Below, one piece after another: positions 1 through 64,000 of a stretch of DNA of 64,000 nucleotides; the stretch's first letter is position 1, and each line of letters opens with the position of its first letter. The notes below the pieces were generated by a model. The model saw only the letters and a list, made by a program, of their open reading frames with translations, was not told where the DNA came from and searched no databases. Source of the stretch: Acidobacteriota bacterium (GTDB taxonomy: Bacteria > Acidobacteriota > Thermoanaerobaculia > Multivoradales > JAHEKO01); assembly GCA_029862975.1 (NCBI GenBank), contig JAOTWP010000005.1, positions 4,484 to 68,483 on the forward strand, written 5' to 3'. Made by a program: the position numbers and the translations under genes.

Positions 1-738
1 CTGGCCGAGCGCGGCGTCCTCTTCCGGGTGGCGGCGGAAGACCTCGACCCGGAGCTGGTCGAGCCCCTGGGTGAGCCGTTGTCGTATCCCTTTCTCCAGG
101 CTCTGGCCGCCGACGCGTGGCGCGAGTCGCTCGCGCTCTTCATGCTCGACCAGCGCCCCGAAGTGGACGCCCTGTTCCTGCGGCTCGAAGGGCTGGCCGA
201 CGTCTCGCGCCGCTACTACGGCGGCTTCGCGGCCGTCCACTTCGACGGCGCCCAGGATCCGAAGCGGCAGGAGGCGGCGCGGCTCGTGGCGGCGTACTAC
301 CGCCATCTCGACCGCCTGCTCGCCGCCCTCGACGCGCGGCCCGGCCGCGGCCGGGTGCTGGCGGTGGTCTCGGCCTCCGGCTGGCGCGAGCCTCGGGGCT
401 GGCGGCGGCTGAGCGCCCTGTCGCGCCGCGGCGCCCTCCGCGGATCGCAGGCCGGGGGACCCGATGGCATGTTGCTGCTCTCCGGCCCCGGCGTCCAGGC
501 CGGCCTGCGGCTGGCGAAGGCCGAGCTGGTCGACGTCCTTCCGACCCTCCTCTACAGCGTCGACCTGCCGATCGCCCGCGACTTCGACGGCCGGGTCCTG
601 ACGGCGGCCTTCGAAAGCGCCTTCCTGGCCCGCCAGCCGGTGACCTTCGTGCCCTCCTACGAGACCCTCGCGCTCGAGGAGGCGCCGCGCCCGGGACCCG
701 AGCTGATGGTGGCGCCGCCCCCCCGCAGCGGCCGCTGA
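1..738 (+). CDS. 3' part of an alkaline-phosphatase-superfamily (type I phosphodiesterase/nucleotide pyrophosphatase-like) protein; 5' end lies outside the window
   Basis: Frame 1 is open from base 1 to TGA 736-738, with strong G/C third-position bias. The C-terminal LLLSGPGV...VDVLPTLLYSVDLPIARDFDGRVL resembles the C-terminal core of AlkP-superfamily enzymes. The family call rests on motif memory only. Confidence 0.45.
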   Translation: MAERGVLFRVAAEDLDPELVEPLGEPLSYPFLQALAADAWRESLALFMLDQRPEVDALFLRLEGLADVSRRYYGGFAAVHFDGAQDPKRQEAARLVAAYYRHLDRLLAALDARPGRGRVLAVVSASGWREPRGWRRLSALSRRGALRGSQAGGPDGMLLLSGPGVQAGLRLAKAELVDVLPTLLYSVDLPIARDFDGRVLTAAFESAFLARQPVTFVPSYETLALEEAPRPGPELMVAPPPRSGR

Positions 739-762
739 GCGGCCGGCGCCCCGTGCGGGACG

Positions 763-1152
763 CTAGCTCGAGACCTTCTCGCCGCCGACCGGCAGCCGGT
801 GGACGTTGCCGCCCGGTGGCGTCATCCGGCAGTGGCCCTCGAAGTGGGCCCCTTCTTCGACGATCAGGGTCGGCGTCTCGACGTCGGCGTAGACCCGGCC
901 GCCGGCGGTGAACTCCGCCCGTTTCGAAGCCAGAACCGTGCCGCGGACCACTCCGGAGACGAAAAGGCGACCGACATGGATCTCGGCGTCCACTTTACCC
1001 TGCTCTCCGACCACCAGATCGCCTTCGGAGACCACCTTCCCGGTCAAGGTCCCATCCACCCTGAAGGTGTCCTCGAACTGCAGCTCGCCGTTGATGTGGC
1101 TGCCCGCATCGAGGAAGCCGTTGAGATCGCCCCGGGCGCTGTCTTTGAACAT
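763..1152 (-). CDS. bactofilin (DUF583 polymer-forming cytoskeletal protein)
   Basis: 129 aa with a repetitive beta-helix pattern, INGELQFEDTFRVDGTLTGKVVSEGDLVVGEQGKVDAEIHVGRLFVSGVVRGTV...LIVEEGAHFEG. Starts 7 nt downstream of the parB stop on the same strand. Confidence 0.85.
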   Translation of the reverse strand: MFKDSARGDLNGFLDAGSHINGELQFEDTFRVDGTLTGKVVSEGDLVVGEQGKVDAEIHVGRLFVSGVVRGTVLASKRAEFTAGGRVYADVETPTLIVEEGAHFEGHCRMTPPGGNVHRLPVGGEKVSS

Positions 1153-1159
1153 CGTCTGC

Positions 1160-1984
1160 CTAGCCTTTCAAGTGGTCGAAGAGCCGCATCAGGCCCTCCT
1201 CGTCGTGGAAGTGGAGAACCACGGTGCCACCGCGGCCCCGGCGCTTGATCTCCACCTTGGTCTGCAGCCGGCGAGTCAACCGCTCGACGGCCTCGCGGGT
1301 GTCCGGGTCGACCGCCACCGCCCGCCGGCGGCGGGCCGGCGGCGCGGCGCTGAGCTCCTCGATCTTGCGGGCGCTCAGCCCGTCGCGCGCCGCGCGCTCG
1401 GCCAGGCGCAGCGCGTCGGCGGCCGGCAGCGTCGCCAGCGGCCGCGCCTGGCCGACGTTGAGGCGGCCGTCGCGCAGCATGTCCTGGATCTCGGGCGGCA
1501 GGCTCAGGAGCCGCAGGGCGTTGCTCACCGCGGAGCGGCTCTTGCCGACCCGGCGGCCGATCTCCTCGTGCGCCAGCCCGAAGCCCTGCGCCAGGCCGCG
1601 ATAGGCCTCGGCCTCTTCGACCGGATTGAGGTCCGCGCGCTGCAGGTTCTCGACCAGCGCCAGCTCGAGAAGCTGCTGGTCGCCCGCGATCTCGCGCACG
1701 ACGACGGGCACCTCGGTGAGCCCGGCGCGCTGCGCGGCCCGCCAGCGGCGCTCGCCGGCGACGATCACGTAACCGTCGCCCTGCGGCGTCACGACCAGCG
1801 GCTGGACCACGCCCTGGGCGCGAATCGACTCGGTCAGCTCCGCCAGCCCGGCCTCGTCGAACGCGGCGCGCGGCTGATAGCGGTTGGGCGCGAGCGCCTC
1901 GACCGCCACGTTGTGCAGCCCCAGCGTGGCGCTCGCGAGCAACGCATCGAGTCCCCGCCCGAGGCCGCGCCGCCGAGCCGTCAC
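1160..1984 (-). CDS. parB: chromosome partitioning protein ParB
   Basis: GTG at 1984 overlaps the parA stop (GTGA). Carries the RRGLGRGLDALL N-terminal box, the GERRWRAA arginine patch and an HTH region (RSAVSNALRLLSLP). The 379-aa ORF-track extension upstream is Arg/Pro-rich and overlaps parA, so it was rejected. Confidence 0.93.
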   Translation of the reverse strand: MTARRRGLGRGLDALLASATLGLHNVAVEALAPNRYQPRAAFDEAGLAELTESIRAQGVVQPLVVTPQGDGYVIVAGERRWRAAQRAGLTEVPVVVREIAGDQQLLELALVENLQRADLNPVEEAEAYRGLAQGFGLAHEEIGRRVGKSRSAVSNALRLLSLPPEIQDMLRDGRLNVGQARPLATLPAADALRLAERAARDGLSARKIEELSAAPPARRRRAVAVDPDTREAVERLTRRLQTKVEIKRRGRGGTVVLHFHDEEGLMRLFDHLKG

Positions 1985-2736
1985 GCCGCCCTCTCGAGGT
2001 ACTCGCGGGCCAGGGCCAGGTAGGCCTCGGCGCCACGGCTCTTGATGTCGTACTGGAGGATCGCCATCCCGTGGCTCGGCGCCTCGGCCAGGCGGACGTT
2101 GCGCGGCACGACGGTCTCGAACACCTTGCTGCGGAAGTGGCGCCGAATCTCCGTCGCCACGTCGCGGGCCAGGTTCGTCCGCTCGTCGTACATCGTCAGC
2201 AGGATCCCGGCGATCGCCAGCCCCGGGTTCGACGAGCTCGCGATGCGGCCGACCGTCTGCACCAGCTCGCTGACCCCTTCGAGGGCGAAGTACTCGCACT
2301 GCAGGGGGACGAGAACGCCGTCGGCGGCGTTCAACGCGCCCACGGTCAGGTGACCCAGCGACGGCGGGCAGTCGAGCAGGATCAGCTCGTATTCGCCGCG
2401 CGCCGGCGCCAGGCGGCGGCGCAGAATCTGCCGCCAGCCGGGCTCGCCGACGAACTCGATCTCCACCCCGACGAGCTCGCGGTCGGCCGGCAGCACGTCG
2501 AGACAGGGCAGCGCCGTGCGGCGCACCGCCGCCGCCAGGGGCGCGTCGTCGAGCAGCACCTGATAGAGATTGGGCTCGTCGCGGTCGACGTCGAGACCGC
2601 GGCTGGCGTTGCCCTGGGGATCGCAGTCGACCAGCAGGACCCGGTGCTCGAGCGCCGCGAGCGCCGCGCCCAGGTTGATGGCCGTGGTCGTCTTGCCGAC
2701 GCCGCCCTTCTGGTTCGCGATGGCCAGCACTGTCAC
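1981..2736 (-). CDS. parA: chromosome partitioning ATPase ParA/Soj
   Basis: Deviant Walker A (IANQKGGVGKTTTAINLG) with a conserved ParA core. GTG at 2736 overlaps the rsmG stop (GTGA). An alternative ATG at 2763 would add 9 aa. Confidence 0.93.
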   Translation of the reverse strand: MTVLAIANQKGGVGKTTTAINLGAALAALEHRVLLVDCDPQGNASRGLDVDRDEPNLYQVLLDDAPLAAAVRRTALPCLDVLPADRELVGVEIEFVGEPGWRQILRRRLAPARGEYELILLDCPPSLGHLTVGALNAADGVLVPLQCEYFALEGVSELVQTVGRIASSSNPGLAIAGILLTMYDERTNLARDVATEIRRHFRSKVFETVVPRNVRLAEAPSHGMAILQYDIKSRGAEAYLALAREYLERAA

Positions 2737-3374
2737 CCGGTCAGCTCCTCCCGCGGCACCCACTCGACGATCCGTCGGCGCTCACTGCCCGCCAACGCGA
2801 CCCGGCGCGCGCCGCGCCACCCGTCAGGCGGAGCGGGCTCCGCCGCCCCGCTCCAGACCAGCACCCTGCCCGCGCGGGCCGCCAGGGCCGCTCTCGTCTC
2901 GGCCGGCAGGTGGATTCCTCGCCACGTGACGAGATCCATCGGACCCGGGTCGAAAGCGGCGTCGACTCTAGCATTGAGGCAGCGGCAGGACAAACCGGCC
3001 CGCCGCGCCGCCGCCTGCAGGAACGCCCACTTGCGCTCGCGGCTCTCGACCAGGGTGACCGCGAGCTCGGGGCGCACGGCGGCCAGGACGAGGCCGGGAA
3101 ACCCGGCGCCGGAGCCGACGTCGAGCAGGGTGGCGGCGGCGGCGAGCAGCGGCAGGGCCGCCAGGGCCTCGCCGTAGTGGCGCTCGACGGCCCGCTCGGC
3201 GGTGCCGGGACCGACCAGCGAGAGCCGGGGGTTCCAGCGCCGCAGCTCCCGATAGTGCTCCCAGAGGGCCGCGCACGCCCTCTCCGGCAGGTGGTCCGAC
3301 AGCTCTTCGCCAACGCTTGCACGCAGCCGGCGCCCGAACTCGGGCCGCGAAAGATCGGGCAGTTGGGCACCCAT
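2733..3374 (-). CDS. rsmG: 16S rRNA (guanine527-N7)-methyltransferase RsmG (GidB)
   Basis: 213 aa with SAM-binding LLDVGSGAGFPGLVLA. Shows the conserved rsmG-parA-parB order. Confidence 0.9.
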   Translation of the reverse strand: MGAQLPDLSRPEFGRRLRASVGEELSDHLPERACAALWEHYRELRRWNPRLSLVGPGTAERAVERHYGEALAALPLLAAAATLLDVGSGAGFPGLVLAAVRPELAVTLVESRERKWAFLQAAARRAGLSCRCLNARVDAAFDPGPMDLVTWRGIHLPAETRAALAARAGRVLVWSGAAEPAPPDGWRGARRVALAGSERRRIVEWVPREELTG

Positions 3375-3464
3375 GACGCCTCGCCTTGCATCCTAGTGTC
3401 CCGGGCGGCAAGTTCGCTACCGGGGAACCGGTCTGGCGAGCGGCCGGCTCCTTGACCGGCGCGC

Positions 3465-3480
3465 GGTTTCACGCGAAACT
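3465..3480. promoter_or_regulatory. parS-like ParB binding site 1
   Basis: GGTTTCACGCGAAACT matches the parS consensus TGTTTCACGTGAAACA at 13/16 positions, and the 14-nt core differs only at the central T>C. A perfect right half-site GTGAAACA lies at 3486-3493. Sits immediately upstream of the rsmG-parA-parB operon. Confidence 0.65.
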
Positions 3481-3520
3481 CGACGGTGAAACAACCGTGG
3501 CCGGTTCCGGGAGCGGGCCG

Positions 3521-3536
3521 GGTTTCACGCGAAACC
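3521..3536. promoter_or_regulatory. parS-like ParB binding site 2
   Basis: GGTTTCACGCGAAACC has the same 14-nt core as site 1. Followed by the half-site-like GTGTAACA at 3542-3549. Confidence 0.6.
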
Positions 3537-3576
3537 TGACGGTGTAACATCCTCGCCCCGCGGTGGGAGGTGGTCC

Positions 3577-3915
3577 ATGGAGCGCAACGAGCCGCTGTCC
3601 GACTTCGACGCCGGGTTTCTCGTCGGCGTTCTCGTCGGCGAAGGCCATTTCGGGGGGGACGGCAAGCAGCCCCACGTCACGCTGCGCATGCACACCGATC
3701 ACGCCGCGCTTTTCTCCTGGCTCGCGGCCCGGTTGCCGCGCTCCAAGGTCTACGGTCCCTACCACCACGGCGGCAGGTCCTACTTCCAGTGGATGGCGCG
3801 CGGCCGCTTCCTGCGCGAAGAGCTGCTGCCGCTGCTCGAAGCGCGACTGAGCCCCGAGCTCGACGGCCGCTCGTGGCAACGGTTCCAGGCGATGAAGGAG
3901 CGCTACCGCCTGTAG
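3577..3915 (+). CDS. small free-standing LAGLIDADG-like (homing-endonuclease fold) protein
   Basis: 112 aa with a GGGAGG Shine-Dalgarno 8 nt upstream of the ATG. N-terminal FDAGFLVGVLVGEGHFGG aligns with the LAGLIDADG/GFVDGDGS helix, with the acidic residue kept as Glu. The downstream layout (HVTLRMHT..., LFSWLAARL, YFQWMARGRFLREELLPLL) resembles single-motif I-CreI-type enzymes. Family call from motif only. Confidence 0.6.
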   Translation: MERNEPLSDFDAGFLVGVLVGEGHFGGDGKQPHVTLRMHTDHAALFSWLAARLPRSKVYGPYHHGGRSYFQWMARGRFLREELLPLLEARLSPELDGRSWQRFQAMKERYRL

Positions 3916-3962
3916 CCGCCGCGGCTCGGGCCCGAGCTCAGGTCACGGGCTCGGGTCCGCGC

Positions 3963-5117
3963 TCAGGTCCGGGCCACGCGCACCCGTTTCAGGTAGCCTT
4001 CGCCGACGCTCTCCGTCTCGACGTCGGGCTCGTCGGCCAACGCCAGGTGGACGAGGCGCCGCTCGTCCGGCGCCATCGGCTCGAGCAGCCACGGGCGCCC
4101 GCCGCTGCGCACGCGGTCGGCGGCCTTGCGGGCCAGGCGCTCCAGCCGTTCGGCTCGCGCCGCGTGGAAGCCCGCGCAGTCGAGCCGGCAACGCACGCCC
4201 CGACCCAGCTCGCGGAACAGGACGCGCGGCAGCAGGTGCTGGATGGCGAGCAGTGCGCGCCCCTCGTTGGCGACGACCCGCTGGCTGTCCGGTCCTTCGA
4301 GCTCGATCGTCAAACCGTCCTCGTCGCCGGCCGTCGACCCGACCTGGACTCGCAGGCCGGCGAGATGCGCCAGCTCGTCCACGGCCGCCGCCACGGCGTT
4401 GCGCAAGTCGTCGTCGACCACGAGGGTCGGCTCCGCCGCGGTCTCCTCGGCGAACGCCTCGGCGGGCTCCTCGGTGAGCTCCTCGGTGAGCTCCTCGGTG
4501 AGCTCCTCGCGGGGCTCCTCGGCGGACTCCGCGGCGGGTACTGCCGAATCCGCGTCCACCGCGTCCCCGGCCGGGGTCTCCCACGGCGCCGGCATCTCCC
4601 AGGGCGCCGGGCCCTCCGGGCTCGCCACCGGGGACTCGCGCTGCGTGGTCTCGGCGGCGGCGGGCTCGGCGGCGGCGGGCTCGGCGGCGGCGAGCTCGGC
4701 GGCGGGGGGCTCGAGCTCCTCGCTCGCGCGCGAGGTGGGCGGCTCCGCCGCGGGCTCGGGCCTCGCCTCGGCCGCGAGCGGCGCCGGCGGCGGCTCGACG
4801 GCCCGGGTCCAGGACGGGTACTCCGCGGAGACCGGCTCCGTGAGGGCCGCCAGGCGGTCGCTCGGCGCGGCCTCCGCCTCGGCCGCGGCGGGCTCGCGGT
4901 CATCCGTCGCCGGCTCCGGGGGGCCGGCCGCGGCGCTCGCCGTCGGCCGTTCGGGGTCGACCTCGATGACCACGCCGCGCGGGGTCTTGACGAAGCCGTG
5001 CTTCTTGTCGATCACCTCGTAGACCAGGCTGTCGGGCTCGACCCCGTGGTGGCGCGCGGCGGCCAGGATCGCCTGGGTGAGGCTCGGGCCCGAGAAGAAT
5101 CTGCGGATCAGCGTCAT
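3963..5117 (-). CDS. jag: Jag/KhpB-type R3H RNA-binding protein with an expanded repetitive acidic linker
   Basis: ATG at 5117 overlaps the yidC stop (ATGA). Has an N-terminal Jag_N-like MTLIRRFFSGPSLTQAILAAARHHGVEP..VYEVI and a C-terminal KH/R3H region (LLEPMAPDERRLVHLALADEPDVETESVGEG). Shows the conserved yidC-jag order. Confidence 0.85.
   Translation of the reverse strand: MTLIRRFFSGPSLTQAILAAARHHGVEPDSLVYEVIDKKHGFVKTPRGVVIEVDPERPTASAAAGPPEPATDDREPAAAEAEAAPSDRLAALTEPVSAEYPSWTRAVEPPPAPLAAEARPEPAAEPPTSRASEELEPPAAELAAAEPAAAEPAAAETTQRESPVASPEGPAPWEMPAPWETPAGDAVDADSAVPAAESAEEPREELTEELTEELTEEPAEAFAEETAAEPTLVVDDDLRNAVAAAVDELAHLAGLRVQVGSTAGDEDGLTIELEGPDSQRVVANEGRALLAIQHLLPRVLFRELGRGVRCRLDCAGFHAARAERLERLARKAADRVRSGGRPWLLEPMAPDERRLVHLALADEPDVETESVGEGYLKRVRVART
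4467..4502 (-). repeat. in-frame 12-nt tandem repeat x3 inside jag (encodes ELTEELTEELTE)
   Basis: CTCCTCGGTGAG occurs three times in perfect tandem, followed by a degenerate fourth copy. Confidence 0.95.
4651..4710 (-). repeat. in-frame 15-nt tandem repeat x4 inside jag (encodes the AAEPAAAEP... linker)
   Basis: TCGGCGGCGGCGGGC occurs twice perfectly, then twice more with one mismatch each. Confidence 0.95.
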
Positions 5118-6817
5118 TTCGTACCCCCGTCGTCGTCGCTGGCGGCTCGTTGCCGCCAGCGCTTGTAGCCCGCCTGCTGGGCGATGGCCAGGACATTGTT
5201 GGTGAGCCAGTAGAGGACCATTCCCGCCGGAAACTGGAGAAAGAGCACCGTGAAGACCACCGGCATCATCATGAACAGCCGGCGCTGCATGGGATCGCCC
5301 TGGGCCGGGGCCATGCGCTGCTGGATCACCATGCTGGCGCCCATCACCAGCGGCAGCACGTAGTAGGGATCCTTTACGGAGAGGTCGGTCACCCAGCCCA
5401 GCCAGGGGGCATGGCGCAGCTCGACGGCCGCCGACAGCAGCCGGTAGAAGGCGAAGAGAACCGGCATCTGCAGCAGCATCGGCAGGCACCCGGCGGCGGG
5501 GTTGACGCCCTCCGCCTTGTAGAGGGCCATGATCTCCTGGTTCATCTTCGCCGACGCCTCGGCGTTGGGGCGCCCCCGCTTGTCCTTGAGCTTGCCGCGG
5601 TACTTGGCGCGGATGGCCTGCATCTTGGGATTGATCTTCTGCATCTTCTCCATCGAGACGATGCTCTTGTGGTTCAGCGGGAAGAGCACGAGGCGGATCG
5701 CCACCGTCAGCAGGATGATCGCCCAGCCGAAGTTGCCCACGATGTGGGCGTGGATCCAGCGCAGCGCCGTCAGGAGCGGCCGCGCCAGGAAGCCGAAGAC
5801 GCCGAGATTGACCGTCTTGCCGAGGCTGCCGGGCAGGGCGTCGAGCCGGTCGAGCTGCTTGGCGCCGAAATAGACGGCGAGCTCGAGGCGGCCGGCGGCC
5901 GGAGCCAGGAGGAGCTGCAGATCCGCCACCATGCCCTCCGGCGGATCTTCCCCGTCGCTCGGCCGCGGCGAGAAGGTGGCGCGCCCGCCCTCGTCGACCG
6001 TGAAGAGGACCGGCTCGATCACGGCCTCGCGCAGGCCGGGGCCGGGGATCGCCGCGGCCAGGAAGTACTGGTCCTCGAGACCGACGAAGCCCAGCGCCGT
6101 CGCCGACAGCACCGTGGTCTCGTCGGTGCCCAGGGCGTCGAGCCGCTCGACCTTGCCGCCCTGCAGGTAGACCGCGCCGCGTTGGGCGAAGCGGTTGCCG
6201 GCCTCCGCCGGCGTCGGGTTGCGGATTCCGGGACCGAGCAGCAGGCGCCAGTCGCCGTCGCTCTCCACGACGACGTCCATCATGCTGTCCGCCCGCAACG
6301 TCACCGTCTTGCGACTCGCTCCGGCCGGCCCCCGATAGGTGAACGTCGCGCCGTCGCGGGCGCGCTCGACGGCGAAGAGCGCTTGGTCGAGGGCCGACGG
6401 CGCGCCGCCGGCGGCGACGAGACCGAAGAGGTACGGCTCCTCGACCCGGCGCCTCACGAGATCGACCGGCCCGTTGTCGTCCGTGGGATGGGCCTTGAGC
6501 TCGAGGCTCACGAGCTGTGCGCCGCGGTTGCTCCACACGGCGCGGATGCGCTCGTCCTCGAGCACCACGGTCTGCTCCGTCGCGGCCTCCACCGGCGGCC
6601 CGGACGGCGCCGCGGCGGCCGATTCCGCCGCCGCCGACTCCGCGACCTCTGCGGTGGCCACCGGCGGCGGGGACGGCGCCGGCTCGCCCGGCGGCGCCGC
6701 GGCCCCGCCGTCCATGGGGGCGGGAGCGACCACCGGCGGCGGCGGGAAGAGCTTCTGCCACAAGAGGAGGACCGCGAGCGACAGCAGCGCCGCGATGAGC
6801 AGACGACGGGTTTCCAT
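5114..6817 (-). CDS. yidC: membrane protein insertase YidC
   Basis: Start METRRLLIAALLSLAVLLLWQ forms the signal anchor. C-terminal conserved core FGWAIILLTVAIRLVLFPL...GCLPMLLQMPVLFAFY. The 47-aa upstream extension in the ORF track was rejected. Confidence 0.93.
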   Translation of the reverse strand: METRRLLIAALLSLAVLLLWQKLFPPPPVVAPAPMDGGAAAPPGEPAPSPPPVATAEVAESAAAESAAAAPSGPPVEAATEQTVVLEDERIRAVWSNRGAQLVSLELKAHPTDDNGPVDLVRRRVEEPYLFGLVAAGGAPSALDQALFAVERARDGATFTYRGPAGASRKTVTLRADSMMDVVVESDGDWRLLLGPGIRNPTPAEAGNRFAQRGAVYLQGGKVERLDALGTDETTVLSATALGFVGLEDQYFLAAAIPGPGLREAVIEPVLFTVDEGGRATFSPRPSDGEDPPEGMVADLQLLLAPAAGRLELAVYFGAKQLDRLDALPGSLGKTVNLGVFGFLARPLLTALRWIHAHIVGNFGWAIILLTVAIRLVLFPLNHKSIVSMEKMQKINPKMQAIRAKYRGKLKDKRGRPNAEASAKMNQEIMALYKAEGVNPAAGCLPMLLQMPVLFAFYRLLSAAVELRHAPWLGWVTDLSVKDPYYVLPLVMGASMVIQQRMAPAQGDPMQRRLFMMMPVVFTVLFLQFPAGMVLYWLTNNVLAIAQQAGYKRWRQRAASDDDGGTK

Positions 6818-6837
6818 GGCTTCTCCTGTGCCCGCCC

Positions 6838-7023
6838 TCAGGGCAGGTCGATGCCCCCGGGGTGGAAGGGGTTGCAGCGGCCGATCCTGGCCAGCGCCTT
6901 GAGCGTCCCCCGCCAGAGGCCGTGCTCGAGAACCGCGAGCCGCGCGTACTCCGAGCACGACGGAACGAAGCGACAGCTCTGCGGCAGCATCGGCGAGAGC
7001 CAGCGCTTGTAGAGCACCAGCAC
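6838..7023 (-). CDS. yidD: membrane protein insertion efficiency factor YidD
   Basis: LYKRWLSPMLPQSCRFVPSCSEYA...IGRCNPFHPGGIDLP is the YidD signature. The start is uncertain: GTG 7023 is the first canonical start after the rnpA stop, and no ATG is available. Confidence 0.8.
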   Translation of the reverse strand: MLVLYKRWLSPMLPQSCRFVPSCSEYARLAVLEHGLWRGTLKALARIGRCNPFHPGGIDLP

Positions 7024-7028
7024 CCGGA

Positions 7029-7430
7029 TCAGGGCCCGGGTGACGACGCCCCGCCCGCGGGCGGCAGCCAGGTCGCGAGCAATCGCGTCAGCTCCGCCGT
7101 CAACCGCGGAAAGCTCGCCCCGGCGATGGCCGGCTTCGAATGCACCATGAAGTCCATCGCCGGCAGTTGGCTGCGCTCGCTCCATCGCCGATAGATCTCC
7201 CGGATTCGCCGCTTGACCCGATGCCGTACGACTGAGTTGCCGACCTTCTTGCCGACCGTGATTCCGAGCCGAGGATGGTCGCGGTCGTTGGGCGCCGCGT
7301 AGAGAATCAGAAGATCCCCGTGGCGGCGGCGCCCCTCGCGGTAGCACCTCAGGTACTCGGTCCGGCGCCGCATCCGCCCCTCCCGTGGGAGCGACTCGTC
7401 GCGACGCGCGGCGACCGGCCGGCCGGTCAT
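7029..7430 (-). CDS. rnpA: ribonuclease P protein component
   Basis: 133 aa, basic, with RLGITVGKKVGNSVVRHRVKRRIRE (RNR-like motif). Begins 3 nt after the rpmH stop. Confidence 0.88.
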   Translation of the reverse strand: MTGRPVAARRDESLPREGRMRRRTEYLRCYREGRRRHGDLLILYAAPNDRDHPRLGITVGKKVGNSVVRHRVKRRIREIYRRWSERSQLPAMDFMVHSKPAIAGASFPRLTAELTRLLATWLPPAGGASSPGP

Positions 7431-7433
7431 CGA

Positions 7434-7568
7434 CTAGGCCGAGAGGCGCTTGCGACCTTTCCGACGCCGGCGCTTGAGCACTGCTTGTCCCTGGCGCGTC
7501 TGCATCCGGGCACGAAAGCCGTGCTTCTTGGCGCGGCGGCGCTTGTTGGGCTGAAACGTACGTTTCAC
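7434..7568 (-). CDS. rpmH: 50S ribosomal protein L34
   Basis: Absent from the ORF track because it is only 44 aa with a GTG start. Translation is [44 protein letters not shown], the canonical L34 sequence. Confidence 0.95.
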
Positions 7569-7757
7569 GGCACTTGGGTCCTATCGGTAGGTTCTGTACG
7601 AGAACGGATACGTTGCGGGGGCGCAGCGACCCCTCGGGTCGACGTGCGGGACCTTTGAACCTAACCATCTTACGCCCAAAGGTCAAGCTCGCTCTCGGCC
7701 CCTGGGCTCGGAGATCCGCGGGTCGCCGGCGCGGCCCTGCCGGGTCGCGGCGTCCTC

Positions 7758-7763
7758 TACAAT
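7758..7763 (+). promoter_or_regulatory. -10 box TACAAT positioned for a leaderless tadA transcript
   Basis: TACAAT lies 6 nt upstream of the tadA ATG (7770). There is no Shine-Dalgarno sequence in between. Confidence 0.4.
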
Positions 7764-7769
7764 CGGTCC

Positions 7770-8287
7770 ATGGCGGCCACCGGCGAAAGACTTCCCGCCG
7801 ACGCTGGCGGCGCCGCGGACGACCGGCGCTGGATGCGCGAGGCGCTCGCCGAAGCGCGGCGCGCCGCGGCCGCGGGCGACGTGCCGATCGGCGCCGTGCT
7901 GGTCCGCGACGGCGCGGCGATCGGGCGCGGCCACAACCGCCGCGAGGCGGACGGCGACCCCCTCGCCCACGCCGAGCTTCTCGCCCTGCGCCAGGGGGCC
8001 GCGGCGACCGCCGGCTGGCGGTTGCTCGCCACCACCCTCTACGTGACCCTCGAGCCCTGCGCCATGTGCGCCGGGGCGCTGGTCTTGAGCCGGGTGTCGC
8101 GGCTGGTCTACGGCGCCGCCGACCCCAAGGCGGGGTTTTGCGGCAGCCTCGGAGACCTCACCGCCGACCCGCGGCTCAACCACCGCCTCGCGGTCACCGC
8201 CGGCGTGCTGGCCGAAGAGTGCGGCGAGTTGCTACGCTCGTTCTTCGCGGCTCTGCGGAGCGCGGCCGGCTCATTGCCAGATCCAAC

Positions 8288-8297
<10 letters not shown>
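7770..8297 (+). CDS. tadA: tRNA adenosine(34) deaminase TadA
   Basis: Contains the CDA zinc motifs HAELLAL and TLEPCAMCAGAL. Its 3' end overlaps the first tRNA-Ser by 10 nt. Confidence 0.9.
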
Positions 8298-8377
<80 letters not shown>

Positions 8378-8427
8378 AACTCCGTGTACAATCCCGCCCG
8401 GCCGGACCACGGCCTGCTGAACCCCCA

Positions 8428-8517
8428 GGAGAGGTGCCGGAGTGGTCGAACGGGGCGGTCTCGAAAACCGTTGACCGCGCAAGCGGTCCCAGGGTTCGAA
8501 TCCCTGCCTCTCCGCCA
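8428..8517 (+). tRNA. tRNA-Ser (anticodon CGA), CCA encoded
   Basis: Same acceptor stem as the first tRNA-Ser. Anticodon loop CTCGAAA, long variable arm, T-arm CAGGGTTCGAATCCCTG and terminal GCCA. Confidence 0.92.
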
Positions 8518-8593
8518 AACCTCGTTGACGAGCGTAGCGTTGCGGCCCACGGCGCCGCCCGTCCCCCTCCGCCGGCGCCCCGTGCGCCCGCAT

Positions 8594-8622
8594 TTGCATG
8601 CCTCGGGCGGGCGACGTAGCAT
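8594..8622 (+). promoter_or_regulatory. sigma-70 type promoter of the SRP RNA gene
   Basis: TTGCAT (8594-8599), a 17-nt spacer, then TAGCAT (8617-8622). It ends 6-8 nt before the first base that can pair in the SRP RNA closing helix. Confidence 0.55.
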
Positions 8623-8628
8623 CTTCAC

Positions 8629-8761
8629 CCCAGGGGCGGGCGAAGGGCTCGGGCCCTGTGCATCGGCCGGGAGCCGAACCTCGTCAGGCCCGGAAGGGAG
8701 CAGCGATAAGGCGCCACGGCCGAGTGCCGCAGTCCGCCTGAGCCCTTCGTCGGCCTCTGGG
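8629..8761 (+). ncRNA. ffs: signal recognition particle RNA (small/4.5S-type)
   Basis: Contains GTCAGGCCCGGAAGGGAGCAGC, the conserved domain IV motif (E. coli has GUCAGGUCCGGAAGGAAGCAGC). The 5' CCCAGGGGCGGGCGAAGGGCTC pairs with the 3' GAGCCCTTCGTCGGCCTCTGGG. Classic ffs-dnaX-ybaB-recR synteny. The ends are approximate. Confidence 0.8.
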
Positions 8762-8769
8762 CACGACCG

Positions 8770-10539
8770 ATGACCTACCAAGTCCTCGCCCGCAAGTCGC
8801 GGCCCACGGATTTCGACGCCGTGGTCGGCCAGGAGCCGATCGTGACCGCGCTGCGCAACGCCCTGCGCGAGAAACGCATCGCCCAGGCGTATCTCTTCTC
8901 CGGCATCCGCGGCGTCGGCAAGACGAGCGTGGCGCGGATCCTGGCCCGCGCTTTGAACTGCGAGCGCGGTTTCGAGAACGGGCCCTGCAACGAGTGCGAG
9001 ACCTGCCGCGAGATGGAATCCGGCGCGAGCCTCGACCTCTTCGAGATCGACGCGGCGACCTACTCGAAGGTCGAGCAGGTCCGCGAGCTGACCGAGAACC
9101 TCAAGTACAAGCCGGTGCGCGGACCCTACAAGATCGTCGTCCTCGACGAGGTGCACCGGCTGTCGCGGCAGGCCTTCGACGCCTTGCTCAAGATCGTCGA
9201 GGAGCCGCCGCCGCACCTCGTGTTCATCTTCGCCACCACCGAGCTCGAGTCGGTGCCGGCGACGATCCTGTCGCGCTGCCAGGAGTTCAACTTCCGGCGG
9301 GTTCCCCGCCCGATCCTGATGGAGCTGCTGCGCAAGCTCGCCGCGGAAGAGCAGATCGAGGTCGCCGACAAGGCCCTGCGCCTGATCGCGCGGGCCAGCG
9401 AGGGCAGCGTGCGCGACGCCGTCGCGCTCCTCGATCAGCTGGCCACGTACGGCTCAGGCAAGATCGGCGACGACGAGGCGAGCCGGGTCCTGGGCGGCGT
9501 CGACGCCGCGTTGCACCATCGCCTCCTCGCGGCGGTGATCGCCGGCGACCGCGCCGGGATCGTGGCGGTCGTGGCGGAGATCGACGAGCAGGGCTGGGAC
9601 CCGCGGCACGTCTACGCCGAGTTCCTCTCCTATTGCCGGGACGCCCTGCATCTGGCGCTCGGCGGTGCCATCGACGAGGTCGACCTTCCGGACGAGGACG
9701 CCCGCGCCGCCGCGCAGCTCGGCCGCGACGCGGGCTACGAGAACGTGCTGCGGCTGCTCCATCAGCTGCTGTCGAGCGAGGAGAGCGTGCGGCGCAGCGA
9801 GGCGGGCCTGCTGGCCGTCGAGATCGCCTGGCTGCGCGGCGCCGAGCTGCCGCGGCTGACCCGCATCGAGACCCTGCTCGCCGGCTCCCCGCCGGCCGCC
9901 GGGAGCGCGGCGCCGGACCCCCGCGCCAGCGCGCCGCCGCGGCGGCCGGAGAGACCGCACGGGGCCCCCCGCGCGGCGCCGGCGGCGCCGGCCGCCGAGG
10001 CCGCGGCCGGAGAGCCGCCCCGTCCGGAGCCCCGTCCGATGCCCCCACCAGTGCCCCGCCCGGAGTCACCGCCGCCGGCCGCGGCGGGCGCGGACGGCGA
10101 CGGCGAGAGGACCGCGGTCGCCGGCTTTCTCGAGCTCATCGGGCAACGACGGCAGGTCATCGCCGCCCACCTCGCCGACGTCGAGAGCCTCACGTTCGAG
10201 GCCGGCCTGCTCACCATGGTGACCCGGCCCGGAGACGATTTTCTCGAGCAGGCCCTGCGCCGCGACGCCAACCGCGAGGCCTTCGAAGCCTGCCTCGAGC
10301 GCGCCTTCGGCGCCGGCGCCGGCTGGCGAATCGACACCGCCGCCGGGCGCTCGGCGCCCGGCGGCCATGAGGCGGCCGCCGCCGACCCGGGCAGCGGCCG
10401 GGCGGAAGCTCCCGGCCCGGAGGCCGACTCGCCGCTCGCCCATCCCACGGTACAAGCGGCGCTCGACATCTTCGGCGGCACCGCCGAGACGATCGACGAA
10501 GCCCGCCCCCACGACCCCTCAGGAGCTCGACCGCAATGA
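8770..10539 (+). CDS. dnaX: DNA polymerase III subunit tau (gamma/tau)
   Basis: AAA+ clamp-loader N-terminus (FSGIRGVGKTSVARILARALNC, zinc module CNECETC, VLDEVHRLS) followed by a Pro/Ala-rich linker. Confidence 0.93.
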   Translation: MTYQVLARKSRPTDFDAVVGQEPIVTALRNALREKRIAQAYLFSGIRGVGKTSVARILARALNCERGFENGPCNECETCREMESGASLDLFEIDAATYSKVEQVRELTENLKYKPVRGPYKIVVLDEVHRLSRQAFDALLKIVEEPPPHLVFIFATTELESVPATILSRCQEFNFRRVPRPILMELLRKLAAEEQIEVADKALRLIARASEGSVRDAVALLDQLATYGSGKIGDDEASRVLGGVDAALHHRLLAAVIAGDRAGIVAVVAEIDEQGWDPRHVYAEFLSYCRDALHLALGGAIDEVDLPDEDARAAAQLGRDAGYENVLRLLHQLLSSEESVRRSEAGLLAVEIAWLRGAELPRLTRIETLLAGSPPAAGSAAPDPRASAPPRRPERPHGAPRAAPAAPAAEAAAGEPPRPEPRPMPPPVPRPESPPPAAAGADGDGERTAVAGFLELIGQRRQVIAAHLADVESLTFEAGLLTMVTRPGDDFLEQALRRDANREAFEACLERAFGAGAGWRIDTAAGRSAPGGHEAAAADPGSGRAEAPGPEADSPLAHPTVQAALDIFGGTAETIDEARPHDPSGARPQ

Positions 10540-10838
10540 ACGTTCGCAAGATCATGGAGCAGGCGCAGCAGATGCAGGAACAGATGGCCCGCGACCTCGG
10601 CGCCCTGGAGGTCGAGGCCAGCGTCGGCGGCGGGATGGTGCAGGTCAAGATGAACGGTCACAAGCAGGTCCTGAGCGTCACCATCGACCCCGAGGCCGTC
10701 GAGGGCGACGACACGGGCATGCTGGAGGACCTCGTGCTGGCCGCCGTCAACCAGGCGGGAGCCAAGGTCGACGAGGCAATGCAGAGCAAGCTCGGCGGCC
10801 TCGCCAGCAGTCTCGGCGGCGCCCTTCCCGGCTTCTGA
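10536..10838 (+). CDS. ybaB: YbaB/EbfC nucleoid-associated protein
   Basis: 100 aa with MEQAQQMQEQM...VGGGMVQVKMNG. ATGA overlap with dnaX. Confidence 0.9.
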   Translation: MNVRKIMEQAQQMQEQMARDLGALEVEASVGGGMVQVKMNGHKQVLSVTIDPEAVEGDDTGMLEDLVLAAVNQAGAKVDEAMQSKLGGLASSLGGALPGF

Positions 10839-10850
10839 TCGCCGCCCGCG

Positions 10851-11444
10851 ATGTCGAGCTCTCCGGAACCCATGCGCCGCCTCGTCGGCGAGCTGTCGCG
10901 GCTGCCCGGCATCGGCAGCAAGACGGCGGCGCGCCTCGCCCATCACATCCTCAAGTCGGACGCGGCGGCGGCCCGTGCCCTGGCCGAGGCCATCGCCGAC
11001 GTCAAGGAGAAGCTCTTCCACTGCTCGACCTGCGGCGCCATCACGGACTGCGATCCCTGCAAGTACTGCAGCGACCCGGCCCGCGACCACCGCCGGATCT
11101 GCGTCGTCGAGGAGCCGTTCAACATCGAGCCGCTGGAGCGCACCGGGGAGTTCCACGGGCTCTACCACGTGCTGATGGGGGCGCTTTCGCCGCAGCGCGG
11201 CGTCGGGCCGGCGGCGCTCGAGATCGACGCCCTGATGGCGCGGCTCGACGGCGTCGAGGAGGTGATCATCGCCACCAACCCCAACGTCGACGGCGAGGCG
11301 ACGGCGCTCTACCTCGCGCGGCTGCTCAAGCCGAAGAACATCGGGGTCACCCGCCTCGCGTTCGGAATGCCCGTCGGTGGCGACATCGAGTACACGGACG
11401 AGGTCACCCTGGCGCGATCCCTCGCCGGGCGCCAGGCGCTCTAG
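10851..11444 (+). CDS. recR: recombination protein RecR
   Basis: LPGIGSKTAARLAHHIL helix-hairpin-helix, a C4 zinc finger (CSTCGAITDCDPCKYC) and a Toprim domain. Confidence 0.93.
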   Translation: MSSSPEPMRRLVGELSRLPGIGSKTAARLAHHILKSDAAAARALAEAIADVKEKLFHCSTCGAITDCDPCKYCSDPARDHRRICVVEEPFNIEPLERTGEFHGLYHVLMGALSPQRGVGPAALEIDALMARLDGVEEVIIATNPNVDGEATALYLARLLKPKNIGVTRLAFGMPVGGDIEYTDEVTLARSLAGRQAL

Positions 11445-11456
11445 GCGGCGCTCTTC

Positions 11457-12740
11457 GTGACCGCTCCCGCCAGGAGGCTTCGCCGCGGCGATCTCCTGCC
11501 GCGCCTGACGGGCGCCGACCGTGCGGCGAGCCGAATGCTTGCCCGCCGCGCCGCCAGGGTGGAGACCGCCGGCCTGGCGCCGAAGCTCGACGGCGGCTCG
11601 CCGCTGTGGCTCGAGGCGCTAGGCGCCAACGTCCTCGACGTCGACGGCAACCGCTATCTCGATCTCACCTCCGGCTTCGGGGTCGCGGTGGTCGGCCATC
11701 GCCATCCGGCCGTCGTCGCCGCCGTCCGGCGGCAGAGCGGTCGCCTCGTCCACGGTCTCGGAGACGCCCACGGGCATCCGCTGCGCATCGAGCTGGCGGC
11801 CGCCCTGAAGGCCGTCGCTCCCGTTCGCGACGGCCGCGTCGGCTTCGCCGTCTCGGGTGCCGACGCCGTCGAGCTGGCCGTCAAGACGGCCTTGCTGGCG
11901 ACCGGCCGCAGCCGGCTCCTGGCCTTCGAGCCGGCCTATCACGGCCTCACCTTCGGAGCGCTGGCGCTCTCTTCCCGCCCCCACTTCCGCCGCGCCTTCG
12001 ACCGCCACCTGCACCGCCGCGTGAAGCGCCTGGCCTACGGCTGCGCCCCCCGGCGGCTCGCCTCCGAGCTCGCCGGCGGGGAGTTCGCGGCCGTCGTCGT
12101 CGAGCCCGTGGTCGGCCGCGAGGGCATCCTGCTCCCGCCTCCCGGCTGGCTCGTGGAGCTCGGCTCGCTGTGCCGCCGCCACGGCACGCTGCTCGTCGCC
12201 GACGAGATCCTGACCGGCGGCGGCCGCACCGGCCGCTGGTTCGCCGTCGACCACGACGCCGTGCAGCCGGATCTTCTGTGCTGCGGCAAGGCCCTGGGCG
12301 GCGGCCTGCCGATCGGCGCCGTGATCGGCAGCGCCGCGGTGATGTCCGCCTGGGACGCGCCGGGCGAGGCGCGCCACACGGCGACGTTCGTCGCCCACCC
12401 GCTGGCCTGCGCGGCGGCCCTGGCCACGCTCCGCGTCATCGCCGACGAGCGCCTGGTGGACCGTGGCGCGCGGATCGGCGCCGAGCTCGCGGCGGCGCTT
12501 TCCGACTGGCCCTCGCGCTTCGCGCAGGTCCGGGCGGTGCGCGGCCGCGGCGCGCTGTGGGGCATCGAGTGGCGCTCACCGGCCGCCGCCGCGGGCTTTT
12601 CCGAGCGCCTCCTGCGGCGCGGCGTTCTGATCCTGCGCGGCGGTGCCACGGGCTGCGTCACGCAGCTCCTGCCGCCGCTCGTCACCACCGCGAGACAGCT
12701 CGCTTTCGCGCTGCGAGAGGCCGCCGCGGCGGCCGAGTGA
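11457..12740 (+). CDS. class-III (acetylornithine/GABA-type) PLP-dependent aminotransferase
   Basis: GTG start. Contains LTSGFGVAVVGHRHP and DEILTGGGRTGRWFAVDH...CCGKALGGGLP, which includes the PLP lysine motif. Confidence 0.8.
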   Translation: MTAPARRLRRGDLLPRLTGADRAASRMLARRAARVETAGLAPKLDGGSPLWLEALGANVLDVDGNRYLDLTSGFGVAVVGHRHPAVVAAVRRQSGRLVHGLGDAHGHPLRIELAAALKAVAPVRDGRVGFAVSGADAVELAVKTALLATGRSRLLAFEPAYHGLTFGALALSSRPHFRRAFDRHLHRRVKRLAYGCAPRRLASELAGGEFAAVVVEPVVGREGILLPPPGWLVELGSLCRRHGTLLVADEILTGGGRTGRWFAVDHDAVQPDLLCCGKALGGGLPIGAVIGSAAVMSAWDAPGEARHTATFVAHPLACAAALATLRVIADERLVDRGARIGAELAAALSDWPSRFAQVRAVRGRGALWGIEWRSPAAAAGFSERLLRRGVLILRGGATGCVTQLLPPLVTTARQLAFALREAAAAAE

Positions 12741-12786
12741 TCTTTCTCATACAATTGGAAGGCCCCTTTCGGACCATGATCTGGTG

Positions 12787-13785
12787 ATGGAAATCTCCGC
12801 CCTCCTCGACGACTTCGCGGCCTTCTCGCATTTCGACGACGAGCGCAAGCAGCGTCTGGCGGCATGCGCCTGGCGGCAAGGGTTCGACCCCGGCGCCTAC
12901 GTCTTTCGCCAGGGCGATCCGTCGCGCGAGCCCTTTGCCCTGCTCAGCGGCTCGGTCGACCTGCGCATCGGCTCGCCGGCCGGCGACTTCGCCCTCGGCG
13001 TCCTCCGCCCCGGCCAGCTGTTCGGCGAGGCCAACTACATCGACCACCTGGGGCGCAGCAGCGACGCCGTCGCGAGAGAGACGTGCGAGCTGCTGCTGTT
13101 CGACGCCGACCGGCTCGCCGCGATGGCCGACAACGACGCCGGCTTCGAGCTCCTCCTGCTGTGGTCCTTCTGGCACAGCCTCGCGGACAAGCTACGGCGG
13201 GCCAACGCTCAGCTCGCCACCTTCTTTTCCGACCGCGACGCCTCCGCCCCGCCGCTCGACGTGCCGGCCAAGCCCCGCACCAGCGACAAGGGACTCGACC
13301 TTTCGGAGCGCCGGGCCGTCTTCCTCGAGCAGCAGCTCTCGCCGATGGAGATCCACTTCCTCGCGTCGCTGTCGCGGGAGGAGCGTTTCCTGGGCGGCGA
13401 GGTGATCTTCCGCGAGGGCGACCCTGGCGACGTGATGTTCGTCGTCCTCGAGGGCCGGGTGATGATCAGCAAGCGCATCCCCGGCGCCGGCGAGGAGGCG
13501 CTGGCCTTTCTCGAGCGCGGCGACTATTTCGGCGAGATGGCTCTCATCGACCAGCAGCCGCGGTCGGCCGCGGCCACCGCCCACGAGGGCGAGGCCGTCG
13601 TCCTGGCGATCGCCCGCGAGGTCGTCGAAGGCCTGCTCAACATCGACAGCGTCTCGTCGACCCGCCTCCTGAGCATCCTCTGCATGCTCGCCGCCAGCCG
13701 GCTGCGCGCCATCGACCAGAAGATCGTCGGCTGGCACGTCCTCTCGCGCCTCGCCACGCCCTCGCTGGCCGACGGGCAGGGTTGA
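12787..13785 (+). CDS. protein with two tandem cyclic-nucleotide-binding (CAP_ED) domains and no recognisable output domain
   Basis: Two copies of the cNMP pattern: FRQGDPSREPFALLSGSVDL...GQLFGEANYI and FREGDPGDVMFVVLEGRVMI...GDYFGEMALIDQQPRSA. Start chosen at ATG 12787; the upstream ORF extension overlaps the aminotransferase. Confidence 0.8.
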   Translation: MEISALLDDFAAFSHFDDERKQRLAACAWRQGFDPGAYVFRQGDPSREPFALLSGSVDLRIGSPAGDFALGVLRPGQLFGEANYIDHLGRSSDAVARETCELLLFDADRLAAMADNDAGFELLLLWSFWHSLADKLRRANAQLATFFSDRDASAPPLDVPAKPRTSDKGLDLSERRAVFLEQQLSPMEIHFLASLSREERFLGGEVIFREGDPGDVMFVVLEGRVMISKRIPGAGEEALAFLERGDYFGEMALIDQQPRSAAATAHEGEAVVLAIAREVVEGLLNIDSVSSTRLLSILCMLAASRLRAIDQKIVGWHVLSRLATPSLADGQG

Positions 13786-13789
13786 GCGC

Positions 13790-14914
13790 TCACGACGCCG
13801 CCAGCCAGGTCGCGAGAACCTTCCGCACCAACGAGGAGGTCGCCAGCGCGGCGATCTCCTCGCGCCGGAACCAGCCCAGCGTCGGCTCGGCCGCCGGCGT
13901 CTCGGCGACGCCTTCGGGCCGCCAGGCCGCCGCGTAGATCTCGATCTCGAAACGGCGGCGGGTGATCGCGTGACGCACCCGACCCGACGCCTCTCCGATC
14001 TCCCAGACGCCTCCGTACTTCGCCGCCAGGGCGGCTCCCATCTCCCCCGAAAGACCCCCTGCCCCGGCGTCCGGGTCGTCGAGCCAAGGCAGCTCCCAGA
14101 ACCCCGCCAGCTGGCGCGACGCAAGGCCGCGCCGCGCCAGCAGATAGCGCCGCCGCACCTTGACGACGAAGACCCGCCGCCGCACCCGCGTGGCCGCCGG
14201 CTCCCGGGGGCGGCGGGGAAAGCTCTCCGGGGCGCCGGCCGCGAAGCCGCCGCACCACGCCTGCAGCGGGCAGTCGGCGCAGCGCGGCGCCCGCGGCCGG
14301 CAGACGGTGGCGCCGAGCTCCATCAAGGCCTGATTCGAGTCCCCGGGGCGGGCCGGGTCGAGCAGGGCTCGGGCGACCGCCGCCAGGTCGCGGCGGGCGG
14401 CCGCCTTCTTCGGATCCGCGGTGCTGGCCGCGAGCCGCGACCCGACCCGCTCGACGTTGCCGTCGAGCACCGCGACGACCTCGCCGCCCGCGATGCTGGC
14501 GATGGCGGCCGCCGTGTACTCGCCGATCCCGGGCAACTGGCGCCACTGGGCCGCGCTCGCCGGCCAGGCGCCGGCCGCGGCGACCTGGCGGGCGGCCGCG
14601 TGGAGGTGGCGAGCACGGCGGTAGTAGCCAAGCCCCGACCAGGCTGCCAGCACCTCTTCCGGCGCCGCCGCCGCCAGCGTCTCGACGTCCGGGAAGCGCT
14701 CGAGAAACCGCTCGTAGTACGGGAGGACCGCTTCCACCCGCGTCTGCTGCAGCATCACCTCCGCCACCCAGGTGGCGTACGCGTCGCCGCGCCGCCGCCA
14801 CGGCAGGTCACGGCGCCAGCGCTCGTACCAGACGAGGAGCGCCTGGCTGGCCCGCGCCGCCGCGTCGGCATCGCCGGCCAACATGGCCGCACCCGGCCTC
14901 AGCCGGCGGGGCAC
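13790..14914 (-). CDS. mutY: A/G-specific adenine DNA glycosylase MutY
   Basis: RDLPWRR, WVAEVMLQQTRV, GLGYYRRARHLH and a 4Fe-4S cluster loop CRPRAPRCADCPLQAWC, plus a NUDIX-like C-terminus. Start is GTG 14914 or ATG 14884. Confidence 0.9.
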   Translation of the reverse strand: MPRRLRPGAAMLAGDADAAARASQALLVWYERWRRDLPWRRRGDAYATWVAEVMLQQTRVEAVLPYYERFLERFPDVETLAAAAPEEVLAAWSGLGYYRRARHLHAAARQVAAAGAWPASAAQWRQLPGIGEYTAAAIASIAGGEVVAVLDGNVERVGSRLAASTADPKKAAARRDLAAVARALLDPARPGDSNQALMELGATVCRPRAPRCADCPLQAWCGGFAAGAPESFPRRPREPAATRVRRRVFVVKVRRRYLLARRGLASRQLAGFWELPWLDDPDAGAGGLSGEMGAALAAKYGGVWEIGEASGRVRHAITRRRFEIEIYAAAWRPEGVAETPAAEPTLGWFRREEIAALATSSLVRKVLATWLAAS

Positions 14915-14987
14915 CGGGCGAAGCGCTCGCTCGCGCTCCCCGGGGGGGTGCGGCGAGCCTCTTTCGTGATAAACAAGAGCAGCAAGG

Positions 14988-15134
14988 GGGGAGGTTCCGG
15001 GGTTGCGGAGTCTTGGAGGGAGCCCCTGCTAGGACAGGAGCCTGTGTTGCGGATTGAGACGTGACGAGACAGATCTGCTGAAAGGATCTGCTGAACGGTC
15101 TCGCTGTTGTGGACTCAGGTAGAGGAACCTCCCC
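14988..15134 (-). repeat. perfect 11-bp inverted repeat enclosing a 125-nt ORF-free segment with an internal tandem repeat
   Basis: GGGGAGGTTCC at 14988-14998 is the exact reverse complement of GGAACCTCCCC at 15124-15134. Inside, GATCTGCTGAA occurs at 15072-15082 and 15085-15095. Confidence 0.85.
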
Positions 15135-15162
15135 GTGTTTTCCTTACTTGCCACATTCTTGA

Positions 15163-15179
15163 AGCAATCTCCGTGCCAG
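15163..15179 (-). promoter_or_regulatory. sigma-54 (RpoN) -24/-12 promoter
   Basis: The minus strand reads CTGGCACGGAGATTGCT, matching YTGGCACGrNNNTTGCW at every specified position. It is intergenic and points toward the structured spacer and mutY. Confidence 0.6.
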
Positions 15180-15223
15180 GAACGCCTCCGGCGGCCGAGA
15201 GGGCGCGCGGCGGCGGGAGCGCC

Positions 15224-16939
15224 ATGAAGAAGCTGCTCGCGCTCCTCCTTTCCCTCGTCGCCGCGGCGGTCGTCGTCGCCATTGCCGCCCTCTACTTCGG
15301 TGCCGGATCGACGTCCGCCACGAGCGACGGCGTCATCCTGCGCCTGACCCTTTCGGAGCCCCTCGCGGACTATTCTCCGGCACCCCGAATACCGTTTTTC
15401 GGCAGCCCCCGAGGCGCCAGCCTGGTCGATCTCTACCAGACCCTGCGCGGCGCCCGAGCCGACCCGCAAGTCCAGGGCCTGGCCGTCTACATCCATCGCG
15501 CCGCCCTCGGTCTCGCGCAGGCCGAGGAGGTACGCCGTCTGATCCGTGGCTTCGCGGACGGCGGCAAGCACGTCGAGTGCTACCTCGAGACGGCCGGTGA
15601 GGGCTCGAACGGCACCCTCGCCTACTACCTGGCGACCGCCTGCCCGGTGATCACGCTGGCGCCGGCGGGCGAGCTCAACATCGTCGGCCTCTTCGTCGAT
15701 ACGGCCTTCTTCCGCGGCGGCCTCGACAAGCTCAAGATCGAGCCCGAGTTCGAGTACGCGGGCGACTACAAGAGCGCCGCGGAGTCGTTCACCGAGTTCC
15801 AGCACTCGAGCAGCGCGCGCGAGGCGCTGTCCTCTCTTCTGGACGATCTCTACGATCGGATCGTCTCGGACGTGGCCGCGGGGCGCGACCTCACCGCCTC
15901 GCGGATCCGGCAGCTGATCGACGCGGCTCCCTACGGCGCGGCGCAGGCGCTCGAGCTGGGACTGGTCGACCGCCTGGCGTATCCGGACCAGTTCGAGGAC
16001 ACCCTGGCGACCGCCATGGGCGACGGTGATCGGCGCTGGATCGACGTGGCGGACTACCAGCCGCCGAGCCGCCGCTTCGGCAAGGCCAAGATCGCCATCG
16101 CGTTCGCCCAGGGCGAGATCGTTCGCGGACGCGGCGGGTTCGATCCGTGGAGCCGGCGGATGTTCGTCGGCGCCGACGGCTTCGGCGAGGTGCTCGAGAG
16201 CTTGATCGAGGACGAATCGATCGCGGCCGTCGTTCTTCGGGTCGACAGTCCCGGCGGCTCGGCGCAGGCTTCCGACCTGCTCCTGCACCAGGTCGAGCGG
16301 CTGGCGGCCGTCAAGCCGGTCGTCGTGTCGATGTCGAGCCTCGCCGCCTCCGGCGGCTACTACATCTCCAGCAAGGCCCACCACATCGTCGCCGAGGCGA
16401 CCAGCCTTACCGGCTCGATCGGGGTGATCGCCGGCCGCCTGTTGACGGGGCGCTTCCAGCAAGAGCTCCTCGGAATCAGTCACGACAGCGTCAAGCGCGG
16501 CGCCAACGCCGACTACTTCGCCGGCCTCGAGCCGATGAACCCCGCCCAGCGCGAGCGCTTCGTCGAAGCCATCGAACGCACCTACGACACCTTCGTCGGC
16601 CACGTCGCCGCGGGCCGCGGCATGGAGCGCGAGGCCGTCGACGCCGTGGCGCAAGGGCGAATCTGGAGCGGGCAGAGGGCCCTCGAAAAAGGCCTGATCG
16701 ACGAGGTCGGCGGCTTCGAAGAGGCTCTCGCCGCGGCGGCGGCCGCCGCCGGGATCGAGCGCGAGAACACCGTCCTCGTCCTCTATCCTCGCGCGCCGAC
16801 CCTGCTCGAGCTGCTCGCCGGCGAGGGCGCCCCGGGGCTCGTCGCCGGCTGGCTGCGGCAACACCTCGCGGCGCCGATCTCCCTGCCCTACACCCTCGAA
16901 GTGGCGCCGGAGATCGGCCGTTTCAGCACTCCCTTTTGA
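15224..16939 (+). CDS. sppA: signal peptide peptidase SppA, 67K type (two S49 domains)
   Basis: Start MKKLLALLLSLVAAAVVVAIAALY forms a membrane anchor. Contains two S49 modules (VLRVDSPGGSAQASD..., SLAASGGYYISS). Confidence 0.88.
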   Translation: MKKLLALLLSLVAAAVVVAIAALYFGAGSTSATSDGVILRLTLSEPLADYSPAPRIPFFGSPRGASLVDLYQTLRGARADPQVQGLAVYIHRAALGLAQAEEVRRLIRGFADGGKHVECYLETAGEGSNGTLAYYLATACPVITLAPAGELNIVGLFVDTAFFRGGLDKLKIEPEFEYAGDYKSAAESFTEFQHSSSAREALSSLLDDLYDRIVSDVAAGRDLTASRIRQLIDAAPYGAAQALELGLVDRLAYPDQFEDTLATAMGDGDRRWIDVADYQPPSRRFGKAKIAIAFAQGEIVRGRGGFDPWSRRMFVGADGFGEVLESLIEDESIAAVVLRVDSPGGSAQASDLLLHQVERLAAVKPVVVSMSSLAASGGYYISSKAHHIVAEATSLTGSIGVIAGRLLTGRFQQELLGISHDSVKRGANADYFAGLEPMNPAQRERFVEAIERTYDTFVGHVAAGRGMEREAVDAVAQGRIWSGQRALEKGLIDEVGGFEEALAAAAAAAGIERENTVLVLYPRAPTLLELLAGEGAPGLVAGWLRQHLAAPISLPYTLEVAPEIGRFSTPF

Positions 16940-16956
16940 ACCTCGGCCGCCGCCGC

Positions 16957-16984
16957 TTGCGGCTCCCTCCGGCTGTGCTAACAT
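16957..16984 (+). promoter_or_regulatory. candidate dnaA promoter (TTGCGG-N16-TAACAT with TGn extended -10)
   Basis: The -35 is TTGCGG at 16957-16962. The extended -10 is TGcTAACAT at 16976-16984. Confidence 0.4.
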
Positions 16985-17065
16985 CGCCAGCCCTCGTTGA
17001 GTGAAGCACCGCGTTTAGCGACCAAATCAGAGCGTTTTCTCGATACGGGACTACGTTCAACAAGT

Positions 17066-17084
17066 TTTCCACAGCCTGTGGAAA
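17066..17084. promoter_or_regulatory. pair of convergent DnaA boxes forming a 19-bp palindrome just upstream of dnaA
   Basis: TTTCCACAGcCTGTGGAAA has 9-bp arms. The left box in context, TTTTCCACA (17065-17073), fits the DnaA box consensus TTWTNCACA. Lies 10 nt upstream of the dnaA ATG. Confidence 0.6.
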
Positions 17085-17094
17085 GCGGGCGGGC

Positions 17095-18396
17095 ATGGCT
17101 CAAGCACTCTGGCAGCGCCTTCAAGACAACCTCCAACGCGAGCTGGACCCGGAAGAGTTCACGACCTGGTTTCGGCCGCTCAAGGTTCGTGAGGAGAGCG
17201 CCGACAGCCTGATCCTGTCGGCGCCCAGCGAGCGTTTTCTCCACACCCTCGAGCAGAGCTACCGGCCGGCGGTCGACCGCGCCATCAGCGAGCTCAAGGG
17301 CTCCGCCTTCCGCGTGCTCTTCGCCGTCGAGACCGCGGCCTCCCCCGGCCGCCAGGCCACCGGCGGCGAGGCCGACGGCGGCGAGGCGTTCAATCCGCGC
17401 TATACCTTCAAGACCTTCGTCGTCGGCAACTCCAACCAGTTCGCCCACGCCGCCGCGCGCTCGATCTCCAACCGCCCGGCGGAGAGCTACAACCCGCTGT
17501 TCCTCTACGCGGGCGTCGGGCTCGGCAAGACCCACCTGCTGCACGCCACGGGTCATGCGATCGCCAAGAAGCACCCCGGTCTGAGGGTGATGTACCTGCC
17601 CGCCGAGCAGTTCGTCAACGAGCTCATCAGCTCGCTGCGCTTCAACCGGATGCCGGAGTTCCGGGAGCGCTACCGCTCGATCGACGTGCTGATGGTCGAC
17701 GACATCCAGTTCCTCGCCAACAAGGAGCGTACCCAGGAGGAGTTCTTCCACACGTTCAACACCCTCTACACGCGGCAGAAGCAGATCATCCTCTCTTCGG
17801 ACTCCTCGCCGCGCGACATCCGCGACCTCGAAGAGCGGCTTCGCAGCCGCTTCGAATGGGGTCTCATCGCCGACATCCAGCCGCCCGACCTCGAGACCAA
17901 GGTGGCCATTCTGCGGCGCAAGGCCGACCAGGAGCGCGTGGCGCTGCCCGACGACGTGGCGCTCTTCATCGCTTCCCAGGTGAAGTCGAACATCCGCGAG
18001 CTCGAGGGGCGGCTCAACCGCGTCGTGGCGTTCGCCTCCCTGACCGCCAAGCCCATCACGCTCGAGCTGACGAAAGAGACCCTCAAGGACATGCTGGCGG
18101 ACGGCAACCGCCGCATCCTGGCCTCGGAGATCACGAAACACGTCGCCCGCCACTACGGCCTCAAGGTCAACGAGATCAAGAGCAAGAACAACTCCAAGCA
18201 GATCGCCTTTCCGCGGCAGGTCGCCATGTATCTGTGCAAGCGCCTGACCGATCTCTCGTACCCCGAGATCGGCAAGCAGTTCAACGACAAGCACCACTCC
18301 ACGGTCATGTACTCGGTCGAGAAGATCGAGGCGCTGCGAGCCCAGGACCCGGACCTCGACCGGACGATCAAGGGCTGGATCCACCACTTCTCCTGA
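17095..18396 (+). CDS. dnaA: chromosomal replication initiator protein DnaA
   Basis: AAA+ core (LFLYAGVGLGKTHLLHA, VLMVDDIQFL) and a C-terminal DNA-binding domain (FPRQVAMYLCKRLTDLSYPEIGKQFNDKHHSTVMYSVEKI). Confidence 0.96.
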   Translation: MAQALWQRLQDNLQRELDPEEFTTWFRPLKVREESADSLILSAPSERFLHTLEQSYRPAVDRAISELKGSAFRVLFAVETAASPGRQATGGEADGGEAFNPRYTFKTFVVGNSNQFAHAAARSISNRPAESYNPLFLYAGVGLGKTHLLHATGHAIAKKHPGLRVMYLPAEQFVNELISSLRFNRMPEFRERYRSIDVLMVDDIQFLANKERTQEEFFHTFNTLYTRQKQIILSSDSSPRDIRDLEERLRSRFEWGLIADIQPPDLETKVAILRRKADQERVALPDDVALFIASQVKSNIRELEGRLNRVVAFASLTAKPITLELTKETLKDMLADGNRRILASEITKHVARHYGLKVNEIKSKNNSKQIAFPRQVAMYLCKRLTDLSYPEIGKQFNDKHHSTVMYSVEKIEALRAQDPDLDRTIKGWIHHFS

Positions 18397-18439
18397 CGCC
18401 GCGGCCGCGGCGCGCCGCCGGCGGGCGACGCCGCGCGGC

Positions 18440-18670
18440 ACCGGCAAAAAAGCTGCGGATCGCGCGGCGGACGGGCTGTGGAGAACCGCGCGTCGGCCCG
18501 CCGGGAGCGCGTTTTCCGCCGTCGGTCCGCAGGCGACGAACAGCCGGTTTCCGCACCCTGCGGACGCCTGAGCGCCCCGCCCGGGATGAGCTCGCGGCTC
18601 GCTTTCCGCACTCTCCGCAGCCGCTACTACTACGACGGCTATGCTATATACTCCCTCTCTTCCAGGAAGA
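18440..18670. other. candidate oriC: cluster of degenerate DnaA-box-like repeats followed by an AT-rich element
   Basis: Six exact TCCGCA/TGCGGA hexamers start at 18454, 18526, 18551, 18559, 18606 and 18614. Two sit in identical TTTCCGCAC 9-mers (18548, 18603). TTTTCCGCC (18512) and TGTGGAGAA (18477) are also present. The AT-richest stretch of the region, CTACTACTACGACGGCTATGCTATATACTCC, follows at 18625-18655. Confidence 0.5.
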
Positions 18671-18680
18671 AGAAGGTGCC

Positions 18681-19775
18681 ATGGAAATCCGCCTCGATCG
18701 CTCGAAGTTCCTCTCGGAGCTCGGTCCCATGCAGGGAATCGTCGAACGTCGAACGACGATCCCGGTGCTGTCGCACATCCTTCTCCGGGCCGACGGCCAG
18801 CGGCTGTCGCTGGCCGCGACCGACCTCGACGTCTCCTTGACCTCGTGGGTCGAAGCGGACGTGACCGCCGCCGGCGGAGTGGCCGTCCAGGCCAAGAAGT
18901 TCATCGAGATCATCCGCGCCCTCTCCGACGAGGAGATCACCCTCCTTCAGGAGGGCGAGAAGCGGCTGGCCATCGTCGCGGAGCGCTCGCGGTTCCAGAT
19001 CAACGGTCTCTCCCCGGAGGACTTTCCGACCCTTCCGCAGGTGGAGGGAACGGTTCAGGAGATCCCCTTCAACCAGGTCAAGGAGATGATCTCCAAGGTG
19101 CTCTTCGCCGTCTCCACGGAGGAGTCGCGATTCCAGCTCAACGGCGCCCTCTTCAAGTTGAAGCAGGGCGGGCTCGAGATGGTCGCGACCGACGGCCACC
19201 GTCTGGCGCTGGTCGAGAACGCTCTCGACGGTGGCCGCGACGAGGACGGCGTGCTCGTGCCGCGCAAGGCGCTGCAGGAGCTGCAGCGCTTCGAGGGCGA
19301 CGGTGCGCTCAGTCTGTGCCGCGGCGAGCACCATCTCGCCTTCCGGCTGGGGCGCAGGGAGCTCGTCTGCAGGATCCTCGAAGGGACCTTCCCGGACTAC
19401 GAGCGGGTGATCGCCAAGGACAACGACAAGAAGGTGTCGTTCGCGCGGAAGGACCTCGCGACGGCCGTGCAGCGGGTGGCCCTGCTGACGGGTGACCGCA
19501 CCCGGGCGGTGCGCTTCCAGTTCGAGGACGGCAAGCTCAACATCTCGGCCGCGAACCCCGATCTCGGCGAGGCGATGGAAGAGGTCTCGTGCGACTACGC
19601 GGGTGCGGCCTTCTCGCTCGGCATCAACCCCGACTACATGAGCCACTTCCTGGCCGTCGTCGACACCGAGCGGGTCCGTTTCGAGCTCAAGGACGAGAAC
19701 TCGCAGTGCGTCGGACTGCCGGTGGACGGCGAGGATCGGCGCTATCTCTGCGTCATCATGCCGATGCGGGTCTGA
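18681..19775 (+). CDS. dnaN: DNA polymerase III beta sliding clamp
   Basis: 364 aa starting MEIRLDRSKFLSELGPMQGIVERRTTIPVLSHILL, with a GAAGAAGAAGG Shine-Dalgarno upstream. The ORF-track entry 17856-19775 is a read-through of the spacer. Confidence 0.95.
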   Translation: MEIRLDRSKFLSELGPMQGIVERRTTIPVLSHILLRADGQRLSLAATDLDVSLTSWVEADVTAAGGVAVQAKKFIEIIRALSDEEITLLQEGEKRLAIVAERSRFQINGLSPEDFPTLPQVEGTVQEIPFNQVKEMISKVLFAVSTEESRFQLNGALFKLKQGGLEMVATDGHRLALVENALDGGRDEDGVLVPRKALQELQRFEGDGALSLCRGEHHLAFRLGRRELVCRILEGTFPDYERVIAKDNDKKVSFARKDLATAVQRVALLTGDRTRAVRFQFEDGKLNISAANPDLGEAMEEVSCDYAGAAFSLGINPDYMSHFLAVVDTERVRFELKDENSQCVGLPVDGEDRRYLCVIMPMRV

Positions 19776-19943
19776 GGGCGGCGGGCGGGCGCCGCTCGGC
19801 TCGGCGGGCGTTGGCGGGCGCCCGCGGAAGGCGTTTTTGCGCCTCGTGTACGCCCGTTCCCGCGGTCTCCCACGGCGCAGCGCCGGCGCCTCTCTAAGTA
19901 TCTGTAAACAAACGGTTTATTGCTTGTTTTTCGGCCGCGTTCT

Positions 19944-22457
<2,514 letters not shown>

Positions 22458-22518
22458 CGGCGAGCGGCGGAGCCGCTCCGCCGCCGGCCCGAAGCAACGA
22501 CCTGCGAGCAAGAAGCCC

Positions 22519-25026
<2,508 letters not shown>

Positions 25027-25050
25027 CCGGCGCGCGGAGCTCGTCGAGCG

Positions 25051-25620
25051 GTGGAACGGCCGGCCCCGCGCTCCCGGTTCTACGCTCTCGCCTGGCTCTT
25101 CTATCTGCTGCTGGCGCTGGCCGGCGTCGTCTGGGTCGGCTGGCGCGGCGACCTCGGCTGGGCGCTCTTCGCCGACCCCGCGAGCTGGTGGCGCGACCTG
25201 GCCGCCGGCCTCGCGGCGGGCGGCGTCCTCATCGCGCTGTGGGCCCTGGCCGTGCGCCGGCTGGCGGCGGCGCGCGCCGTCGAGGGGCACGTCGCCGGAC
25301 TGCTGGGCGAGGTGCACCGCGACGAGATCTTCGCCCTGGCCGTGATCTCGAGCGTCGCCGAGGAGATCTTCTTCCGCGGCGGAGTGCAGGGCCAGTGGGG
25401 CTGGCCGTGGGCGACGGCGCTCTTTGCGGTGCTGCACAGCGGACCCGGGCGGTCCTTCCGGCTGTGGACGCTCTTTGCCCTCGTCGCCGGACTGGTCTTC
25501 GCGGGACTGACCGAGTGGAGCGGCAACCTCCTCGCCGCGATCGTGGCCCACGGCGCGGTCAACGGGGTCAACCTCCGCCGGCTGGCGCGCCGGCGGGCGG
25601 GGCCGAAAGAAGGGAGCTAG
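25051..25620 (+). CDS. CPBP family intramembrane glutamic endopeptidase (CAAX protease-like)
   Basis: Multi-pass membrane protein with the SVAEEIFFRGG (EExxxR) and FAVLH / IVAHGAVN motifs. Confidence 0.8.
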   Translation: MERPAPRSRFYALAWLFYLLLALAGVVWVGWRGDLGWALFADPASWWRDLAAGLAAGGVLIALWALAVRRLAAARAVEGHVAGLLGEVHRDEIFALAVISSVAEEIFFRGGVQGQWGWPWATALFAVLHSGPGRSFRLWTLFALVAGLVFAGLTEWSGNLLAAIVAHGAVNGVNLRRLARRRAGPKEGS

Positions 25621-25649
25621 CCCGGCGCCGAGGGCCCGTCGGCGACCCC

Positions 25650-25658
25650 TGCTAGACT
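25650..25658 (+). promoter_or_regulatory. candidate extended -10 promoter (TGcTAGACT) of the M20/CYTH/NTase/HAD operon
   Basis: Lies 33 nt upstream of ATG 25692. It is part of the 15-mer CCTGCTAGACTGCCG, which recurs at 29462-29476. Confidence 0.4.
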
Positions 25659-25691
25659 GCCGCTCCCGGTTTCGCGGAGGCGACGAGAACG

Positions 25692-27074
25692 ATGGCTAAC
25701 GAAAGCTCAGACGTGATGGCGCGCATCGAGCGCGAGAAGACGACCTATCTCGAGGAGCTCAAGGACTACCTGCGCATTCCCTCGATCTCGACGGATCCGG
25801 CGTACGGGAGCGAGGTGCTGCGCTGTGCCGGATTCGCGCTCGAGCGCATGCGCGAGGCGGGCCTGACGGCGCAGCTCCTGGAGACCGCGGGCTATCCCCT
25901 CGTCTATGGCGAGTGGCTGGGCGCGCCGGGGCAGCCCACCCTGCTCTTCTACGGCCACTACGACGTGCAGCCGGTCGACCCGGTCGAGCTGTGGCGTCAC
26001 GATCCCTTCGAGCCGACCGAGGAGGGCGACGAGCTCGTGGCGCGGGGCGCCACCGACGACAAGGGACAGTCGTTCGCCCAGCTCAAGGGGGTCGCGGCGA
26101 CGCTGGCCGAGCGCGGCGCGCTCCCCGTCAACGTCAAGTTCATCCTCGAGGGCGAGGAAGAAAGCGGCGGCGAGTCGATCGACGCCTTCGTGCGCGCCGA
26201 CGCCGGCGCGCGGCTCTCCTGTGACGCGGTCGTGGTCTCGGACAGCTCGATGTTCGCCCCCGGCCAGCCGTCGCTGCTCTACGGCCTCAAGGGGCTGCAG
26301 TACGTGGAGATCCACGTCACCGGTCCGAATCGCGACCTGCACTCGGGGACTTTCGGCGGCGCGGTCGCCAATCCGGCCAACGCCCTCGCCCACATCATCT
26401 CCCGGCTGCGCGACGCCGAGTCGGGGCGGATCCTCGTCCCCGGTTTCTACGACGACGTGCTGCCGCTCGCCGACTGGGAGCGCGAGGACTGGGCGCGACT
26501 GCCGCACGACGACGCGGCCTACATGAAGGAGCTCGGCGTGACCGAGCTGTCCGGCGAGGCCGGATACTCCACTCTCGAGCGCGCCTGGGCGCGGCCGACG
26601 TGCGACGTCAACGGCATCTGGGGGGGATACCAGGGGCACGGCGCCAAGACGGTGCTGCCGGCGACGGCGGGAGCCAAGGTCTCGATGCGGCTGGTGCCGC
26701 ACCAGAAGCCGGCGGACGTCGCGCGCCGCTTTCGCGAGTACGTCGCCTCCGTCGCGCCCGCCGGCGTGAGCGTCGAGGTCAAGAGCGTGCACGGGGCGCC
26801 GCCGGTGCTGGTCGAGATCGACGGCGAGCTGGCCGCGGCCGCGATGGCCGCCCAGGAGGACGTCTGGGGCAAAGCGCCGGTCAAGGTCCGTGAAGGGGGG
26901 TCGATCCCGGTGGTCGGGACCTTCTCGCAGGTGCTCGGCGTGCCCATTCTCCTCGTCGGCTTCGGGCTGCCCGACGATCGCCTGCACTCGCCGAACGAGA
27001 AGTTCAACATCAGCCACTTCTACAACGGCATCCGGACCGTCGTGCGCCTGCTCGAGCGCGCGGCGCGGGGGTGA
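25692..27074 (+). CDS. M20/M25/M40 family metallopeptidase (dipeptidase/ArgE-DapE-like)
   Basis: LFYGHYDVQPVD...RGATDDKGQ and a catalytic EGEEESGG motif. 460 aa. Confidence 0.85.
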   Translation: MANESSDVMARIEREKTTYLEELKDYLRIPSISTDPAYGSEVLRCAGFALERMREAGLTAQLLETAGYPLVYGEWLGAPGQPTLLFYGHYDVQPVDPVELWRHDPFEPTEEGDELVARGATDDKGQSFAQLKGVAATLAERGALPVNVKFILEGEEESGGESIDAFVRADAGARLSCDAVVVSDSSMFAPGQPSLLYGLKGLQYVEIHVTGPNRDLHSGTFGGAVANPANALAHIISRLRDAESGRILVPGFYDDVLPLADWEREDWARLPHDDAAYMKELGVTELSGEAGYSTLERAWARPTCDVNGIWGGYQGHGAKTVLPATAGAKVSMRLVPHQKPADVARRFREYVASVAPAGVSVEVKSVHGAPPVLVEIDGELAAAAMAAQEDVWGKAPVKVREGGSIPVVGTFSQVLGVPILLVGFGLPDDRLHSPNEKFNISHFYNGIRTVVRLLERAARG

Positions 27075-27631
27075 GCAGCGAGCGCGAGCTCAAGATCGCC
27101 GTCGGCGACCCGGCGGCGCTGCGCCGGCGCCTCCAAGGGCTGGGCGCCCGGCTCCTCCACGCCGAGGGCTTCGAGGACAACCTGGTCTGGGACCGCGGCG
27201 GCGAGCTGCGGGCCGCGGGATGCCTGCTGCGGCTGCGCGAAGACGGGCGCGGCGCGCGGCTGACGTTCAAGGGTCCGGCGAGCTTCGAGGACGGCGTCAA
27301 GGTCCGGGCCGAGCACGAGACGGCGATCGGCGACCCGGCGAGCGCGGCGGCCATTCTCCGCGCGCTCGGCTACGAGCAGGTGCGCCGCTACCAGAAGTAC
27401 CGGGAGGAGTGGCGACTCGCCGAGGTGACCGTCGCCCTCGACCGCACGCCGATCGGGGATTTCGCCGAGTTCGAGGGCGGCGGTGCGGCGGCGGTGGCGG
27501 CGCGGTGCGGCTGCCCACCGTCCACCGCCCTCGCGGCCGACTACCTCGCGCTCTACGAGGCCTTCCGGCAGCGCCACCCGGACGCCCCGGAGGACATGGT
27601 CTTCGCGCGCCGCGAGGGGGGCGATGGCTGA
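27071..27631 (+). CDS. CYTH-domain protein (triphosphate tunnel metalloenzyme family)
   Basis: GTG start overlapping the M20 stop (GTGA). Has an N-terminal ERELK (ExExK signature) and the later pattern LRLREDG...LTFKG...R.EHE. Confidence 0.75.
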   Translation: MSSERELKIAVGDPAALRRRLQGLGARLLHAEGFEDNLVWDRGGELRAAGCLLRLREDGRGARLTFKGPASFEDGVKVRAEHETAIGDPASAAAILRALGYEQVRRYQKYREEWRLAEVTVALDRTPIGDFAEFEGGGAAAVAARCGCPPSTALAADYLALYEAFRQRHPDAPEDMVFARREGGDG

Positions 27632-28679
27632 GCCGCGGCTGCGCGCGCTCGTCCTGGCCGCCGGTCGCGGCGAACGCCTGCGCCCCCTGACGGACGTCCT
27701 TCCCAAGCCCTTGCTGCCCATCCTCGGCGGGCCGGTGATCGAGCAGACCCTGGCCGCCCTGGCCGCCGTCGGCTGCGAGGCGGCGGCCATCAACCTCCAC
27801 CACCTCGGGGACGCGATCGAGGAGCGCCTCGGCGGCGCCTTCCACGGCATGCGGCTGACCTACTCGCGAGAGCCGCGGCTGCTGGGCACGCTGGGCGCGC
27901 TGGGCCCGCTCGCGGCGTTCGCGGCGGTGGCCGATCTCCTGCTGGTGATCAACGGCGACAGCCTCTGCCGCTGGCCGCTGGCGCGGCTGCTGCGGCGCCA
28001 CGCCGCGACCGGCGCCGCCGCAACGCTGCTCCTGACGACGAGAGCGAGCCCCAGGCAGTTCGGCGGCGGGGTCATCGTCCGGCCCGACGGCTCGATCGTG
28101 TCGCTGCGCGGCGGCACCCGCGGCAAGGAGGAGCGGCGGCGGGTGTTCGCCGGGGCGCACGTCCTGGCGCCGGCGCTGCTCGGGCGGGCGGCGAAAGCGC
28201 TCGGGGACGGGCCGGCGGACTTCGTGGAGGATCTCTACATGCCGCTGCTGCGCGCCGGCGAGGCGCTGCAGAGCGTGGAGACGCGGCGCCACTGGCACGA
28301 TCTGGGCACGCCCGAGCGCTACCTTGCCGGGGCCCACGACTGGGGCCTGGGGCGTTGGCCGCGGCGCCTGTGGCGCCGCAACTGGCTCGCTCCGGGGACC
28401 GAGGTGAGCGCGCGCGCGCTGGTCCGTGGGTCCGTGATCGAGCGCGGCGCGACGATCGAGGCGGGGTGCAGGATCGAGCGCTCGCTGATCCTGGGCGGGG
28501 CCCACGTCGGCGCGGCGAGCCGGATCCGGCGGGCCATCGTGGGGCCCGACGTCGTGGTGCCCGAGGGCTCGACGATCAAGCGGCGCATGGTGACGGCGGC
28601 GCGCGCCGACCTCGTCCCGCCGGCGAGGGACTCGAGCGTCGGCGGGCTGGTCTACACGCGGCTCGGCGGGTCGAGATGA
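27624..28679 (+). CDS. sugar-phosphate nucleotidyltransferase with a C-terminal left-handed beta-helix
   Basis: LVLAAGRGERLRPLTDVLPKPLLPI (GxGxRLxPLT..KP signature) and C-terminal hexapeptide repeats (GSVIERGATIEAGCRIERSLILGGAHVGAASRI). Overlaps the CYTH gene by 8 nt. Confidence 0.8.
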   Translation: MAEPRLRALVLAAGRGERLRPLTDVLPKPLLPILGGPVIEQTLAALAAVGCEAAAINLHHLGDAIEERLGGAFHGMRLTYSREPRLLGTLGALGPLAAFAAVADLLLVINGDSLCRWPLARLLRRHAATGAAATLLLTTRASPRQFGGGVIVRPDGSIVSLRGGTRGKEERRRVFAGAHVLAPALLGRAAKALGDGPADFVEDLYMPLLRAGEALQSVETRRHWHDLGTPERYLAGAHDWGLGRWPRRLWRRNWLAPGTEVSARALVRGSVIERGATIEAGCRIERSLILGGAHVGAASRIRRAIVGPDVVVPEGSTIKRRMVTAARADLVPPARDSSVGGLVYTRLGGSR

Positions 28680-29365
28680 CCCGCTACGAGCTGCTCGTCT
28701 TCGACTGGGACGGCACCCTCGTCGATTCGATCGGCTCCATCGTCGGCTGCACGCAGGAGGCGCTGGCCGCCGCCCGGGTGGCGGTCGCCCCGGCGGCGGC
28801 GATCCGCCGGACGATCGGCCTCGGTATCCGCGAGATGATCGATGAGCTCGTCCCGGGCTGCGACCAGGAGCTCTTCGAGCGCATCTGCAAGGCCTACCGG
28901 GAGCGCTGGTTCTCGCGGTTCGGCGGCCGGCATGCGCCGTTTCCCGGCGTGGCGGCGCTGCTCGCGGGGCTCGCCGCCGAGGGCTATCTCCTCGCGGTGG
29001 CGACCGCCAAGGGCCGGCGCGGTCTCGAGCTCGAGCTCGAGAGCACGGGCCTCGGGGCCTCGATCCATGCCAGCCGCACGGTCGACGAGGCCCCCGCCAA
29101 ACCGCATCCCGGAATGCTCGAGGGCCTCATGGCGGAGCTGGGCACGAGCCCGCCGCGGACGCTGATGATCGGCGACACCGCGCACGATCTGATGATGGCC
29201 GCCAACGCCGGCACGGGGGCGCTCGGCGTGCTGAGCGGCTCGCACACCCGCGCGGAGCTCGAGCGGGTCCCCCACCTGGCGATCCTCGACGGGGTGCGAG
29301 GTCTCTCCGCGTGGCTCGCGAGCTCCCCGCCGCGTGCCGAGAAGCGACGTCCCCCGGCCGGCTGA
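28676..29365 (+). CDS. HAD-superfamily hydrolase (phosphoglycolate phosphatase-like)
   Basis: LLVFDWDGTLVDS is DxDGT motif I, and IGDTAHDLMMA is motif IV. ATGA overlap with the nucleotidyltransferase gene. Confidence 0.82.
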   Translation: MTRYELLVFDWDGTLVDSIGSIVGCTQEALAAARVAVAPAAAIRRTIGLGIREMIDELVPGCDQELFERICKAYRERWFSRFGGRHAPFPGVAALLAGLAAEGYLLAVATAKGRRGLELELESTGLGASIHASRTVDEAPAKPHPGMLEGLMAELGTSPPRTLMIGDTAHDLMMAANAGTGALGVLSGSHTRAELERVPHLAILDGVRGLSAWLASSPPRAEKRRPPAG

Positions 29366-29463
29366 CCCGGCTGGACGGGAAGACGTCCACGCCACGGCGA
29401 GCACCGTGGGGTGCGTGTCTCCTTGTAGTCTGTTGGCCGGCAGGGGGGAGAAGGGCCGCGGCC

Positions 29464-29472
29464 TGCTAGACT
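29464..29472 (+). promoter_or_regulatory. candidate extended -10 promoter (TGcTAGACT) of the DUF2277 gene
   Basis: Same 15-mer CCTGCTAGACTGCCG as at 25648-25662. Lies 65 nt upstream of ATG 29538. Confidence 0.4.
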
Positions 29473-29537
29473 GCCGGCGGGCGGGCCGGCCGGCCGCGCC
29501 CCGGATTTCTCGAGCCGTGTTTCTCGAGGTTGGCGCC

Positions 29538-29819
29538 ATGTGCAGGAACATCAAGACCCTCTTCAACTTCGATCCGCCCGCGAGCGAAGCCGAGATCCGA
29601 GCTTCGGCCCTCCAGTTCGTACGCAAGCTCAGCGGCTTCAACCAGCCTTCGAAGGCGAACGAGGCAGCATTCGACCGCGCGGTCGACGGCGTCGCCGCGG
29701 TCGCCCGGGAGCTCCTCGGCTCCCTGGTCACCGCCGCGCAGCCGCGGGACCGCGCGGTGGAGGCGGCCAAGGCGCGGGACCGCGCCGCGCGGCGTTTCGG
29801 CGCCGCGGCGGGCGCTTGA
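29538..29819 (+). CDS. DUF2277 family protein
   Basis: MCRNIKTLFNFDPPASEAEIRASALQFVRKLSGFNQPSKANEAAFDRAV is the characteristic conserved N-terminus of this family, recalled from memory. Confidence 0.75.
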   Translation: MCRNIKTLFNFDPPASEAEIRASALQFVRKLSGFNQPSKANEAAFDRAVDGVAAVARELLGSLVTAAQPRDRAVEAAKARDRAARRFGAAAGA

Positions 29820-29850
29820 TGCGCCCCGCGGCCATTTCGCCCGGGCCGGC

Positions 29851-29859
29851 TGCTACACT
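29851..29859 (+). promoter_or_regulatory. candidate extended -10 promoter (TGcTACACT) of the RRM gene
   Basis: Intergenic, about 100 nt upstream of the RRM coding region. Confidence 0.35.
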
Positions 29860-29966
29860 GCGCCTGCGTTTGGGCCTGACGCCTCGCGGCCGCGTCCCGA
29901 AGAAGGTCGACGGGCTCGAGGGTCGGTGCCATTGAAGGCGGCCCGTTCAAGAGAAAGGAACATGCC

Positions 29967-30326
29967 ATCGCTGCGAAAGTTTTTGTAGGAAACCTCAGCT
30001 TCGAGACCCTCCCCACCGATCTCGAGGCCCTGTTCTCGTCGGCCGGCGACATCGTGGAAGTGTTTCTGCCGGCCGATCGTGCCACCGGCAGGCCGCGGGG
30101 GTTCGCCTTCGTGGAGTTCGCCGACGACGAAGGCGCGGCACGGGCGATCGAGGAGTTCGACGGCCACGAGCTCGCTGGCCGCAACCTCCGGGTCAACGCC
30201 GCCGAAGCGCGGCCGCCGCGGCCGAGCTTCGACAACGGCCCGCCGCCACGGGGCCGCGACCAGGGCAGACCCTCGCGACCCAAGGGCAGCCGCCGCAACG
30301 CCCGGCGCAAGAAGCGCAGCCTCTAG
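29967..30326 (+). CDS. RRM-type RNA-binding protein with an Arg/Gly/Pro-rich tail; start codon unresolved
   Basis: RNP1 is RGFAFVEF and RNP2 is KVFVGNL. RNP2 lies upstream of the first canonical in-frame start (GTG 30054), so the ORF-track version is truncated. ATC 29967 sits 7 nt after an AAGGA Shine-Dalgarno. The stop at 30324-30326 is secure. Confidence 0.7.
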   Translation: MAAKVFVGNLSFETLPTDLEALFSSAGDIVEVFLPADRATGRPRGFAFVEFADDEGAARAIEEFDGHELAGRNLRVNAAEARPPRPSFDNGPPPRGRDQGRPSRPKGSRRNARRKKRSL

Positions 30327-30370
30327 GCGGCGCGTGCGCTCGCGCGCTGGCGCGCCGTCGAGGAGCTTTC

Positions 30371-32338
30371 GTGCAGCTGATCCGCGTCGCCAGCGTCGCC
30401 CTCAACCAGACGCCGCTCGATTGGGACGGCAACCGCGACCGCATCGCGGCGGCGCTCGCCGCCGCGCGGCGGGCCGGTGCCACGATCGTGTGCCTGCCCG
30501 AGCTGGCCGTGAGCGGCTATGGCTGCGAGGACGCCTTCCTGTCGCCCGGCGTCCACCGCACGGCGCGCGAGGTGCTGGTCGAGCTGCTGGCCGAGACTCA
30601 CGGCCTCGTCGCCTGTCTCGGCCTGCCGATCTTCCACCGCAAGGCCCTCTACAACACCGTCTGTCTGGCCGTCGACGGCCGGCCGATCGGCTTCGTCGGC
30701 AAGCAGTACCTGGCCGGCGACGGGGTGCACTACGAGCCGCGCTGGTTCCGGCCCTGGCCGGCCGGCGCGCGCGAGGTGACGGAGGTCGGCGGGCGCGAGG
30801 TGCCCATCGGCGACCTCCTCTTCGACTGCGGCGGGGTGGTGATCGGCTTCGAGATCTGCGAAGACGCCTGGGTGGCGCAACGCCCGGGCGCCGAGCTGGC
30901 TCTCGCGGGGGCGGACGTGATCCTGAACCCGAGCGCCAGCCACTTCGCGTTCGGCAAGCAGGCCATTCGCCGGCGCTACGTCGCCGAGGGCTCTCGCGCC
31001 TTCGGGGTGACCTACGTCTACAGCGACCCGCTCGGCAACGAGGCGGGGCGGATGATCTACGACGGCGGCACGCTCATCGCCCACAACGGCGAGATCGTGG
31101 CGGCCGGTCGCCGCTTCTCTTTTGCCGACTGGACGCTCGCCACCGCGGTGGTCGACGTCGAGGAGAGCCGGATGCGCCAGGCCCGCCCCGCCAGCCGGCG
31201 GACGCTGCCGACCGTCGCGCCGGTGCGAGCCCCCTTCGCGTTCCCGCCCCTGCGGCCCGAGGCAGGCGCGGCGGCGGCGGCGGACTGGGAGGAGGGCTCC
31301 AGCCTCAAGGAGGAGGAGTTCCGGCGGGCCGTCGCCCTCGGTCTCTTCGACTACCTGCGCAAGAGCCGCGCGCGGGGCTTCGTCGTGTCCATGTCGGGAG
31401 GGGCCGATTCGGCGGCCGTCGCCTGTCTCGTGGGTCAGATGGCCGAGCTGGCGGTCGCCGAGCTCGGCCTCGAGGGCGCCCTGGAGCGGCTGCGGCACGT
31501 TCCCGAGCTGGCGGGCGTCGGCTCGCAGCGCGAGCTCGTCGAGCAGCTCCTGACCTGCGTCTACCAATCGACGGCCAACAGCTCGGAAACGACGCGCGCG
31601 GCCGCCGGGGCGGTCGCGCAAGCCCTGGGTGCGACGTTCCTTGAGCTCGACGTCGAGCCGATCGTCGGTGCCTACCGGCGGCTCGTCGGCGACGCCGTGG
31701 GCCGCGAGCCGAGCTGGGAGACGGACGACGTCGCCCTCCAGAACATCCAGGCGCGCGGCCGCGGACCCGGCGTCTGGATGCTCGCCAACCTCCGCTCCGC
31801 GCTCCTGCTGGCCACCTCGAACCGCTCCGAGGCGGCGGTGGGCTACGCCACGATGGACGGCGACACCTGCGGCGGACTGTCGCCGATCGCCGGCATCGAC
31901 AAGGCCTTTCTCCGCCATTGGCTGCGCTGGCACGAGGCCGCGGTGCCGGCGCTGGCCGCCGTCAACGCCCAGCAGCCGACGGCCGAGCTGCGACCGCCGG
32001 GCGCCGGCCAGACCGACGAGCGCGACCTCATGCCCTACCCCCTGCTCGACGCCATCGAGGGCGCGGCGATCCGCGACAAGCACACGCCGCTCGAGACGTT
32101 CCTCGAGATGCGGGCGCAGTTTCCGGAGGTCGAGCCGCGCCAGCTCGGGCGCTGGGTGGAGCGTTTCTTCGACCTGTGGTGCCGCAATCAGTGGAAGCGC
32201 GAGCGCTACGCACCGTCGTTCCATCTCGACGACAAGAACCTCGATCCCAAGACCTCGTGCCGGTTTCCCATTCTCTCGGGCGGCTTCGCCCGTGAGCTCG
32301 GGCAGCTGCGCGCCCACGTCGACGAGCTCGCCTCCTGA
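30371..32338 (+). CDS. nadE: glutamine-dependent NAD+ synthetase (CN-hydrolase + NAD synthetase domains)
   Basis: N-terminal nitrilase-like domain (CLPELAVSGYGCEDAF, catalytic FEICED). C-terminal domain carries the SGGADSA PP-loop. Confidence 0.9.
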   Translation: MQLIRVASVALNQTPLDWDGNRDRIAAALAAARRAGATIVCLPELAVSGYGCEDAFLSPGVHRTAREVLVELLAETHGLVACLGLPIFHRKALYNTVCLAVDGRPIGFVGKQYLAGDGVHYEPRWFRPWPAGAREVTEVGGREVPIGDLLFDCGGVVIGFEICEDAWVAQRPGAELALAGADVILNPSASHFAFGKQAIRRRYVAEGSRAFGVTYVYSDPLGNEAGRMIYDGGTLIAHNGEIVAAGRRFSFADWTLATAVVDVEESRMRQARPASRRTLPTVAPVRAPFAFPPLRPEAGAAAAADWEEGSSLKEEEFRRAVALGLFDYLRKSRARGFVVSMSGGADSAAVACLVGQMAELAVAELGLEGALERLRHVPELAGVGSQRELVEQLLTCVYQSTANSSETTRAAAGAVAQALGATFLELDVEPIVGAYRRLVGDAVGREPSWETDDVALQNIQARGRGPGVWMLANLRSALLLATSNRSEAAVGYATMDGDTCGGLSPIAGIDKAFLRHWLRWHEAAVPALAAVNAQQPTAELRPPGAGQTDERDLMPYPLLDAIEGAAIRDKHTPLETFLEMRAQFPEVEPRQLGRWVERFFDLWCRNQWKRERYAPSFHLDDKNLDPKTSCRFPILSGGFARELGQLRAHVDELAS

Positions 32339-32365
32339 GCAACGGCGTTCGCCGGGCCCGCCCGC

Positions 32366-32977
32366 TCAGGACGGGTCCTCCGGGCCGGGGTCGCCCGCGG
32401 TGTCGATGCGCTTCAGCGCGGCGAGCTCGGACTCGAGCTCGGCGACCTCGGCCGCGAGGTCGCGGGCCCGCCGCGCGAGGGCCGCGAGGCGCCCCTCGAG
32501 GTCGGCCCGCGCCTCGTCCCGGTTCTCCACCTCCAAGCGCAGGCGGCTTTCGGCCTCGGCGACCAGGCGCAGGACGGCGTCGAGCCGCGCCAGCCGCTCG
32601 TTCTTGACCACGAGCTCGGCCGCGAGGCGGCCGGCGCGGCGGCGCGCCTCGCCGGCGGCGAGGAGCCGGCGCGCCGCGGAGGCCTCGGCCGAGCTCGGGA
32701 AGCGGGAGATCAGCAGGCGCAGATGGCGATCGCCGCGCCCCACGCCGAGGTCCGGGCGGTCCTCCTCGGCGTCGGCGAGCGCGGCGTGGGCGAGCGCCAG
32801 CCGCAGGAGGATCGCGGCGTCGCGGCGGTTGGTCGCCGGTCGCCGCCCGAGAGCGCTCTCGTAGGCGTCGATCGCGGCGCCGTAGTCGCCGGCCGCAAAG
32901 TGCCGGTCGCCGCGCCGGCCGGCGCAGCCGGCCACCGCGAGGCAGGCCACGGCGAGCAGCGCGACGGCCGTCCTCAC
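32366..32977 (-). CDS. lipoprotein with a TPR-like N-terminal part and a long coiled coil
   Basis: GTG at 32977 overlaps the kinase stop (GTGA). Has the lipobox LAVAGC, and its C-terminal half is heptad-like (LEVENRDEARADLEGRLAALARRARDLAAEVAELESELAALK). Confidence 0.65.
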   Translation of the reverse strand: MRTAVALLAVACLAVAGCAGRRGDRHFAAGDYGAAIDAYESALGRRPATNRRDAAILLRLALAHAALADAEEDRPDLGVGRGDRHLRLLISRFPSSAEASAARRLLAAGEARRRAGRLAAELVVKNERLARLDAVLRLVAEAESRLRLEVENRDEARADLEGRLAALARRARDLAAEVAELESELAALKRIDTAGDPGPEDPS

Positions 32978-34479
32978 CCCACCCTCCCGCTCGCGGCGCG
33001 GGCGGCGGCCGGCCGGCTGGCGGCGCCGAGCTCGACTCCGAAGACGCTCCCTGCCGGCAGGTTCTCGCGCACCCAGATGCGGCCGCCATGGGCGGTGACG
33101 ATCTCGCGACTGATGGCCAGCCCGAGGCCGAAGCCGCGCGCCGGGGGGCCGGCGCCGCGGTGGAACTTCTCGAAGATCGTCTCGCGCAGCTCCGGCGGCA
33201 CGCCGGGGCCCTCGTCGCTGACCGTGATGAGGGCGCGCTGGACGTGGCCCGTAGCGCTCCACGGCGGCCGCGCCGCGGGCTCCGCCGGCGCCTCGAGAGC
33301 GACCCTGACGCGGCTGCCGGCGGGCGCGAACTTGAGCGCGTTGGCGAGGAGGTTCGCGAGCACCTGCAGCAGCCGATCGCGGTCGCAGCGCGCCAGGACG
33401 TCGCGGCCGGGCAGCGCCAGCTCGAGGGCGATGCCGCGCTCGCGAGCCGTCGCGGAGAACTCGTCGACCGCGGTCTCGAGCAGGGCGCCGAGCTCGTGGG
33501 GGGCGAACGCGTACTCCATGGCGCCGGCCTCGAGGCGCGACAGGTCGAGGATCCTGCCGATCATCGCCGACAGCCGCAGTGCCCCGTCGCGGTTGAGCTC
33601 GAGCATCCGCCGCTGCTCCCCGGTGAGCGGGCCGGCGAGGCCGTCGAGCACCAGCTGATTGGTCTCGCGCATGGCGACGAGCGGCGTGTTGAGCTCGTGC
33701 GAGACGTGGGACAGGAAGTCCCGCTTGAGGCCCTCGAGCTCGCTCAGGCGCCGCACCATGTGGTTGAAGCTCGCCGCGACGGCGGCGAGCTCGTCGCCGC
33801 CGGACTCGTCGAGCCGCAGGGCGAAACGGCCGGCCGCGACGTCGCGGGTGCCGGCGGTGAGCCGGCGCAGCGGCCGGTGGAGCGAGCGGATGGTCCACCC
33901 CAAGAGCGGCAGGGCGACGAGGAGGGCGGCGGCGACCACGAGCCAGGCGACCCGCTTGGTGGCGGAGACCGTACGCCGCGCCGCGCGCTTGGTGCTCGCC
34001 AGGTGGCGCTCGCTGGCGGCGGACAGGGCGCCGAGGCGGGCGTCGAGGAGGCGGATCGCCGCGAGGTGGGGGCCGAGAGCGGTGGCGGCCGGCGGCCGCG
34101 CCGTCTCGTCTCGCAGCAGCGGCGGCAGGCGCCGGTACTGGCGCCAGGCGACCTGCAGGCCGGCGACCGCGTCGCGCTCGCCGGCGGACAGCTCGAGCGC
34201 CGCCAGCGCCCGCAGCCTCGTGGCGGCCTCGTCGCGCACCCGCTCCAGGGTCTCGAGGTAATCGGCGCCGGAGACGTCGACCTTGCGCGAGAACTCGTCG
34301 AGCTCCTCGAAGAGGCGCCCGAGAGCGAGATTGGCGGCGCCCACCTGGAAGGTCGTGGTGGGCAGACTGCGGGAGATCTCGGCCAGGCGCTGGACCCACC
34401 AGAGGTGGAGCGCGAGGACGAGCAGGAGCAGGGCGATCAGCGCCGCGGTGAGGGTGACGATCCTGGTCGCGACCCGCAT
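32974..34479 (-). CDS. sensor histidine kinase (TM-sensor-HAMP-HisKA-HATPase)
   Basis: H-box FLSHVSHELNTPL, N-box LLANALKF and G-boxes DEGPGVP / GFGLGLAISREIV. Confidence 0.9.
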   Translation of the reverse strand: MRVATRIVTLTAALIALLLLVLALHLWWVQRLAEISRSLPTTTFQVGAANLALGRLFEELDEFSRKVDVSGADYLETLERVRDEAATRLRALAALELSAGERDAVAGLQVAWRQYRRLPPLLRDETARPPAATALGPHLAAIRLLDARLGALSAASERHLASTKRAARRTVSATKRVAWLVVAAALLVALPLLGWTIRSLHRPLRRLTAGTRDVAAGRFALRLDESGGDELAAVAASFNHMVRRLSELEGLKRDFLSHVSHELNTPLVAMRETNQLVLDGLAGPLTGEQRRMLELNRDGALRLSAMIGRILDLSRLEAGAMEYAFAPHELGALLETAVDEFSATARERGIALELALPGRDVLARCDRDRLLQVLANLLANALKFAPAGSRVRVALEAPAEPAARPPWSATGHVQRALITVSDEGPGVPPELRETIFEKFHRGAGPPARGFGLGLAISREIVTAHGGRIWVRENLPAGSVFGVELGAASRPAAARAASGRVG

Positions 34480-35856
34480 CTACTTGCGGCCCGCCGCGCG
34501 ACCGTAGGCGCGCAGCTTGTTGCGGACAGTCTTCACGTCGACGCCAAGCCGCCGCGCCGCCTCGGACTTGTTGTCGCCGCACTGGGCGAGGGTCTCGAGG
34601 ACGACGATGCGCTCGGCCTCGGAGGCGGTGACGTCCGGCGGCAGGACGATCCCCCGGCGCCGGGCGACGGAGCCGTCGCGCAGAAACGGCGGCAGATGGA
34701 CGCTTTCGATCCAGCCCTCGCGCGCCAGGATCATCGCCCGCTCCATGACGTTGCGAAGCTCGCGGACGTTGCCGGGCCAGTGGTACTCGCCCATCAGATC
34801 GAGAGCTTCGGCGCTGACGCCGGCGACGTCCACGCGATGCTTGTCGTTGAAGCTCGAGATGAAGTGCTGGGCCAGCAGCGCGAGGTCCTCGAGCCGCGCG
34901 CGAAGCGGCGGCAGCTCGACGGTGAACACGTTGAGCCGGTAGAAGAGGTCGGCGCGCAGCAGCCCCTCTTCGACGGCGGCCAGTGGGTCGCGGTGGGTCG
35001 CCGCCAGGACCCTCACGTCGACCGCGATCTCGCGCCGCCCGCCGAGCCGGCGCACGAGGCCGTCCTCGAGAACGCGGAGAAAGCGCGGCTGCAGCGCGAC
35101 GGGCATCTCGGCGATCTCGTCGAGGAAGAGGATGCCGCCGTCCGCCATCTCGAAGCAGCCCGGCCGCGCGGTGGTGGCGCCGGTGAAGGCGCCGGCCTGA
35201 TGGCCGAAGAGCTCGCTCTCGACCAGCCCCTCCGGCAGGGCCGCGGTGTTGATCGCCACGAGCGGCGCGGCGGAGCGCGAGCTCAGGCGATGGATCGCCT
35301 GGGCGGCGACCTCCTTGCCGGTGCCGCTCTCGCCCGTGAGGATCACCGAGGCCTCGCTGGCCGCCACGATCCGGACGAGCTTCTGCACCTCCCGCATCGC
35401 GCGGCTCGTGCCGATGAGGCCGCCCACGCCGGGGCTGCCGCGCAGGCGGCGCTCGAGCCGGGTCGTCTCGCGCTGGCGCTCCAACCGGCGCTCGGCGGCC
35501 GTCAGCAGCGAGCGCAGCTTGCCGTAGTCGAGCGGCTTGGTGAGGAAGTCGAGCGCGCCCCGCTTCATGGCTTCGACGGCCGCGTCGATGCTGCCGAAGG
35601 CGGTGATCAGGATCACGGGGCGTCCCGGAGCGGGACCGCGCAAGAGGTCGAGCAGCTCGAGGCCGCTCGCGTCGGGCAGCACGACGTCGGAGATCACGAG
35701 GTCGGGCCGCGCCCGGTCGAGCACCGCCCGGGCGGCGGCGCCGTCGGCGGCCAGCTCGACGCCGTAGCCCCAGTCGCGAAGCCTGAGCGCGAGAACCTCG
35801 CGCACGGCGGCCTCGTCGTCGACGACGAGGATCGTGCTGCCGTCGGGGGTGGCCAT
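34480..35856 (-). CDS. sigma-54-dependent response regulator (NtrC family: REC-AAA+-Fis HTH)
   Basis: REC domain ILVVDDE...ISDVVLPD. AAA+ domain with GESGTGKE, the GAFTGA loop (HQAGAFTGA) and WPGNVRELRNV. C-terminal HTH NKSEAARRLGVDVKTVRNKL. Start at ATG 35856. Confidence 0.93.
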   Translation of the reverse strand: MATPDGSTILVVDDEAAVREVLALRLRDWGYGVELAADGAAARAVLDRARPDLVISDVVLPDASGLELLDLLRGPAPGRPVILITAFGSIDAAVEAMKRGALDFLTKPLDYGKLRSLLTAAERRLERQRETTRLERRLRGSPGVGGLIGTSRAMREVQKLVRIVAASEASVILTGESGTGKEVAAQAIHRLSSRSAAPLVAINTAALPEGLVESELFGHQAGAFTGATTARPGCFEMADGGILFLDEIAEMPVALQPRFLRVLEDGLVRRLGGRREIAVDVRVLAATHRDPLAAVEEGLLRADLFYRLNVFTVELPPLRARLEDLALLAQHFISSFNDKHRVDVAGVSAEALDLMGEYHWPGNVRELRNVMERAMILAREGWIESVHLPPFLRDGSVARRRGIVLPPDVTASEAERIVVLETLAQCGDNKSEAARRLGVDVKTVRNKLRAYGRAAGRK

Positions 35857-35872
35857 CGTCCCAGTGTGCCGG

Positions 35873-35900
35873 AAAGGGGGGTCTTGTTTCTGTGACCCCC
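35873..35900 (-). terminator. hairpin after the PCD gene (possible weak intrinsic terminator or attenuator)
   Basis: The minus strand reads GGGGGTC-acagaaacaa-GACCCCC followed by CTTTCC. It lies 36 nt after the PCD stop, and its last base is 16 nt before the response-regulator ATG. Confidence 0.4.
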
Positions 35901-35936
35901 TTGGCATCGACCGCCGGGGACCCGGCGCGCCGCTCC

Positions 35937-36275
35937 CTAGCCGGCCGGCAGCAGGCGATCGGCCTTGGCCGCCCAGATGAAGTCGGCGTCGGCGAGGCCG
36001 TCGATCTTGTGGGTGTAGATGGTCAGGTGGACCCGCCCCCAGGCGAGGCGGATCTCGGGGTGGTGGCCGACCTCCTCCGCCAGCGCGCCCACCCGGTTGG
36101 TGAACGCGAGCGCCGCGCGGAAGTCGGCGAAGCGGTAGGTCTTCTCGAGCTGATGATCGTCGACGAGCTGCCAGCCGTTGCCGAGCTCTTCGTGCCAGCG
36201 CCGCAGCTCGGCGCCGGCCAGGGGCGCCACCCCGCCGCGGCACGGGTTGCACTCGCGGGCAGCCAGGTCGCTCAT
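35937..36275 (-). CDS. 4a-hydroxytetrahydrobiopterin (pterin-4a-carbinolamine) dehydratase
   Basis: 112 aa with FRAALAFTNRVGALAEEVGHHPEI...V.LTIYTHKIDGL, the PCD signature. ATGA overlap with the upstream hydratase gene. Confidence 0.88.
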   Translation of the reverse strand: MSDLAARECNPCRGGVAPLAGAELRRWHEELGNGWQLVDDHQLEKTYRFADFRAALAFTNRVGALAEEVGHHPEIRLAWGRVHLTIYTHKIDGLADADFIWAAKADRLLPAG

Positions 36276-37063
36276 CGTGTCTTCCGTCCGTCCGCCGCGC
36301 TCTTGTCGGCCAGCCGGGCGACGAGGGCGCCCAGAGCCTCCTGGGTCTCCTCGCTGAACCAGAGCCCGACCACGTCTTCCTCCGAGCTGCGGTCGAGGGA
36401 GATCATGCGCACGAGGTCCGCGCGCAGGATCGCGCGCGTGGCGAGCATCGCCCGGCGCGGCAGCGCGAGCAACCCCCGCAGGTAGTCGAGCGCCCGCTCG
36501 ACCACCGCGCCGGGCGGCGCCAGCTCGTCGACCAGGCCCAGCCGCAGCGCCTCTGGTGCCGGGACGAGGACCCCGCCGACGGCCAGCCTCTCGGCCTGGC
36601 GATGGCCGACGAGGAGGCGCAGCGGTCCGTAGATCGCCTCCGAGAGCGAGAGCCCCACGCGCACCTCGTTGAGGCCGATCCGGAAGTCGCCCTCGGCCAT
36701 CACGCGGTAGTCGCAGTAGAGCGTCAGGACGGCGCCCCCGGCCGGGCCGTGGCCGGTGACGGCGGCGGCGACCGGCACGGGAGAGGCGGCGAGCGCTCGC
36801 AGGAGGCCGAAGAACTCGCGCCACAGACCGGCGATTCCCGGCCGGTCGAGGCGCATGAGGGCGGGTACGTCGAGGCCGGCCGAGAAGAGCCCCTCGCGCC
36901 CGGAGAGGACGAGGGCCTCGAAACCCGCGGCTGGGGCCGCCTCGACCGCCGAGCGCAGCGCCGCCAGCAGCTCCGTGTCGAGGGCGTTGGCCGGCGGCCG
37001 CTCGAGTCGCAGCTCGAGGATGGATTCATGTTCGATGCGCGCGAGCATCTCGAGCGGTGTCAA
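36272..37063 (-). CDS. enoyl-CoA hydratase/isomerase (crotonase) family protein
   Basis: LRLERPPANALD...VLSGREGLFSAGLDV...AAVTGHGPAGGAVL. Start is TTG 37063 or ATG 37048. Confidence 0.82.
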   Translation of the reverse strand: MTPLEMLARIEHESILELRLERPPANALDTELLAALRSAVEAAPAAGFEALVLSGREGLFSAGLDVPALMRLDRPGIAGLWREFFGLLRALAASPVPVAAAVTGHGPAGGAVLTLYCDYRVMAEGDFRIGLNEVRVGLSLSEAIYGPLRLLVGHRQAERLAVGGVLVPAPEALRLGLVDELAPPGAVVERALDYLRGLLALPRRAMLATRAILRADLVRMISLDRSSEEDVVGLWFSEETQEALGALVARLADKSAADGRKTR

Positions 37064-37081
37064 CCGGTGACGTGAAACGCG

Positions 37082-37112
37082 GGAAAAGAAGAGCCGCCCT
37101 CGCGGGCGGCTC
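37082..37112 (-). terminator. intrinsic terminator downstream of tRNA-Asn
   Basis: The minus strand reads GAGCCGCCC-gcga-GGGCGGCTC followed directly by TTCTTTTCCC. Confidence 0.7.
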
Positions 37113-37121
37113 GGACGTTGC

Positions 37122-37196
37122 TGGCTCCCCGGGAGGGATTTGAACCCCCGACCAATCGGTTAACAGCCGACCGCTCTACCACTGAGCTACCGAGGA
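37122..37196 (-). tRNA. tRNA-Asn (anticodon GTT), CCA encoded
   Basis: The reverse complement is TCCTCGGTAGCTCAGTGGTAGAGCGGTCGGCTGTTAACCGATTGGTCGGGGGTTCAAATCCCTCCCGGGGAGCCA. Anticodon loop CTGTTAA, T-loop GGTTCAAATCC. Confidence 0.92.
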
Positions 37197-37287
37197 TCGA
37201 GCGCGCGGCACCCGCCGCGAGCTGGGACGGTAATCCTAGGTTCGCCGCCCATGAGTGTCAACCGCCGGCCGAGCTCCCGGGCGCCGA

Positions 37288-38982
<1,695 letters not shown>

Positions 38983-39025
38983 GTTCTTGGAGCTCCTTCT
39001 GTGCTTGCTGAAGAGAACGCGGTCG

Positions 39026-40777
39026 CTAGTGGCGTGGATGGAGGGCGCGGCTGAGAGTTGCCTTTTCTTGCAGCAGGGAGCGAATCCTGTCGGTCTCCCC
39101 CCGCCGCTCGGCTTCGGCGATTTCCGCCGTCAATTCCCGCGCTCGTTGACGCTGCCAACGACGACGCAACAAGGCCAAGGCGGCGGATACAGCTCCGCCT
39201 TCCTGGCCAGCCGGTAATGATAGCTCACGCTGCACCAGGCGCGCAACCGTCGCGGAGTGCGGCCCGACCCGCGCGGCGAGCGCGCGGGGGTTGGGGCGCT
39301 CGCCCCGTGCCGCCAGCTCGCTCCAGGCCTCGTAGATCGCGCGGCAGGCGCCGTCGAAGAAGGCGGCGGGTGGCGGCAGCTCGGCGGCTGCGGGCTGCGC
39401 CCCGCCCACGAGGAGGAGGTGCAGGACGTTCTCCTCCTCGCTCTGCACGACGCCGTCGCGAGCCACGCCCTCGCCGGCCGCCGCCGTCGTCTCTTCCGCC
39501 GGCCCCAGCCCGCGCCACAGCAGCTCGACCGGCACCCCCAGCCGGTCTGCGGCCTGGCGGGCGTAGCCGTAGCGCAGCACGCCGTCGCGGATCGGCGCCA
39601 GCAGCTCGGCGATGCCGCGGGCGGCGGCGGCCCGCCGGCGCGGCTCGCGGGCCACCGCCGGCGGCGCCAGCCGCTCGAACTCGAGCACGACGGCATCGGG
39701 GGCCTGCTCGATCGCGGCCACGAGGGCGGCGGCGCCCTGCTCGCGCCGTAGCGAGTCGGGGTCGTGGCCGGCCCCGAAGCGCGGCCGCTTGACGCTCAGG
39801 TTCTCGGCCAGGAGCAGGGGCAGGGCGCGCTGCGCCGCCCGCTCGCCGGCCTCGTCGCCGTCGTAGCCGACGTAGACCTCCTCGGCGTAGCGGGAGAGCA
39901 GCCGCGCCTGCTGCGGCGTCAGGGCGGTGCCCATGCTGGCGACGACCCAGTCGATTCCCGCGGCGACGGCGCCGAGCAGGTCGAAGTAGCCCTCGACCAG
40001 GAGAGCGCGGCCGCCGTCGCGCAGCGCCCGCTTGCTCTGGTCCATGCCGTAGAGCAGGGAGCCCTTGTGGAAGCGGTCGGTCTCGGCCGTGTTGATGTAC
40101 TTGGCCGGGTCGTCGTCCAGGGCGCGGCCGCCGAAGCCGAGAAGCCGGCCGGAGAGGCTGTGGATGGGGAACATCAGCCGCTCGCGGAACCGGTCGTAGT
40201 GCTTGCCGGACTTCGGCGAGCGGGCGACGAGGCCGGCCGCCTCGAGGTCGCGCAGGGGGACGTCGTGCCGGAGCGCCGCGAGCAGGCTCTCCCAACCCGG
40301 CGGCGCGTAGCCAAGGCCGAAGCGGTCGACGAGCTCGGGCGCAAAGCCGCGCTCGGCGAGATAGCGGCGCGGTCCGGGTGTTGCGGCGAGCGCCGCGCGG
40401 AAGAAGGCCTGCGCGGCCTCGAGGGCGCGGTCGACGTCCGGCTCGTCGCGGCCGCCGCGCGGCGCCTGGCGGGTCGGCACGTCGATGCCGTAGCGCCGGG
40501 CCAGCGACTCGACCGCGGCCGGGAAGTCGTCCCCCGAGAGCCGCATGTGGAGGTCGATCGCGTCCCCTCCCTGGCCGCATCCGAAGCAGTAGTAGAGCCC
40601 CTGGACGGGCTCGACGCTGAAGGACGGCGTCTTCTCCTTGTGCAGCGGGCAGGAGCCCTTGTAGCGCGAGCCCGCTTTCTTGAGCCGGGTGTGGTCGGAG
40701 GCGATGTCGACGATCGACACCGCGTCGCGCACCGCCTGGACGAACTGCGGTGTCAGGTTGACGTTGCCGAGGGCCAT
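39026..40777 (-). CDS. dnaG: DNA primase DnaG
   Basis: Zinc ribbon [30 protein letters not shown] and Toprim ALLVEGYFD...[10 protein letters not shown]. Shows the dnaG-rpoD order. Confidence 0.95.
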
Positions 40778-40790
40778 GGTGGGACCGGCC

Positions 40791-40799
40791 AGCCTATCA
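40791..40799 (-). promoter_or_regulatory. candidate extended -10 promoter (TGaTAGGCT) of dnaG
   Basis: The minus strand reads TGATAGGCT, then 13 nt, then ATG 40777, with no Shine-Dalgarno in between. Confidence 0.35.
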
Positions 40800-40822
40800 A
40801 GGCGGCCGCGAGCGCCGGCTCG

Positions 40823-42640
40823 CTAGCGGGACCCGGCGGCGGCCGCGGCGAGCAGGTCTCCGGCCCGGCGGGCGAGCTGTGCGTCGTCGCTCTCGGCGGC
40901 GACCCGTTCGAGCAGGGCCAGGCCGGCGCCGCGCTCGCCCGCCCCGAGGAGGTCGACGGCGCGGTTGAACGCGTCGGCCCACCGGTTGCGCTCGACGACC
41001 TCGCGCAGCCGCTCGGTCTGCTCGACGAGCTCGGCGTAGAGGGTCGGGTCCGGGGCCCGCGCGACCAGCTCCTCGAGCCCGGCAAGCAGCTGCGGATAGC
41101 TCTCGGGCGTCCGGTGGGCGCGGCGCAGGTGCTGGAGCTCGGCGTTGAAGAGAGCGTTCTCGGCGTCCGCCAGGGTTTCGGCCGTCGGCCGCACGGCGGG
41201 GCGGAGGAGCCAGTCGTAGGCCTGCCGGGCCTCAGCCACGAGGCCGGCCTGGGCGACGAGCGCGAGATGGGTCGAGAGGATGACGGCGTTGCGCGGCTGC
41301 AGCCGGACGGCGCGCGCCGAGGCCGCCACACCGGGGCTCGGGTCCTCGTCCCAGAAATGGGTCGCGCCGAAGCCGGAGAGGGCCGGCGCGAAGTCGGGGG
41401 CGAGCGCGGTGGCGCGCGCGAAGCTGGCCCGGGCCGCGGCGAGGAGCGCCCGCTGCGCCTCGTCGGGCGCGCCGGTGCGGGTCAGCCCCGCCTGCACCGC
41501 CTGCAGCAGGGCGAGGCCGTGGAGATCGAGCTGGAGGACGTCGTCCGGTCGGGAGACGAGAGCCTCGGCGAGCCACGCCGCGGCCTGCAGGAAGTCGCCG
41601 CGCCGCAGATCGAGCTCGGCGAAGCCGCGCAGGGCCGTCGCGTTGTCGGGCTCGAGGGCGAGGGCGGCGGCGAAACTCGCCGCGGCCGCCGCCTCCCCGC
41701 CGACGCCGCCGGCCAGGTGCACGAGGCCCAGGCGCGCGGCCGCCTCGGCCTCGGCGAGCGGCACGGGAACCCCCGTCGGCGCGGCGGCGAGGTCCTCGCC
41801 GGGCAGCACGAGGATCGCGAACGCGCCGCGGTCCACGTAGTGCTCGAGGTCGCGCTTCAGGCCGACGGTCGTCGTTCCGAACGCTGCCCGGTAGGCCTCG
41901 TCGGCGCTCTCGCCGTCCCGCAGGCGCCCGAGGAACGCGGCGACCTCGACGTGCAGGTCGTGCTGGCCGACGAGCAGGTAGTGCACGAACGCCCACGACT
42001 GGGCGTAGAAGACCCCCCGCCGCCGCTCCTCGGTGTAGTCCCGGGAGTCGCGGTTCGTGGCGAAGAGATCGCCGAGGGCGATGAGCCGGTTGCGGCCCAG
42101 GAAGTCGACGTGACGCGCCAGCGGATGGCCGATCTCGAGCCCCTCGGGCCCCCGGCGCAGCGTCGAGTAGAACTCCGCCAGCCCCTCGTTGAGCCACAGC
42201 GGCACGGCGGGAGTCGAGTTCTCGACGACGAAGTGCACGTACTCGTGGTACGCCACCTCGGTGCCGCCGGGCGACGAAGCGTCGACGGCGATGACGTTGG
42301 CCTGGCGGGTCGTCGCGAACCACCCCACGTTGCGCTCCCCGAGGCTGAAGTCGGCAAACCCGTCGCTCGAGCCAAAGAGATACACCTGGGTCGGCAACGG
42401 GCTCGCCACGGCCCCGTCGCCGAGCGTGCGGGCGACGAAGCTGCGGAACGTCTCGAGCTGGCGGGCGTAGCGCAGCGTCGTCTCGTCGCCGGCGTTGCTG
42501 TAGAACGTGAACGACGGCGTGTCGAGCCGGCTCCACCCCGCGAGCTCGCCGGCCGCGACGCCCGGCGCCGCCAGCGCCAGCGCCAGAACGCCGGCGCGGG
42601 CGAGGCGGCGGTGAAAGCTGCGGTCGGTGGCGGTCGGCAC
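40823..42640 (-). CDS. secreted MA-clan zinc metallopeptidase-like protein with a C-terminal TPR region
   Basis: Signal peptide (AGVLALALAAPGVAAGE), HExxH as YHEYVHF followed by NEGLAEFYS, and a long Ala/Leu-rich TPR-like C-terminus. GTG start. Confidence 0.7.
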   Translation of the reverse strand: MPTATDRSFHRRLARAGVLALALAAPGVAAGELAGWSRLDTPSFTFYSNAGDETTLRYARQLETFRSFVARTLGDGAVASPLPTQVYLFGSSDGFADFSLGERNVGWFATTRQANVIAVDASSPGGTEVAYHEYVHFVVENSTPAVPLWLNEGLAEFYSTLRRGPEGLEIGHPLARHVDFLGRNRLIALGDLFATNRDSRDYTEERRRGVFYAQSWAFVHYLLVGQHDLHVEVAAFLGRLRDGESADEAYRAAFGTTTVGLKRDLEHYVDRGAFAILVLPGEDLAAAPTGVPVPLAEAEAAARLGLVHLAGGVGGEAAAAASFAAALALEPDNATALRGFAELDLRRGDFLQAAAWLAEALVSRPDDVLQLDLHGLALLQAVQAGLTRTGAPDEAQRALLAAARASFARATALAPDFAPALSGFGATHFWDEDPSPGVAASARAVRLQPRNAVILSTHLALVAQAGLVAEARQAYDWLLRPAVRPTAETLADAENALFNAELQHLRRAHRTPESYPQLLAGLEELVARAPDPTLYAELVEQTERLREVVERNRWADAFNRAVDLLGAGERGAGLALLERVAAESDDAQLARRAGDLLAAAAAGSR

Positions 42641-42649
42641 GGGACCTAA

Positions 42650-42658
42650 GTTCTATCA
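42650..42658 (-). promoter_or_regulatory. candidate extended -10 element (TGaTAGAAC) 9 nt upstream of the peptidase GTG
   Basis: The minus strand reads TGATAGAAC-ttaggtccc-GTG with no Shine-Dalgarno. The hexamer lacks the usual final T, so this is a weak call. Confidence 0.3.
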
Positions 42659-42957
42659 GAAGGACTCCCGATTCCGGCCAGCCGGGGGAGTACGGAGGGG
42701 CGAAGGGTCGGCAGGTCACGGTGTGGCTAGCCGTCGAGCTCGACCGTCGATCCATCGCATGCCGTAGAGGTGCGCGCCCCGCGGCCCGTTCGCTGCCGTA
42801 GATCAGATGTCCGCCAAGGAGTAACGAATCCCGCCCGCGGGCGCCCATCTGTTGCGAAGACGGCCCCTCTTGGCCCCCGCCCGCTCCGTCGCCCCATCGC
42901 GGCCCGCGGGCGGGGGTCGTTTTCGCGCCGCGGCGGCCCGCGTCGCGGTGGCCCCGG

Positions 42958-45363
42958 TCAGGGCTTGAGGGTCACCACCGTGGCGCCGTCGCCGCCCTCG
43001 CCGTCGCCGCCGGGGCGGTGGGCGGCGACCGCGCGGTGGGTGGCGAGGTGGCGGCGGACGGCGCTCCTGAGGCGGCCGCTGCCGTGGCCGTGGACGACGC
43101 GGACCTCGTCGCTGCCGGCGAGGATGGCGCGGTCGAGGTAGCGGTCGAGCTCGGCGAGCGCCTCCTCGACGCGGCGGCCGAGGAGCTCGAGCTCGGGGGC
43201 GAGCTCGGGGGCCGGCGGGCGGCGGGGCGCGGCGCGCGGGCTCGCGCTGCCCCTCGCCGCCTCGGCGTCTGCGTCGTCCGCCAGCGCGACGAGGTCCGCC
43301 GCGGGGCAGCGCATGCGCTTGCCGCCCACGGTCACCTCGGCCCGCCCGCGGGCGAGCTTGGCGAGCCGTCCCTCCCAGCCCTGGGCGCGGTGCCGGACCC
43401 GGGCGCCGGGGGCCAGGGGGCCGGCGACCACGTCGTCGCGGGCACTGGCGGTCAGCTCCTCCGGCGGCGCGCTCAGCAGCCGCTCGGCGGCGGCGGCGGC
43501 GATGCCGCGGCGCTTGCCGCTCGCCAGCTCCTCGCGCATTCGCGCTTCGGCGTCGCGCAGCTGGCCGCGCACCCGGCGCTCGAACTCGGCGAGCTCGCGG
43601 GCCAGGCGCCGCGCCACCTTGCGGCGCTCGGTCTCGAGCTCGTCGCGCTCCGCCTCGGCGGCGGCCCGCGCCGCCGCGAGGTCGTGGCGCTCGCCGGCCG
43701 CCGCGTCGAGCTGCGCGGCGAGCTCGCGGCGGGTGCGCTCGACGTCCGCGAGCAGCCGCTGGAGCTGTCGCCGCTCGGGATCGAGCTGCTCGGTGGCGCG
43801 GGCGAGCCAGGCGGCCGGCAGGCCCAGGCGGCGGGCCAGCGCCAGCGCCTCGCTGGCGCCCGGCGCGCCGGGCACGAGGCGGAAGGTCGGGCGGCCGGTC
43901 GCGCCGTCGAACTCCATCGCGGCACAGCCGGCGCCGTCGGTCTCGAGCGCCGTGGCGGCGAGGCGGGTGAGGTGGGTGGTCACGAGGGCGAGGGCGCGAC
44001 GGCGGCCGAGCTCCTCGAGCAGAGCGGTGGCCAAGGCCGCGCCCTCGTCGGGATCGGTGCCGGAGCCGAGCTCGTCGAGCAGCACCAGCGAGTCCTCCCC
44101 TGCCGCCTCCCAGGCCTCGCGCAGGCGCAGCAGGCGGGCGCTGAACGTCGAGCGCTCGCTCAGCAGGTCCTGCTCGTCGCCGACGGTGGCGACGAGGCGG
44201 CGCAGGAGCGGCAGCCGGGTGCCGGCGGCGGCGGGCACCGGCAGGCCGCACTGCGCCGCGAGGGTAAGCAGGCCGGCCGTCTTGAGCGCCACCGTCTTGC
44301 CGCCGGCGTTGGGACCGGTGATCACCAGCATCCGCTGCTCGCGGTCGAGCTCGAGGTCGAGCGCCACGATCGCCTCGCGATGGCCCGCGGTGCCGAGCGC
44401 CCGCAGCCGCAGATCGGCGAGCGCCGGATCGAGCAGCGGGTGGCGCGCCGCGCAGAGCCGTAGCTCGCCCGCCGCGGCGACGCCGGCCAGGCGGGCGCCG
44501 GCGAGCTCGGCGAAGCGGCAGGCGGCCTGCAGCAGGTCGACCTCGGCGACGAGCGCGGCCGCCTCGCGGACCGCCGGCGCGGCCTGCCGCAGGCCGGCGA
44601 CGAGCTCGGCCAGCAGGCGCGCGCGCTCGGCCTCCTCGTCGTCGATCGCGGCGCGCAGGCGGTTGTTGGCCGGGACGGCGTCGAGGGGCTCGAAGTAGAG
44701 GCTGCGGCCGCTGCCCGAGCGGCCGTGGACGAGGCCGTCGAGCTGCCCGCGAGCGCCGCTTTTCACCAGCAGGACGAGGCGCCCGTCGTGCAGCGGGATG
44801 GTCTCCTCGCTCAAGTGCTCGGCGTAGCGGGACACCGACTGCTGGAGATCCTGGTAGAGGCCGTCCCGCACCTCGCGCACCTCGTGCCGCAAGCGGGCGA
44901 GCGCGGGCGACGCGTCGTCGCGCACCCGGCCGCGGGCGTCGAGCACCCGCGCCACGCGGTCGAGCCACGGCCGGGAGTCGGGAAGCGCGTCGAAGAGCGC
45001 GGCGAGCCGCGGCGTGGCCGTGCCGCGGGTCTCCCCGACCCGGCGGGCGGCCCGGCCGGCGGCGCGCAGCAGGTCCGCGGCCTGCAGGACGTCGGCCCCG
45101 TCGAGCAGCGCCCGCGGCTCGGCGAGGCGCTCGAGCAGAGGCGCGACGGCGCTTTCGAGAGCGCCGACGAGGACGCCGTCGACGAGCGCCACGCGGGTCT
45201 CGGCGAAGAGCTCGCGCCGCGCCCCGAGCTCGGCCTCCGAGGCGGCGGGCGCGAGCGCCAGGATCCGGGCCCGGCCGACGTCGGTCGCAGCCAGCTCGGC
45301 GAAGAGGCGCAGCAGTGCCGGCAGCTCGAGGGCCGCGAGGGTGGCCGGCGAGGCGTCGAACAT
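42958..45363 (-). CDS. mutS2: endonuclease MutS2 (MutS domain V ATPase + C-terminal Smr)
   Basis: Walker A ITGPNAGGKT, LLDELGSGTDP and a C-terminal Smr domain (LELLGRRVEEALAELDRYLD...VRVVHGHGSGRLR). Confidence 0.93.
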   Translation of the reverse strand: MFDASPATLAALELPALLRLFAELAATDVGRARILALAPAASEAELGARRELFAETRVALVDGVLVGALESAVAPLLERLAEPRALLDGADVLQAADLLRAAGRAARRVGETRGTATPRLAALFDALPDSRPWLDRVARVLDARGRVRDDASPALARLRHEVREVRDGLYQDLQQSVSRYAEHLSEETIPLHDGRLVLLVKSGARGQLDGLVHGRSGSGRSLYFEPLDAVPANNRLRAAIDDEEAERARLLAELVAGLRQAAPAVREAAALVAEVDLLQAACRFAELAGARLAGVAAAGELRLCAARHPLLDPALADLRLRALGTAGHREAIVALDLELDREQRMLVITGPNAGGKTVALKTAGLLTLAAQCGLPVPAAAGTRLPLLRRLVATVGDEQDLLSERSTFSARLLRLREAWEAAGEDSLVLLDELGSGTDPDEGAALATALLEELGRRRALALVTTHLTRLAATALETDGAGCAAMEFDGATGRPTFRLVPGAPGASEALALARRLGLPAAWLARATEQLDPERRQLQRLLADVERTRRELAAQLDAAAGERHDLAAARAAAEAERDELETERRKVARRLARELAEFERRVRGQLRDAEARMREELASGKRRGIAAAAAERLLSAPPEELTASARDDVVAGPLAPGARVRHRAQGWEGRLAKLARGRAEVTVGGKRMRCPAADLVALADDADAEAARGSASPRAAPRRPPAPELAPELELLGRRVEEALAELDRYLDRAILAGSDEVRVVHGHGSGRLRSAVRRHLATHRAVAAHRPGGDGEGGDGATVVTLKP

Positions 45364-45529
45364 CGAAGGGTCCCTTCCCGCCCCGTGCCGCGCGTCGAGG
45401 GCGCGCGGCCCGGGGCGCGCCTACTCTAGCTCGGCGTGACGCTGCCGCGGCGCTTGTCGACGCGTGTCAAGACTCGATAGAAACGTCCCCTTCCCCGTCG
45501 TCGACGCGGCGGTGCCGGCGCGTCGAGAG

Positions 45530-45538
45530 TGATAGCCT
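45530..45538 (+). promoter_or_regulatory. candidate extended -10 promoter (TGaTAGCCT) giving a leaderless or near-leaderless mRNA
   Basis: TGATAGCCT, then 9 nt, then ATG 45548, with no Shine-Dalgarno. Confidence 0.4.
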
Positions 45539-45547
45539 GAAACGAGC

Positions 45548-46816
45548 ATGGGACGGAGGGCTCGAGCGCTCGCGCTCTGCGCGGCGATCTGCGGGGCCGC
45601 ACTCCTGGGTCAGGAAGGGGTCGCCGCCGCCGGCGCCGGCACGCCGGTGCCCGACGGCGGTGAGTTCGTCATCGCGTCGCTCGACTACAGCACGGGCCGC
45701 GGTGCCGCCGTCGACGAGGACGGCAACTACCTGGTGCTCTGGTACCAGTTCTTCGGCGGCTATTCGGGGCGTGGCTACTCGGCCGCGGGGACGCCGGACT
45801 CCGGGTTCAACGTCGAGCCCTACGGGCCGAACGCCACCTTCGATCCGATGGACGTCGCCAACCTCGGAGGCGACGACTTCGCGATCGTCTGGGAGGACGC
45901 GTTCGAAGGGCTGCGCGGCCGCCGCTATCGGCGCGACGGCACGCCGCTGGCCCCCTTCTTCGAGATCGCCGGCTCCCAAGGCGGCACCCTCGCCCACGTC
46001 GAGCCGGCGGTGGCGCGCTGGCGGCCGTCGTCCGGGCTCCTCGCCGTCTGGGCCAGCACCGACCCCGCCGGCGGCGGCGACGACGACGGCTTCGGCATCC
46101 TGCTGCGGGCGCTCGACCCGGGGGGCTCGGGGGGGCCGCCCTTTGCCGTCAACACCTACACGACGGGCAACCAGGGTGCGCCGGAGATCGAATCCGCCCC
46201 CGACGGCAGCGTGCTCGTCGTCTGGGAGAGCGCCGGCTCGCCGGGCGACGACGGCTCCGGCCGCAGCGTCCAGGGGCGGTGGTTTCCCGCCGTCGGCCCG
46301 CCGGGGCCGCAGTTCCAGGTCAACACCCACACCCCGGCCGACCAGCGCCGGCCGGCCGTCGCCATGGCGCCGGACGGCAGCGCCCTCGTCGCGTGGGACG
46401 GCCCGTCGGCCGGCGACGACACCGACAAGAGCATCCAGGGCCGGCTGGTGGACGCCCAGGGTAGCCCCGTGGGCAGCGACTTCCAGATCAACACCACGAT
46501 CCTCGGCCTCCAGTTCGAGCCCGCCGTGGCGCCGCGGCGCGGCGGCGGCTTCCACGTCGCGTGGCGCGACTCGACGGGCGTCTTCGTCCAGGCGGTCGCC
46601 GCCGACGGATCGTTGCTGGGCAGCGAGGTGATGGTGAACACCTCGGAGAACGAAAGCTACGGCCCGCCGGCGTTGGCCGGCGGCGCGCTGGGCCGTTTCC
46701 TCGTCGCCTGGACGGACGACATCGGCCCCTTCCGCGGCCAGCGGTTCCGCGAGGGAGTGTTCGCGGACGGCTTCGAGTCCGGCGACACGGCGGCGTGGTC
46801 CACGACCGTCCCCTGA
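45548..46816 (+). CDS. secreted protein built from seven ~50-aa repeats (beta-propeller-like), function unknown
   Basis: Signal peptide MGRRARALALCAAICGAALLG. Seven modules share the pattern F.(V/I)N....(~15 aa)..DG.(F/L).V.W... starting near aa 40, 87, 137, 199, 256, 312 and 361. C-terminal FADGFESGDTAAWS. Confidence 0.7.
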   Translation: MGRRARALALCAAICGAALLGQEGVAAAGAGTPVPDGGEFVIASLDYSTGRGAAVDEDGNYLVLWYQFFGGYSGRGYSAAGTPDSGFNVEPYGPNATFDPMDVANLGGDDFAIVWEDAFEGLRGRRYRRDGTPLAPFFEIAGSQGGTLAHVEPAVARWRPSSGLLAVWASTDPAGGGDDDGFGILLRALDPGGSGGPPFAVNTYTTGNQGAPEIESAPDGSVLVVWESAGSPGDDGSGRSVQGRWFPAVGPPGPQFQVNTHTPADQRRPAVAMAPDGSALVAWDGPSAGDDTDKSIQGRLVDAQGSPVGSDFQINTTILGLQFEPAVAPRRGGGFHVAWRDSTGVFVQAVAADGSLLGSEVMVNTSENESYGPPALAGGALGRFLVAWTDDIGPFRGQRFREGVFADGFESGDTAAWSTTVP

Positions 46817-46867
46817 CGGCGACCGCCGCGCGGTCGTGGTGCGAGGCCGCGGGGTGGCGGGCCGGGA

Positions 46868-47104
46868 TCAGCCCCTCGGCGTCACGTCCTTGATCGGCGG
46901 CTTGCCCTCGCCCGGCGGCTCGACCTTCTTTTGCAGCGAGCCGAGCACCAGGGTGCCGATCGCCAGGAGGATCTCGTCGATGAAGGGCAGGAAGTCGGGG
47001 AACACGAGGTCGAAGAGGAAGAGCCCCGCCGCCAGCATGAAGAGCTGGGGGAACTTGAGACGCGCGAGGTAGCCCTGGATGAAGGAGCTCGGCGGGGCCG
47101 TCAT
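46868..47104 (-). CDS. small membrane protein (78 aa), unknown function
   Basis: ATG 47104 overlaps the lipid-kinase stop (ATGA). Has one or two hydrophobic helices (FPQLFMLAAGLFLFDLVFPDFLPFIDEILLAIGTLVLG). Confidence 0.6.
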   Translation of the reverse strand: MTAPPSSFIQGYLARLKFPQLFMLAAGLFLFDLVFPDFLPFIDEILLAIGTLVLGSLQKKVEPPGEGKPPIKDVTPRG

Positions 47105-48003
47105 CGTGGGCTCATGATAGTCGAGGGCGCGAGGATTCGCAGCCGCTGCCCGGCGAGGCGGATCTCCGTGCCGAGGCGGTTGGCGATCGGGTCGCCGTCG
47201 ATCTGGAGGGCGACGTCGGGATCGAGGATCACCACCTCGACGGCCTTGAGCACGGAGACGTCGTCGCGCTCGAGGTGCCGCCCGGCCAGCACGTCGCGGA
47301 CGAAGGCGAGCGTCGCGCGGCGGCCGGCGCCGCGGAAGAGGACGACGTCGAGCAGCCCGTCGTCGGGCCGGGCGCCGGGGGCGAGCCGCGCGTCGCCGCC
47401 GTAGAACGCCAGGTTGCAGGCCGCGGCGAACGTGGCGCCGACCGAGTGGCCGTCGACCAGGAGCTCGAACTCGGCGTCGTCGTGACGCCACCAGGCGCCG
47501 AGGCCGGCGAGGACGACCGCGGCGCGCCCGAGCCAACGCTTGGCCAGCGGCGAGACGGCGCGCAGGGCCCGGGCGTCGAGCCCGAGGGAGGCTTGCATGA
47601 GGAAGATCTCGTCGCCGCAGCGGCCGACGTCGATCGCCAGCGCCGGCAGGCCCTTGAGCGCCCTGGCCGCGGCCAGCGGCTCGGCCGGCAGCCCGAGCGC
47701 CCGGGCGACGACGTTGGCGGTGCCCCCCGGCAGCACCCCCAGCACCGTGTCGCTGCCGAGCAGGCCGGCCGCGGCCTCGCGCAGCGTGCCGTCGCCGCCG
47801 AGCGCGAAGACGATGGGCGCGCCCGCGGCGCTGGCCTCGCGGGCCAGCGCCGTCGCGTCGCCGCGCCCCCGGGTGGCGTGGGCCTCGATCGGCGGCCCGT
47901 CGGTCGCGAGCTCGCGCACGAGGTCGGCGACCAGGCGCTCCTTCGGCCAGCGCCCCGCCCTGGGGTTGTAGACGAGGATCGCCGGCGGCCCGGGCGACGG
48001 CAT
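47101..48003 (-). CDS. diacylglycerol kinase catalytic-domain family lipid kinase (YegS/BmrU-like)
   Basis: LVYNPRAGR...ALGGDGTLREAA...LGVLPGGTANVVARALGLP. Confidence 0.85.
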   Translation of the reverse strand: MPSPGPPAILVYNPRAGRWPKERLVADLVRELATDGPPIEAHATRGRGDATALAREASAAGAPIVFALGGDGTLREAAAGLLGSDTVLGVLPGGTANVVARALGLPAEPLAAARALKGLPALAIDVGRCGDEIFLMQASLGLDARALRAVSPLAKRWLGRAAVVLAGLGAWWRHDDAEFELLVDGHSVGATFAAACNLAFYGGDARLAPGARPDDGLLDVVLFRGAGRRATLAFVRDVLAGRHLERDDVSVLKAVEVVILDPDVALQIDGDPIANRLGTEIRLAGQRLRILAPSTIMSPR

Positions 48004-48017
48004 GGGCGCCCGGGCGG

Positions 48018-49052
48018 CTAGAAGAGCCGGCCGCTCATCCCCGGGGGCGGCTTGACGCCCAGGTGCTCGTAGGCGCGGTGGGTGGCGACGCGGCCGCGCG
48101 GCGTGCGCTGCAGGAAGCCCTCCTGGATGAGGTAGGGCTCGTAGAGATCCTCGAGCGTGCCGCGGTCCTCGCCCACCGCCGCCGCCAGGGCCTGGATTCC
48201 CGCCGGCCCGCCCTGATAGTGCTCGATCAGGGTGCTCAGGATCTTGCGGTCGACCTCGTCGAAGCCGAACTGGTCGACCTCGAGCAGCGCCAGCGCCTGG
48301 CGGGCGCTCTCGAGGTCGATGCGATCGCCGGCGTGGACCTGGGCGTAGTCGCGAACCCGCCGCAGCAGCCGGTTGGCGACGCGCGGCGTGCCGCGGCTGC
48401 GCCGCGCCAGCTCGAGCGCCCCGGCCTCGTCGATCGCGACCCCGAGCAGGCGGGCCGACCGCCTGACGATGGTCGCCAGATGGACCGGCTCGTAGAAGTC
48501 GAGGCGGTGAACGATGCCGAAGCGCGAGCGCAAGGGCGCGGTGATCAAGCCGGCCCGGGTCGTGGCGCCGACCAGGGTGAAGCGCGGCAGGTCGATCTTC
48601 ATCGTCCGCGCCGCCGGCCCCTGGCCGAGGACGAGATCGAGGTGGAAGTCCTCGAGCGCCGGATAGAGGATCTCCTCGACGGTCGCGCCCAGCCGGTGGA
48701 TCTCGTCGATGAACTGCACCTGGCCGGCCTCGAGGTTGGTGAGGATCGCCGCCAGATCCCCCGCCCGCTCGAGCACCGGCCCCGAGGTGGCGCCGATCTT
48801 GGCCCCCATCTCGCGGGCGATGATGTGCGCGAGAGTCGTCTTGCCGAGCCCCGGCGGACCGAAGAGAAGCACGTGGTCGAGCGCCTCGCCGCGCTCCCGG
48901 GCGGCCTGGATGAAGAGCCGCATCTTCTCCACCACCTTTACCTGGCCGATGTACTCGTCGAGCGTCTTCGGCCGCAAGGACACCTCGAACCCGAGGTCCT
49001 CGTCGCTGGGAGCCCCTGAGAGCAGCTGCCGCTCGATGGTCACGGGGAGCAT
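48018..49052 (-). CDS. ruvB: Holliday junction branch migration helicase RuvB
   Basis: [12 protein letters not shown], Walker [12 protein letters not shown] and DEIHRL. Start ATG 49052 was preferred over GTG 49112 by N-terminal length comparison, but it is uncertain. Confidence 0.93.
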
Positions 49053-49165
49053 TGTAGCCGCGATGGCCGGCAGCGCCGCGTCTCCCCGCGACCCTCCCCG
49101 GACGGCCGGCACCGCGCGCCGGCGCTCGGGGCCGCAGCCGGCCGCGCGGCGCGGCGTCTCGCGCT

Positions 49166-49759
49166 TCAGGTGCGGGACAGCCGCTTCAGGGCCTGGCGCA
49201 AGCGGTCGTGGAAGGCCGCCTCGGGGCTCGCTTCGCGGGTCTCGGCTACGGCGCGGCGGGCTGCGTTCTCGCGGTAGCCGAGGTGGACGAGGGCGGCGAC
49301 GAGGTCTTCGTCGTCGGTGGCGGTGGGCGGGCGGTCGGGGAGCTCGGCGGCGAGGGCCTGGACGCGGTCGCGCAGCTCGAGGACCATGCGCTCGGCCGTC
49401 TTCTTGCCGATTCCGGGGATCGCGGAGAGGCGCGCGATGTCGCCGCGCGAGAGGGCGGCCACGAGCTCGTCCGGGGCCATGCCCGAGAGGATGACGCGGG
49501 CGAGCTTGGGGCCGATGCCGCTGACCGCGATGAGCTTTTCGAAGAGCTCCTTCTCGCGCCGCGTCCAGAAGCCGTAGAGCTCGATGGCGTCCTCGCGAAC
49601 GTTGGTGTGCACCCAGAGCTCGATCTCGTCCTCGGCGGAGCGCTCGATCTCGAAGAAGGTCGACATCGGCACCTGCAGGCGGTAGCCGACGCCGCCGACG
49701 TCGAGGACGAGCGCCGTAGGGGTCGAGCGCAGCAGGCGGCCCCTCAAGTAGCCGATCAT
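49166..49759 (-). CDS. ruvA: Holliday junction DNA helicase RuvA
   Basis: MIGYLRGRL...GVGYRLQVP, HhH motifs ([25 protein letters not shown]) and a C-terminal domain III. Confidence 0.93.
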
Positions 49760-49778
49760 GGCGGCGCGGCCGCGCGCC

Positions 49779-51728
49779 CTAGGAGACGCTTTCCGGGGTC
49801 TGCCCGAAGGTCTCGAAGACTCGCGGGTCGTAGGTGACGCCGAGCTCCTCGCGGCGCCGGGCGAGCAGCGAGCGCAGCAGCTCGGCGAAGCGCTCGCTCT
49901 CCAGCCGCTCGCGGACGGAGTCCTCCTGCTCGAGGTACGCGGCGCGGTCGAAGCGCGTGCGGGCCGTCACCTCGAACATGACGACCTCGTCGTCGTGGGT
50001 CAAAGGCTCGCTGATCGCGCCCTCGTCGAGGGTCAGGGCCAGCCGCGCCACGTCCGCCGCCCGGCCGAGGGTGCCGACGCTGCCGCCGGCGCCGAACGGG
50101 CCGGCGTCCTCGGGCGTCGCGCCGAGCTCGTCGGCGACCTCGGCGAAGGTCTTCCCGGCGCCGAGGGTCGCGTGGGCCGCGGCCATGCGCTCGCGGGCGA
50201 TCTCGAGCTGGCGGGCGGCGCGATACGCGGCCGTGACCTCGGCGCGCACCTCGTCGAGCTCGGGCAGGCGCGGCGGCTGGATCTCGCGCAGCGCCAGGAC
50301 GGCCCAGCCGCGCGCGACCTGGAGCGCCTCGGATACTGCGCCCGGCTCGAGCTCGAAGGCGCGGGAGGTGAACTCGGTGGCGCGCCCGATGCCCGGGACG
50401 TTGTCGTCGCGGCCGAAGGCCTCGGTCGTCGTCCTCGTGACCGCGCTCTCGCCGTCCGCCAGGGCCGCGAGCGCGGCGCCGTCGGGGCTCGAGCCGCGCA
50501 GCCGGTCGGCGAGCTCGGCGGCCTTGGCGGCGGCGTCCGCCGCCGTCCGCCGGCTGGTCAGGAGGGCGCGGATCCCGTCCTCCACCTCGGCCAGCGGCTG
50601 CAGGCCGCCGGGACGCCGCGCCTGGACCTGGATCAGGTGGACGCCGAAGCTCGACTCGACGGGGCCGACGAGGTCGCCGAGCTCGGCACCGAAGGCGGCG
50701 TCCTCGAAGGGCTTGACCATCGCCCCGCGGGCGAAGAACCCGAGATCGCCGCCCCGGGCCTTGCTGCCAGGGTCGTCGGACAGCTCTGCCGCCAGGGCCG
50801 CGAAGTCCTCGCCCGCTTCGACGCGCGCCTTGACGGCCTCGAGCTCGGCGCTCGCCTGCGCCACGGTGCGCTCGGGCCCCGTGCGCAGGAGAATGTGGCG
50901 GGCCTTGACCTGCTCCTCGCTCGTGTAGTCGGCCGCGTGCTCCTCGTAGTAGGCGCGAACCTCGTCGGCGGTCAGCGCGACGGCGTCACGGAAGGCGTCG
51001 GGATCGACCAGCAGATAGTCGACGACCCGGCGCTCGGGCAGCTTGAAGCTCTCCCGCTTCTCGGCGAAGAACGCCTCGAGAGCGTCCTCGTCGACCGCGA
51101 CCTCGGCGGCGAAGCGGCTCGCCGGCAGCTTCAGGAGGCGGACGGTCGCCGTCTCGGCCTCTTCCCGGTAGGCGGCCTCGACCTCTTGCGGCGCGACGAA
51201 CGCCGTCAGGACGAGGGAGCTCTGGAGCTTCTCGGTCAGCAGCGCCTCGCGCTGCGAGGCCTCGAAGTCGGCGGGCGTGAGCCCGTTGCGGCGCAGCAGC
51301 TCGGTGTAGGCCGCCTGGCCCATGAAGGCGCCGTCCTTCTGCAGCTCCGGCATGGCGACGATGTTGCGCTGCAGCTCCTCGTCGGTCACCGCGAGGCCCA
51401 TGCGGTCGGCTTCCGAGAGGAGGATCCGCTGATCGATCAGGCCGTTGAGCACCTGGAGAGGCAGGCCGATCTGGTTGGCCAGCTCGCGGGAGAACTGATC
51501 CCCGTAGGCCTGCCGGTACTGGTCCTCGACGCGGCGGTAGCGGCCTTCGAAGTCCCGGTAGGAGACCTCCATGCCGCCGACGGTGGCGGCGACCGCACTG
51601 CCCCCGCGCGCGCCGCTGAGCATGTTGACGTCGCCGAAGTCGAAGAAGGCGAAGAGCACGAACACGGCGATGACCAACCAGAGAACCCAGCTGAGGTACT
51701 TCAGGTTGTCGCGGAACACTTTGAGCAT
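49779..51728 (-). CDS. ppiD: periplasmic chaperone/peptidyl-prolyl isomerase PpiD-like (TM anchor + SurA-N + parvulin)
   Basis: Start [29 protein letters not shown] forms the anchor. Parvulin domain KARHILL...[21 protein letters not shown]...[10 protein letters not shown]. Confidence 0.8.
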
Positions 51729-51763
51729 GGCGGGCTCCCGGGGACTCGTGGCGGCGGGCGCCG

Positions 51764-51772
51764 ACTCTAGCA
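51764..51772 (-). promoter_or_regulatory. candidate extended -10 promoter (TGcTAGAGT) of the ppiD-ruvAB operon
   Basis: The minus strand reads CCCTGCTAGAGT, 35 nt upstream of ATG 51728. A GGGAG Shine-Dalgarno lies in between. Confidence 0.45.
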
Positions 51773-51824
51773 GGGCTCGCCGCGCGGCGGCAAGCAGTGC
51801 AACTGCCGATGAAACAAGGCCTTG

Positions 51825-51833
51825 TGCTATATT
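51825..51833 (+). promoter_or_regulatory. candidate extended -10 promoter (TGcTATATT) of the FecR-like/mre operon
   Basis: TGCTATATT is a near-consensus TGnTATAAT, 21 nt upstream of the TTG 51855 start. Confidence 0.45.
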
Positions 51834-51854
51834 GCCGACCCTTGAGAAAAGGGG

Positions 51855-54138
<2,284 letters not shown>

Positions 54139-54156
54139 GCGGGTGACCTCACCGCC

Positions 54157-55008
54157 GTGACCGAGAAACGGACCCGCCTCGTCGTCGTCGTCGTGGTGCT
54201 CGGGCAGCTGCTGCTCCTCGGGGCGCAGGTGCCGGCGGCCGACGGCGGCCAGACGCTTCTCGCCGGCGCCTGGATGCGCGGCATCGCCCCCCTGGCCGCT
54301 CTGGTCGACGGGGCGGCGGACGCGGTCTCGGGCCTCGCGGTCTACTGGACCACCCGGCGCCGGCTGCTGAGCGAGAACGACCGTCTGCGGCGCGAGAACG
54401 AGCGTCTGCGCCAGCTGGCGGTGCGCAACCTCGGCGTCACGGCGGACCTCGAGCGCCTCGCGGCCGCCGTCGACTACGGCCGGGCGAGCGGCAGGACGGT
54501 GCGTCTGGCCGACGTGGTCTACAGCGATCGCGTCTCGTGGCCGCGCACGATGCTGGTTCGGTTGGGCGCGGCCGGCGTCGGCCACAACGACCCGGTGATC
54601 ACCGACGCCGGCCTGGTGGGCCGCGTGGTCGGGGTCAGCGGGCGCTACGCCCGGGTCCAGCTCATCATCGACCGGTCGGCGAGCGTCGGCGTGATGGTCG
54701 AGCGCACCCGCCGGCAGGGGGTCGTGCGCGGCAGCTCGGGCGGGCTCGCCCTGCAGTTCATCCCCTTGCAGGCCGACCTCGTGGTGGGCGATCGGGTCGT
54801 GACCGCCGGGATCGACGGCGTCTACCCGCGCGGCATCGCCGTCGGCACGGTCACCCGCGCCGAGGCCGGCAACGAGCTCTTCTACGAGGTGGAGCTCGCG
54901 CCGGCCGTCGACTTCGCCACCGTGGATCACGTCTACATCCTGGAGCCCGAGGAGCTGCCGGAAGCGCTGCGCGATCCGGCGGCGCCCACCCCGGACGCGG
55001 TGCGATGA
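54157..55008 (+). CDS. mreC: rod shape-determining protein MreC
   Basis: N-terminal TM segment, a coiled coil (RLLSENDRLRRENERLRQL) and a beta-barrel region (VITDAGLVGRV...GDRVVTAGIDGVYPRGIAVG). Confidence 0.9.
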   Translation: MTEKRTRLVVVVVVLGQLLLLGAQVPAADGGQTLLAGAWMRGIAPLAALVDGAADAVSGLAVYWTTRRRLLSENDRLRRENERLRQLAVRNLGVTADLERLAAAVDYGRASGRTVRLADVVYSDRVSWPRTMLVRLGAAGVGHNDPVITDAGLVGRVVGVSGRYARVQLIIDRSASVGVMVERTRRQGVVRGSSGGLALQFIPLQADLVVGDRVVTAGIDGVYPRGIAVGTVTRAEAGNELFYEVELAPAVDFATVDHVYILEPEELPEALRDPAAPTPDAVR

Positions 55009-55526
55009 AGCGCCTGCTCGAGTTCGCGGGGGCGCTGCTGGTGGCGGTCACGCTGCACTTGATCGGCACCCGTCTCGTCAGCGAGTGGCCGCTCATCCTC
55101 GACCTCATGCTGATCGTCGTCCTCTTCGCCGCCCTCGACGGCAACACCCTGAGCGGCCTCGCCGCCGGCCTGGCGGCCGGCTGGGCGACGGACGCGGTGG
55201 CGGGAACGCCCTTCGGCCTCTTCGGGGCGATTGATACGATGATCGGCTACGGTGCGGCCCTGGCCGCCCAGCGCGTCGTCATCGAGCGCGCGGCCGGGGC
55301 GGCGCTCTTCTTCGCCGCCGCCGCCCTCGTTCAGCAAGGTCTCTTCCTGGGATTGAGCCTCGTGCTTCTCGCCGCCCCCGAGACCTCTGCCTACCGCTGG
55401 CTGGCGGTCAAGGTCGCGGCGACGGGCGTCCTCGGCGCGATCCTGTTCCACCTCCGGCAGCGCCTGGCCAACAGGCTCGACCTGTGGCGCCACACGCGGC
55501 GCACGAAGATCCGGCTCGACAGATGA
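55005..55526 (+). CDS. mreD: rod shape-determining protein MreD
   Basis: 173-aa polytopic membrane protein in the canonical position. ATGA overlaps on both sides. Confidence 0.8.
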   Translation: MKRLLEFAGALLVAVTLHLIGTRLVSEWPLILDLMLIVVLFAALDGNTLSGLAAGLAAGWATDAVAGTPFGLFGAIDTMIGYGAALAAQRVVIERAAGAALFFAAAALVQQGLFLGLSLVLLAAPETSAYRWLAVKVAATGVLGAILFHLRQRLANRLDLWRHTRRTKIRLDR

Positions 55527-57304
55527 AGCGCGTTCGCGAAGAGAGAGAGAACCTGGTCTCGCGCATCCCGCGGCTGCAGGTGTTCTTTGCCGCGCTCATG
55601 ATCATCATCGCGACCGGCTACTGGCGGGTCCAGGTCGTCGGCGGGGACTTCTACCGCGGGCTGGCCGAGAACAACCGGCTGCGGCGGGTTCCGATCAAGG
55701 CGCCGCGCGGGCTCATCTACGACCGGGACGATCGCCTGCTCGTCGACAACGTCCCCAGCTACAACCTGCTGCTCGACGGCAGCCGCAGCGCGAACGTCGA
55801 GCGGGCGCTCGCGTTCGCGGCGGCCGTCCTGGAGCGGGAGCCGTCCGAGCTGCGCTCCGCCGTCGAGCGGCACAGCGGGCGGTCTCGGTTCGAGCCCGTC
55901 CTGCTGGCCGAGAACCTCACCCTGGCGGACGTGTCGCAAGTCTCCGTGGCGCAGCTCGAGTACCCGGAGTTCGAGATCGACGTCGAGCACCTGCGGCTCT
56001 ACCGGCACGGGCCGCTGACGGCCCACGCCCTCGGCTACCTGGGCGAGGCCACGGAAGAGGACCTCGCGCGCCGTCCCGGCGCCTATCAACCCGGGGATCT
56101 CGTGGGGCGCAAGGGAATGGAGCGGGTCTTCGACCTGCACCTGCGGGGCAGGGACGGCGAGCGCGAGCTGATCGTGGACTCGCGCGGCCGCACCCGCGAA
56201 GAGCACGGCCGCGAAGCCGCCGTGGCGGGCAAGAACCTGCACCTGACCCTCGACCTCGAGCTGCAGCAGGAAGCGGCGCGCTACCTGGGGGAGCGCGCCG
56301 GTGCGGCCGTCGCCCTCGACCCGCGCAGCGGTGAAGTGCTGATGCTCGTCTCGGCGCCCTCCTACAACCCCAACCTCTTCACGCGGCGACTCGACGACGA
56401 GCAGTGGCGGGAGCTGATCGATTCCCCCTACCACCCGCTGCAGAATCGCACGATCCAGAACGCCCACCCCCCGGGCTCGGTCTTCAAGATGGTCCTCGCC
56501 GTGGCCGGCCTGAGCGAGGGAACGGTGAGCCCCACGGACTCGGTGTTCTGCTCCGGATCGACGACCATCTACAACCGGCGCAACCGCTGCTGGCTGCGGC
56601 GCGGCCACGGCTGGGTCAACCTGCGCAAGGCCATCAAGGAGTCGTGCGACGTCTACTTCTACCACCTGGGACAGAAGCTCGGAATCAACCGGATCGCCCA
56701 CTACGCGCGCCTGTTCGGGCTCGGCGGCCCGACCGGCTTCGACATCCCCGGGGAGAAGGCCGGGCTGATTCCGGACACCGAGTGGAGCCTCGCCAGGCGT
56801 GGCTCGCCCTGGTATCCCGGCGAGACGATCTCGGTGGCGATCGGCCAGGGCCCGATCCTCGTGACGCCCCTCCAGCTGGCCGGCATGACGGCGGCGCTGG
56901 CCAACGGCGGACGCCTCGTGCGGCCGCACCTGGCGCGCGGCGGCAGGTCGGCGCCGAGCGCCCCCATCGCCGTCGATCCGGACGCGATCGCGCTGGTGCG
57001 CGAGGCCATGTGGGCGGTGGTCAACGAAGAGCACGGCACGGGGTCCTCCGTGCGCCTGCCCTACGTGCAGATCGCCGGCAAGACCGGCACGGCCCAGGTC
57101 GTCGAGCAGCGCACCTGGACGCGCAACGAGGATCTGCCGGAGGAGCACCGCGACCACGCGTGGTTCGTGTCGTTCGCGCCGGTCGACGACCCCCGGCTGG
57201 TCGTCGTGGCGTTCGTCGAGCACGGCGGGCACGGCTCGGATGCCGCCGCACCTCTCGCCAAACGGATCTACGAGTCCTACTTCGGTGACCCTGACCCTCG
57301 CTGA
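55523..57304 (+). CDS. mrdA: penicillin-binding protein 2 (elongasome transpeptidase)
   Basis: PGSVFK (SxxK), the CSGS region (SxN) and KTGTAQ (KTG). N-terminal anchor plus a pedestal domain. Confidence 0.93.
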   Translation: MKRVREERENLVSRIPRLQVFFAALMIIIATGYWRVQVVGGDFYRGLAENNRLRRVPIKAPRGLIYDRDDRLLVDNVPSYNLLLDGSRSANVERALAFAAAVLEREPSELRSAVERHSGRSRFEPVLLAENLTLADVSQVSVAQLEYPEFEIDVEHLRLYRHGPLTAHALGYLGEATEEDLARRPGAYQPGDLVGRKGMERVFDLHLRGRDGERELIVDSRGRTREEHGREAAVAGKNLHLTLDLELQQEAARYLGERAGAAVALDPRSGEVLMLVSAPSYNPNLFTRRLDDEQWRELIDSPYHPLQNRTIQNAHPPGSVFKMVLAVAGLSEGTVSPTDSVFCSGSTTIYNRRNRCWLRRGHGWVNLRKAIKESCDVYFYHLGQKLGINRIAHYARLFGLGGPTGFDIPGEKAGLIPDTEWSLARRGSPWYPGETISVAIGQGPILVTPLQLAGMTAALANGGRLVRPHLARGGRSAPSAPIAVDPDAIALVREAMWAVVNEEHGTGSSVRLPYVQIAGKTGTAQVVEQRTWTRNEDLPEEHRDHAWFVSFAPVDDPRLVVVAFVEHGGHGSDAAAPLAKRIYESYFGDPDPR

Positions 57305-58400
57305 CGACCGCCCCCTGCTGCGCCACCTGGCCGACGTACGCTGGGTCCTGCTGGCGCTGGCGCTGCTGCTGGCGGCGATCGGCCTGGCCACCGTCCACAG
57401 CGCGAGCTCGGAGCTCGCGGTGGATTACCTGCCACGCCAGGCGGTGTGGGTGGCGCTCGGCCTGCTGGCCCTGTTCGCGGCGCTCGGCGTCGACTACCAG
57501 AGCCTGACCAAGTTCTCGCTGCCGCTCTACGTCGGCGGTCTCCTCGCCCTCGCCGCGGTGCTGTTTCTGGGGACCGAGCGCGGCGGCGCGAGGAGCTGGT
57601 TCGGCATCGGCAGCTTCGGGCTGCAGCCTTCCGAGTTCGCGAAGCTGACGACGGCGCTGCTGCTCGCCCGCTACCTGGCGGCGACCAACCGGCGCTACCT
57701 CCGGCTGCACGAGATCGCCGGCGCCTGCGGCCTGGTCGCCGTACCGATGGCCCTGATCGTCCTCCAGAAAGATCTCGGCAGCGCCGCGATGTTCCTCCCC
57801 ATGCTGGCCGGAATGCTGTTCGTGGCCGGCGTCCGCTGGCAGGTGATCGTGGCGGCCGCCCTGCTGGCGCTGGTCGCCGGCGGGGTCCTGTGGAACTTCG
57901 TGATGCTCGACTACCAGAAGGGCCGCGTGATGACCTTTCTGGATCCGGGCCGAGACCCGCTGGGCGCCGGCTATCAGCTGCGCCAGAGCAAGATCGCGGT
58001 CGGCTCGGGCCAGATCGTAGGGCGCGGCTACATGCAGGGCACCCAGAGCCAGCTGCGCTTCCTTCCCGCCCGCCACACCGACTTCGTCTTCGCCGTTCTG
58101 GCCGAGGAGTGGGGCTTCCTCGGCGTCGCCTCGGTTCTCGTTCTGTACGGGATCTTCATCTTCAACGGCGCCATGGTCGCGGTTCGCGCCCGCGACCGCA
58201 CGGGGATCCTGCTCGTCGTGGGACTCCTCGCCGGGTTCGCCTTCCACGTCGCCTACAACACGGCCATGGTGGTCGGCCTCGTCCCCATTACCGGGATCCC
58301 CCTGCCCTTCCTCTCCTACGGCGGCTCGTTCACCCTCGCCAGCTTCCTCGCCACGGGGATGATCCTGGGCGTGGATCTCAGGCGGTATGTCAACCGCTGA
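57285..58400 (+). CDS. rodA: SEDS glycosyltransferase RodA
   Basis: LQPSEFAKL, QSKIAVGSGQ..GRG, the LPARHTDFVFAV...EEWGF loop and PLPFLSYGGS. GTG 57285 was chosen; ATG 57240 is possible. Confidence 0.93.
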   Translation: MTLTLADDRPLLRHLADVRWVLLALALLLAAIGLATVHSASSELAVDYLPRQAVWVALGLLALFAALGVDYQSLTKFSLPLYVGGLLALAAVLFLGTERGGARSWFGIGSFGLQPSEFAKLTTALLLARYLAATNRRYLRLHEIAGACGLVAVPMALIVLQKDLGSAAMFLPMLAGMLFVAGVRWQVIVAAALLALVAGGVLWNFVMLDYQKGRVMTFLDPGRDPLGAGYQLRQSKIAVGSGQIVGRGYMQGTQSQLRFLPARHTDFVFAVLAEEWGFLGVASVLVLYGIFIFNGAMVAVRARDRTGILLVVGLLAGFAFHVAYNTAMVVGLVPITGIPLPFLSYGGSFTLASFLATGMILGVDLRRYVNR

Positions 58401-59847
58401 CCCGTCCGCCGATCCGTCTCGCCTGCGGCTTCTCCTCGAGAGCGATCCGCAGGGGCTCCGCCTCGCGCTGCTCGAGGGGGACCGGCTGGCCGAGATCCAC
58501 GTCGAGGGCCAGCAGCCGTCGCGGGTCGGGGAGATCCACCTCGGCCGGGTGCGGCGGCTCGTGCCGGCGATCGACGCCGCCTTCGTGGACATCGGACTCG
58601 AGCGCAACGCCTTCCTCCACGAGGACGACTTCGACGTCGGGGCGGCCGGCGGCGGCGGACTCGCGGCGCACCAGCCCGTGATCGTCCAGATCCTGCGCGA
58701 CCAGCTGCCGGGCAAAGGGGCGCGGGTGCGGCGCGGTGCCACCCTGCCCGGCCGCCACCTCGTTCTCGTGGCGCCGGGCGAGGGCGTGGCGCTGTCGACG
58801 CGGATCGACGACGAAGACGAGCGACAACGCCTCAAGGCCGCGGTCGAGGCGGCCGGCAGCGCCGCCGTCGGGTGGATCGTGCGCACCGCCGCCGTCGGGG
58901 TCGCGGCCGGAGAGCTCGCGGCGGAGGCGGCGCGGCTCAGCGAGCACTGGACGGCGATCGAGAATGCCGCCGCGGGCGCCGTGCCTCCGCGCCGGCTCCA
59001 CCGCGAGCTCGATTCGGTCGAGCGCTGGCTGCGCGACCGGGCGAGCGCCGCCCTGGCCGAGATCTGGGTGGACTCGAGCGATCGCGAGAGCGCGGTCGTC
59101 GCCGCCCTCGAGCACGTGGCCCCGGCCCTCGTCGACCGCGTCCGGGTCCACGACGGCGGCACCTCGCTGTTCGAGAGCTTCGGCGTGGAGCGGCAGCTCG
59201 AGAACCTGTGGAACCGGCGGATCGCCCTGCCGTCCGGGGGCTCGCTCGTGATCGAGCCGACGGAGGCCCTCGTGGCCATCGACGTCAACTCGGGCCGCGA
59301 CCTGGGCGCCGCCAACCTCGAAGCCACGGCGTTGGCGACCAACGAGGAGGCTGCGGTGGAGGTCGCCCGGCAGCTCCGGCTCCGGGACCTCGCCGGGATC
59401 ATCGTCGTCGACTTCATCGACATGGAGTCCGAGGAGTCCTGGCGCCGGGTCCGGCAGGCCCTCGACGAGGAGCTCGCTCGCGACCGCGCCGCGAGCGTGG
59501 TCGAGGGACCGGTCGCCTTCGGTCTCGTGGCCATCACGCGCAAGCGGGAGCGCCAGGACGTCGTCCGCCGGCTCTCGGTCGAGTGCGCGGTGTGCCGCGG
59601 CGCGGGGCGCCACCGATCGCCCGCGGAGGTGATCCGGGCGGCGCGGCGCGCGCTGCTGGCCGCCGAAGCGCAGCGGCCGGGAAGGCGTTGGCGCCTGCGG
59701 CTCCATCCCGAGGTCAAGGCGGAGCTCGCCGGCAGCGCGGAGCCGCTCGGCCGCGAGCTGGCCGCCCGGCTCGGCGAGCGGCTCGACGTGCTGGACGACG
59801 CCGGGGTCTCGCCGGCGGTCTTCGCGCTCGACGAGGCGCCGCGGTGA
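58387..59847 (+). CDS. rng: RNase E/G family ribonuclease (RNase G-like)
   Basis: S1 domain (GEIHLGRVRRLVPAIDAAFVDIGLERNAFL), the catalytic region ALVAIDVNSG...GIIVVDFIDM and the zinc-link CAVCRGAG. Confidence 0.9.
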   Translation: MSTADPSADPSRLRLLLESDPQGLRLALLEGDRLAEIHVEGQQPSRVGEIHLGRVRRLVPAIDAAFVDIGLERNAFLHEDDFDVGAAGGGGLAAHQPVIVQILRDQLPGKGARVRRGATLPGRHLVLVAPGEGVALSTRIDDEDERQRLKAAVEAAGSAAVGWIVRTAAVGVAAGELAAEAARLSEHWTAIENAAAGAVPPRRLHRELDSVERWLRDRASAALAEIWVDSSDRESAVVAALEHVAPALVDRVRVHDGGTSLFESFGVERQLENLWNRRIALPSGGSLVIEPTEALVAIDVNSGRDLGAANLEATALATNEEAAVEVARQLRLRDLAGIIVVDFIDMESEESWRRVRQALDEELARDRAASVVEGPVAFGLVAITRKRERQDVVRRLSVECAVCRGAGRHRSPAEVIRAARRALLAAEAQRPGRRWRLRLHPEVKAELAGSAEPLGRELAARLGERLDVLDDAGVSPAVFALDEAPR

Positions 59848-62003
59848 GCGCCGTCGAGAGCTTCGAGATTCCGGGCTGGCATGGCGAGCTGCGGACGGCG
59901 TACCGGCCCGCCGACCTCGCGGCGGCCGTCGCGCGGCTGGCGGATCCTGGGGCCGCGCGGGAGACCGTACACTGGGGCCGCAACTACCTCTACAGCGTCG
60001 ATCTCGAGACCACGAGCGGGCCGATCGAGGTCGTCGTCAAGCAGTTCCGCAATCGGGGCTGGCGGGCGCGCTGGCGGCGGCGAGTCGAAGGCAGCAAGGC
60101 GGAGAAGAGCTGGCGCGTCGCGCGCTACCTGAGCGAGCACGGCGTCCCGACGCCGGAGCCGCTGCTGCTCGTGGAATCCGACGACCCGGAGGGTCCGTCG
60201 CTCTTCGTCTCGCGGCGCATCCGCGACGGCTTCGAATCGCGCTACTTCTTCCGGGCGCTGAACGCGGGCCTCGAGGGCGAGAGGTTCCCGGAGGTCGACG
60301 TCGACGAGCTGCTGCGGTCGCTGGGCGCGACGCTGCGGCGCATGCACGAGGCCGGCGTCTGGCACCGCGACGTGTCCGTGGGCAACCTGCTGCTGTCGCA
60401 TCCCGACGGCGGCCGGCTCGAGGTGTACGTCGTGGACCTCAATCGCGCCCGCGTCGGCCAACCCCTCGGCATCGAGCGGCGCACCCGCGACCTGTGCCGG
60501 TTGCGGATCTTCGAGGGGGCGCACCAGGACACGTTCTTGCGCGCCTACTGGCACGGCCGGGAGGCGGGCTTTGGCTTCAAGCGGGGCCTCTACCGGCTCT
60601 ATCACCGCGGCTTCCTGATCCGCAACCGGCTCAAGGCCTGGCTGCGGTCGCCGCTTTCGGGTCTGGCGCCGCGCCGCGCCTACGCCCACATTCCCGCGCC
60701 CCCGGTCGCCGCCGGGGCCCGCGACCGGGTGGCCTGGGACCATCTCTCCGATCAGCCCCACCAGCACGCGGGGCGGTTGCGGCGCCTCGGGGTGCGGCTG
60801 GCGGACGCGGGCGCGCACGGCCGCGAGATGGCGGCCTGCGTGGCGGCGCTGCCGCGCATCGCCGCCAGCTATCGCCGGCTCTCGCGCCGCCGCCCGCCCG
60901 CGCCGCTGCCGTTCACCGGTCTCGGGGTGGCCCTGCGTCCCTGGCCGAGCGCCCCGGGCGAGCTGCTCGCCGCGGTCGAGGGTCTCGGCGTCGAGCACGT
61001 GCTCCTGCGCCTCCACCCGTGGGCCGCCGACCACGACGACGAGGAGGCGCTGGCCCGCGAGCTTCGCGACCGGGGCTACGAGCTGGCCTTCACCCTGCCC
61101 CAGAACCGCGACCTGGTGCGTGACCCGGGCCGCTGGCGGGCGGCGCTCGGCGAGCTGGCGCGCCGCTTCGCCCCGCTCGGGAGCTCCTTTCAGATCGGCC
61201 AGGCGGTCAACCGCAGCAAGTGGGGCGTCTGGCGCTACGACGAGTACGAGACCCTGGTCGCCGGGGCGCGCGAGGCGTTTGCGCCCTATCCCGAGGTCCG
61301 GCTGCTGGGACCGTCGGTGATCGACTTCGAGTACTACGCGACCGCCGCGCTGCTCAACATGCGCTGGCGCGAGGGGCTCGCGCTCGACGGAGTGGCCAGC
61401 CTGCTCTACGTGGATCGGCGCGGTGCGCCGGAGAACCGCCAGCTCGGCCTCGACACCGTGGGCAAGGTGACCCTGCTCAAGGCGATCGCCGAGACCGCCC
61501 GCAACAGCGGCGCGGCGAGCTGGATCACGGAGGTCAACTGGCCCCTCCGCGAGGGCCCGCACTCACCGGCGGGACGCAGGGTGTCCGTCGACGAGGAGAG
61601 CCAGGCGAGCTATCTCGTCCGCTACTACCTGCTGGCGCTGTGCACGGGCCTCGTCGAGCGCGTCTACTGGTGGCAGCTGGTGGCTCGGGGCTACGGCCTC
61701 ATGGCTCCCGACGCCGGCGGGCTCGTCCCCCGGCCGGCCTACCGCGCCCTTTCCACCCTCGCCGCCCAGCTGACGGGGGGCGAGTTTCGAGGCGCTCTCG
61801 CGGCGCCGCCCGGGGCGTTTCTATACGACTTCGGCGACCGCGAGGGACGCCGCCGCATCGTCGGCTGGTCGGCGGACGGCCCCCGGCAAGCGGATCTGCC
61901 CGCGGCGCCGCTGGCCGTCTGGTCGCGGGACGGCGCCCGGGAAGAGCCGCGCGGCCCGCGCGTCGAGCTGACCGGCGCGCCGCGCTACTTCGCCGTCGAT
62001 TGA
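59844..62003 (+). CDS. fusion protein: N-terminal Kdo/WaaP-family (lipopolysaccharide kinase-like) kinase + C-terminal TIM-barrel glycoside-hydrolase-like domain
   Basis: GTG 59844 overlaps the rng stop (GTGA). The kinase part carries VVVKQF (Lys), SWRVARYLSEHGVPTPEP, HRDVSVGNLLL and VVDLNRA. The C-terminal ~400 aa show alternating beta/alpha character with ITEVNWP (nucleophile-like Glu) and IGQAVNRSKWG. The fold call for the C-terminal part is tentative. Confidence 0.7.
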   Translation: MSAVESFEIPGWHGELRTAYRPADLAAAVARLADPGAARETVHWGRNYLYSVDLETTSGPIEVVVKQFRNRGWRARWRRRVEGSKAEKSWRVARYLSEHGVPTPEPLLLVESDDPEGPSLFVSRRIRDGFESRYFFRALNAGLEGERFPEVDVDELLRSLGATLRRMHEAGVWHRDVSVGNLLLSHPDGGRLEVYVVDLNRARVGQPLGIERRTRDLCRLRIFEGAHQDTFLRAYWHGREAGFGFKRGLYRLYHRGFLIRNRLKAWLRSPLSGLAPRRAYAHIPAPPVAAGARDRVAWDHLSDQPHQHAGRLRRLGVRLADAGAHGREMAACVAALPRIAASYRRLSRRRPPAPLPFTGLGVALRPWPSAPGELLAAVEGLGVEHVLLRLHPWAADHDDEEALARELRDRGYELAFTLPQNRDLVRDPGRWRAALGELARRFAPLGSSFQIGQAVNRSKWGVWRYDEYETLVAGAREAFAPYPEVRLLGPSVIDFEYYATAALLNMRWREGLALDGVASLLYVDRRGAPENRQLGLDTVGKVTLLKAIAETARNSGAASWITEVNWPLREGPHSPAGRRVSVDEESQASYLVRYYLLALCTGLVERVYWWQLVARGYGLMAPDAGGLVPRPAYRALSTLAAQLTGGEFRGALAAPPGAFLYDFGDREGRRRIVGWSADGPRQADLPAAPLAVWSRDGAREEPRGPRVELTGAPRYFAVD

Positions 62004-62006
62004 CGA

Positions 62007-62315
62007 TCAATCGAAGTCGAAGGGGCTCGGCGGCGGCCCGTCGTCCGCGCTCTCCTCGGCGCGCGCCAGGGCCTGGCGGAAGCGCTCCTCGAGAAGGCGC
62101 TCCCGGTCCTCGTGGGCGGCGACCTCGCGCGCGAAGACCTCCTCGGCCTGGATCTTCTCGCGCTCGAGGTCGGCGAGCAGCTCCTCGAACTGCTTGCCGC
62201 CGGCCGGCCGGGTCTTCGCCTTCTCGTGGAACAGCACCTCGCCCGTGATCCCGTCGATGACGAGACGGCTGGAGCAGTCCGGGCAGCGTAGGATCAGCTT
62301 CCGCGGTTCGTCCAC
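62007..62315 (-). CDS. hypothetical small protein (single CPDC knuckle followed by a charged helical tail)
   Basis: 102 aa with a GTG start, strong G/C third-position bias and a coiled, Glu/Arg-rich C-terminal half. Confidence 0.55.
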   Translation of the reverse strand: MDEPRKLILRCPDCSSRLVIDGITGEVLFHEKAKTRPAGGKQFEELLADLEREKIQAEEVFAREVAAHEDRERLLEERFRQALARAEESADDGPPPSPFDFD

Positions 62316-62365
62316 GGGCGTATTCTAGCGTGCGGGCGCGGCCTCCTCGCCCCGCCGCCGCGCGC

Positions 62366-62394
62366 TTGACACGCTATCGGCCCTGGGTTACAAA
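62366..62394 (+). promoter_or_regulatory. sigma-70 type promoter of the ABC substrate-binding protein gene
   Basis: Consensus TTGACA (62366-62371), a 17-nt spacer, then TACAAA (62389-62394). A GGAGGTGA Shine-Dalgarno precedes ATG 62445. Confidence 0.5.
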
Positions 62395-62444
62395 GCCTTG
62401 ATTCCGTGTCGAGTTACAATGCAGGCCGAAGCGGAGGTGATCCC

Positions 62445-63620
62445 ATGCGACGAGCCCTGACGGTAGCAACCCTGTTGATCGTGACAGCGGCGGGCTGCGC
62501 CAAGGAGAAGTCGATCAAGATCGGGGCGGTGCTGCCGCTGACGGGCGCGCATCAGCTGTACGGGCAGTCGATCCAGAAGGGGGTCGAGCTCGCTTTCGAG
62601 AAGCTGCTCAGGCAGGAATCGGACTACCAGTACTCGCTCTCGGTCGAGGATTCCGCCAGCGATCCCGACCGGGGAGCCCAGCTCGTGGAGCAGCTCTACA
62701 GCGACGGCTTCACGGCGATCATCGGCGGCGTGACGACGCCCGAGGCGCTCAAGGCGGTGCCGGTGGCCGATCAGTACGACCGGGTGCTGCTCTCGCCGTC
62801 CGCTTCGACGCCCGAGCTCACGGGCATCTCCAAGTACTTCTACCGCGTGTTCGTCTCGGACTCCCGCGAGGGGACGACGATGGCGAACTTCGCCACCCAG
62901 AAGCTCAAGATCTCGAACATCGTCATCCTCGCCAGGGAGGACGCGTTCGCGCAGGGGAATCGCGAGGTCTTCGACACCAACTTCGTCCGCCAGGGCGGCG
63001 AGGTGCTGGAGATGATCCTCTTTCCTTCGGAGGGCGGAGACTTCAGCGGCCTCATCGATCGCGTCCTGACGTTGAGCCCCGACGCCGTCTACATCGCGGC
63101 CTACGCCGAGGAGACTTCCGAGATGATCCTCGAGCTGCGCCGCCAGAGATTCGGCGGCTACGTGCTCGCGACCGCGGCGTTCGCCTCGCCGGAGATCATC
63201 GAGAAGGTCGGGCAGCCGGCGGAGGGGGTCTTCCTGACCCAGGCCGGATTCGACACCAAGAGCGAGGAGCCGCTCATCAAGGATTTCGTCGACTCCTACC
63301 GCGCCAAGTACGGGCTCACCCCCGACCTGTACGCGGCCCACGGCTACGACGCCGTGATGGTGCTGGCCGAGGCGGTCAAGGAGTCGGGCGGGGAGTTCGC
63401 CAGCGACCTGTGGAGCGCCCTGCGCGGTTTGCGCGACTTCCAAGGCGTCACGGGCACGCTGCAGTTCGACGAGCGCGGCGACGTGCAGAAGTTCCCGCGC
63501 GTCTTCGTCGTCAACGAGGGCGAGCTGGTCGACTACGAGAAGGACATCGAAGAGAAGCGCCGCAAGATCCTGGAGCGCCTCCGCGCCCTCGAGGCGAAGC
63601 AGCGGCGCGGCGACGACTAG
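62445..63620 (+). CDS. ABC transporter substrate-binding lipoprotein, type-1 PBP (LivJ/branched-chain amino acid family)
   Basis: Lipobox VTAAGC, then IKIGAVLPLTGAHQLYGQSIQKGVELA typical of Leu/Ile/Val-binding-like proteins. Confidence 0.8.
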   Translation: MRRALTVATLLIVTAAGCAKEKSIKIGAVLPLTGAHQLYGQSIQKGVELAFEKLLRQESDYQYSLSVEDSASDPDRGAQLVEQLYSDGFTAIIGGVTTPEALKAVPVADQYDRVLLSPSASTPELTGISKYFYRVFVSDSREGTTMANFATQKLKISNIVILAREDAFAQGNREVFDTNFVRQGGEVLEMILFPSEGGDFSGLIDRVLTLSPDAVYIAAYAEETSEMILELRRQRFGGYVLATAAFASPEIIEKVGQPAEGVFLTQAGFDTKSEEPLIKDFVDSYRAKYGLTPDLYAAHGYDAVMVLAEAVKESGGEFASDLWSALRGLRDFQGVTGTLQFDERGDVQKFPRVFVVNEGELVDYEKDIEEKRRKILERLRALEAKQRRGDD

Positions 63621-63668
63621 CCGCTCGCAGCGACCCGAGCCGGGGCGCGACGGCGGGTCCCAGCGGCC

Positions 63669-64000
63669 ATGCTCGAGTCCACTCTTCGCCTGGTGCGATA
63701 CCGCGGCCTGCTCGCGACGCTGGTCCAGCGCGAGCTGAAGGCGCGCTACCGGGGCTCGGTCCTCGGCTTCCTCTGGTCGCTGGTCACGCCGCTCGTGCTG
63801 CTGGCGGTCTACACCTTCGTCTTCAGCTTCATCTTCCGGCCGCGGGTGACCGGCGCTCAGCCCTACGCCCTCTTCCTGATGAGCGGGCTCTTTCCCTGGA
63901 TCTGGGTCGCGACGTCGCTGCAGGAAGGCACGGTGTCGCTGTCCGCCAGCGCGGGGATGATCCGCAAGGCGGTGTTTCCGGTCGAAGTGCTGCCGATCGT
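63669..64000 (+). CDS. ABC-2 type transporter permease (polysaccharide/O-antigen exporter-like), 3' end outside the window
   Basis: LVQRELKARYRGSVLGFLWSLVTPLVLLAVYTFVF is the characteristic ABC-2 (Wzm/TagG-like) N-terminus. The frame stays open to the window end. Confidence 0.8.
   Translation, partial: MLESTLRLVRYRGLLATLVQRELKARYRGSVLGFLWSLVTPLVLLAVYTFVFSFIFRPRVTGAQPYALFLMSGLFPWIWVATSLQEGTVSLSASAGMIRKAVFPVEVLPI

Follow-up and report, generated by a model that had tools for sequence, protein, structure and literature searches.

Within the 64-kb window (the whole stretch of DNA analysed here), a short spacer separates the start codon of mutY (ATG at 14884, minus strand) from that of sppA (ATG at 15224, plus strand). 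The GC content of the mutY-sppA spacer is 0.58-0.65, against about 0.72 in its surroundings; dnaA and dnaN are found 1.9 kb downstream, and a turn of the GC skew is close by. The comparison set consisted of 12 distinct orthologous mutY-sppA spacers (n = 12, SppA identity 54-78%), which come throughout from uncultivated MAGs or metagenome contigs. At all 12 loci, a structured RNA is predicted directly upstream of mutY and on the same strand. Scans with a covariance model of this RNA revealed a single copy per locus and no copy elsewhere. Locus L001 has mutY and sppA in the same arrangement but lacks the RNA. SppA searches of genome contigs and metagenome contigs for more homologues returned distant loci only, and viral contigs scanned with an invariant 16-mer gave eight chance matches, none of which fitted the covariance model.

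The RNA body is preceded by a sigma-54 (RpoN) promoter. The earlier note had reported CTGGCACGGAGATTGCT as a perfect -24/-12 element, and the reanalysis bears this out: the segment TGGCACGGAGATTGCT at 15178-15163 places the GG-N10-GC spacing within TGGCAC-N5-TTGCW, a pattern found once in the 64-kb window (0.00 matches expected, none in 100 dinucleotide shuffles), with no extra site in the window when one mismatch is allowed. Where TGGCAC-N5-TTGC is present in a related locus, it is the sole copy in that locus. That note had named as grounds for rejection that close relatives should lack the GG/GC elements and the helix; both are kept in 12 of the 12 orthologous spacers, and the five bases inside the promoter differ in every lineage. 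Comparison thus indicates that the promoter elements are under conservation while the intervening bases drift. The gap from the -12 TTGC to the conserved AGUAAGG measures 15 nt in 8 of 11 orthologues, with variable sequence, and the RNA body begins about 12 nt past the -12 element in 11 of the 12 spacers. The sigma-54 spacing rule would put the start of transcription at G15152 or G15151, which is also where the closing helix begins.

Table 1. Features of the mutY-sppA spacer in the window and of the RNA predicted on its minus strand.
Feature	Position	Strand	Basis or remark
Sigma-54 (RpoN) -24/-12 promoter CTGGCACGGAGATTGCT	15163..15179	minus	GG 15177-15176, GC 15165-15164
Predicted transcription start G15152/G15151	15151..15152	minus	C of -12 GC lies 12-13 nt upstream
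P0 5′ arm, GGCA (15152-15149) + GUAAGG (15147-15142)	15142..15152	minus	pairs with 14978-14987 in the MFE fold
P1 5′ arm GGGGAGGUUCC	15124..15134	minus	perfect inverted repeat; invariant in 11 orthologues
J1/2 single strand UCUACCUGAGUCCACAACA	15105..15123	minus	alignment; nearly invariant
Repeat 1 UCCACAAC	15113-15106	minus	inside J1/2
P2 hairpin, GCGAGAC (15104-15098) / GUCUCGU (15070-15064)	15064..15104	minus	
P2 apical part	15097-15072	minus	window-specific 13-nt tandem duplication
Repeat 2 UCCGCAAC	15046..15053	minus	unpaired, J2/3
P3 variable hairpin, GGCUCCUG / UCCUAG / CAGGGGCU	15021..15042	minus	
Repeat 3 UCCGCAAC	15002..15009	minus	unpaired, J3/1
P1 3′ arm GGAACCUCCCC	14988..14998	minus	inverted repeat
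P0 3′ arm, CCUUGC (14987-14982) + UGCU (14981-14978)	14978..14987	minus	
Conserved single-stranded tail GUUUAUCACGAA	14963..14974	minus	
GC-rich 3′ hairpin without U-tract	14925..14958	minus	inverted repeat; candidate 3′ end in the window lineage

Downstream of the promoter, the RNA body is nearly invariant in 11 of the 12 orthologous spacers. Its core shares 58-76% of its nucleotides with the orthologues, compared with 67-78% for sppA, 59-71% for mutY, 15-29% for the spacer upstream of the promoter and 26-45% for the tail towards mutY. One block of 32 nt is 100% identical among genomes whose SppA proteins are just 58-78% identical and whose adjacent spacer is unalignable. These comparisons indicate that the RNA body is as conserved as the flanking genes and is under purifying selection.

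Folding of the minus strand from 15152 to 14960 yielded -65.2 kcal/mol (z = -3.3), a value that none of 200 shuffles reached, compared with z = -1.4 for the plus strand. In the predicted fold, P0 and P1 make up the closing stem, P2 is a hairpin and P3 a second hairpin, which is variable; single-sequence MFE folds recovered the closing stem in 12 of 12 cases. With the closing stem as its last element the RNA would measure about 178 nt, and inclusion of the tail would bring it to about 190-230 nt. The description of P1 as a perfect 11-bp helix was accurate, its arms forming a perfect 11-nt inverted repeat (14988-14998 and 15124-15134). The tandem repeat reported within it is also present (a 13-nt unit at 15072-15084 and 15085-15097, 92% identical), but it is inserted in the P2 loop of the window lineage alone, the 10 other lineages lacking it, and is therefore not a functional feature. 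Similarly, the U-rich tract does follow the closing helix, but it is not a terminator tail and belongs to the conserved block GUYUAUCACGAA; this tail is kept in 8 of 11 orthologues, with GA for GAA in L016 and UUUUAUCACGAA in L019.

As had been observed from the window alone, the RNA strand contains no ATG between 15152 and 14885. A small ORF was considered and rejected, there being no ATG and the CUG-initiated frame being broken by indels. Since no ATG is available and conserved regions carry indels that are not multiples of three (1 and 2 nt in J1/2 of the orthologues), the RNA is, on these sequence grounds, non-coding.

The region between the RNA and mutY varies among lineages. Canonical terminators (a stem followed by U7-8) are present there in L015 and L022-24, those of L015 and L022 further downstream than the position of the window 3′ hairpin, at whose equivalent position L011 and L012 carry 10-bp hairpins. 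A consensus terminator scan of the window called no terminator. The stretch that leads to mutY is 67-170 nt long and unconserved, and in L025 about 45 nt lie between the RNA and the likely mutY start. A TAnnnT box stands 6-10 nt before the conserved mutY ATGTTGGCC in 10 of 11 loci, with no Shine-Dalgarno sequence; the window lineage alone lacks this box and has GAGG 12 nt upstream of the mutY ATG instead. Because the box precedes the ATG in 10 of 11 loci, mutY probably has its own promoter. In L021 and L022, the (C)AGGUAGUCU motif ahead of mutY seemed a conspicuous partner for the J1/2 segment CUACCUGAG. This long-range pairing was rejected, the RNAduplex energies being no better than those of shuffles at 11 of 11 loci; the (C)AGGUAGUCU motif is better explained as the TAnnnT -10 box.

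These results bear on a possible role of the RNA as a 5′ leader that acts on mutY in cis, in which case the sigma-54 transcript would run into mutY and the structured RNA would control read-through or translation. Such a role would suit the position of the RNA upstream of mutY on the same strand at all 12 loci, the short distance in L025 and, in the window, both the lack of a canonical terminator and the exchange of the TAnnnT box for GAGG. The constant position weighs little, as the whole gene block is syntenic and L001 keeps mutY-sppA without the RNA. Textbook terminators precede mutY in L015 and L022-24, and strong hairpins in L011 and L012, and the box without Shine-Dalgarno sequence in 10 of 11 loci agrees with a leaderless mutY mRNA made from a promoter of its own. 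No riboswitch or attenuator expression platform for mutY was found in the loci compared, given that pairing of J1/2 with the region of the mutY start does not exceed that of shuffles, that the linker is just 26-45% identical and that a -10-like box precedes mutY in 10 of 11 loci. We consider a leader function unlikely.

The earlier note had offered an sRNA or a mutY leader as alternatives. Of the two, a free-standing sRNA is favoured by the terminators seen in two lineages and by the TAnnnT box in 10 of 11 loci; the window lineage has neither. A variant of the leader proposal would have the window lineage use the RNA as both sRNA and leader. Read-through into mutY is possible in this lineage because it has no canonical terminator and no TAnnnT box, and the signal-gated promoter could then set the level of the MutY adenine glycosylase by read-through via the structured RNA, which we hold to be doubtful on the sequence at hand. 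A leader would place base-excision repair under bEBP/sigma-54 control. Under the read-through proposal, that control would be signal-gated, and the capacity for mutation avoidance would be tied to an environmental signal, at a locus fixed beside the replication origin.

A different objection accepts the promoter and regards the downstream structure as a conserved untranslated region or a chance fold without a function of its own. GC-rich sequence folds readily. In the alignment of the orthologues, paired cells amount to 94%, versus 41-58% when the partners are slid by 1-3 columns. With L025 included, 15 pairs show double changes, against 4.2 in shuffles and above all 500 of them; the removal of L025 leaves 6 such pairs against 2.5, a count reached by 5 of 500 shuffles, so that covariation becomes modest, and all these pair counts come from an alignment fitted to the model, which biases them. 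The strand is fixed as minus by the 30 G·U cells found against 7 A·C cells.

Individual helices differ in their support. In P0, U.G alternates with U-A among orthologues, and the helix is replaced as a whole in L020 (GAAGCAAUC/GAUUUGCUUC) and in L025 (GUGGUU/AACCAC). The stem sequence of P3 is different in nearly every lineage yet remains paired, with double changes at 4 of 7 pairs; P3 is missing in L015 and L022, which carry extra CCGCAAC-type repeats instead. P2 shows G.U/G-C and C-G/U.G alternations and one double change, and L025 has a different hairpin at its position, P0, P2 and P3 all being replaced in that locus. Covariation of the 11-bp helix in orthologous spacers, which had been proposed as a check, is not seen among the 11 close orthologues, in which P1 never varies; L025 has GGGGAGGUCC/GGACCUCCCC, with one base pair deleted and the deletion matched on both arms. 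Compensatory changes thus support P0 and P3 well and P2 moderately, the support for P1 coming solely from the matched deletion in L025. The constancy of P1 among the close orthologues speaks for a chance fold; the helix replacements in L020 and L025, the 32-nt identical block beside unalignable spacer and a folding z-score that stands out on the transcribed strand only speak against it, and we regard this explanation as very unlikely.

The identity of the RNA was addressed with the Rfam scan that the earlier note had proposed, and no known family was recovered. Rfam 15 models, which include 6S, Acido-1, Acido-Lenti-1, CrcZ, Qrr, GlmY and Pxr, gave nothing over the RNA at the gathering threshold, at E <= 10 for the window spacer or at E <= 5 for seven orthologous loci. 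The sole match nearby, to ncS54 in L022 (2653-2709, 26 bits, E = 0.08), was set aside as generic, since it falls on the terminator hairpin. The likeness of CCGCAAC and AGCGAG to the universal 16S 1090-1110 region was likewise dropped, the Rfam scans showing no SSU match.

A 6S-like or other housekeeping ribonucleoprotein RNA overlooked by the Rfam models in this phylum would have some of the observed traits, namely very high sequence conservation, a length of about 180-190 nt, a closing stem (P0/P1, about 21 bp), a terminal hairpin and long strands that stay unpaired. The scans at the thresholds above yielded no 6S, Y-RNA or other match; P2 has just 7-10 bp, far below the 6S terminal stem, and P3 is dispensable. 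An abundant housekeeping RNA would also call for the very reverse of a signal-gated sigma-54 promoter, and the RNA is missing in L001 at the same gene order. This assignment seems to us highly improbable.

Three to four unpaired C/A-rich segments of the RNA each carry a UCCRCAAC repeat. At the DNA level, TCCRCAAC occurs 8 times in the window versus 2.7 expected, with 3 same-strand copies within 110 bp in the spacer. The CCGCAAC of repeat 2 is invariant in 10 of 11 orthologues and reads CUGCAAC in L020. Complements of TCCRCAAC elsewhere in the window all lie inside genes. In the region from -80 to +30 of sppA, dnaA and dnaN at 7 loci, GKTGYGG was not found except for a GTTGTGG at -21 of L011 dnaA, and a search for the tail complement TTCGTGATA found nothing.

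The repeats, together with the GAGTCCACA motif and its TCCACA core, the AT-richer spacer and the nearby dnaA, dnaN and GC skew turn, could also recall a DNA-level replication-origin element (a DnaA-box cluster, datA/DARS-like, with TCCRCAAC as weak DnaA boxes), but this is hardly credible, as the four TTTCCRCA sites of the window all flank dnaA (17066, 17077, 18548 and 18603) with none in the spacer, the GAGTCCACA core is lost in L018 and L021, and the G.U strand asymmetry, the compensatory helix changes and the directional sigma-54 promoter at a fixed distance are signatures of RNA.

Regarding the activator, the NtrC-family protein that had been pointed out at 34480-35856 (minus strand) is a genuine bEBP, with a receiver domain, a Sigma54_activat domain (E = 1e-64), HTH_8 and a GAFTGA loop; no link between it and the RNA locus was found. 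The gene for sigma-54, rpoN, is not in the 64-kb window, and the genome is taken to use sigma-54 because a GAFTGA-bearing bEBP is encoded. A search for enhancers (UAS) up to 260 nt upstream revealed no palindrome common to the orthologues. As the sppA ATG of the window is just 45 nt away from the promoter, any UAS would fall inside sppA. The palindrome result may be compatible with a bEBP that uses a non-palindromic or distant site or that has no DNA-binding domain.

Taken together, we consider it likely that the spacer between mutY and sppA encodes a regulatory RNA, structured and non-coding, as a free-standing gene that depends on sigma-54 and a bEBP. Sigma-54 RNA polymerase does not leave its closed complex unless this is remodelled by an enhancer-binding protein that hydrolyses ATP. 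In the proposed mechanism, the polymerase would bind the -24/-12 promoter at 15178-15164, and the RNA would accordingly be made only on a specific signal, from near G15152. The ends of the RNA would pair into a long closing stem, made of P0 and the invariant 11-bp P1, within which hairpin P2 and the optional variable hairpin P3 would form. This fold would keep the three to four C/A-rich single strands open, one repeat on each, and transcription would end at the hairpin before mutY, which in two lineages is a canonical terminator and in the window a GC hairpin that lacks a U-tract.

The repeated unpaired UCCRCAAC motifs could be the working sites of the RNA. If it acts as an sRNA, the repeats may serve as several seeds for pairing with mRNA segments rich in G/U (GUUGYGGA-like). 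As a somewhat more tentative proposal, they could instead titrate an RNA-binding protein by offering it a multivalent platform, by analogy with CrcZ for Hfq/Crc. The RNA may then be a CrcZ-like sponge with a new C/A-rich motif, UCCRCAAC, for a global Acidobacteriota RNA-binding regulator.

Proteobacteria and Myxococcales are known to possess sRNAs that depend on sigma-54 (Qrr, CrcZ, GlmY and Pxr) and that direct major decisions, among them quorum sensing, catabolite repression, envelope synthesis and development. The Thermoanaerobaculia-like clade is abundant in sediments and soils, and uncultivated. Our literature search found no paper on the mutY-sppA RNA and no description of a sigma-54-dependent sRNA in Acidobacteriota, nor, in the Thermoanaerobaculia-like clade, of a regulatory RNA of any sort. 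The sequences are best read as a new RNA family, of a type already known, that has been conserved within a clade of uncultivated Acidobacteriota. Its clean promoter, simple architecture and exposed repeats would offer an entry to signal-dependent post-transcriptional control in this phylum, and the covariance model is ready for the annotation of MAGs.

Compared with known systems, the locus resembles riboswitch and attenuator leaders in the succession of a conserved structured RNA, a hairpin or terminator and a same-strand gene; it differs from them in that no anti-terminator pairing was found, that the linker is unconserved and that the next gene seems to have its own -10-like box, and a sigma-54 promoter is atypical for such leaders. 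With 6S RNA it shares a length of about 180-190 nt, paired 5′ and 3′ ends and a large unpaired centre, but it has a short terminal hairpin, CCGCAAC repeats and a sigma-54 promoter, no match to Rfam and no counterpart in the syntenic L001.

Qrr1-5 (Vibrio, LuxO/sigma-54) and GlmY (Enterobacteria, GlrR/sigma-54) are trans-acting and bEBP-gated; the Qrr RNAs act by base-pairing, and the activators and targets of both groups are known. GlmY is described in one report as a decoy for RapZ (PMC7073468). The type of sigma-54/bEBP-gated sRNA that they represent is the one proposed for the mutY-sppA RNA, which has no sequence or structural similarity to them and no match to the Rfam families of both.

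CrcZ, CrcY and CrcX, the sigma-54/CbrB-dependent protein sponges of Pseudomonadaceae, resemble the proposed RNA in being non-coding, in having an RpoN promoter that calls for a bEBP and in carrying several repeated unpaired motifs. These motifs are C/A-rich in the mutY-sppA RNA (UCCRCAAC, 3-4 copies) and A-rich in CrcZ (6 copies), and CrcZ is about 400 nt long versus about 190 nt. The closing-stem architecture is also unlike CrcZ, and crcZ follows cbrB whereas no bEBP gene adjoins the mutY-sppA RNA. The CrcZ group belongs to another phylum, and its Rfam model gave no match to this RNA.

Finally, the Pxr sRNA of Myxococcales is a multi-stem-loop RNA restricted to one clade; a sigma-54 promoter of its own is predicted, and its place in the genome stays the same from genus to genus (PMC5568312). 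The mutY-sppA RNA shows no sequence similarity to Pxr, and differs in its length of about 190 nt, in being closed by its own ends and in its place between mutY and sppA; it shares with Pxr the clade restriction, the stem-loops, the sigma-54 promoter and the fixed genomic place.

The spacer between mutY and sppA carries a conserved, previously undescribed RNA gene, predicted from comparative sequence analysis to be transcribed from a sigma-54 promoter on the minus strand. A single TGGCAC-N5-TTGCW is present in the 64-kb window, where none is expected, and 0/100 dinucleotide-preserving shuffles contain one, which bears out the RpoN promoter proposed in the earlier note; allowing one mismatch yielded no extra site in the 64 kb. 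Tracing SppA homologues to their contigs added 11 distinct loci of identical gene order (SppA 54-78% identical to that of the window). The GG-N10-GC core is kept in 12/12 spacers, the opposite of the loss in relatives that the earlier note had allowed for. The motif reads TGGCA(C/T)-N5-TTGC in 11 spacers and CGGCAC-N5-TTGC in the diverged locus L025, while its N5 has different bases in every lineage. In 8/11 orthologues the distance from TTGC to AGUAAGG, the first conserved RNA block, is exactly 15 bases, themselves non-conserved, so that the closing helix begins right at the predicted start, G15152/G15151. Between 15152 and 14885 the RNA strand lacks any ATG, in agreement with the ATG-free stretch described before mutY.

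From established sigma-54 biology, the holoenzyme would form a closed complex needing the ATPase of an enhancer-binding protein (bEBP), and the RNA would thus be made only on signal. Neither a palindrome shared among orthologues upstream of the promoter nor a bEBP gene linked to the RNA locus was found. The NtrC-family activator already noticed in the window is genuine, with receiver, Sigma54_activat and HTH_8 domains and an intact GAFTGA loop; its distance from the RNA gene is 19 kb, and there is no evidence of a connection between them.

Features of the RNA locus and its surroundings (L-numbers denote related loci; other positions are those of the window)
Feature	Position	Strand	Sequence or remark
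Sigma-54 promoter	15179->15163	minus	CTGGCACGGAGATTGCT; read from sequence
P0 (closing stem)			GUAAGG / CCUUGC
P1 (closing stem)			GGGGAGGUUCC / GGAACCUCCCC
Inverted repeat	14988-14998 / 15124-15134		perfect, 11 nt
P2			GCGAGAC / GUCUCGU
P3			variable hairpin
UCCRCAAC repeats	15113-15106, 15053-15046, 15009-15002	minus
TAnnnT box, example	L013 ~2661-2666		others in L021, L019, L020
NtrC-family bEBP	34480-35856	minus
Diverged RNA version	L025 2479-2670	minus	SppA 54%
Inverted DnaA-box pair	17065-17085		TTTTCCACA-GCC-TGTGGAAA
dnaA	17095-18396
dnaN	~18681-19775
Origin-region sites	18477-18485, 18548-18555, 18603-18610		dnaA-dnaN spacer
Long-arm tRNAs	8288-8374, 8428-8514	plus
Small SRP RNA	8647-8746	plus	73 bits
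Third tRNA	37125-37196	minus
AsdA weak matches, inside dnaA	L013 5246-5297, L015 5255-5317, L018 5290-5344, L020 5281-5345	minus

Alignment of the orthologues revealed that GGGGAGGUUCCUCUAC, ACAGCGAG, UCG and GCAAC are invariant in the RNA body. Identity between the window and its orthologues is 58-76% in the RNA core, comparable to the 67-78% in sppA and 59-71% in mutY, against 15-29% in the spacer 5' of the promoter and 26-45% between the RNA and mutY. A covariance model (R1), made from the four-helix structure P0-P3, detected exactly one copy per orthologous locus (115-192 bits), with a weak match at the correct place in L025 (8.3 bits), and nothing elsewhere in the window, in the related contigs L001-L007 or in eight chance 16-mer viral-contig matches. 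L001 (SppA 51%) keeps the mutY-sppA arrangement without promoter and RNA. Among named genomes the nearest is a MAG of Candidatus Multivoradales (Thermoanaerobaculia, Acidobacteriota; SppA 51% identical), and the hosts of the RNA gene are uncultivated.

Folding of the minus strand gives -65.2 kcal/mol (z = -3.3, versus -1.4 for the plus strand). A repeat search recovered the perfect 11-bp helix of the earlier note, and RNAalifold recovered P1 and P2. On the fitted alignment 94% of cells pair, compared with 41-58% once the 3' partners are displaced by 1-3 columns. Changes on both sides affect 15 pairs with L025 included (4.2 in shuffles, 0/500 reaching 15) and 6 without it (2.5 in shuffles, 5/500, the covariation score exceeding every shuffle), counts whose underlying alignment leans towards the fitted model. 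Covariation within the 11-bp helix is absent from the 11 close sequences, in which P1 does not vary and which are thus neutral on its pairing; in L025 one base pair is gone from both arms (GGGGAGGUCC / GGACCUCCCC). L025 also has another P0 (GUGGUU / AACCAC) and P2 and P3 of different sequence at the same places, and P0 differs in L020 (GAAGCAAUC / GAUUUGCUUC). These replacements, the matched loss in P1 and the single-sequence MFE folds, which recover the closing stem in 12/12 RNAs, independently support the fold. The excess of G.U over A.C in paired columns (30 versus 7 cells) assigns the RNA to the minus strand, which the promoter drives. Taken together, sequence and comparison establish the promoter class, strand, non-coding nature, fold and purifying selection of the predicted gene.

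L015 and L022 lack P3 and have additional CCGCAAC-type repeats in its place. The tandem repeat seen earlier is present as a 13-nt duplication (15072-15097) within the P2 apical loop, and proved confined to the window lineage (identical in L008-L010); each copy contains a GATC site. The L025 version shares the promoter, the P0/P1 stem and the two-hairpin layout. In sequence its hairpins are wholly distinct, and CCGGCCCCUCC, a C-rich motif resembling an anti-Shine-Dalgarno sequence, replaces CCGCAAC after each of them.

Between the two roles previously left open, free-standing sRNA or mutY leader, we consider the former probable. Textbook intrinsic terminators (GCGGCCC...GGGCCGC followed by U7-8) stand between the RNA and mutY in L015 and L022-24, as do 10-bp GC hairpins in L011 and L012. 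The mutY start, ATGTTGGCC, is conserved, and 10/11 orthologues have a TAnnnT hexamer (TAGTCT, TAGTGT, TACGCT or TAACCT) 6-10 nt 5' of the mutY ATG with no Shine-Dalgarno, which suggests a leaderless mRNA and a -10 box belonging to mutY, and fits a separate mutY promoter. The linker from RNA to mutY is not conserved and varies from 67 to 170 nt, and pairing of the invariant J1/2 strand (between P1 and P2) to the mutY start region does not exceed that seen with shuffled sequence. A leader, or read-through into mutY in the window lineage, a dual role included, is therefore unlikely, although this lineage has neither TAnnnT box nor canonical terminator and the RNA of L025 ends only ~45 nt before mutY. 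Signal-gated control of MutY through read-through may operate in the window lineage. At 14885-14900 the window has CTGAGGCCGGGTGCGGCC instead of TAnnnT, forming a small CCGGC/GCCGG hairpin.

The gene order is aminotransferase, cNMP-binding protein, mutY (minus), spacer, sppA, dnaA and dnaN. The spacer measures 339 bp from the mutY ATG (14884, minus) to the sppA ATG (15224, plus); the 309 bp given earlier were counted from an upstream GTG (14914, minus), and the AT-richness noted then stands (GC 0.58-0.65 versus ~0.72 in the surroundings). Since cumulative GC skew has its minimum between ~18 and 24 kb and the four DnaA-box-like octamers TTTCCRCA of the window all lie beside dnaA, the locus adjoins the replication origin, with the spacer outside the DnaA-box cluster. 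The dnaA/dnaN region looks like an origin: a perfect inverted DnaA-box pair ends 10 nt before the dnaA ATG, and the dnaA-dnaN spacer contains TTTCCGCA twice and TGTGGAGAA, closing with the AT-rich stretch GCTATGCTATATACTCC. The Rfam scan also identified a bacterial small SRP RNA just 3' of two long-arm tRNAs. Sub-threshold matches to AsdA, an antisense RNA of dnaA mRNA (24-31 bits, gathering score 52), at the same dnaA position in four orthologues most likely reflect dnaA coding conservation, not an antisense RNA.

Regarding function, the fold would expose three to four C/A-rich single strands, each bearing a UCCRCAAC copy. UCCRCAAC occurs 8 times in the window versus 2.7 expected, three of these in the RNA gene; the L025 linkers are likewise C-rich and G-poor, but with CCCCUCC. 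The repeated motifs could serve as several seeds that pair with G/U-rich mRNA segments or, by analogy with sigma-54-dependent CrcZ/CrcY, whose six A-rich motifs titrate Hfq-Crc (PMC6292655), a multivalent platform titrating an RNA-binding protein. Scans of the sequence available revealed no target, so the target step is offered as conjecture.

The spacer scan against Rfam 15 suggested by the earlier note gave no family for the RNA, whether at the gathering threshold or with permissive E-values, in the window and in seven orthologues, and literature searches on Acidobacteria or Thermoanaerobaculia returned nothing relevant about sigma-54 sRNAs or structured RNAs. In size and closing stem the RNA superficially resembles 6S RNA, but this identity is very unlikely: the RNA fails the 6S model test, its terminal hairpin is short and its promoter would be signal-gated. 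Qrr are sigma-54-driven sRNAs. This established kind also includes CrcZ/CrcY (PMC6292655), Pxr (PMC5568312) and GlmY, described in PMC7073468 as a decoy for RapZ. The RNA gene matches none of these four in sequence or structure, and is predicted to be a new family among sigma-54-driven sRNAs.
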